IMG/VR virus record: IMGVR_UViG_3300033141_005858
Reading direction: 5' to 3' (one strand)
DNA: 20,000 nt
Origin: an uncultured virus (IMG/VR IMGVR_UViG_3300033141_005858)
Taxonomy: Duplodnaviria; Heunggongvirae; Uroviricota; Caudoviricetes
The position numbers and the translations under genes were made by a program. Below the pieces are notes generated by a model. It did no database searches. It was not told where the DNA came from and saw nothing but the letters and a program-made list of their open reading frames with translations. Each line of letters opens with the position of its first letter. Positions within the stretch are counted from its first letter, which is position 1. Shown piece after piece: positions 1-20,000 of this stretch.

Positions 1-844
1 AAAAACTCAATTCATCTTCTTCATTATCATCAACATTAGGAACTTCACTGTCTTCTTTTCCCTTAAAACCCTCTTCCTCTTCAAAAATATCAGTAGACAC
101 ATCTGCTTGAGCCCTTCCTATTTCTTCTTCAGCCTCTTCCCGCGGGGGAAGCTCAGCCCCTCCTCTCATCTGCTCTCTTCGTTCTAGAGTAGAAAACCGC
201 CTTTCCAAAGCCTCTTCAGACATTGTCTGACCTAAACAATCAGCCAACTTATATTTAGGAGCCTCTTCTTTATAAAAAGCCTTAACTTCTTTAGCAGCCG
301 ACGTCCACAAAGCATCCCGCTTTACACCGATAGAAAGATTTTGATATTTTTCATCTTCACAAGTTAATGTCAAATCATGACCAGCTAATCTGCCTTTATC
401 ATCTCCCCATTCCTTTACTACCTCTTGAAGCCTCCAATACTTTCGGTTATCCAAAATCCAAATCTCTAACCAATATTTAAGACCGCCCGGTGAAGGTTTT
501 CCATTCAAATCTGTTTTATACCGTAGAACTCGCATCGCAAACCGTCTCTGTGGTAACTTTATCCTAGAATTACCACCAGCCATCATCCTACAAAGTGGGC
601 ATAAATCTGGATCTCCTCCTTCATCCTCAATCTTTAACAAATCCTGCACCGTTTTTGCTTTACTTATAGCATGACAATGCACATAACCAACATTCTGAAC
701 AAAATGCCTTATAGTAGCTTCCCAATCCGAAGTAGTTAAAATGTTAATCCTTGCTACCTCACCATTCTGCAATTCTAGTTTTGGAAACTGACCTCCTTTT
801 GTTTCAACCGGAGCCTCGCCTCCATTAAATTTAATAGTAGTCAT
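1..844 (-). CDS. Phage single-stranded DNA-binding protein, gp32-like (runs off the left edge)
   Basis: Not in the ORF track. Manual translation from ATG at 844 (GGAGG RBS upstream): MTTIKFNGGEAPVETKGGQFPKLELQNGEVARINIL...HFVQNVGYVHCH...DLCPLC... with a very acidic C-terminus (EEEEGFKGKEDSEVPNVDDNEEDELSF). Lies in the replication module. Confidence 0.65.
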   Translation of the reverse strand, partial: MTTIKFNGGEAPVETKGGQFPKLELQNGEVARINILTTSDWEATIRHFVQNVGYVHCHAISKAKTVQDLLKIEDEGGDPDLCPLCRMMAGGNSRIKLPQRRFAMRVLRYKTDLNGKPSPGGLKYWLEIWILDNRKYWRLQEVVKEWGDDKGRLAGHDLTLTCEDEKYQNLSIGVKRDALWTSAAKEVKAFYKEEAPKYKLADCLGQTMSEEALERRFSTLERREQMRGGAELPPREEAEEEIGRAQADVSTDIFEEEEGFKGKEDSEVPNVDDNEEDELSF

Positions 845-855
845 TATAAACCTCC

Positions 856-1260
856 TTAATCATCAAAATGACCTTGTCCCGATATTCGCATATCGACCTT
901 TATTAATTCTATTTCATAAAAAAGCATCCGCTCAAGTTCTCGCAAAACTCCTCTCAGAATAGAAATCTGCTTTTCTGCCCGCTTCAACTCAATATAAGAA
1001 TCAGAACCTTTTAAAATAAGAATCTTTTCTCTTTCATTAAAATGATAACCTTTCATAATAAGCCTTTTAGCTTCACCCTCTATATCCAATTTTTCTTCTT
1101 CTTCGCTCAGCTTTAAATGTATCTCTAACTCTTTCTGTGCAAGCCACATTAAAAAAGAACGAGTAGCTGATAACCTATTAGATAAACATTGAGGAGTCCT
1201 TTCAAAATCCAAATCTTCTAACGTTTTTTTAAATTTACTAAAAGCACTATTTAAGTCCAC
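856..1260 (-). CDS. Hypothetical helical protein (possibly a UvsY-like recombination mediator)
   Basis: 134 aa, charged and helical, directly upstream of the SSB. The function is a guess from context. Confidence 0.5.
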   Translation of the reverse strand: MDLNSAFSKFKKTLEDLDFERTPQCLSNRLSATRSFLMWLAQKELEIHLKLSEEEEKLDIEGEAKRLIMKGYHFNEREKILILKGSDSYIELKRAEKQISILRGVLRELERMLFYEIELIKVDMRISGQGHFDD

Positions 1261-1537
1261 TTAAAGCCTCCTTAACTTTAGATCTCAGCTCTTTCGATAA
1301 AACCCCAAAAATTGCTTTCGTTTCCTTCTGCTTCGTCTCCTTAGTAATAAAACCAATAGCATACTGATATAAAAGACCCTGATAAACAACAAGTGTATTC
1401 ATTAAAAGCATCTTGTCTAATAATGTACATCCTTCCCAAACCTTCTCATTCACATCAGATTCATCCAACTCAAAATATGCAGTATGCTGTTCAAATTCTC
1501 GCTGACCCGGCAAACTTACTTTATTTGATACTTTCAT
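1247..1537 (-). CDS. Hypothetical protein
   Basis: Start moved to ATG 1537 (MKVSNK...), which forms a TAATG overlap with the upstream stop and has a GGAG RBS. Confidence 0.6.
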   Translation of the reverse strand: MKVSNKVSLPGQREFEQHTAYFELDESDVNEKVWEGCTLLDKMLLMNTLVVYQGLLYQYAIGFITKETKQKETKAIFGVLSKELRSKVKEALSGLK

Positions 1538-2289
1538 TAAACATCTCCAAACTTTTTTCTTTTTTGTTGCATGTATTGGATTAACCAAAATTGATCCTTA
1601 ATTAAATTCTTCCGGTAAACTGCCATGTACTCTAAAACAACTTCTCTGATTTTAAGATCCGGAACTGTAAATAACTTCGAAAGAAGCCGGTTAGGATTAA
1701 TTTCTTCTGTCCGCTTAAATATAGGCAAATGCTGAGCTTTCCCTAACCTACTAGAAACATGTAAAATCTTTGTGTATGGAATAAAGCTTCTTAAAAAAGT
1801 ATAATTTGACACCCCTGTATCCAAATGAGAAAAATCAATACATAAACCTAAAAAATCTCCTTCTAAATACTTCCCATACTTCCCCACCGCATAAACAGGA
1901 TCTGCCAATGAATTTCTTTTTCTACTTTTTGCAGGAAAGTTCTCTAAGCATAAAGTATACAATCCATTATTAACAACGGTTTCCACAACTTCATCCATCT
2001 CATATATCCAAGGATGAATAACAAATAAATCCACATTAAACATTTCGCTTAAATTAGTAACCACCCCATCAGGTCGAAAATCAAGTGCTCCTAATCCATT
2101 AGGCAAATGAATAGATGTTATGTTATCCTCATAATCTCCTATCAAACTCGGAGCCAAATCCAAATCATTTCTCGCATGAAAACTCAAATGCACATTAAAA
2201 TCATAACTATCTATTACAGATTTTACAAACTGTACATCTGCTTCATCCTTCACAAACACACCCACACTTGGCTTCATTTTATTTTTCAT
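1537..2289 (-). CDS. Xylose isomerase-like / AP endonuclease 2 TIM-barrel protein
   Basis: Motifs SIHLP, VIHP, LCLEN, LCIDFSH, ILHVS, QHLP, VVLE match the metal-binding pattern of this fold. Confidence 0.7.
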   Translation of the reverse strand: MKNKMKPSVGVFVKDEADVQFVKSVIDSYDFNVHLSFHARNDLDLAPSLIGDYEDNITSIHLPNGLGALDFRPDGVVTNLSEMFNVDLFVIHPWIYEMDEVVETVVNNGLYTLCLENFPAKSRKRNSLADPVYAVGKYGKYLEGDFLGLCIDFSHLDTGVSNYTFLRSFIPYTKILHVSSRLGKAQHLPIFKRTEEINPNRLLSKLFTVPDLKIREVVLEYMAVYRKNLIKDQFWLIQYMQQKRKKFGDV

Positions 2290-2683
2290 GGAACTTCCTC
2301 CTCCAAGCTTCGTCTATCTCATTAATAGCTCGTTTAATATTTACTTCTCCCGGAAGTATTATTCTCCTTTGTGCTTTCTGCCGCCCTTCCATCACAGCCC
2401 CAAACATATCCTCAACAAATTTAACTACCCTTTCCTTATTTACGGTCTGCTGAACCCGCTCAAACTGCTCATCCGTAATCTGCAAAGCCTCTAACCAATC
2501 AATATAACCCCGCTTCAACCCATTAAAAAACATATGCTCCTCTTTAAAACCCCTATCTTTAGTAATCTTCTCCATATTAATTATAGCCAAATATCTCGTA
2601 ATCATTTCTGTTATGTCATAATGTACCGGCTTGGTCTTCATTTTTAATTTTGTTTTAGGTACTTTTGGCTTGTTTTTTATCAT
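2279..2683 (-). CDS. Hypothetical protein
   Basis: 134-aa ORF, translationally coupled to both neighbours. Confidence 0.6.
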   Translation of the reverse strand: MIKNKPKVPKTKLKMKTKPVHYDITEMITRYLAIINMEKITKDRGFKEEHMFFNGLKRGYIDWLEALQITDEQFERVQQTVNKERVVKFVEDMFGAVMEGRQKAQRRIILPGEVNIKRAINEIDEAWRRKFHEK

Positions 2684-3270
2684 TATACTAAACCTCTAAC
2701 ATTTAATTCATTTATCATCCGGGATTCATTTACATCTTTTTTAACTTTATGAGCCATCTCCTCCACCTTCTCTTTACTCAATGAAATCCCCAAATCATCA
2801 TAAAGCAAAGGCAAATATAAATGAGGAGAAGCCACTAATAAATCAAATGACACTATAACAAAACCAGCCTGCTTTACATTTTCTATGTATTTAAAAATAA
2901 CACTATAAGCACGCCTCAAATTACAATAACTATCCTCAAGCGTATTAACATGCCTACGCTCCACCTGACTCCTTGCAGTAGCCGGAAAATTTCTAGTTGT
3001 CACCACAAACATACCTTCATCTTCTTGAAAACCTCCAGCCTCTTGAAATTTTCGATAAAGCCCACTTAAATCCCACCACTTGTTCGCATGAGGAACACTT
3101 CTTCGCCATACATAAGATGAATTATTAATTAAACGATCTCCATTCAAAATAACATCATCTAACAACTGAACATCCCCAGCATCTCCTTTACAACCACCAT
3201 GAATTAATATTTCAGTCGTCAGTTTAGTTCCAGTCGACTCTCCACCCACCACAAAATAAAACTTTTTCAC
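2683..3270 (-). CDS. Sulfotransferase-like P-loop protein
   Basis: N-terminal VVGGESTGTKLT resembles the 5'-PSB motif GxxRSGTT. VVTTRN...S resembles 3'-PB. Also VSFDLLVASP. Confidence 0.55.
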   Translation of the reverse strand: MKKFYFVVGGESTGTKLTTEILIHGGCKGDAGDVQLLDDVILNGDRLINNSSYVWRRSVPHANKWWDLSGLYRKFQEAGGFQEDEGMFVVTTRNFPATARSQVERRHVNTLEDSYCNLRRAYSVIFKYIENVKQAGFVIVSFDLLVASPHLYLPLLYDDLGISLSKEKVEEMAHKVKKDVNESRMINELNVRGLV

Positions 3271-4274
3271 TGAATCCTCCTTTCAATTTTATCAATGATC
3301 TCTAAAGCCCGCTCTCCCATACTATCTAAAGAAAAATGCTCTCTTACAAATTTCGAGGCTTTCCGCCCCTTTGATAAAGCCTGAGGATAATTTTTATACA
3401 CTTTCATCATAACCATACCAGCATCTTCTATATCAATATCTGCCATCCTAGTCATACAACCATAATCCATATCAACAAGGTTGTACTTAATAGGATATGA
3501 ATGCCTTTTATCCATATAATCTTTCATCCCGCTCCAAGCTGGACCTAGCACAGGCAACCCAGTAGACATAGCCTCCAACGGAGGCAATCCCTGACCTTCA
3601 CCACGACTCGGAAATAAAAAAACATGAGATTTATGATACAATTTACAAAGCTCCTCTCTACTTAACTTTCGAACATCAATCTTAGCTTGAAACTTTGGGA
3701 GGTCTCTCTCATATTCATTACCACTCCTTACTGTTGATTTTATAATTAACTCTACATTATTAATACCCTTTTCAACGAAAGTCTGCAACCAAGCTTTTAA
3801 CATTAAATCATAACCTTTTCGAAAACCAGGGGCTCCGACCCATAAAAATTGAAATTTTTCGGGAGTCCTCTCCCGTTCAATAAAAGGAAAGGACTCCACA
3901 TCTATGCCAAGCCTGCATGTGTAAATCGTTTTGGGGTAACCACCCCACTTTATTGCCCTCCGACTATTCTCCGAAGGCACGATTACAAAATCAGCAGGCA
4001 TTATATATTCCATCATATCTTCCGGCATATGATGCGACTCCCACATAGTAAATAATACATTAACCTTACCCTTTACCGGAGTAAAATGCATAGGAGGAAC
4101 ATAATGAATATAAATACCACACTCCGGACCCCCCAAGGCGCCTACTCGCTCAAGTACCTTTGCAAATAAACTTCTCCCAGTTACATAACCTAAAACGGTA
4201 TCTCTAGCCTTAAATTCAGCCTCTGTCCGCTTTGATTTTTCTCCGGCAATTACAAAAACCTTAGAAGTACTCAT
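3267..4274 (-). CDS. Glycosyltransferase family 4 (GT-B)
   Basis: FTMWES, VIVPS, FLWVG...RKGYD, FLFPSRGEGQGLPPLEAMSTGLPV. Confidence 0.9.
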   Translation of the reverse strand: MSTSKVFVIAGEKSKRTEAEFKARDTVLGYVTGRSLFAKVLERVGALGGPECGIYIHYVPPMHFTPVKGKVNVLFTMWESHHMPEDMMEYIMPADFVIVPSENSRRAIKWGGYPKTIYTCRLGIDVESFPFIERERTPEKFQFLWVGAPGFRKGYDLMLKAWLQTFVEKGINNVELIIKSTVRSGNEYERDLPKFQAKIDVRKLSREELCKLYHKSHVFLFPSRGEGQGLPPLEAMSTGLPVLGPAWSGMKDYMDKRHSYPIKYNLVDMDYGCMTRMADIDIEDAGMVMMKVYKNYPQALSKGRKASKFVREHFSLDSMGERALEIIDKIERRIQ

Positions 4275-6408
4275 AAAAATTACCTCCTGTCATTAACATC
4301 AATTTATCCCTGTCCTTCATATCTATAGAAGTTTTAACAGGAAGCCTCCGCTCCTCTTCCCCCAATTTTAAAATAAGCCCATTCACCCCAGGCTTGCTCT
4401 TAATGTATGCTTTCAACTCCTCCAGCACACTTTTATTCATGGTCGCTAAAAGATGCTCAGGCAAATCTAATACAAAAATCCTCTCTCCCGGCTCCTCTTT
4501 TTCATCACCAGAAAGCTCCTTTAAAAGCTTCTCAACATCTCCATTATAATCTTTAAGCTCTTTCATGCTCCCCCAACGATAACCAACACTTGTATTCACA
4601 GGAATTTCAATTCTAGCCCTAAAACCATCTTCCTCCTTTAAGATAAACTTTAAAACCTTCTCAGCCTCCTTTATAAATCCAGATATATTAATTTCCTCAG
4701 GAACCTCATAAGTCAAAGAGTCATGTGTAGTCATTATCAACTTTACTTTGTCTTTAAATACTTTATCCATTTTCAACATCTTCATTTTGAGAATATCTGC
4801 CGAGGTTCCCTGAATCACCGCATTATAAGCCATCCTATCAGCGTCTTCTCTCTTTTCCCAATCCCATACAGAAATATATCTACCAAAAATTGTTTCAACC
4901 CTCCCCCGCGGTCGACCCTCTTTCGCAATCTTTGAAGCCCCATCAAACATCAACCTGTACGCCTCAATGTATTTTCTCCTGAACATCTGAGCTTGTTTAA
5001 ATGAAATATCCATCTCTTCACGCAGCTCATGAAAAAGAGCATTTGCTCCCATCCCATAACTTAAAGCAAAATTCAACTTCTTTCCCAGGTACCTCTGCTT
5101 CTTCGTCACCTTGTCTAAAGGGATCTCAAACACTAAAGAAGCTGTTTTTGTATGATAATCTTCACCTTTTTGAAAAGTGTTCACCAAAGCAGGCTCCCCC
5201 GTCACAGCAGCCGCTACCCTTGCTTCGATCTGAGAATAATCAAACTCCACTAAAAAGCTCCCCTCCGGAGCTATAAAACCTTCTCTCGTATTTATTTCAA
5301 TCTCTTTCCCATCTTTCAATTTCCATTTTTCTTTTCTTGGTATATTCTGTAAATTCGGAGAAGAACAACTAAACCGACCAGTAGGAACCCCAGTTTGATT
5401 ATAAGAAGCATGGATACGTCCATCATCTTCAACATAACCCAGATATTTATTATAATAGGTAGTAGCTCTTTTACTTATCTCTTTGAAAGCAATAATATCA
5501 CGAACAATCGGATACTTCCACTTCATCTTGTTCAACGATTTTTTATCCACTTTAGGTCTTCCTGTCTTAGTATACCCATCACAAGGATAACCCAAAACAT
5601 TAAACAAAACCTCTCCCAACTGCTGTGTGCTGGCTACATTAAAAGAAACCTCCTCCCCAGCCTCAACAGACACCTGAGCTTCAATGGATTTATGAAGAGC
5701 AGAAAGCTCCAAATCTAACCTCTCCTGCTCCTTTTTAAAATAAACCTTGTCAATTAAAACACCATTCTTTATCATCTTGTAAACAACCGGCATCAAACGA
5801 CTCTCTATTTTATAAATCAAGCTCTTCTCAACTAAAGGCTTTAACTTTTTGTAAAGAAGATAACACGCTAAGGCATCCCTCCCACAATAATCAGCCACCT
5901 TATCAGTAGGTAAAGCCCCGATTGTGGCTTTCCTCGGATTTAAACCTTCCTCCTGCATGAACTCTTTAAAACTACCAACTTTAAATGGTAACCTTTCAAC
6001 TTCCGCTACCTCTTTAAGGGATAACCCACGATAACGACCTATAACATAACTCATTATCATAGGATCATATACTTCACAATTGTGGACTATACCCTCAGTC
6101 TCTTCCAAAAAACTAAGCTCAAATTGAGCATTGAATGCAATAAATGGATAATCTGTAAATAAACCTCTCAGCACCCTCATAGCCTCTACTCCATCAAAAG
6201 GCTGATCATGCTGATGCCTAAAAGGCACATAAAAAGCCCCATCTTTTGACGTACAGATGCTTGCTCCGACGATCCGCCCGCTACTGCGGCTTAAAGAATC
6301 AGTTTCAATATCCAGACTGTACAGCACTTTTTTCTTCATCAACTGATCAACAATTCTTTTAAGCTTCTCTAAATCCCGGATAACCGGAAATTTAAAAACT
6401 TCACCCAT
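4261..6408 (-). CDS. polA: Family A DNA polymerase (3'-5' exonuclease + polymerase, no 5'-3' exonuclease)
   Basis: ExoI DIET, ExoII FNAQFE, ExoIII YCGRDA, TGRFSCSSPNLQNIP, motif A DYSQIEAR, motif B RYLGKKLNFALSYG, motif C THDS. Start moved to ATG 6408 behind AAGGAG, because the ORF-track start 6444 lies in the repeat array. Confidence 0.95.
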   Translation of the reverse strand: MGEVFKFPVIRDLEKLKRIVDQLMKKKVLYSLDIETDSLSRSSGRIVGASICTSKDGAFYVPFRHQHDQPFDGVEAMRVLRGLFTDYPFIAFNAQFELSFLEETEGIVHNCEVYDPMIMSYVIGRYRGLSLKEVAEVERLPFKVGSFKEFMQEEGLNPRKATIGALPTDKVADYCGRDALACYLLYKKLKPLVEKSLIYKIESRLMPVVYKMIKNGVLIDKVYFKKEQERLDLELSALHKSIEAQVSVEAGEEVSFNVASTQQLGEVLFNVLGYPCDGYTKTGRPKVDKKSLNKMKWKYPIVRDIIAFKEISKRATTYYNKYLGYVEDDGRIHASYNQTGVPTGRFSCSSPNLQNIPRKEKWKLKDGKEIEINTREGFIAPEGSFLVEFDYSQIEARVAAAVTGEPALVNTFQKGEDYHTKTASLVFEIPLDKVTKKQRYLGKKLNFALSYGMGANALFHELREEMDISFKQAQMFRRKYIEAYRLMFDGASKIAKEGRPRGRVETIFGRYISVWDWEKREDADRMAYNAVIQGTSADILKMKMLKMDKVFKDKVKLIMTTHDSLTYEVPEEINISGFIKEAEKVLKFILKEEDGFRARIEIPVNTSVGYRWGSMKELKDYNGDVEKLLKELSGDEKEEPGERIFVLDLPEHLLATMNKSVLEELKAYIKSKPGVNGLILKLGEEERRLPVKTSIDMKDRDKLMLMTGGNFYEYF

Positions 6409-6412
6409 TTCG

Positions 6413-6432
6413 CACTCCTTTAAATAAATTTT
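6413..6432 (-). repeat. 20-bp direct repeat / RBS leader, copy 1 (polA)
   Basis: CACTCCTTTAAATAAATTTT is identical to 7567-7586. The minus strand contains AAGGAG. Confidence 0.9.
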
Positions 6433-6613
6433 CGCTTTGATCACTTGGGTTCCTTGATTCTCATGACTCGCTTACAGTTAGTGGTCGTCTTGGTTTTCAT
6501 GGCTCGCTTAGAGGTCGTGGACTTCTTTTCCCTCTTGGCTCGCTTACCGGTCATGGGTTTCTTTTGAAACTTGGCTCGCTTAGGTAACATGGATACCTTT
6601 CCTCTCTTGGCTT
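6428..6613 (-). ncRNA. TIGR-like array (downstream), 5 units of 36 nt
   Basis: On the + strand TG(G/A)CTCGCT recurs at 6464, 6500, 6536 and 6572, with partial copies at 6428 and 6608. A second repeat TGGNNNNCT lies at 6446, 6482, 6518, 6554 and 6590. Variable 9-nt spacers lie between them. Confidence 0.88.
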
Positions 6614-7562
6614 AGTAAATCCATCCTCGCTTCTTCGGCTCAATAGTCTTGTGACCAGACTTCAAAACACTCTCTGCATATAAAGAATCTGTAGGCAGCC
6701 CCTTTAAAGTCCTCCCAACCCACCACCAGTCAGCAAGAAAATTCTTCATCACAATACGTAAACCATGCCCATGGCGATGGCTTGGCTTTACATCTTTCCA
6801 GGAACACTCAATTAACTGCCCCTTTGTATTCCTGCTCTTAACTAATGCAACACTCCTCTCTTTCTTCGCCTTCGCTCTGTCATAAACACCCCTGTAAGCT
6901 CCCTTAGACTTCACCTGGCTGTCAGCCATTGTGTAAAGAATAGTCCTCAAATTCTTGTTGCCTCCACTGGATTTCCCCTTCGTAAACCTCTCATGACTTG
7001 AAGTATGTAACCCAGCATATTTCCATAAACTCGAAGCATGCCGCGCCTTCTCAAGATCAATATAAACTAAACAATAAGCAACAGTCACTTCACCAACACC
7101 TTTAACCTGAAGTGCAGACTTGGCTAAGGAGTCCAGCTCCGCATACTCCCTAACAGCCCTCTTCAACTTCTTATCCCGGTCATCTAAAACTTTCTTAACC
7201 CGCTGCCTCTCTTCTTCTAAAAAAGTAACCGTCTGTTCATTTAAAATATCAGTCTTTCTCTGATAAGCCAATAGCTGGTTATTAATTTTCATGTAAGTCT
7301 TCATAACCTGCTTCCGGTCATCAACTAATGCTTTTAAATTCTCAAACTCTTCTTCCCGCTTTCTAAAAGTCCCATGCCTCTTCATGTGACAAATAGGATG
7401 AGCAATTCTGTAGTTTTTAGCATCATAACCCCCTCCATTTGCCTTCGGATTAACCCTATCCGTATCAATAAGAGAATACTCTCCCTCAATAGGTAACCCA
7501 CATAATGCACAAATTTTTCCTTTCGTCTTAATGTAACTCTCTTTTAATCCTTCTTTGCTCAT
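6612..7562 (-). CDS. tasH: TIGR-associated protein, TasH-like (HNH + coiled coil + Nop/IS110-like RNA-binding domain)
   Basis: N-terminal CALC...IDTDRVNPKANGGG...N...HPICHMKRH (HNH fold), then a coiled coil, then VKGVGEVTVAYCL...ASSLWKYAGL...GGNKNLRTILY (Nop/Transposase_20-like). No DEDD RuvC domain. Flanked by dual-repeat 36-nt arrays. Confidence 0.85.
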   Translation of the reverse strand: MSKEGLKESYIKTKGKICALCGLPIEGEYSLIDTDRVNPKANGGGYDAKNYRIAHPICHMKRHGTFRKREEEFENLKALVDDRKQVMKTYMKINNQLLAYQRKTDILNEQTVTFLEEERQRVKKVLDDRDKKLKRAVREYAELDSLAKSALQVKGVGEVTVAYCLVYIDLEKARHASSLWKYAGLHTSSHERFTKGKSSGGNKNLRTILYTMADSQVKSKGAYRGVYDRAKAKKERSVALVKSRNTKGQLIECSWKDVKPSHRHGHGLRIVMKNFLADWWWVGRTLKGLPTDSLYAESVLKSGHKTIEPKKRGWIY

Positions 7563-7566
7563 TGAT

Positions 7567-7586
7567 CACTCCTTTAAATAAATTTT
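7567..7586 (-). repeat. 20-bp direct repeat / RBS leader, copy 2 (tasH)
   Basis: Identical to 6413-6432. Confidence 0.9.
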
Positions 7587-7587
7587 T

Positions 7588-7759
7588 TGGTTTTCTTCGC
7601 CTTTTTGACTCGCTTTCAAGTCATGGGCTTCTCGACTGTATTGGCTCACTCTCATGCAATGGGTTTCTCGTTTATCCTGGCTCGCTTCCATGATCTAGGT
7701 TTCTTGTTGGCTGTGACTCGCTTCCAGTATCTGGGTTTCTTATTGGCTGTGACTCGCTC
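7588..7759 (-). ncRNA. TIGR-like array (upstream), 4 full units + 1 partial
   Basis: Repeat TG(G/A)CTC(G/A)CT at 7606, 7642, 7678, 7714, 7750. Repeat T(G/A)G(G/T)(T/C)TTCT at 7588, 7624, 7660, 7696, 7732. Exact 36-nt period with 9-nt spacers. Confidence 0.9.
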
Positions 7760-7767
7760 TTTATACC

Positions 7768-7974
7768 TTAATGATAAAAAACAAGATTAGTCAAAACCAG
7801 TTCAGCAGTCGGAGAAACAACTTCCCAAAATGGTGTTGTGATAAGATACCCATTTGGAACCATACTTACTTCTGCAACTACCCCTTTTATGTATTCGAAT
7901 TTAAGCACCTCCCCCATCCTTAAATCTTTTAACCTCTTCTTAAATTCATTTTTGTCTTTGGTGACTGTAACCAT
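7768..7974 (-). CDS. Hypothetical protein
   Basis: 68 aa with a GAGG RBS; in the operon. Confidence 0.6.
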   Translation of the reverse strand: MVTVTKDKNEFKKRLKDLRMGEVLKFEYIKGVVAEVSMVPNGYLITTPFWEVVSPTAELVLTNLVFYH

Positions 7975-7983
7975 TGTCTCACC

Positions 7984-8205
7984 TCACTTAGAGCCTTTAC
8001 TCCAGTTAACCCAACCAATAATATTTATAATAATAAAATAAATCTGTGCTAAAAGAATAAGATATAACCCTTTCATGATGTATAGAGAAATCCAAGCAGG
8101 ACTACCAATAAGAAATACTAACCACCCAACTCTTTTCTTGCGTGCTATTAATAATGCTCCGATTCCGGTAGCAATTAATGCCACAATTTCTAATATAATA
8201 AGCAT
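7984..8205 (-). CDS. Small PnuC/SemiSWEET-like membrane protein
   Basis: Three hydrophobic segments: LIARKKRVGWLVFLIG...W...QIYFIIINIIGWVNW. Confidence 0.65.
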   Translation of the reverse strand: MLIILEIVALIATGIGALLIARKKRVGWLVFLIGSPAWISLYIMKGLYLILLAQIYFIIINIIGWVNWSKGSK

Positions 8206-8273
8206 TCCTTACTCCTTTAGATACCTTCTTCCTTATATCTTTAAATTATAAATTCAGCTCCTAAAGCTCTTTA

Positions 8274-8302
8274 TATATACCGCTCTAAAATAAAAAATGC
8301 AA
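8274..8302 (-). promoter_or_regulatory. Putative sigma70 promoter driving the array-tasH-polA operon
   Basis: Minus strand TTGCAT-17 nt-TATATA in an intergenic gap. Confidence 0.5.
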
Positions 8303-8306
8303 AAAT

Positions 8307-9245
8307 TCACCAAAAAAGTATCAAAAAATAAATTACGTCTTGAAATTGTGAATAATTTAATAAACGAATAACTAAACTTGCTTTCCGGTAAAGACTTTGT
8401 AAATCATAAAGCTCGGCTTGCTTTTTCAACCTTTGATATGTATATAATGACTTTAAACCCAACTCTGCTAAATTTTTCTTTTCCTTTTCACTTTTCTGAC
8501 TCCGGATCTCAATAAATAATAAAAGCCGCGCTAACAAAATCTTTAAAAATCTTCTAACAGCAATACTTCTCAAATACTTATAATAACGATTCAATAACCT
8601 ATGCTTTCCATGCTGTAAAAAATAATCTACAAGAAATAATTCTTGGTCTGCTCCAGACAAATCTAAACGCATAAGCGCCTCTCTCGTGAATGTTTTACAA
8701 TTTATGGGAGTCAACATCTTAAAAGTCGATAAAACTAGCTCATACGAAAATTCTGTGGCTAAATAAGCAACTGCATCAGAAGTCAGATCTATTTCTCCTA
8801 TCTTCGCCCTTTTTTCTATAAAATCTTTCAATGCTTCAAAAGTCCCTGGCTTCGGACTACAATCAAGAAAACAAATTTTCTTGTCTTTCTTATAATTATC
8901 CATATACAGCTTCTTAAACTCTTTACTCTGATTAGAAACAAAAATAAAAATATAAGGCAATTCCTTACATTTATTGATCATCCTTTTTGTTTCTTCTCGA
9001 TCATACCCGGCTTCTCCCCAATGAATAATTCGAAGATTATAGACTCCGCTCTTAGATGCTATAAAATACCACGCAATCTCATCTAAAAAGAAAACTGCCC
9101 GGTTTAACTTAATACCCTTTCGTTTATACTTTTCCTGAATCAAATATAAACAGTCTTGTACCGCTAACGAATTCTCTCCCTCAATCATATAAACATTCTG
9201 CCGAATAGACGAATTCCAATAATTAATAAATTGCTTATAAGTCAC
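8307..9245 (-). CDS. DNA polymerase III delta (HolA)-like clamp-loader subunit
   Basis: NVYMIEGENSLAVQDCLYLIQ resembles the HolA N-terminus. FIEKRAKIGEIDLTSDAVAYL resembles the lid. ELGLKSLYTYQRLKKQAELY resembles the C-terminal collar. Size 312 aa fits. Confidence 0.65.
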   Translation of the reverse strand: MTYKQFINYWNSSIRQNVYMIEGENSLAVQDCLYLIQEKYKRKGIKLNRAVFFLDEIAWYFIASKSGVYNLRIIHWGEAGYDREETKRMINKCKELPYIFIFVSNQSKEFKKLYMDNYKKDKKICFLDCSPKPGTFEALKDFIEKRAKIGEIDLTSDAVAYLATEFSYELVLSTFKMLTPINCKTFTREALMRLDLSGADQELFLVDYFLQHGKHRLLNRYYKYLRSIAVRRFLKILLARLLLFIEIRSQKSEKEKKNLAELGLKSLYTYQRLKKQAELYDLQSLYRKASLVIRLLNYSQFQDVIYFLILFW

Positions 9246-9550
9246 TCAGAAACTCCATGAAACTTATATAAAACAATCCAACTAAAAAATAATTTTGGGT
9301 CGAAAGGAGCAGCAAAACTATCCCAAACTTTTACAAATTTAGTATTCCTCATAAAAGAACATAAATTCAACTCTTCCTCTGAAAAATGCTCAGACCTTGA
9401 ATACCACAATTTAAACCAATAATAATGATCTTGATCTACTTTATCCAAAAACGCACTCACAGCATTAAACTGAGTCCTATTAATCATATCCACTTTGCGT
9501 AAAAACTCAATAAGTGCCTCTCGTTTTGAAACTTGCTTTGTATCTACCAT
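9242..9550 (-). CDS. Hypothetical protein
   Basis: 102 aa, GGAG RBS, ATGA overlap with the holA-like gene. Confidence 0.6.
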   Translation of the reverse strand: MVDTKQVSKREALIEFLRKVDMINRTQFNAVSAFLDKVDQDHYYWFKLWYSRSEHFSEEELNLCSFMRNTKFVKVWDSFAAPFDPKLFFSWIVLYKFHGVSE

Positions 9551-9559
9551 AAAAATCTC

Positions 9560-10096
9560 CTACCGGTACAATGAAAGCTTCTGCCGCATCGCCTTTAAAG
9601 CCAACCGAACACTCTCTCTTGAAACCCCCAATTCTTTAGCTATTTTCGAATTTATTACTCTGCCCTCTTCAAGAACACAAAAAAGAAGTTTTCCTAAAAG
9701 GATTCCTAAATCAATATTATATGCAATCTGACCAGATAGAATTTCTTTATAACAACAGATCTGACTCATCATTTCTTCCCAATCTACAAAAGAATCCTTT
9801 ACAGTTTTTTCATTTTTAATGCCTTCTGATATTCCCACAACAGTTCTCCTTTCCTTTGAAAGCTTTTCACGAATACTATAACATTTTTTTCTTACATAGC
9901 TGGAAAAAAATGCCTCCAGACTTCCTTTTCGTTTATCAAAAGTAGACTTAAAACTTTTACTGCATAAAAGAAAATCTGAAGTTATATCGTGTGCTATTTC
10001 TCTTATCTCAAATAAATCCACGCCGGAAACCGATCTCGAAACAACTCCAACCGCAATCGGTTTCAAATTTGTGTAAAGACCAGCATAATTAATCAA
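9560..10096 (-). CDS. Sigma70-like factor / HTH transcription regulator
   Basis: Region 2-like FDKRKGSLEAFFSSYVR and region 4 HTH NSKIAKELGVSRESVR. TTG start behind AAGGAG. Confidence 0.7.
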   Translation of the reverse strand: MINYAGLYTNLKPIAVGVVSRSVSGVDLFEIREIAHDITSDFLLCSKSFKSTFDKRKGSLEAFFSSYVRKKCYSIREKLSKERRTVVGISEGIKNEKTVKDSFVDWEEMMSQICCYKEILSGQIAYNIDLGILLGKLLFCVLEEGRVINSKIAKELGVSRESVRLALKAMRQKLSLYR

Positions 10097-10132
10097 TTTG
10101 TGTCTCCTTTAAAATTTAGTGGTTCGCCTATA

Positions 10133-10161
10133 ATTCTAGTCTCTTTAAAAATCAAAATCAA
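10133..10161 (-). promoter_or_regulatory. Putative sigma70 promoter
   Basis: Minus strand TTGATT-17 nt-TAGAAT upstream of the sigma-like gene. Confidence 0.5.
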
Positions 10162-10272
10162 GGAAAGACTAAAATTAAATCTTCTCATAAGTCTCTTATT
10201 TAAAACAAGTTACATCAAATTAAATTTTTTTCAAAATTTAGGCAGTAAAAATCCTCTCAACCTAATTGACCA

Positions 10273-10539
10273 CTAACGTTCTTTAATAAAAGCAATATTT
10301 TCGGCAGGAACATCTATTTTAGAATTATCAGGACTAAGATAAAACTGGACCCACCAGGGACCTATATATTCTTCATCAGACCTCCTCCTAAAATATCGAT
10401 ACCCATCTGCATACAAAACCATAGGTGTCCCAGTTTCTGGATTTTCCTTTGGCTCTTTCAAACAAATAATTAACCTTGCCTTAGAAGGATCTCCATAACC
10501 ATACTTAGTTAAACCGGAATTTGATTCTGATTCATTCAT
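10273..10539 (-). CDS. Hypothetical protein
   Basis: 88 aa with an AAGGAG RBS. Confidence 0.6.
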   Translation of the reverse strand: MNESESNSGLTKYGYGDPSKARLIICLKEPKENPETGTPMVLYADGYRYFRRRSDEEYIGPWWVQFYLSPDNSKIDVPAENIAFIKER

Positions 10540-10550
10540 GTTCTCTCTCC

Positions 10551-10916
10551 TTATTTATATTGAAAATGAAAAATATCATTTAATTCCCAATCTCCACCCC
10601 AAGTCCCTTTAAATATTTTCTTCCAAAGAGAACCAAGGCTCTCGTAATCCGAAGTACGTTCCCAAACACAAGCACCATCTTTCACTATAGCTAAATCAAT
10701 AGCAAGCCAATCTTGATGAAAAGACCGCCTCACCACCCCATCACAATTTGTTACTATTCTCCCCGGTTCTGTACGTCCCTGGGCATATCTCGCGACCTGC
10801 TGTTCCTTTGTACGATGGAAGGTGGTTATTATGAACCTAATCCCCAACACCTGTGCCATAACTGTAAAAAGAGCAAACTTCTGAAAAAATATAACACGTT
10901 TTATTGTATTACTCAT
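10551..10916 (-). CDS. Peptidase M15 family endolysin (L-Ala-D-Glu peptidase-like)
   Basis: RTKEQQ..YAQGRT.PG.IVT, SFHQDWLAIDL, WGGDW...DIFHFQ. Start is 10916 or slightly upstream. Confidence 0.88.
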   Translation of the reverse strand: MSNTIKRVIFFQKFALFTVMAQVLGIRFIITTFHRTKEQQVARYAQGRTEPGRIVTNCDGVVRRSFHQDWLAIDLAIVKDGACVWERTSDYESLGSLWKKIFKGTWGGDWELNDIFHFQYK

Positions 10917-11097
10917 GGGCTTTCTTGCGTCTTTCATAACCAACCAAATGAGTAGAAACCCTATGTTCGCCTTTCCCCTTGCTATACCAACCGGCTCTAC
11001 AGCGCTTATGTACTCTTTGATAAGGATTACAAGTAACTAACCTTTTACCACAATACCAACAATACCTATAAAAAACTCGTTTCTCTTCCTTCTTCAT
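10909..11097 (-). CDS. Small Zn-finger-like hypothetical protein
   Basis: CWYCG...HKRC. Confidence 0.5.
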   Translation of the reverse strand: MKKEEKRVFYRYCWYCGKRLVTCNPYQRVHKRCRAGWYSKGKGEHRVSTHLVGYERRKKAHE

Positions 11098-11100
11098 AAT

Positions 11101-11442
11101 TTAAGATTTATTAAACTCAACCTTAAAAAGAATACCCATAATTAAAGTCAAAACCGCAATAAGAGACTCTACAGGAAGATTTAATTCAAAAGATTCATTT
11201 GCGACAACAAGGAGTGCTGAAACAAGACCTAACCAAAATTTAGGATCTCCAAATTTATTAGCCTGCTTTTTTAAAGTCGCTAAATCTAACTTAGCCTCTA
11301 ATAAAACATAGACCAAAAGTGAAGAAATCCCTGCAATTACTGCGGTCGGGTCAATAGAAAGACCAAACTGCTTATCAAAATACGTAATAACCGCTCCTAA
11401 CAATGCAACCACAGTTGCTATTGTTTTTCGACTAATATTCAT
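11101..11442 (-). CDS. Holin-like membrane protein
   Basis: Four TM segments in two internally similar halves (SRKTIATVVALL / DPKFWLGLVSALL); next to the endolysin. Confidence 0.6.
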   Translation of the reverse strand: MNISRKTIATVVALLGAVITYFDKQFGLSIDPTAVIAGISSLLVYVLLEAKLDLATLKKQANKFGDPKFWLGLVSALLVVANESFELNLPVESLIAVLTLIMGILFKVEFNKS

Positions 11443-11458
11443 TTTTTTCTCCTTTCAT

Positions 11459-11809
11459 TCATTTTAAATAATTATCAATTAATCTGTCAAGGGTTCTACT
11501 CCAACCCGGAGCTATTTTTTTAAATAATAACCAATTTAAGTAATGACTAAATTCATGAAAAACTAATCTCGAAGTCTTCCATAAATTCTTCTGCTTCGTT
11601 ATTAAAATTAAAGGATTTTTGTAAGAAATATTAACAAAAAAACCACCAGCAATTTTAACTTTTTTTCCTAGAACAATGCCCACATTCTCACAGCTATAAT
11701 TTTTTAAATCCACCCAAGTTCTTAAATAAAAAACACTTTCACGCATTCTCATTTTCAAAACTCCAGTGGTTTCTGGCTCCTGTATAATAAATCTTGGAAG
11801 CTTCTTCAT
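11459..11809 (-). CDS. Putative zincin-like metallopeptidase
   Basis: HExxH motif (VFHEFSHY). Confidence 0.5.
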   Translation of the reverse strand: MKKLPRFIIQEPETTGVLKMRMRESVFYLRTWVDLKNYSCENVGIVLGKKVKIAGGFFVNISYKNPLILITKQKNLWKTSRLVFHEFSHYLNWLLFKKIAPGWSRTLDRLIDNYLK

Positions 11810-11823
11810 TTAACAACTCTCCT

Positions 11824-12546
11824 TTACTTCTTAAATTCACCATACTTTTTTTCCACCGATAACGCATACCTCAAACTAGCCTTTGGTGTTCCCTTATCAT
11901 AAGCTTCCATCAAACTAGAAACCGCACGAGTACCCCAATTATAACGACTCAATGCCAACTTCCAATCATCTTTTGAAGCAACACCAAAAGCTATAAAACG
12001 CCTCTGTAACGTAATTAAACAATTAACCCCAATCATAAAATTCATAACAGGGTCTTTTAAATAAGAAATAACCTCCTCTCTAGACAAACCCGGCATATTA
12101 AAATTCTTCTCAAGAACCCCAGTAGCAGTCAAAGGCATAACCTGCATTAAACCAATAGCCCCCACATAACTCTCAGCCATAGGATTAAAACCACTCTCAA
12201 CCTCAATAACAGAAAAAATTTTCCAATAATCTAAACCAAGAGGATATGTTGTCCCTGAGGATCCATATTCCTTATGATATTTATAGGTCTTAACTGATAA
12301 ATCCCTGATTTCTTGATGAGACAAATATTCTCCGGCTTTAGAAAACCAAATATCCTCTATAACCTGATAAAGCATTATATCATCACTAACTTCTTTAAAA
12401 GATTCTATTTTAGTTACCAGGTTATTGTTTTTTTCCTCCAACCCTTCTAACCTATGGCTAACAAAGTAAAAACATAACAATGAAGCAAAAATTAAAAGAA
12501 AAAACAAAACAACCAAAATACCCATAAACACATCTCTCTTATTCAT
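11824..12546 (-). CDS. Lytic transglycosylase (SLT domain) with N-terminal membrane anchor
   Basis: IEVESGFNPMAES..GAIGLMQVMP.T, DPVMN, ALSRYNWG. Confidence 0.9.
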   Translation of the reverse strand: MNKRDVFMGILVVLFFLLIFASLLCFYFVSHRLEGLEEKNNNLVTKIESFKEVSDDIMLYQVIEDIWFSKAGEYLSHQEIRDLSVKTYKYHKEYGSSGTTYPLGLDYWKIFSVIEVESGFNPMAESYVGAIGLMQVMPLTATGVLEKNFNMPGLSREEVISYLKDPVMNFMIGVNCLITLQRRFIAFGVASKDDWKLALSRYNWGTRAVSSLMEAYDKGTPKASLRYALSVEKKYGEFKK

Positions 12547-13091
12547 CTTATAGCCTCCAAATCAAGATCACTTTCAACTTCATCCCCCCAAACATCCCAA
12601 CCATACCGCCTCTCTCTAGCAAAAAGCTCTATTTTATTAAAACCCTCTCTATCAGATACTTTATTAATAAAATGAATAAGCATAAGAGGCTTCTCTGAAT
12701 GCCGCGACCCCCTCGGAGCTAAAATAGCAGTCCTTCCCTGTTGTCTTTTACCATCCACTACTTTGTAAGGGAGCATACCTCGAACACCAAATAAACAATG
12801 CTCAGTCTGCCCCCTAAAATATTGACCTAAGCCTATTCTATCCTTCACCCACGTAATTATAGTCTTATAATCAAAACCCCAGGCTTTCATAACTTTTAAA
12901 CCATCTGGCAGAAAATTATTAGTAACCCACAAATACAAATGACAATTATCATCGGCAATCTTTGCTACTGGCAATTTAATAATATCCTCTGTCTTCATCA
13001 AAGAATAATGCCTATCGGCTCCTCTCTTTATACGACCTCCCCCTCTTTCATACCATGGAGGATCCGCATAAATAATCTGATATTTTTTCAT
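12543..13091 (-). CDS. MT-A70 family N6-adenine methyltransferase
   Basis: IIYADPPW, LYLWVTN, WGF.YKT.ITWVK, EHCLFG, HSEKP, IELFAR, GWDVWGDE. Confidence 0.92.
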   Translation of the reverse strand: MKKYQIIYADPPWYERGGGRIKRGADRHYSLMKTEDIIKLPVAKIADDNCHLYLWVTNNFLPDGLKVMKAWGFDYKTIITWVKDRIGLGQYFRGQTEHCLFGVRGMLPYKVVDGKRQQGRTAILAPRGSRHSEKPLMLIHFINKVSDREGFNKIELFARERRYGWDVWGDEVESDLDLEAIR

Positions 13092-13094
13092 CTC

Positions 13095-14429
13095 TCATCC
13101 TTTCATTTCTTCTATTAATTGTTTCATATAAGCATGACCACTAAGCTCTTTATTATAAAGATAAGGTTTTACTTCTTTATCAATAAAATCTAATCGAATT
13201 GGATACCTCCAAGTCACTCCCTTTGTCGGATGCACTCCATAAAATAACTGAGTCGGTCTATCATAAGTAAATAGTTTACTGAATGCATATTCTGTTCCAC
13301 CAATAACACTACCATTTAAAAGGATTTCTCCATTAACCTGATCTAGCTCTCCTGTATTATGAAAATGACCAAGGTTAACATAGTTCAGAATCTGATCCTT
13401 TCTCCCTACAACCTCCCGCAATTGAGCTGTCTTTCTCTGAATTCCATACCAAGGTACACCCGCCCAGCTTCTGATATTATCTCCATGAAGATTTAAGAAT
13501 AACCAATTATATATCTTCTTAGTCAAAAAGAAAGACTTAGGAAAACTACATTTAATTCTATTATTAACTGCTAGAAAAGTACCCATGAATTGATAGAAGA
13601 CATAATCCCAATTCACGTGTGGTCTTTTTGAAGGTTTCTTTTTTGTCAACCTTCCATGATTACCAACTACTCCATAAACCTCTACTTCAGGAAACACCTG
13701 AGACAATTCCAGGATCATTTGGGCTGTCACAAAAGAACCATTCAAAGTCTGAAAAATCACATCCTCAGAATTTTCAATTAGCTCTTGATGAATCAGACCA
13801 CTTACCATATCCCCAAGACAGAAAATAATCAGCCTAGGGATTTCCTGATTATTTAAGTAGTTAACTCTCAAATTATGAACCGCATGTGCAAGATATCTCA
13901 ACCTCTTATTCATAATCAAAAAGTCATACTCACCCAAACCAATCATGGCTTCTCTGTCTACAATCTCTCCAGTATGAAGGTCGCTTAATAACAAAACCGC
14001 AGTCTCTTCCGTCTTTACCCGCTGCTTATCTGGTACCCACTTCAATTCAACACTAGGAAGTGCCTTTACTTCTTCCTTTATAGTATTAACCAAACGCTCT
14101 TCTAAAGAGAGCTCTCTAGTTATTGCAGTATACTTATCAGATAACAACTTTAACTTATCCTTTAAATCTTGAATTGTGCGGTCTCTTTCAACCCGCCTTT
14201 TCACAGGAAGCTTCTCCTCCTTTTCCAATAACCGCTTCTTCTCTACCGGCACCCTTCCCATATAAGAAATTCCATTTTTATTTAAAAATTTATTTATTCC
14301 CTCTATTGTCCTAGGAGGAAATTTTTTATTCTTGTTATGCTCTTTCATAATATCCTTAGGATGCAACCCCTTCTCATTTAAAGAAAGAACAAATTTCTTT
14401 TCTTCAAAAGTCCAATGAGCACCAGCCAT
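13095..14429 (-). CDS. Calcineurin-like metallophosphoesterase with N-terminal HTH/coiled coil
   Basis: SDLH, LGD, GNHG, HGD, GHFH motifs. Confidence 0.85.
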   Translation of the reverse strand: MAGAHWTFEEKKFVLSLNEKGLHPKDIMKEHNKNKKFPPRTIEGINKFLNKNGISYMGRVPVEKKRLLEKEEKLPVKRRVERDRTIQDLKDKLKLLSDKYTAITRELSLEERLVNTIKEEVKALPSVELKWVPDKQRVKTEETAVLLLSDLHTGEIVDREAMIGLGEYDFLIMNKRLRYLAHAVHNLRVNYLNNQEIPRLIIFCLGDMVSGLIHQELIENSEDVIFQTLNGSFVTAQMILELSQVFPEVEVYGVVGNHGRLTKKKPSKRPHVNWDYVFYQFMGTFLAVNNRIKCSFPKSFFLTKKIYNWLFLNLHGDNIRSWAGVPWYGIQRKTAQLREVVGRKDQILNYVNLGHFHNTGELDQVNGEILLNGSVIGGTEYAFSKLFTYDRPTQLFYGVHPTKGVTWRYPIRLDFIDKEVKPYLYNKELSGHAYMKQLIEEMKG

Positions 14430-14446
14430 AAGATCTTCTCCTTAAC

Positions 14447-14707
14447 TTATTTTTTATACAGTCTCTCATAAATAGCCAGCTTCTCTTTTAAATTTTCATT
14501 TTCAAGTTGTATCCAATAAAACTTTTGAACAAAACCCTCACTTACTTCCCAATGACCATTCTCCATCTTTCCAAAAACCTTAACTTCTCCCACAGGCACC
14601 AAGACTACCCTAGACTCCCGACAACTTCCGATTAATAAGCTGATTAATAGTATCAGCATCACCGGACCGTAGAGCTTCCATAAACTTCTGTTTTTCTTTC
14701 TTATCAT
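14447..14707 (-). CDS. Putative lipoprotein (o-spanin-like)
   Basis: Basic N-terminus, hydrophobic stretch, then LIGSC lipobox-like motif. Overlaps the upstream ORF by 98 bp in another frame. Confidence 0.5.
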   Translation of the reverse strand: MIRKKNRSLWKLYGPVMLILLISLLIGSCRESRVVLVPVGEVKVFGKMENGHWEVSEGFVQKFYWIQLENENLKEKLAIYERLYKK

Positions 14708-14819
14708 CTTTTCCTATCTCCCCTAAAGCATTAATTAATTTTTCAGAAACTTCTGGTTTTAAAATGCTTAAAATTTGAGATATTAATTTAGAAATTTCAC
14801 CTATAGGCAGGGCTTGCAT
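14610..14819 (-). CDS. Hypothetical protein (possible spanin partner)
   Basis: 69 aa, GGAG RBS, first gene after the promoter gap. Confidence 0.5.
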   Translation of the reverse strand: MQALPIGEISKLISQILSILKPEVSEKLINALGEIGKDDKKEKQKFMEALRSGDADTINQLINRKLSGV

Positions 14820-14847
14820 TTAAAATTCTCCATTACTTCTCTACTTA

Positions 14848-14920
14848 TTAATACCTTAATTTTTTAATTTTTGCAAATTTTTATTTTTTTATTGAAAATT
14901 TAATCACAAAAACGTATTAT
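14848..14920. promoter_or_regulatory. Divergent sigma70-type promoters
   Basis: + strand TTGAAA(14892)-17-TATTAT(14915). Minus strand TTGCAA(14876)-17-TATTAA(14853). Confidence 0.5.
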
Positions 14921-14967
14921 AAAAATAGAGCAAAGAGGGAGTAAAAAATGTTTAAAATTGAACTCCG

Positions 14968-15420
14968 ATGCTTAAAAAAATTATTGGTTTTCTGGTTATC
15001 AAACTTCTGGTCATCTCCTGGTGCCCAGCTATGCAACAGGTACTCTATTCCTCCTGGCTTAATTTATATGCAGAACCCTTTAAAAATCCATTTGAAACCG
15101 TCATAATAATTACCAAAAAAGGAGATGTTTTTTATTTCTCAAACCACCTCGACTCAACTGTTCGCCTTCCATTAGAAAACCTCATACAAACTCTTAAACA
15201 AAAAAATTCCAAAATTGAAGATATTATTCTTATAATACATAACCATTTTAGAAATCCAAACCCCTCCCCTGGCGATAAAGCTTACCTAAGATCTTTAATC
15301 AATAAAGGATTCCATGGATTTTTTGGTGTTTACCACACCCCCACCAAAACTATTAAATGGGTAAAATATAAAAAACGCCCTGAATCGCTTTCTAACGAAC
15401 AAACTCAAAACATTAGGTAG
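14968..15420 (+). CDS. JAB/MPN (RadC-like) domain protein with signal-peptide-like N-terminus
   Basis: E...IIHNHFRNPNPSPGD JAMM-like motif. Only convincing internal + strand gene. Confidence 0.7.
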   Translation: MLKKIIGFLVIKLLVISWCPAMQQVLYSSWLNLYAEPFKNPFETVIIITKKGDVFYFSNHLDSTVRLPLENLIQTLKQKNSKIEDIILIIHNHFRNPNPSPGDKAYLRSLINKGFHGFFGVYHTPTKTIKWVKYKKRPESLSNEQTQNIR

Positions 15421-15483
15421 AAGAACATTACTATTAATATAAACTTCAACCCAAACCTTAAAAATAGAGGAAATTCCCACCAT

Positions 15484-15798
15484 TTATTCCTCTTCCTTCT
15501 TCTTTACTCGGTAAATCGTTTCTTCTTCTAATTCTTCCCCTTCACGTAATTGATATTTATCTCCAACACATTCTACAACTCTTAAACGTGTACGAGAATA
15601 TCTACTTCCATTAAAATCAAACAGCTCCATAAGCTCCCACAAGAACTCTTTCCTACCTTCAATATCCGGCTCCTTTAAATCAGTTTCAAATTTAAAAATT
15701 TGCCTCCTAGAAGGCTCTTCCCGCTCCTTCTCAATCATTAAAACCCCATTTACAGCCGTTATAAGTATTAAAACCATTTTAACTTTTCTCCTTCCCAA
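15484..15798 (-). CDS. Hypothetical protein
   Basis: ORF in the small-gene run; start may be ATG 15777. Confidence 0.55.
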   Translation of the reverse strand: MGRRKVKMVLILITAVNGVLMIEKEREEPSRRQIFKFETDLKEPDIEGRKEFLWELMELFDFNGSRYSRTRLRVVECVGDKYQLREGEELEEETIYRVKKKEEE

Positions 15799-16072
15799 AA
15801 ATCTTCTTCCTCAAGCTCTCCTCAGCCCTTCTCAACGCCGGCTTTCCTCCAATTCTGCCCTTTTTATAGTCTCTCCGCAACTGCCTCCGCCCTTCTTTAA
15901 AAATCTTATTTAACCTCCGTTTTGTCCTCTCTTTTTCTTTTAATAACCTCTGCTTTCGATGAACTTCTCTCCTCTCTTGTACTTCCTCAGGATGTGCTTT
16001 ATTCCACATCCTTTTCTCCATCATCCACTTTTTAAGTCTCTCCTTTTTTTCTTTTTTCTTTCTTCTTTTCAT
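15779..16072 (-). CDS. Highly basic hypothetical protein
   Basis: K/R/E-rich, 97 aa, AAGGAG RBS. Confidence 0.55.
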   Translation of the reverse strand: MKRRKKKEKKERLKKWMMEKRMWNKAHPEEVQERREVHRKQRLLKEKERTKRRLNKIFKEGRRQLRRDYKKGRIGGKPALRRAEESLRKKIFGKEKS

Positions 16073-16075
16073 TCA

Positions 16076-16270
16076 TCACTCCTTTTTCCCCATACTTTTG
16101 TTATTTTCATTCGATTTCTCCTTAAAGTTATCCCGAATATCACAAAGGACTTCTATGATAAATTCAAAACCCCATCGTAAAATCAATGCCATATCGGCAG
16201 TGTTTGTTCTACAGGAAGTTGTTTGTAAAAAACCACTTACTATTTCCTCTTTACTTCTTTGTTTAGTCAT
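16076..16270 (-). CDS. Hypothetical protein
   Basis: 64 aa, ATGA-coupled. Confidence 0.55.
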   Translation of the reverse strand: MTKQRSKEEIVSGFLQTTSCRTNTADMALILRWGFEFIIEVLCDIRDNFKEKSNENNKSMGKKE

Positions 16271-16689
16271 TTCTTGCCCCTTACCCTTTCATTCCATGCC
16301 TCTTTAGCACCCTGACTTGTATGTGCTTTCGGACCAAGAGCTCCACAATATTCACAACGAATTTGAATCGGTTCGATTTGTGGTTCCAAGAAAAAATTAA
16401 ATAATTTCTGCTTACGACTGCCACAAAATGGGCAAGGTTTTAATTCGATTTGTTTAGTCATTTTCATCTCCTTCTTGGGAGTTTTAACATACTGCGGAAA
16501 TCTGTAGGTGCAGTCTTGGCAATATACGTTTAGAAACTCGACCCCTGACCAGTCAGAATCACGATAAGGACTAAACACCCCCCCACCAATCTGGTATGTT
16601 CGTCGTGTTTTTCCACCGCACTTAGGACATTTAGGCGGATTCTCTGTAAAAGGAACCCTATCCTCTGGATAGTAAGTGTAATCACTCAT
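16267..16689 (-). CDS. Zn-ribbon protein with C-terminal Lar-like (restriction alleviation) domain
   Basis: CPKCG...CQDC, then ELKPCPFCGS...IRCEYCGA.GP...AKEAWNER. Confidence 0.7.
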   Translation of the reverse strand: MSDYTYYPEDRVPFTENPPKCPKCGGKTRRTYQIGGGVFSPYRDSDWSGVEFLNVYCQDCTYRFPQYVKTPKKEMKMTKQIELKPCPFCGSRKQKLFNFFLEPQIEPIQIRCEYCGALGPKAHTSQGAKEAWNERVRGKK

Positions 16690-16692
16690 TTT

Positions 16693-16893
16693 TCATCTCC
16701 TTTCGTTTAATTTTATCAATAAATTTTCTAAGCATCTTAAACGCTCCTTAATTTGTTCTATATTCAAAGCTATTACTTTTCTTCTTGTTTTTATTGGCAA
16801 GGAAGTGGTGTTTGAAGTTTCTAAAATATCATCTAAAAATTCATATATTTCTTCTACTTCCTTGATTTTAACCTTATCAATAAGATAGCTCAT
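16693..16893 (-). CDS. Hypothetical protein
   Basis: 66 aa, GAGG RBS. Confidence 0.55.
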   Translation of the reverse strand: MSYLIDKVKIKEVEEIYEFLDDILETSNTTSLPIKTRRKVIALNIEQIKERLRCLENLLIKLNERR

Positions 16894-17063
16894 TTCTTAC
16901 CTCTTTTCATAAAATCCACTGAAAAAACGAAATTTAAAATGACTAAATGAAAGTACTTATAACCTGGATTAATATCAAAATAAATCTCAATGATGTTAAT
17001 GGGAAAAACCCCGCCGGCTTTTAATGAGTTCCCTTTCCACATATTTTCAAACTTTAATCTCAT
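16890..17063 (-). CDS. Hypothetical protein (57 aa, below ORF-track cutoff)
   Basis: MRLKFENMWKGNSLKAGGVFPINIIEIYFDINPGYKYFHLVILNFVFSVDFMKRGKK; ATGA overlaps at both ends. Confidence 0.6.
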   Translation of the reverse strand: MRLKFENMWKGNSLKAGGVFPINIIEIYFDINPGYKYFHLVILNFVFSVDFMKRGKK

Positions 17064-17416
17064 CCTTTGCCTCCTTTGTTGGCTTGCTCCTTCTCGCTTT
17101 TCAATTCTTGGTAAATCTCACCAACGGTCTTATTGCAAATTTTACAAATAACTTCTTGCCCTGGTTTTAAATGACTTTGGATATGTTCAACAAATATGTC
17201 CCCTTTTGATTTTTCTCCCCAGGCTTTGTAAATCTTGGTGATATCAGAAAATTCGATATACAATGCCTCATCTGTATCTTCAATCCATTCGCCATTTAAA
17301 TTCTTCTCAAGGCTGTTGATAATAACACATTCAGGCTCAGATTGCTCTGGCTTCCTTGCCACTCTTTTATATTTTTCGCCTTCTTCTAGCACAATCTCTT
17401 TTGATTCATTTTTCAT
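17060..17416 (-). CDS. Hypothetical protein
   Basis: 118 aa, AAGGAGG RBS, CKIC motif. Confidence 0.6.
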   Translation of the reverse strand: MKNESKEIVLEEGEKYKRVARKPEQSEPECVIINSLEKNLNGEWIEDTDEALYIEFSDITKIYKAWGEKSKGDIFVEHIQSHLKPGQEVICKICNKTVGEIYQELKSEKEQANKGGKG

Positions 17417-17631
17417 TGGATTCCTCCTTCCCCCAAGCTTTCACTATCTTTTGATGGGCATCCAAAGGTAACTCACTGGTAATTTTAAACGTTCTCCATT
17501 CTACAATGCCTCGTAATCTTTGTTCTTTCACCGCAATAAATTGACCTTCTTTTTCTGCAATCATCCTTAAATCATCTTCTTCCCAAATAACTATAATCTC
17601 TTTTGATTCATTTTTCATTGGATTCCTCCTT
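17393..17631. repeat. 37-bp perfect direct repeat at gene junctions (17393-17429, 17595-17631)
   Basis: AATCTCTTTTGATTCATTTTTCATTGGATTCCTCCTT occurs twice. Confidence 0.9.
17406..17618 (-). CDS. Hypothetical protein
   Basis: 70 aa, same start junction as the downstream gene. Confidence 0.6.
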   Translation of the reverse strand: MKNESKEIIVIWEEDDLRMIAEKEGQFIAVKEQRLRGIVEWRTFKITSELPLDAHQKIVKAWGKEESNEK

Positions 17632-17955
17632 ACTATCTACTTTTTTTGACCACACAACAACATAACTCCCCACAGCCTGGTAATCAAAATAATAATGCCC
17701 TCCCCTTTCTGTCCTTTGCCAAAAAAGAATCCAAAACATCGTTTTTCTTAATTCTGATATAATATCCTCATTACCAGACCACCCACCCGTATGAAGCTCA
17801 AAACCATCTTTTCCATTGTCAACAAAAAAATTATCATAATGCCATATAGATTTGAGATGAGACAGCATTTTAGGGACTTTTTCCTTTATCGGAAGCTCTA
17901 GTTTGTCAATCTCGTGTATCCTCTCTAGTTGCTCCTTCGTCGGGTACATATTCAT
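17608..17955 (-). CDS. Phage hypothetical protein
   Basis: ELHTGGWSGNEDII...FW..FW....RGGHYYF. Confidence 0.65.
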   Translation of the reverse strand: MNMYPTKEQLERIHEIDKLELPIKEKVPKMLSHLKSIWHYDNFFVDNGKDGFELHTGGWSGNEDIISELRKTMFWILFWQRTERGGHYYFDYQAVGSYVVVWSKKVDSKEESNEK

Positions 17956-18167
17956 TTCTTGCCTCCTTTGTTGGATTGCTTCTTCCCCCCAAGTTTTTCC
18001 TTTAGCACTTTGATGCAGTATTTAAGGGATTTGATATCATAATCAATATGAGGCATTGGTTCTCCTGTGCTTTTTTTTAATAAATTGTAATTAACAATCA
18101 TCCATTCCAATTTTGTAATCCACCTTTCCAGCATTTTTCGTTCCTGTTCTTTTGGTTTATTTGTCAC
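17952..18167 (-). CDS. Hypothetical protein
   Basis: 71 aa, AAGGAG RBS. Confidence 0.55.
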   Translation of the reverse strand: MTNKPKEQERKMLERWITKLEWMIVNYNLLKKSTGEPMPHIDYDIKSLKYCIKVLKEKLGGKKQSNKGGKK

Positions 18168-18636
18168 TAGATTGCTCCTTTAATAACTTAATTCCATAAT
18201 CTATGATTAGGTCTCTTCTTCCATCAACATACTTGCCAGCCTTAGTAACAGCCGAAACAGCCCAAGCAACAACCCTAACGACAGCCCTAGTAACTCCTAT
18301 TTCAGCAACATAAGTAGCCTCAATCAACTCGACAACAGACCTTACAGCATATTGAATGGCATCCCTAGTGTCTTTTGTTGCCTTTCGATAACATCCATCC
18401 TCGATTATAGGTAATGCAATAAACTCAACACAATATGCAGCAAATCTGACCCTGTCTCTCTTTGTTTTAATGAGTCTCGGAATAGCCCAACACAACCAAT
18501 CATATTTATCCCTAACCTCAGACTTGCGAAGCCTGTCAATTAACTCAAATACATCTTTTGTCCCCTGTTCTTCAATCCACTTTACAGCCTCGTCACAAGG
18601 CTCCCATTTTTTAATCCATGCCTTTGTTATCTTCAT
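18157..18636 (-). CDS. Hypothetical protein
   Basis: 159 aa, GAGGAG RBS. Confidence 0.6.
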   Translation of the reverse strand: MKITKAWIKKWEPCDEAVKWIEEQGTKDVFELIDRLRKSEVRDKYDWLCWAIPRLIKTKRDRVRFAAYCVEFIALPIIEDGCYRKATKDTRDAIQYAVRSVVELIEATYVAEIGVTRAVVRVVAWAVSAVTKAGKYVDGRRDLIIDYGIKLLKEQSSDK

Positions 18637-18975
18637 TTAAAACTCCTCACCAGGATCCTTTTCTGAAAACCCAGCGTCTATCTGCTTTAACCAAGCAATA
18701 AAACTGTAAACCGCGATCTTAAAATAATTAACCTCCTGCGGCTTTCCCCCAGCTCTCTTTGCATTCACAATCTCCCCTGTGTACTTTATAATGTTCCCCA
18801 TAATCCAGTTGGCTTTATCATGGCTGCTCCCCCCATCAAGAGCCTCAGTAATCAGATCAGTGAATTCCTTGTCTTCTGATAATGCATAACGCTCTCCCCC
18901 ACATTTCCACTGGGATTCACAACCCTTTAAAAATTTATCCCAATAAGCTTTCTTTTGCCTCACAGATGTATTCAT
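18637..18975 (-). CDS. DUF3310-like phage protein
   Basis: ERY...D.I...MGNIIKY...NYFKIAVY pattern. Confidence 0.45.
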   Translation of the reverse strand: MNTSVRQKKAYWDKFLKGCESQWKCGGERYALSEDKEFTDLITEALDGGSSHDKANWIMGNIIKYTGEIVNAKRAGGKPQEVNYFKIAVYSFIAWLKQIDAGFSEKDPGEEF

Positions 18976-18979
18976 AATA

Positions 18980-19360
18980 TCACTCCTCTTTAACTTTTAA
19001 TAATACTTCCTCCCAAGTCGTAAACTGTATAGCACGATCATCTATGTAATAGTCTGCCAGCGGCTTGCCTCTCCCTAACCAAATCGAATCATAAATAATA
19101 CCATACTTCTTGAAGACCCGCTTCACCCTTTCTAAAGCACCTTCAAGCGTCTCCTTGCAGCCTTCATACGCAGCAGGAGAAAAACGACAGGAATAAATTA
19201 TAACCCGGAAACCCCTTCTCCTTAATTCTTTAAGACCTTCAACCGCACCAGGCTTCGGCTCTCCAAAATAATAAAACCCCCCTTTCTGAAATTCTTCCCA
19301 ATCAAACTCCAGTATAGTCCTGTCTAAATCAACCGCTATATACCTTTCAAATTTTTTCAC
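18980..19360 (-). CDS. HAD-superfamily phosphatase
   Basis: IAVDLDRTI, IIYSCR, GKPLADYYIDDRA. Confidence 0.85.
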   Translation of the reverse strand: MKKFERYIAVDLDRTILEFDWEEFQKGGFYYFGEPKPGAVEGLKELRRRGFRVIIYSCRFSPAAYEGCKETLEGALERVKRVFKKYGIIYDSIWLGRGKPLADYYIDDRAIQFTTWEEVLLKVKEE

Positions 19361-19561
19361 CGGCTCTCTTTTTCTCCTCTCTATATGTACCCCTCTCAGT
19401 GGCTTTTTGCAATAAGTATCTTCCTCCAGGTAAATGCATAACTATTTCCACCTCGATGGAAAATCTGAAAATTTCAGGGTGCCGGGTGTTGCCCCTATGG
19501 TACCTAGATAACACATGCAAAATTGTCAATCTTTTTTGCGTTTTGCCTGGGGCGGGTGAAC

Positions 19562-19577
19562 TGGCATGAATCTTGCT
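19562..19577 (+). promoter_or_regulatory. Sigma54 (-24/-12) promoter, rightward
   Basis: TGGCATGAATCTTGCT versus consensus TGGCAC-N5-TTGCW. Confidence 0.65.
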
Positions 19578-19580
19578 ATA

Positions 19581-19596
19581 TGCAAGAGTTGTGCCA
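19581..19596 (-). promoter_or_regulatory. Sigma54 (-24/-12) promoter, leftward
   Basis: Minus strand TGGCACAACTCTTGCA is an exact match to TGGCAC-N5-TTGCW. Confidence 0.7.
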
Positions 19597-19609
19597 AATT
19601 AATTTAATG

Positions 19610-19813
19610 TAAGTTATTGATTATAAAACACTTACACTGTTCAATATCTGAACACACAAAAAAACACTGTTATAAAAATTATACGTAAATCATTGATAAT
19701 AAAGAAGTTAACAGGACAAGTTAACTTGTTTAAAATCAATAACTTACACGAATTGATAAGCTAGTCAAATAAAAACTTTAAACTTTTTTCTTTTCTCTTC
19801 CAAGCTATTGATA
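19610..19813. promoter_or_regulatory. Four IHF consensus sites
   Basis: WATCAANNNNTTR at 19610-19622 (-), 19686-19698 (-), 19734-19746 (+), 19801-19813 (-). Confidence 0.65.
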
Positions 19814-19957
19814 ATAAAAAAGATACAAGCAAAAAATAATACTAACATACTTGACAACTTATAGGTTATAAGTACTTAAATGTTCATTGACAAATAGAGT
19901 CTCTTAAACAGTTGCATTGCATTGACTCTTATCTCGTTTATGTTGTTCATGGAGTCT

Positions 19958-20000
19958 ATGACAAAACTAAAAAGGATAGACAAAATGACACAAAAACAAA
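19958..20000 (+). CDS. Start of a rightward gene (truncated by the window)
   Basis: In-frame ATGs at 19958 (GGAG upstream) and 19985 (AAGGA upstream): MTKLKRIDKMTQKQ... Confidence 0.4.
   Translation, partial: MTKLKRIDKMTQKQ

Follow-up and report, generated by a model that had tools for sequence, protein, structure and literature searches.

An arginine at the general-base histidine position of a phage TasH HNH domain is shared by its family

A 20,000-nucleotide stretch of an uncultured Caudoviricetes virus (IMG/VR record IMGVR_UViG_3300033141_005858; hereafter the window) encodes a Tas protein whose N-terminal HNH domain carries an arginine, Arg36, where canonical HNH nucleases have the histidine that acts as general base. 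Sequence alignments and a structural model of the domain confirm that Arg36 occupies this position. Judged by comparison with homologous sequences, an arginine at this position is the normal state of the family, and the other elements of a colicin-like HNH site are all present. The gene is ordinary for the phage TIGR-TasH family, and its product is probably a TasH of the dual-repeat type, acting as RNA-guided effector in a TIGR-Tas system of the phage. Family membership, the conservation of Arg36 and the activity of a homologue are counted here as demonstrated; the activity of the present protein and the exact role of Arg36 are predicted.

The gene and its HNH domain are located as follows:
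6612..7562, minus strand: tasH gene, 316 amino acids, with an N-terminal HNH domain, a putative central coiled coil and a C-terminal Nop domain (open reading frame, translation, Pfam, phmmer)
7371..7514, minus strand: HNH (His-Me finger) domain, amino acids 17-64 (AF2, Foldseek, VIA)

The C-terminal part of the 316-residue TasH contains an IS110/Nop-type domain (PF02371, 31 bits against a Pfam cut-off of 21.3), and this Nop/IS110-like RNA-binding domain of TasH proteins is also covered by the alignment to SpTasH, the TasH of Salicola phage CGphi29, which runs through residue 315. The N-terminal HNH domain scores just below its Pfam cut-off (PF01844, 20.4 bits against 21.4, E 5.8e-4) and is identified as the N-terminal HNH of a TasH by a profile match to the SpTasH HNH domain (E 4.5e-21) and by the match of its model to the SpTasH structure 9w04_A. 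The Pfam results and the homology to SpTasH bear out an earlier note, made from the letters of the sequence, which had recognised a Tas protein with an HNH domain; the span of 7370-7515 that it gave for the domain agrees with the 7371-7514 to which amino acids 17-64 map. A single-sequence AF2 prediction of the whole protein was unusable as a model (mean pLDDT 42.7), with only the helices 65-102 and 109-152 reaching pLDDT 67-89, in a region that aligns to the coiled coil of SpTasH and would serve dimerisation. In its place, the HNH domain was modelled by AF2 with a 49-row alignment (pLDDT 86.5), yielding strands at 33-36 and 51-54 and a helix at 56-63. The model and its structural matches display the beta-beta-alpha-metal fold of canonical HNH/His-Me finger domains. 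The best match is SpTasH chain 9w04_A (Foldseek E 5.4e-6, TMq 0.78; VIA Z 9.3, rmsd 2.2 over 70 residues), and the model also matches the HNH domains of Cas9, McrA, Gme, EndoVII and colicins with Z 5-7.

Adjacent to tasH, as expected of a dual-repeat TasH, are arrays of 36-nt TIGR units, and the gene encodes equivalents of the residues that process the array transcript in SpTasH:
7580..7759, minus strand: upstream TIGR array, five 36-nt units (U1-U5), U5 lacking its closing edge repeat (Tandem Repeats Finder period 36, register, edge-repeat scan)
6428..6581, minus strand: downstream TIGR array, four 36-nt units (D1-D4, 6581 to 6438) and a partial terminal edge repeat (Tandem Repeats Finder period 36, edge-repeat scan)
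7567..7586, minus strand: 20-nt leader containing a ribosome-binding site, placed between the upstream array and the start codon of tasH (exact duplicate of 6413-6432)
6413..6432, minus strand: second copy of the 20-nt leader, between the downstream array and the start codon of a DNA polymerase gene (duplicate scan)
6651..6680, minus strand: Y295 (6678-6680) and H304 (6651-6653), equivalents of the SpTasH tigRNA-processing dyad Y289/H296 (SpTasH alignment)

In both arrays, each unit is made up of an edge repeat (10 nt), spacer A (8 nt), a loop repeat (10 nt) and spacer B (8 nt), in this order, and the 10-nt edge repeat is identical in sequence to the edge repeat of the SpTIGR array. According to the available part of the Science paper, an SpTIGR unit contains 16 variable nucleotides, which agrees with two 8-nt spacers. 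With at most one mismatch, the edge repeat was found eight times in the arrays and 10 times in the whole window, against 1.34 occurrences expected, and the 20-nt leader has two matches in the window against 0.04 expected. At the Salicola locus, Tandem Repeats Finder reported no array, though one is plain by eye, so that this program alone is unreliable for TIGR arrays. A related locus with an H-type TasH (L002) gave no match to the edge-repeat pattern of the window.

Y295 and H304 form the putative Y/H dyad of this TasH. In the portions of PMC13421893 available, Y289/H296 process the guide precursor of SpTasH, and excerpts of a preprint describe a role of the Y/H dyad in autonomous tigRNA processing (bioRxiv 10.64898/2026.09.09.750476). 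Because two 36-nt arrays with the SpTIGR edge repeat are present together with the Y/H dyad, the TIGR-TasH locus looks functional and complete as far as its sequence goes. The rest of the window is phage-like and encodes a DNA polymerase, endolysin-like proteins, a DNA methyltransferase, an exonuclease and a Lar-like protein. A self-target in the window would have favoured a regulatory role of the system; a search of the window with the nine units, in two strand arrangements, with gaps of 0-4 and up to two mismatches, returned no perfect match and two matches with two mismatches, one of them inside an array, where about one such match is expected by chance.

The residue in question is encoded here:
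7455..7457, minus strand: R36 codon AGG (reverse complement of CCT), at the canonical general-base His position (translation, alignments)

The translated HNH domain reads C18-x2-C21, D33-T-D35-R36-V-N-P39-K, G43-G44, N50, H55-P-I-C58-H59 and M-K-R62-H63. The residue numbers of the earlier note (C18, C21, D33, D35, R36, N50, H55, C58, H59) match this translation exactly, as does its placing of the AGG codon. The register of Arg36 is derived from two alignments that agree, one to a group II intron maturase (6ME0) and one to colicin E7, together with a range-level match to SpCas9. By phmmer, the N-terminal 75 residues match the maturase HNH domain (6me0_C, E 0.0013) in an alignment that pairs maturase E-I-H-H-I-L-P-K with TasH D-T-D-R-V-N-P-K and lays the maturase H-x3-H over H59 and H63. 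Furthermore, a search with the profile of 49 TasH HNH domains recovers DNase chains of colicin E7 (E ~0.007), with colicin E-L-H-H-E-K-P paired with the TasH profile D-t-d-R-k-k-p, and N50, H59 and H63 falling on the colicin Asn and H-x3-H. In the AF2 model, Arg36 is the C-terminal residue of strand 1 (33-36) in the beta-beta-alpha unit, and the end of the first strand is the site of the catalytic His of His-Me fingers according to the available sections of PMC5714182. The match to SpCas9 (6o0y_A) pairs model 5..63 with chain 808..867, as a correspondence of ranges rather than a residue-level superposition. With the offset of 804 given by the C-terminal ends of the ranges, R36, D35, N50 and H59 correspond to SpCas9 840, 839, 854 and 863, which we take to be catalytic and motif residues of its HNH domain, H840 presumably in the role of general base. 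The view that an arginine stands in the position of the canonical general-base His, put forward in the earlier note, is thus upheld by the maturase and colicin E7 alignments and by the AF2 model. As Arg36 and not a general-base His is found at the C-terminal end of strand 1, the domain is classified as a divergent TasH-type His-Me finger and not as a canonical HNH.

The remaining residues of the site are encoded at the following positions:
7464..7466, minus strand: D33 codon, near-invariant acidic residue of strand 1 (conservation, colicin alignment)
7458..7460, minus strand: D35 codon, residue before the catalytic-His position, likely metal ligand (maturase and colicin E7 alignment)
7413..7415, minus strand: N50 codon, Asn of the HNH motif (maturase and colicin alignment)
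7386..7388, minus strand: H59 codon, helix His equivalent to SpTasH H54 (conservation, SpTasH alignment)
7374..7379, minus strand: codons of R62, the co-variation partner of D35, and of H63, the His at +4 in H-x3-H (conservation counts)
7389..7511, minus strand: zinc-knuckle ligands C18 (7509-7511), C21 (7500-7502), H55 (7398-7400) and C58 (7389-7391) (alignment to 6me0_C)

Conservation was counted in an alignment of 269 proteins, comprising 120 from a word-indexed search, 148 from an exhaustive search of cluster representatives, and SpTasH, and the counts refer to the 197 proteins in which the HNH region is present. Arg occupies position 36 in 186 of these 197 domains, and Arg36 is therefore neither a lesion of this gene nor a chance feature; it is, on the evidence of the alignment, a selected hallmark of the main TasH clade. 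Whether the Asp-Arg pair is conserved in homologues was the check proposed in the earlier note, and the answer is an Arg preceded by either of two residues, position 35 being His in 115/197 and Asp in 71/197 (H or D in 186/197). The 11 sequences that lack Arg36 are distant members of the family, with Lys in three and His in three, and a few of them carry a His at or beside column 36, giving a canonical-looking site.

Position 33 is Asp in 187/193 sequences and lies over the Glu of colicin E-L-H-H, whereas D35 is aligned with the first His of the H-H pair in both the maturase and colicin E7. The Asn of the inter-strand loop is present as N50 (N in 185/195), H59 is His in 187/197, H63 in 186/197, and G44 is Gly in 190/193. 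R36, D33, G44, N50, H59 and H63 are the most conserved columns of an HNH domain whose mean identity to the present sequence is 43%. Colicin-type sites bind their metal through the two histidines of H-x3-H and the residue that precedes the catalytic His. Given the colicin-like make-up of the TasH site (an acidic residue, a ligand before the His position, Asn and H-x3-H), D35, H59 and H63 are taken as its putative metal ligands; the helix His and the candidate ligands before the His position and at +4 are all present and aligned. This agrees with the available sections of PMC5714182, where the metal of His-Me fingers often has as its ligands a D/E/H that precedes the catalytic His and a polar helix residue at +4. 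Conservation of the metal-ligand positions within the TasH family is 94-97%, a level at which a decayed active site is not expected, and Arg36 is equally conserved. In addition, the C-x2-C ... H-x2-C of maturase 6me0_C lies over C18, C21, H55 and C58, and all four of these zinc-knuckle ligands are kept in a minority of homologues (at least 22 of 197).

Among characterised relatives, SpTasH is the closest, and its PDB chains (eight entries, including 9W03 and 9W04) match the present protein over residues 9-315 (phmmer E 1.1e-89), with 47.5% identity by tblastn. The SpTasH gene in the phage record encodes D28-V-D30-R31, N45 and H54-M-E-R57-H58, and thus every HNH core residue of the present protein (D-x-D-R ... 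N ... H-x-x-R-H), including the Asp-Arg pair. Cleavage has been demonstrated for SpTasH and is predicted for the present protein. The part of PMC12045711 available reports that SpTasH cleavage depends on the HNH domain and the tigRNA, and excerpts of the NAR 2026 paper (PMC13421893) describe a double-strand nuclease with two HNH domains recruited to the target, assayed in 5 mM MgCl2. In the available portion of a further preprint (bioRxiv 10.64898/2026.08.11.744272), SpTasH H54A serves as the nuclease-dead control, addition of MgCl2 starts cleavage and the enzyme is active in cells. The same portion gives a rate of 0.01 per min, ~6000-fold below SpCas9, and a rate of 0.05-0.06 per min for Mg2+-started reactions. 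These slow rates could fit a site without an efficient base and, equally, slow domain movements; a link by the authors between the slow rate and a missing base was not found in that portion. GFP is still repressed by H54A SpTasH in the same preprint, so that a binding-only natural role is possible even for an active enzyme.

As for the active-site residues of SpTasH, H54A is the only HNH active-site change named in the portion of bioRxiv 10.64898/2026.08.11.744272 available, and no such residues are named in the text and supplement of the NAR paper (PMC13421893). The plasmid table of the Science paper, in the part available, gives the HNH-inactivating mutant as H53A/N57A. Native SpTasH has Ala at residue 53 and Arg at residue 57 (phage record), and we read the entry as an offset or typing slip for H54/H58.

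Position 35 varies together with position 62. Across the 197-domain alignment, D35/R62 occurs in 61 sequences and H35/E62 in 61, while D/E and H/R never occur; the present protein and SpTasH both have the Asp35/Arg62 version. A quick, unrooted FastTree tree was built from columns 66-316 only, with 184 of the 197 rows (13 with fewer than 200 residues there were dropped). On this tree, the D/H state at position 35 changes at least 30 times, a number that domain exchange could inflate, with the direction still consistent. Supported branches of the tree contain nine independent pairs; on average, Arg62 accompanies Asp35 in 7.3 of them, and the opposite is seen in none (independent-pairs sign test, median p 0.016, range 0.004-0.06). 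Metal preference or a tuning of the site may underlie the coupling, and no mention of it was found in the TasH literature text examined. We tentatively suggest, as a possibility with the odds somewhat against it, that TasH HNH domains are a large natural group of active His-Me fingers with Arg in place of the base His, in which the metal site has often been swapped between D35/R62 and H35/E62. If true, the TasH family activates water differently, and metal preference or cutting speed would depend on the swap, a possible reason for TasH to bind first and to cut at a very slow rate.

We propose the following course of events for the present system. Both flanking 36-nt arrays would be transcribed and, by analogy with SpTasH, the loop of TasH that carries Y295 and H304 would itself cut the transcript into 36-nt tigRNAs. 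A TasH dimer would then hold one tigRNA, whose two 8-nt spacers pair with opposite strands of the target, and each HNH domain would cut one strand with a divalent metal, probably Mg2+. This metal would be held by D35, H59 and H63, and the attacking water would be activated as metal-bound hydroxide or via a neighbouring carboxylate or His, with Arg36 stabilising the scissile phosphate or the transition state. The outcome would be a real but slow nuclease. The role given here to Arg36, at the phosphate or transition state, is putative, and tigRNA-guided cleavage of both strands by the present protein is predicted from a homologue of 47.5% identity. A nuclease with altered chemistry, one of two possibilities raised in the earlier note, agrees with the data, as a property of the entire family rather than of this gene in particular.

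Another residue might take the place of the base, either H63 or the residue at position 35, in which case Arg36 would serve only to clamp the phosphate or to support the structure, and the sequence register would mislead. H63 is as conserved as H59, and the frequent His at position 35 switches with helix residue 62, which suggests that position 35 belongs to a tuned site beside the helix; the structural evidence on the register is, moreover, at the level of ranges and not of residues. Against this, the sequence and profile alignments share one register with which the range-level Cas9 match agrees, and position 35 is Asp, not His, in both the present protein and SpTasH. H-x3-H and the residue before the His also bind metal in colicin-type sites, in line with the frequent pattern among His-Me fingers given in the available sections of PMC5714182. 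We consider a base at H63 or position 35 improbable.

Of similarly low probability is that Arg36 itself acts as the general base, made reactive by the carboxylates of D33 and D35 and by the metal. Arg as general base is rare to our knowledge, and a reactive Arg base has been proposed for a few other enzyme classes. The near-invariant Arg36 is at the exact His position in the alignments and is flanked by the near-invariant D33 and D/H35, and a poor base would be in keeping with the slow chemistry of SpTasH. However, conformational steps or HNH recruitment, among other causes, could also make the kinetics slow, the non-Arg sequences include as many with Lys as with His at this position, and the present analyses give no direct indication of an Arg base.

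Less probable still, and in our view quite unlikely, is the other possibility of the earlier note, a nuclease-dead RNA-guided binder in which loss of the general-base His silences the HNH domain and leaves a tigRNA-guided repressor or recruiter: Arg36 does occupy the general-base position, of the three His-Me finger groups that have no catalytic His, two have become inactive according to the available sections of PMC5714182, nuclease-lacking TasA and catalytically dead TasR are transcriptional repressors according to excerpts of bioRxiv 10.64898/2026.09.09.750476, and H54A SpTasH represses GFP (bioRxiv 10.64898/2026.08.11.744272, in part), but SpTasH is an active nuclease with the same D-x-D-R, the metal-ligand and Asn positions show a conservation across the 197 domains that would be needless in a dead domain, and the same excerpts on the repressors put the death of TasR down to inactive RuvC domains and do not include TasH among the repressors named. 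Cleavage by the wild-type protein was named in the earlier note as an outcome that would speak against a dead domain; it is on record for SpTasH with the same motif and extends to the present protein by proxy only.

With a slow nuclease that carries Arg36 as its family does remaining the preferred reading, the window would be annotated as containing an intact, not a degenerate, TIGR-TasH nuclease locus. A scan for a missing catalytic His would raise a false alarm in nearly every TasH. A proven nuclease family keeps an Arg at the nearly invariant His position of His-Me fingers, together with a coupled D/R or H/E pair. This is relevant to the engineering of TasH as a compact, PAM-free editor, as its slow chemistry may lie in the Arg or the coupled-pair residues.

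Among known systems, SpTasH resembles the present protein in its full-length architecture and Y/H processing dyad, in the 10 + 8 + 10 + 8 layout of its 36-nt units with an identical edge repeat, and in being phage-encoded. Contrastingly, the C-C-H-C zinc knuckle is found in the present protein and is lacking in SpTasH, the TIGR loop repeats differ at a few positions, and arrays lie on both sides of the present gene, whereas in the stretches examined the SpTasH locus has an array downstream and none in the 200 bases upstream. DNases of the colicin E7/E9 type share with TasH an acidic residue, x, a metal ligand, the general-base position, P, G-G-x-Y, N and P-x-x-H-x3-H. In the colicin H-H pair, the general-base His corresponds to the Arg of TasH and the first His to Asp in the present protein, and colicins are secreted toxins that are not RNA-guided, whereas TasH is. 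The HNH domains of Cas9 and IscB have the same beta-beta-alpha-metal fold (Z 6-7, at an identity of 10-20%), cut the strand paired to the guide RNA as is expected for TasH, and have an Asp before the general-base position. Cas9 contains the canonical D-H pair where TasH has Asp-Arg, and a helix Asn where TasH has H59. PacI (His-Me finger group 20) is, like TasH, an active nuclease without the catalytic His, and an omega-loop Tyr takes over in PacI, in contrast to the Arg at the His position itself in TasH (PMC5714182, available sections). Dead TasR and nuclease-lacking TasA belong, like TasH, to the TIGR-Tas family and are RNA-guided repressors; they have inactive RuvC domains or no nuclease domain and use stem-loop tigRNAs (bioRxiv 10.64898/2026.09.09.750476, excerpts), in contrast to the conserved HNH metal site and dual-repeat arrays of the present system. 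An Arg in place of His in a proven nuclease is unusual for the superfamily, yet it is already present in published structures.

An exact 20-nt sequence containing a ribosome-binding site occurs twice in the window (two matches against 0.04 expected), each time between a TIGR array and the start codon of the gene that comes after it, which is tasH in one case and the DNA polymerase gene in the other. Since a leader copy follows each array, the array-plus-leader segments form direct repeats on either side of tasH, an arrangement that may point to duplication or to cassette-like insertion. The array and leader features are as follows.

6413-6432 and 7567-7586, minus strand: the two leader copies
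4261-6444, minus strand: DNA polymerase ORF as listed, with a GTG start within the downstream array
6441-6590, minus strand; 6445-6567, plus strand; 7566-7691, minus strand; 7587-7790, plus strand: short ORFs (40-67 codons) wholly inside the arrays
7688-7759, minus strand: units U1 and U2, the first two of the upstream array

An ATG at 6406-6408, a few bases after the leader, is the more likely polymerase start than the listed GTG. The array-internal short ORFs, which have repetitive translations, are most likely repeat artefacts rather than genes. The spacers of U1 and U2 are near-identical: spacer A shows a single difference and spacer B shows two. The pair looks like a recent duplication of one unit followed by divergence. 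On the minus strand, the bases directly 5' of the edge repeat are mostly TG-purine in the upstream array (7616-7759) and mostly pyrimidine-T or GT in the downstream array (6438-6581); the two arrays may therefore differ slightly in processing or binding. Tandem Repeats Finder reported no repeat at 2480-2860 of the Salicola phage locus L001, where the TIGR array is obvious by eye; the program can miss arrays of short repeats and variable spacers.

The same phage region also encodes the two proteins listed next, so that the phage has further anti-restriction functions near the TIGR locus.

12543-13091, minus strand: DNA methyltransferase
16267-16689, minus strand: Lar-like restriction-alleviation protein

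Two features of the TasH HNH domain were compared among relatives.

7458-7460 and 7377-7379, minus strand: codons for coupled positions 35 (HNH) and 62 (helix), in the window and homologues P0002-P0268
7389-7511, minus strand: complete C-C-H-C zinc knuckle

Position 35 (D or H) is tightly coupled to position 62 (R or E), with 61 D/R and 61 H/E pairs and neither D/E nor H/R found in the window tasH or these homologues, and the state has switched many times on a tree made from the remaining part of the protein. The C-C-H-C knuckle of the maturase HNH domain is also complete in the window TasH, whereas the characterised relative SpTasH and most homologues have lost at least two of its four ligands, and the knuckle is therefore dispensable in the TasH family.
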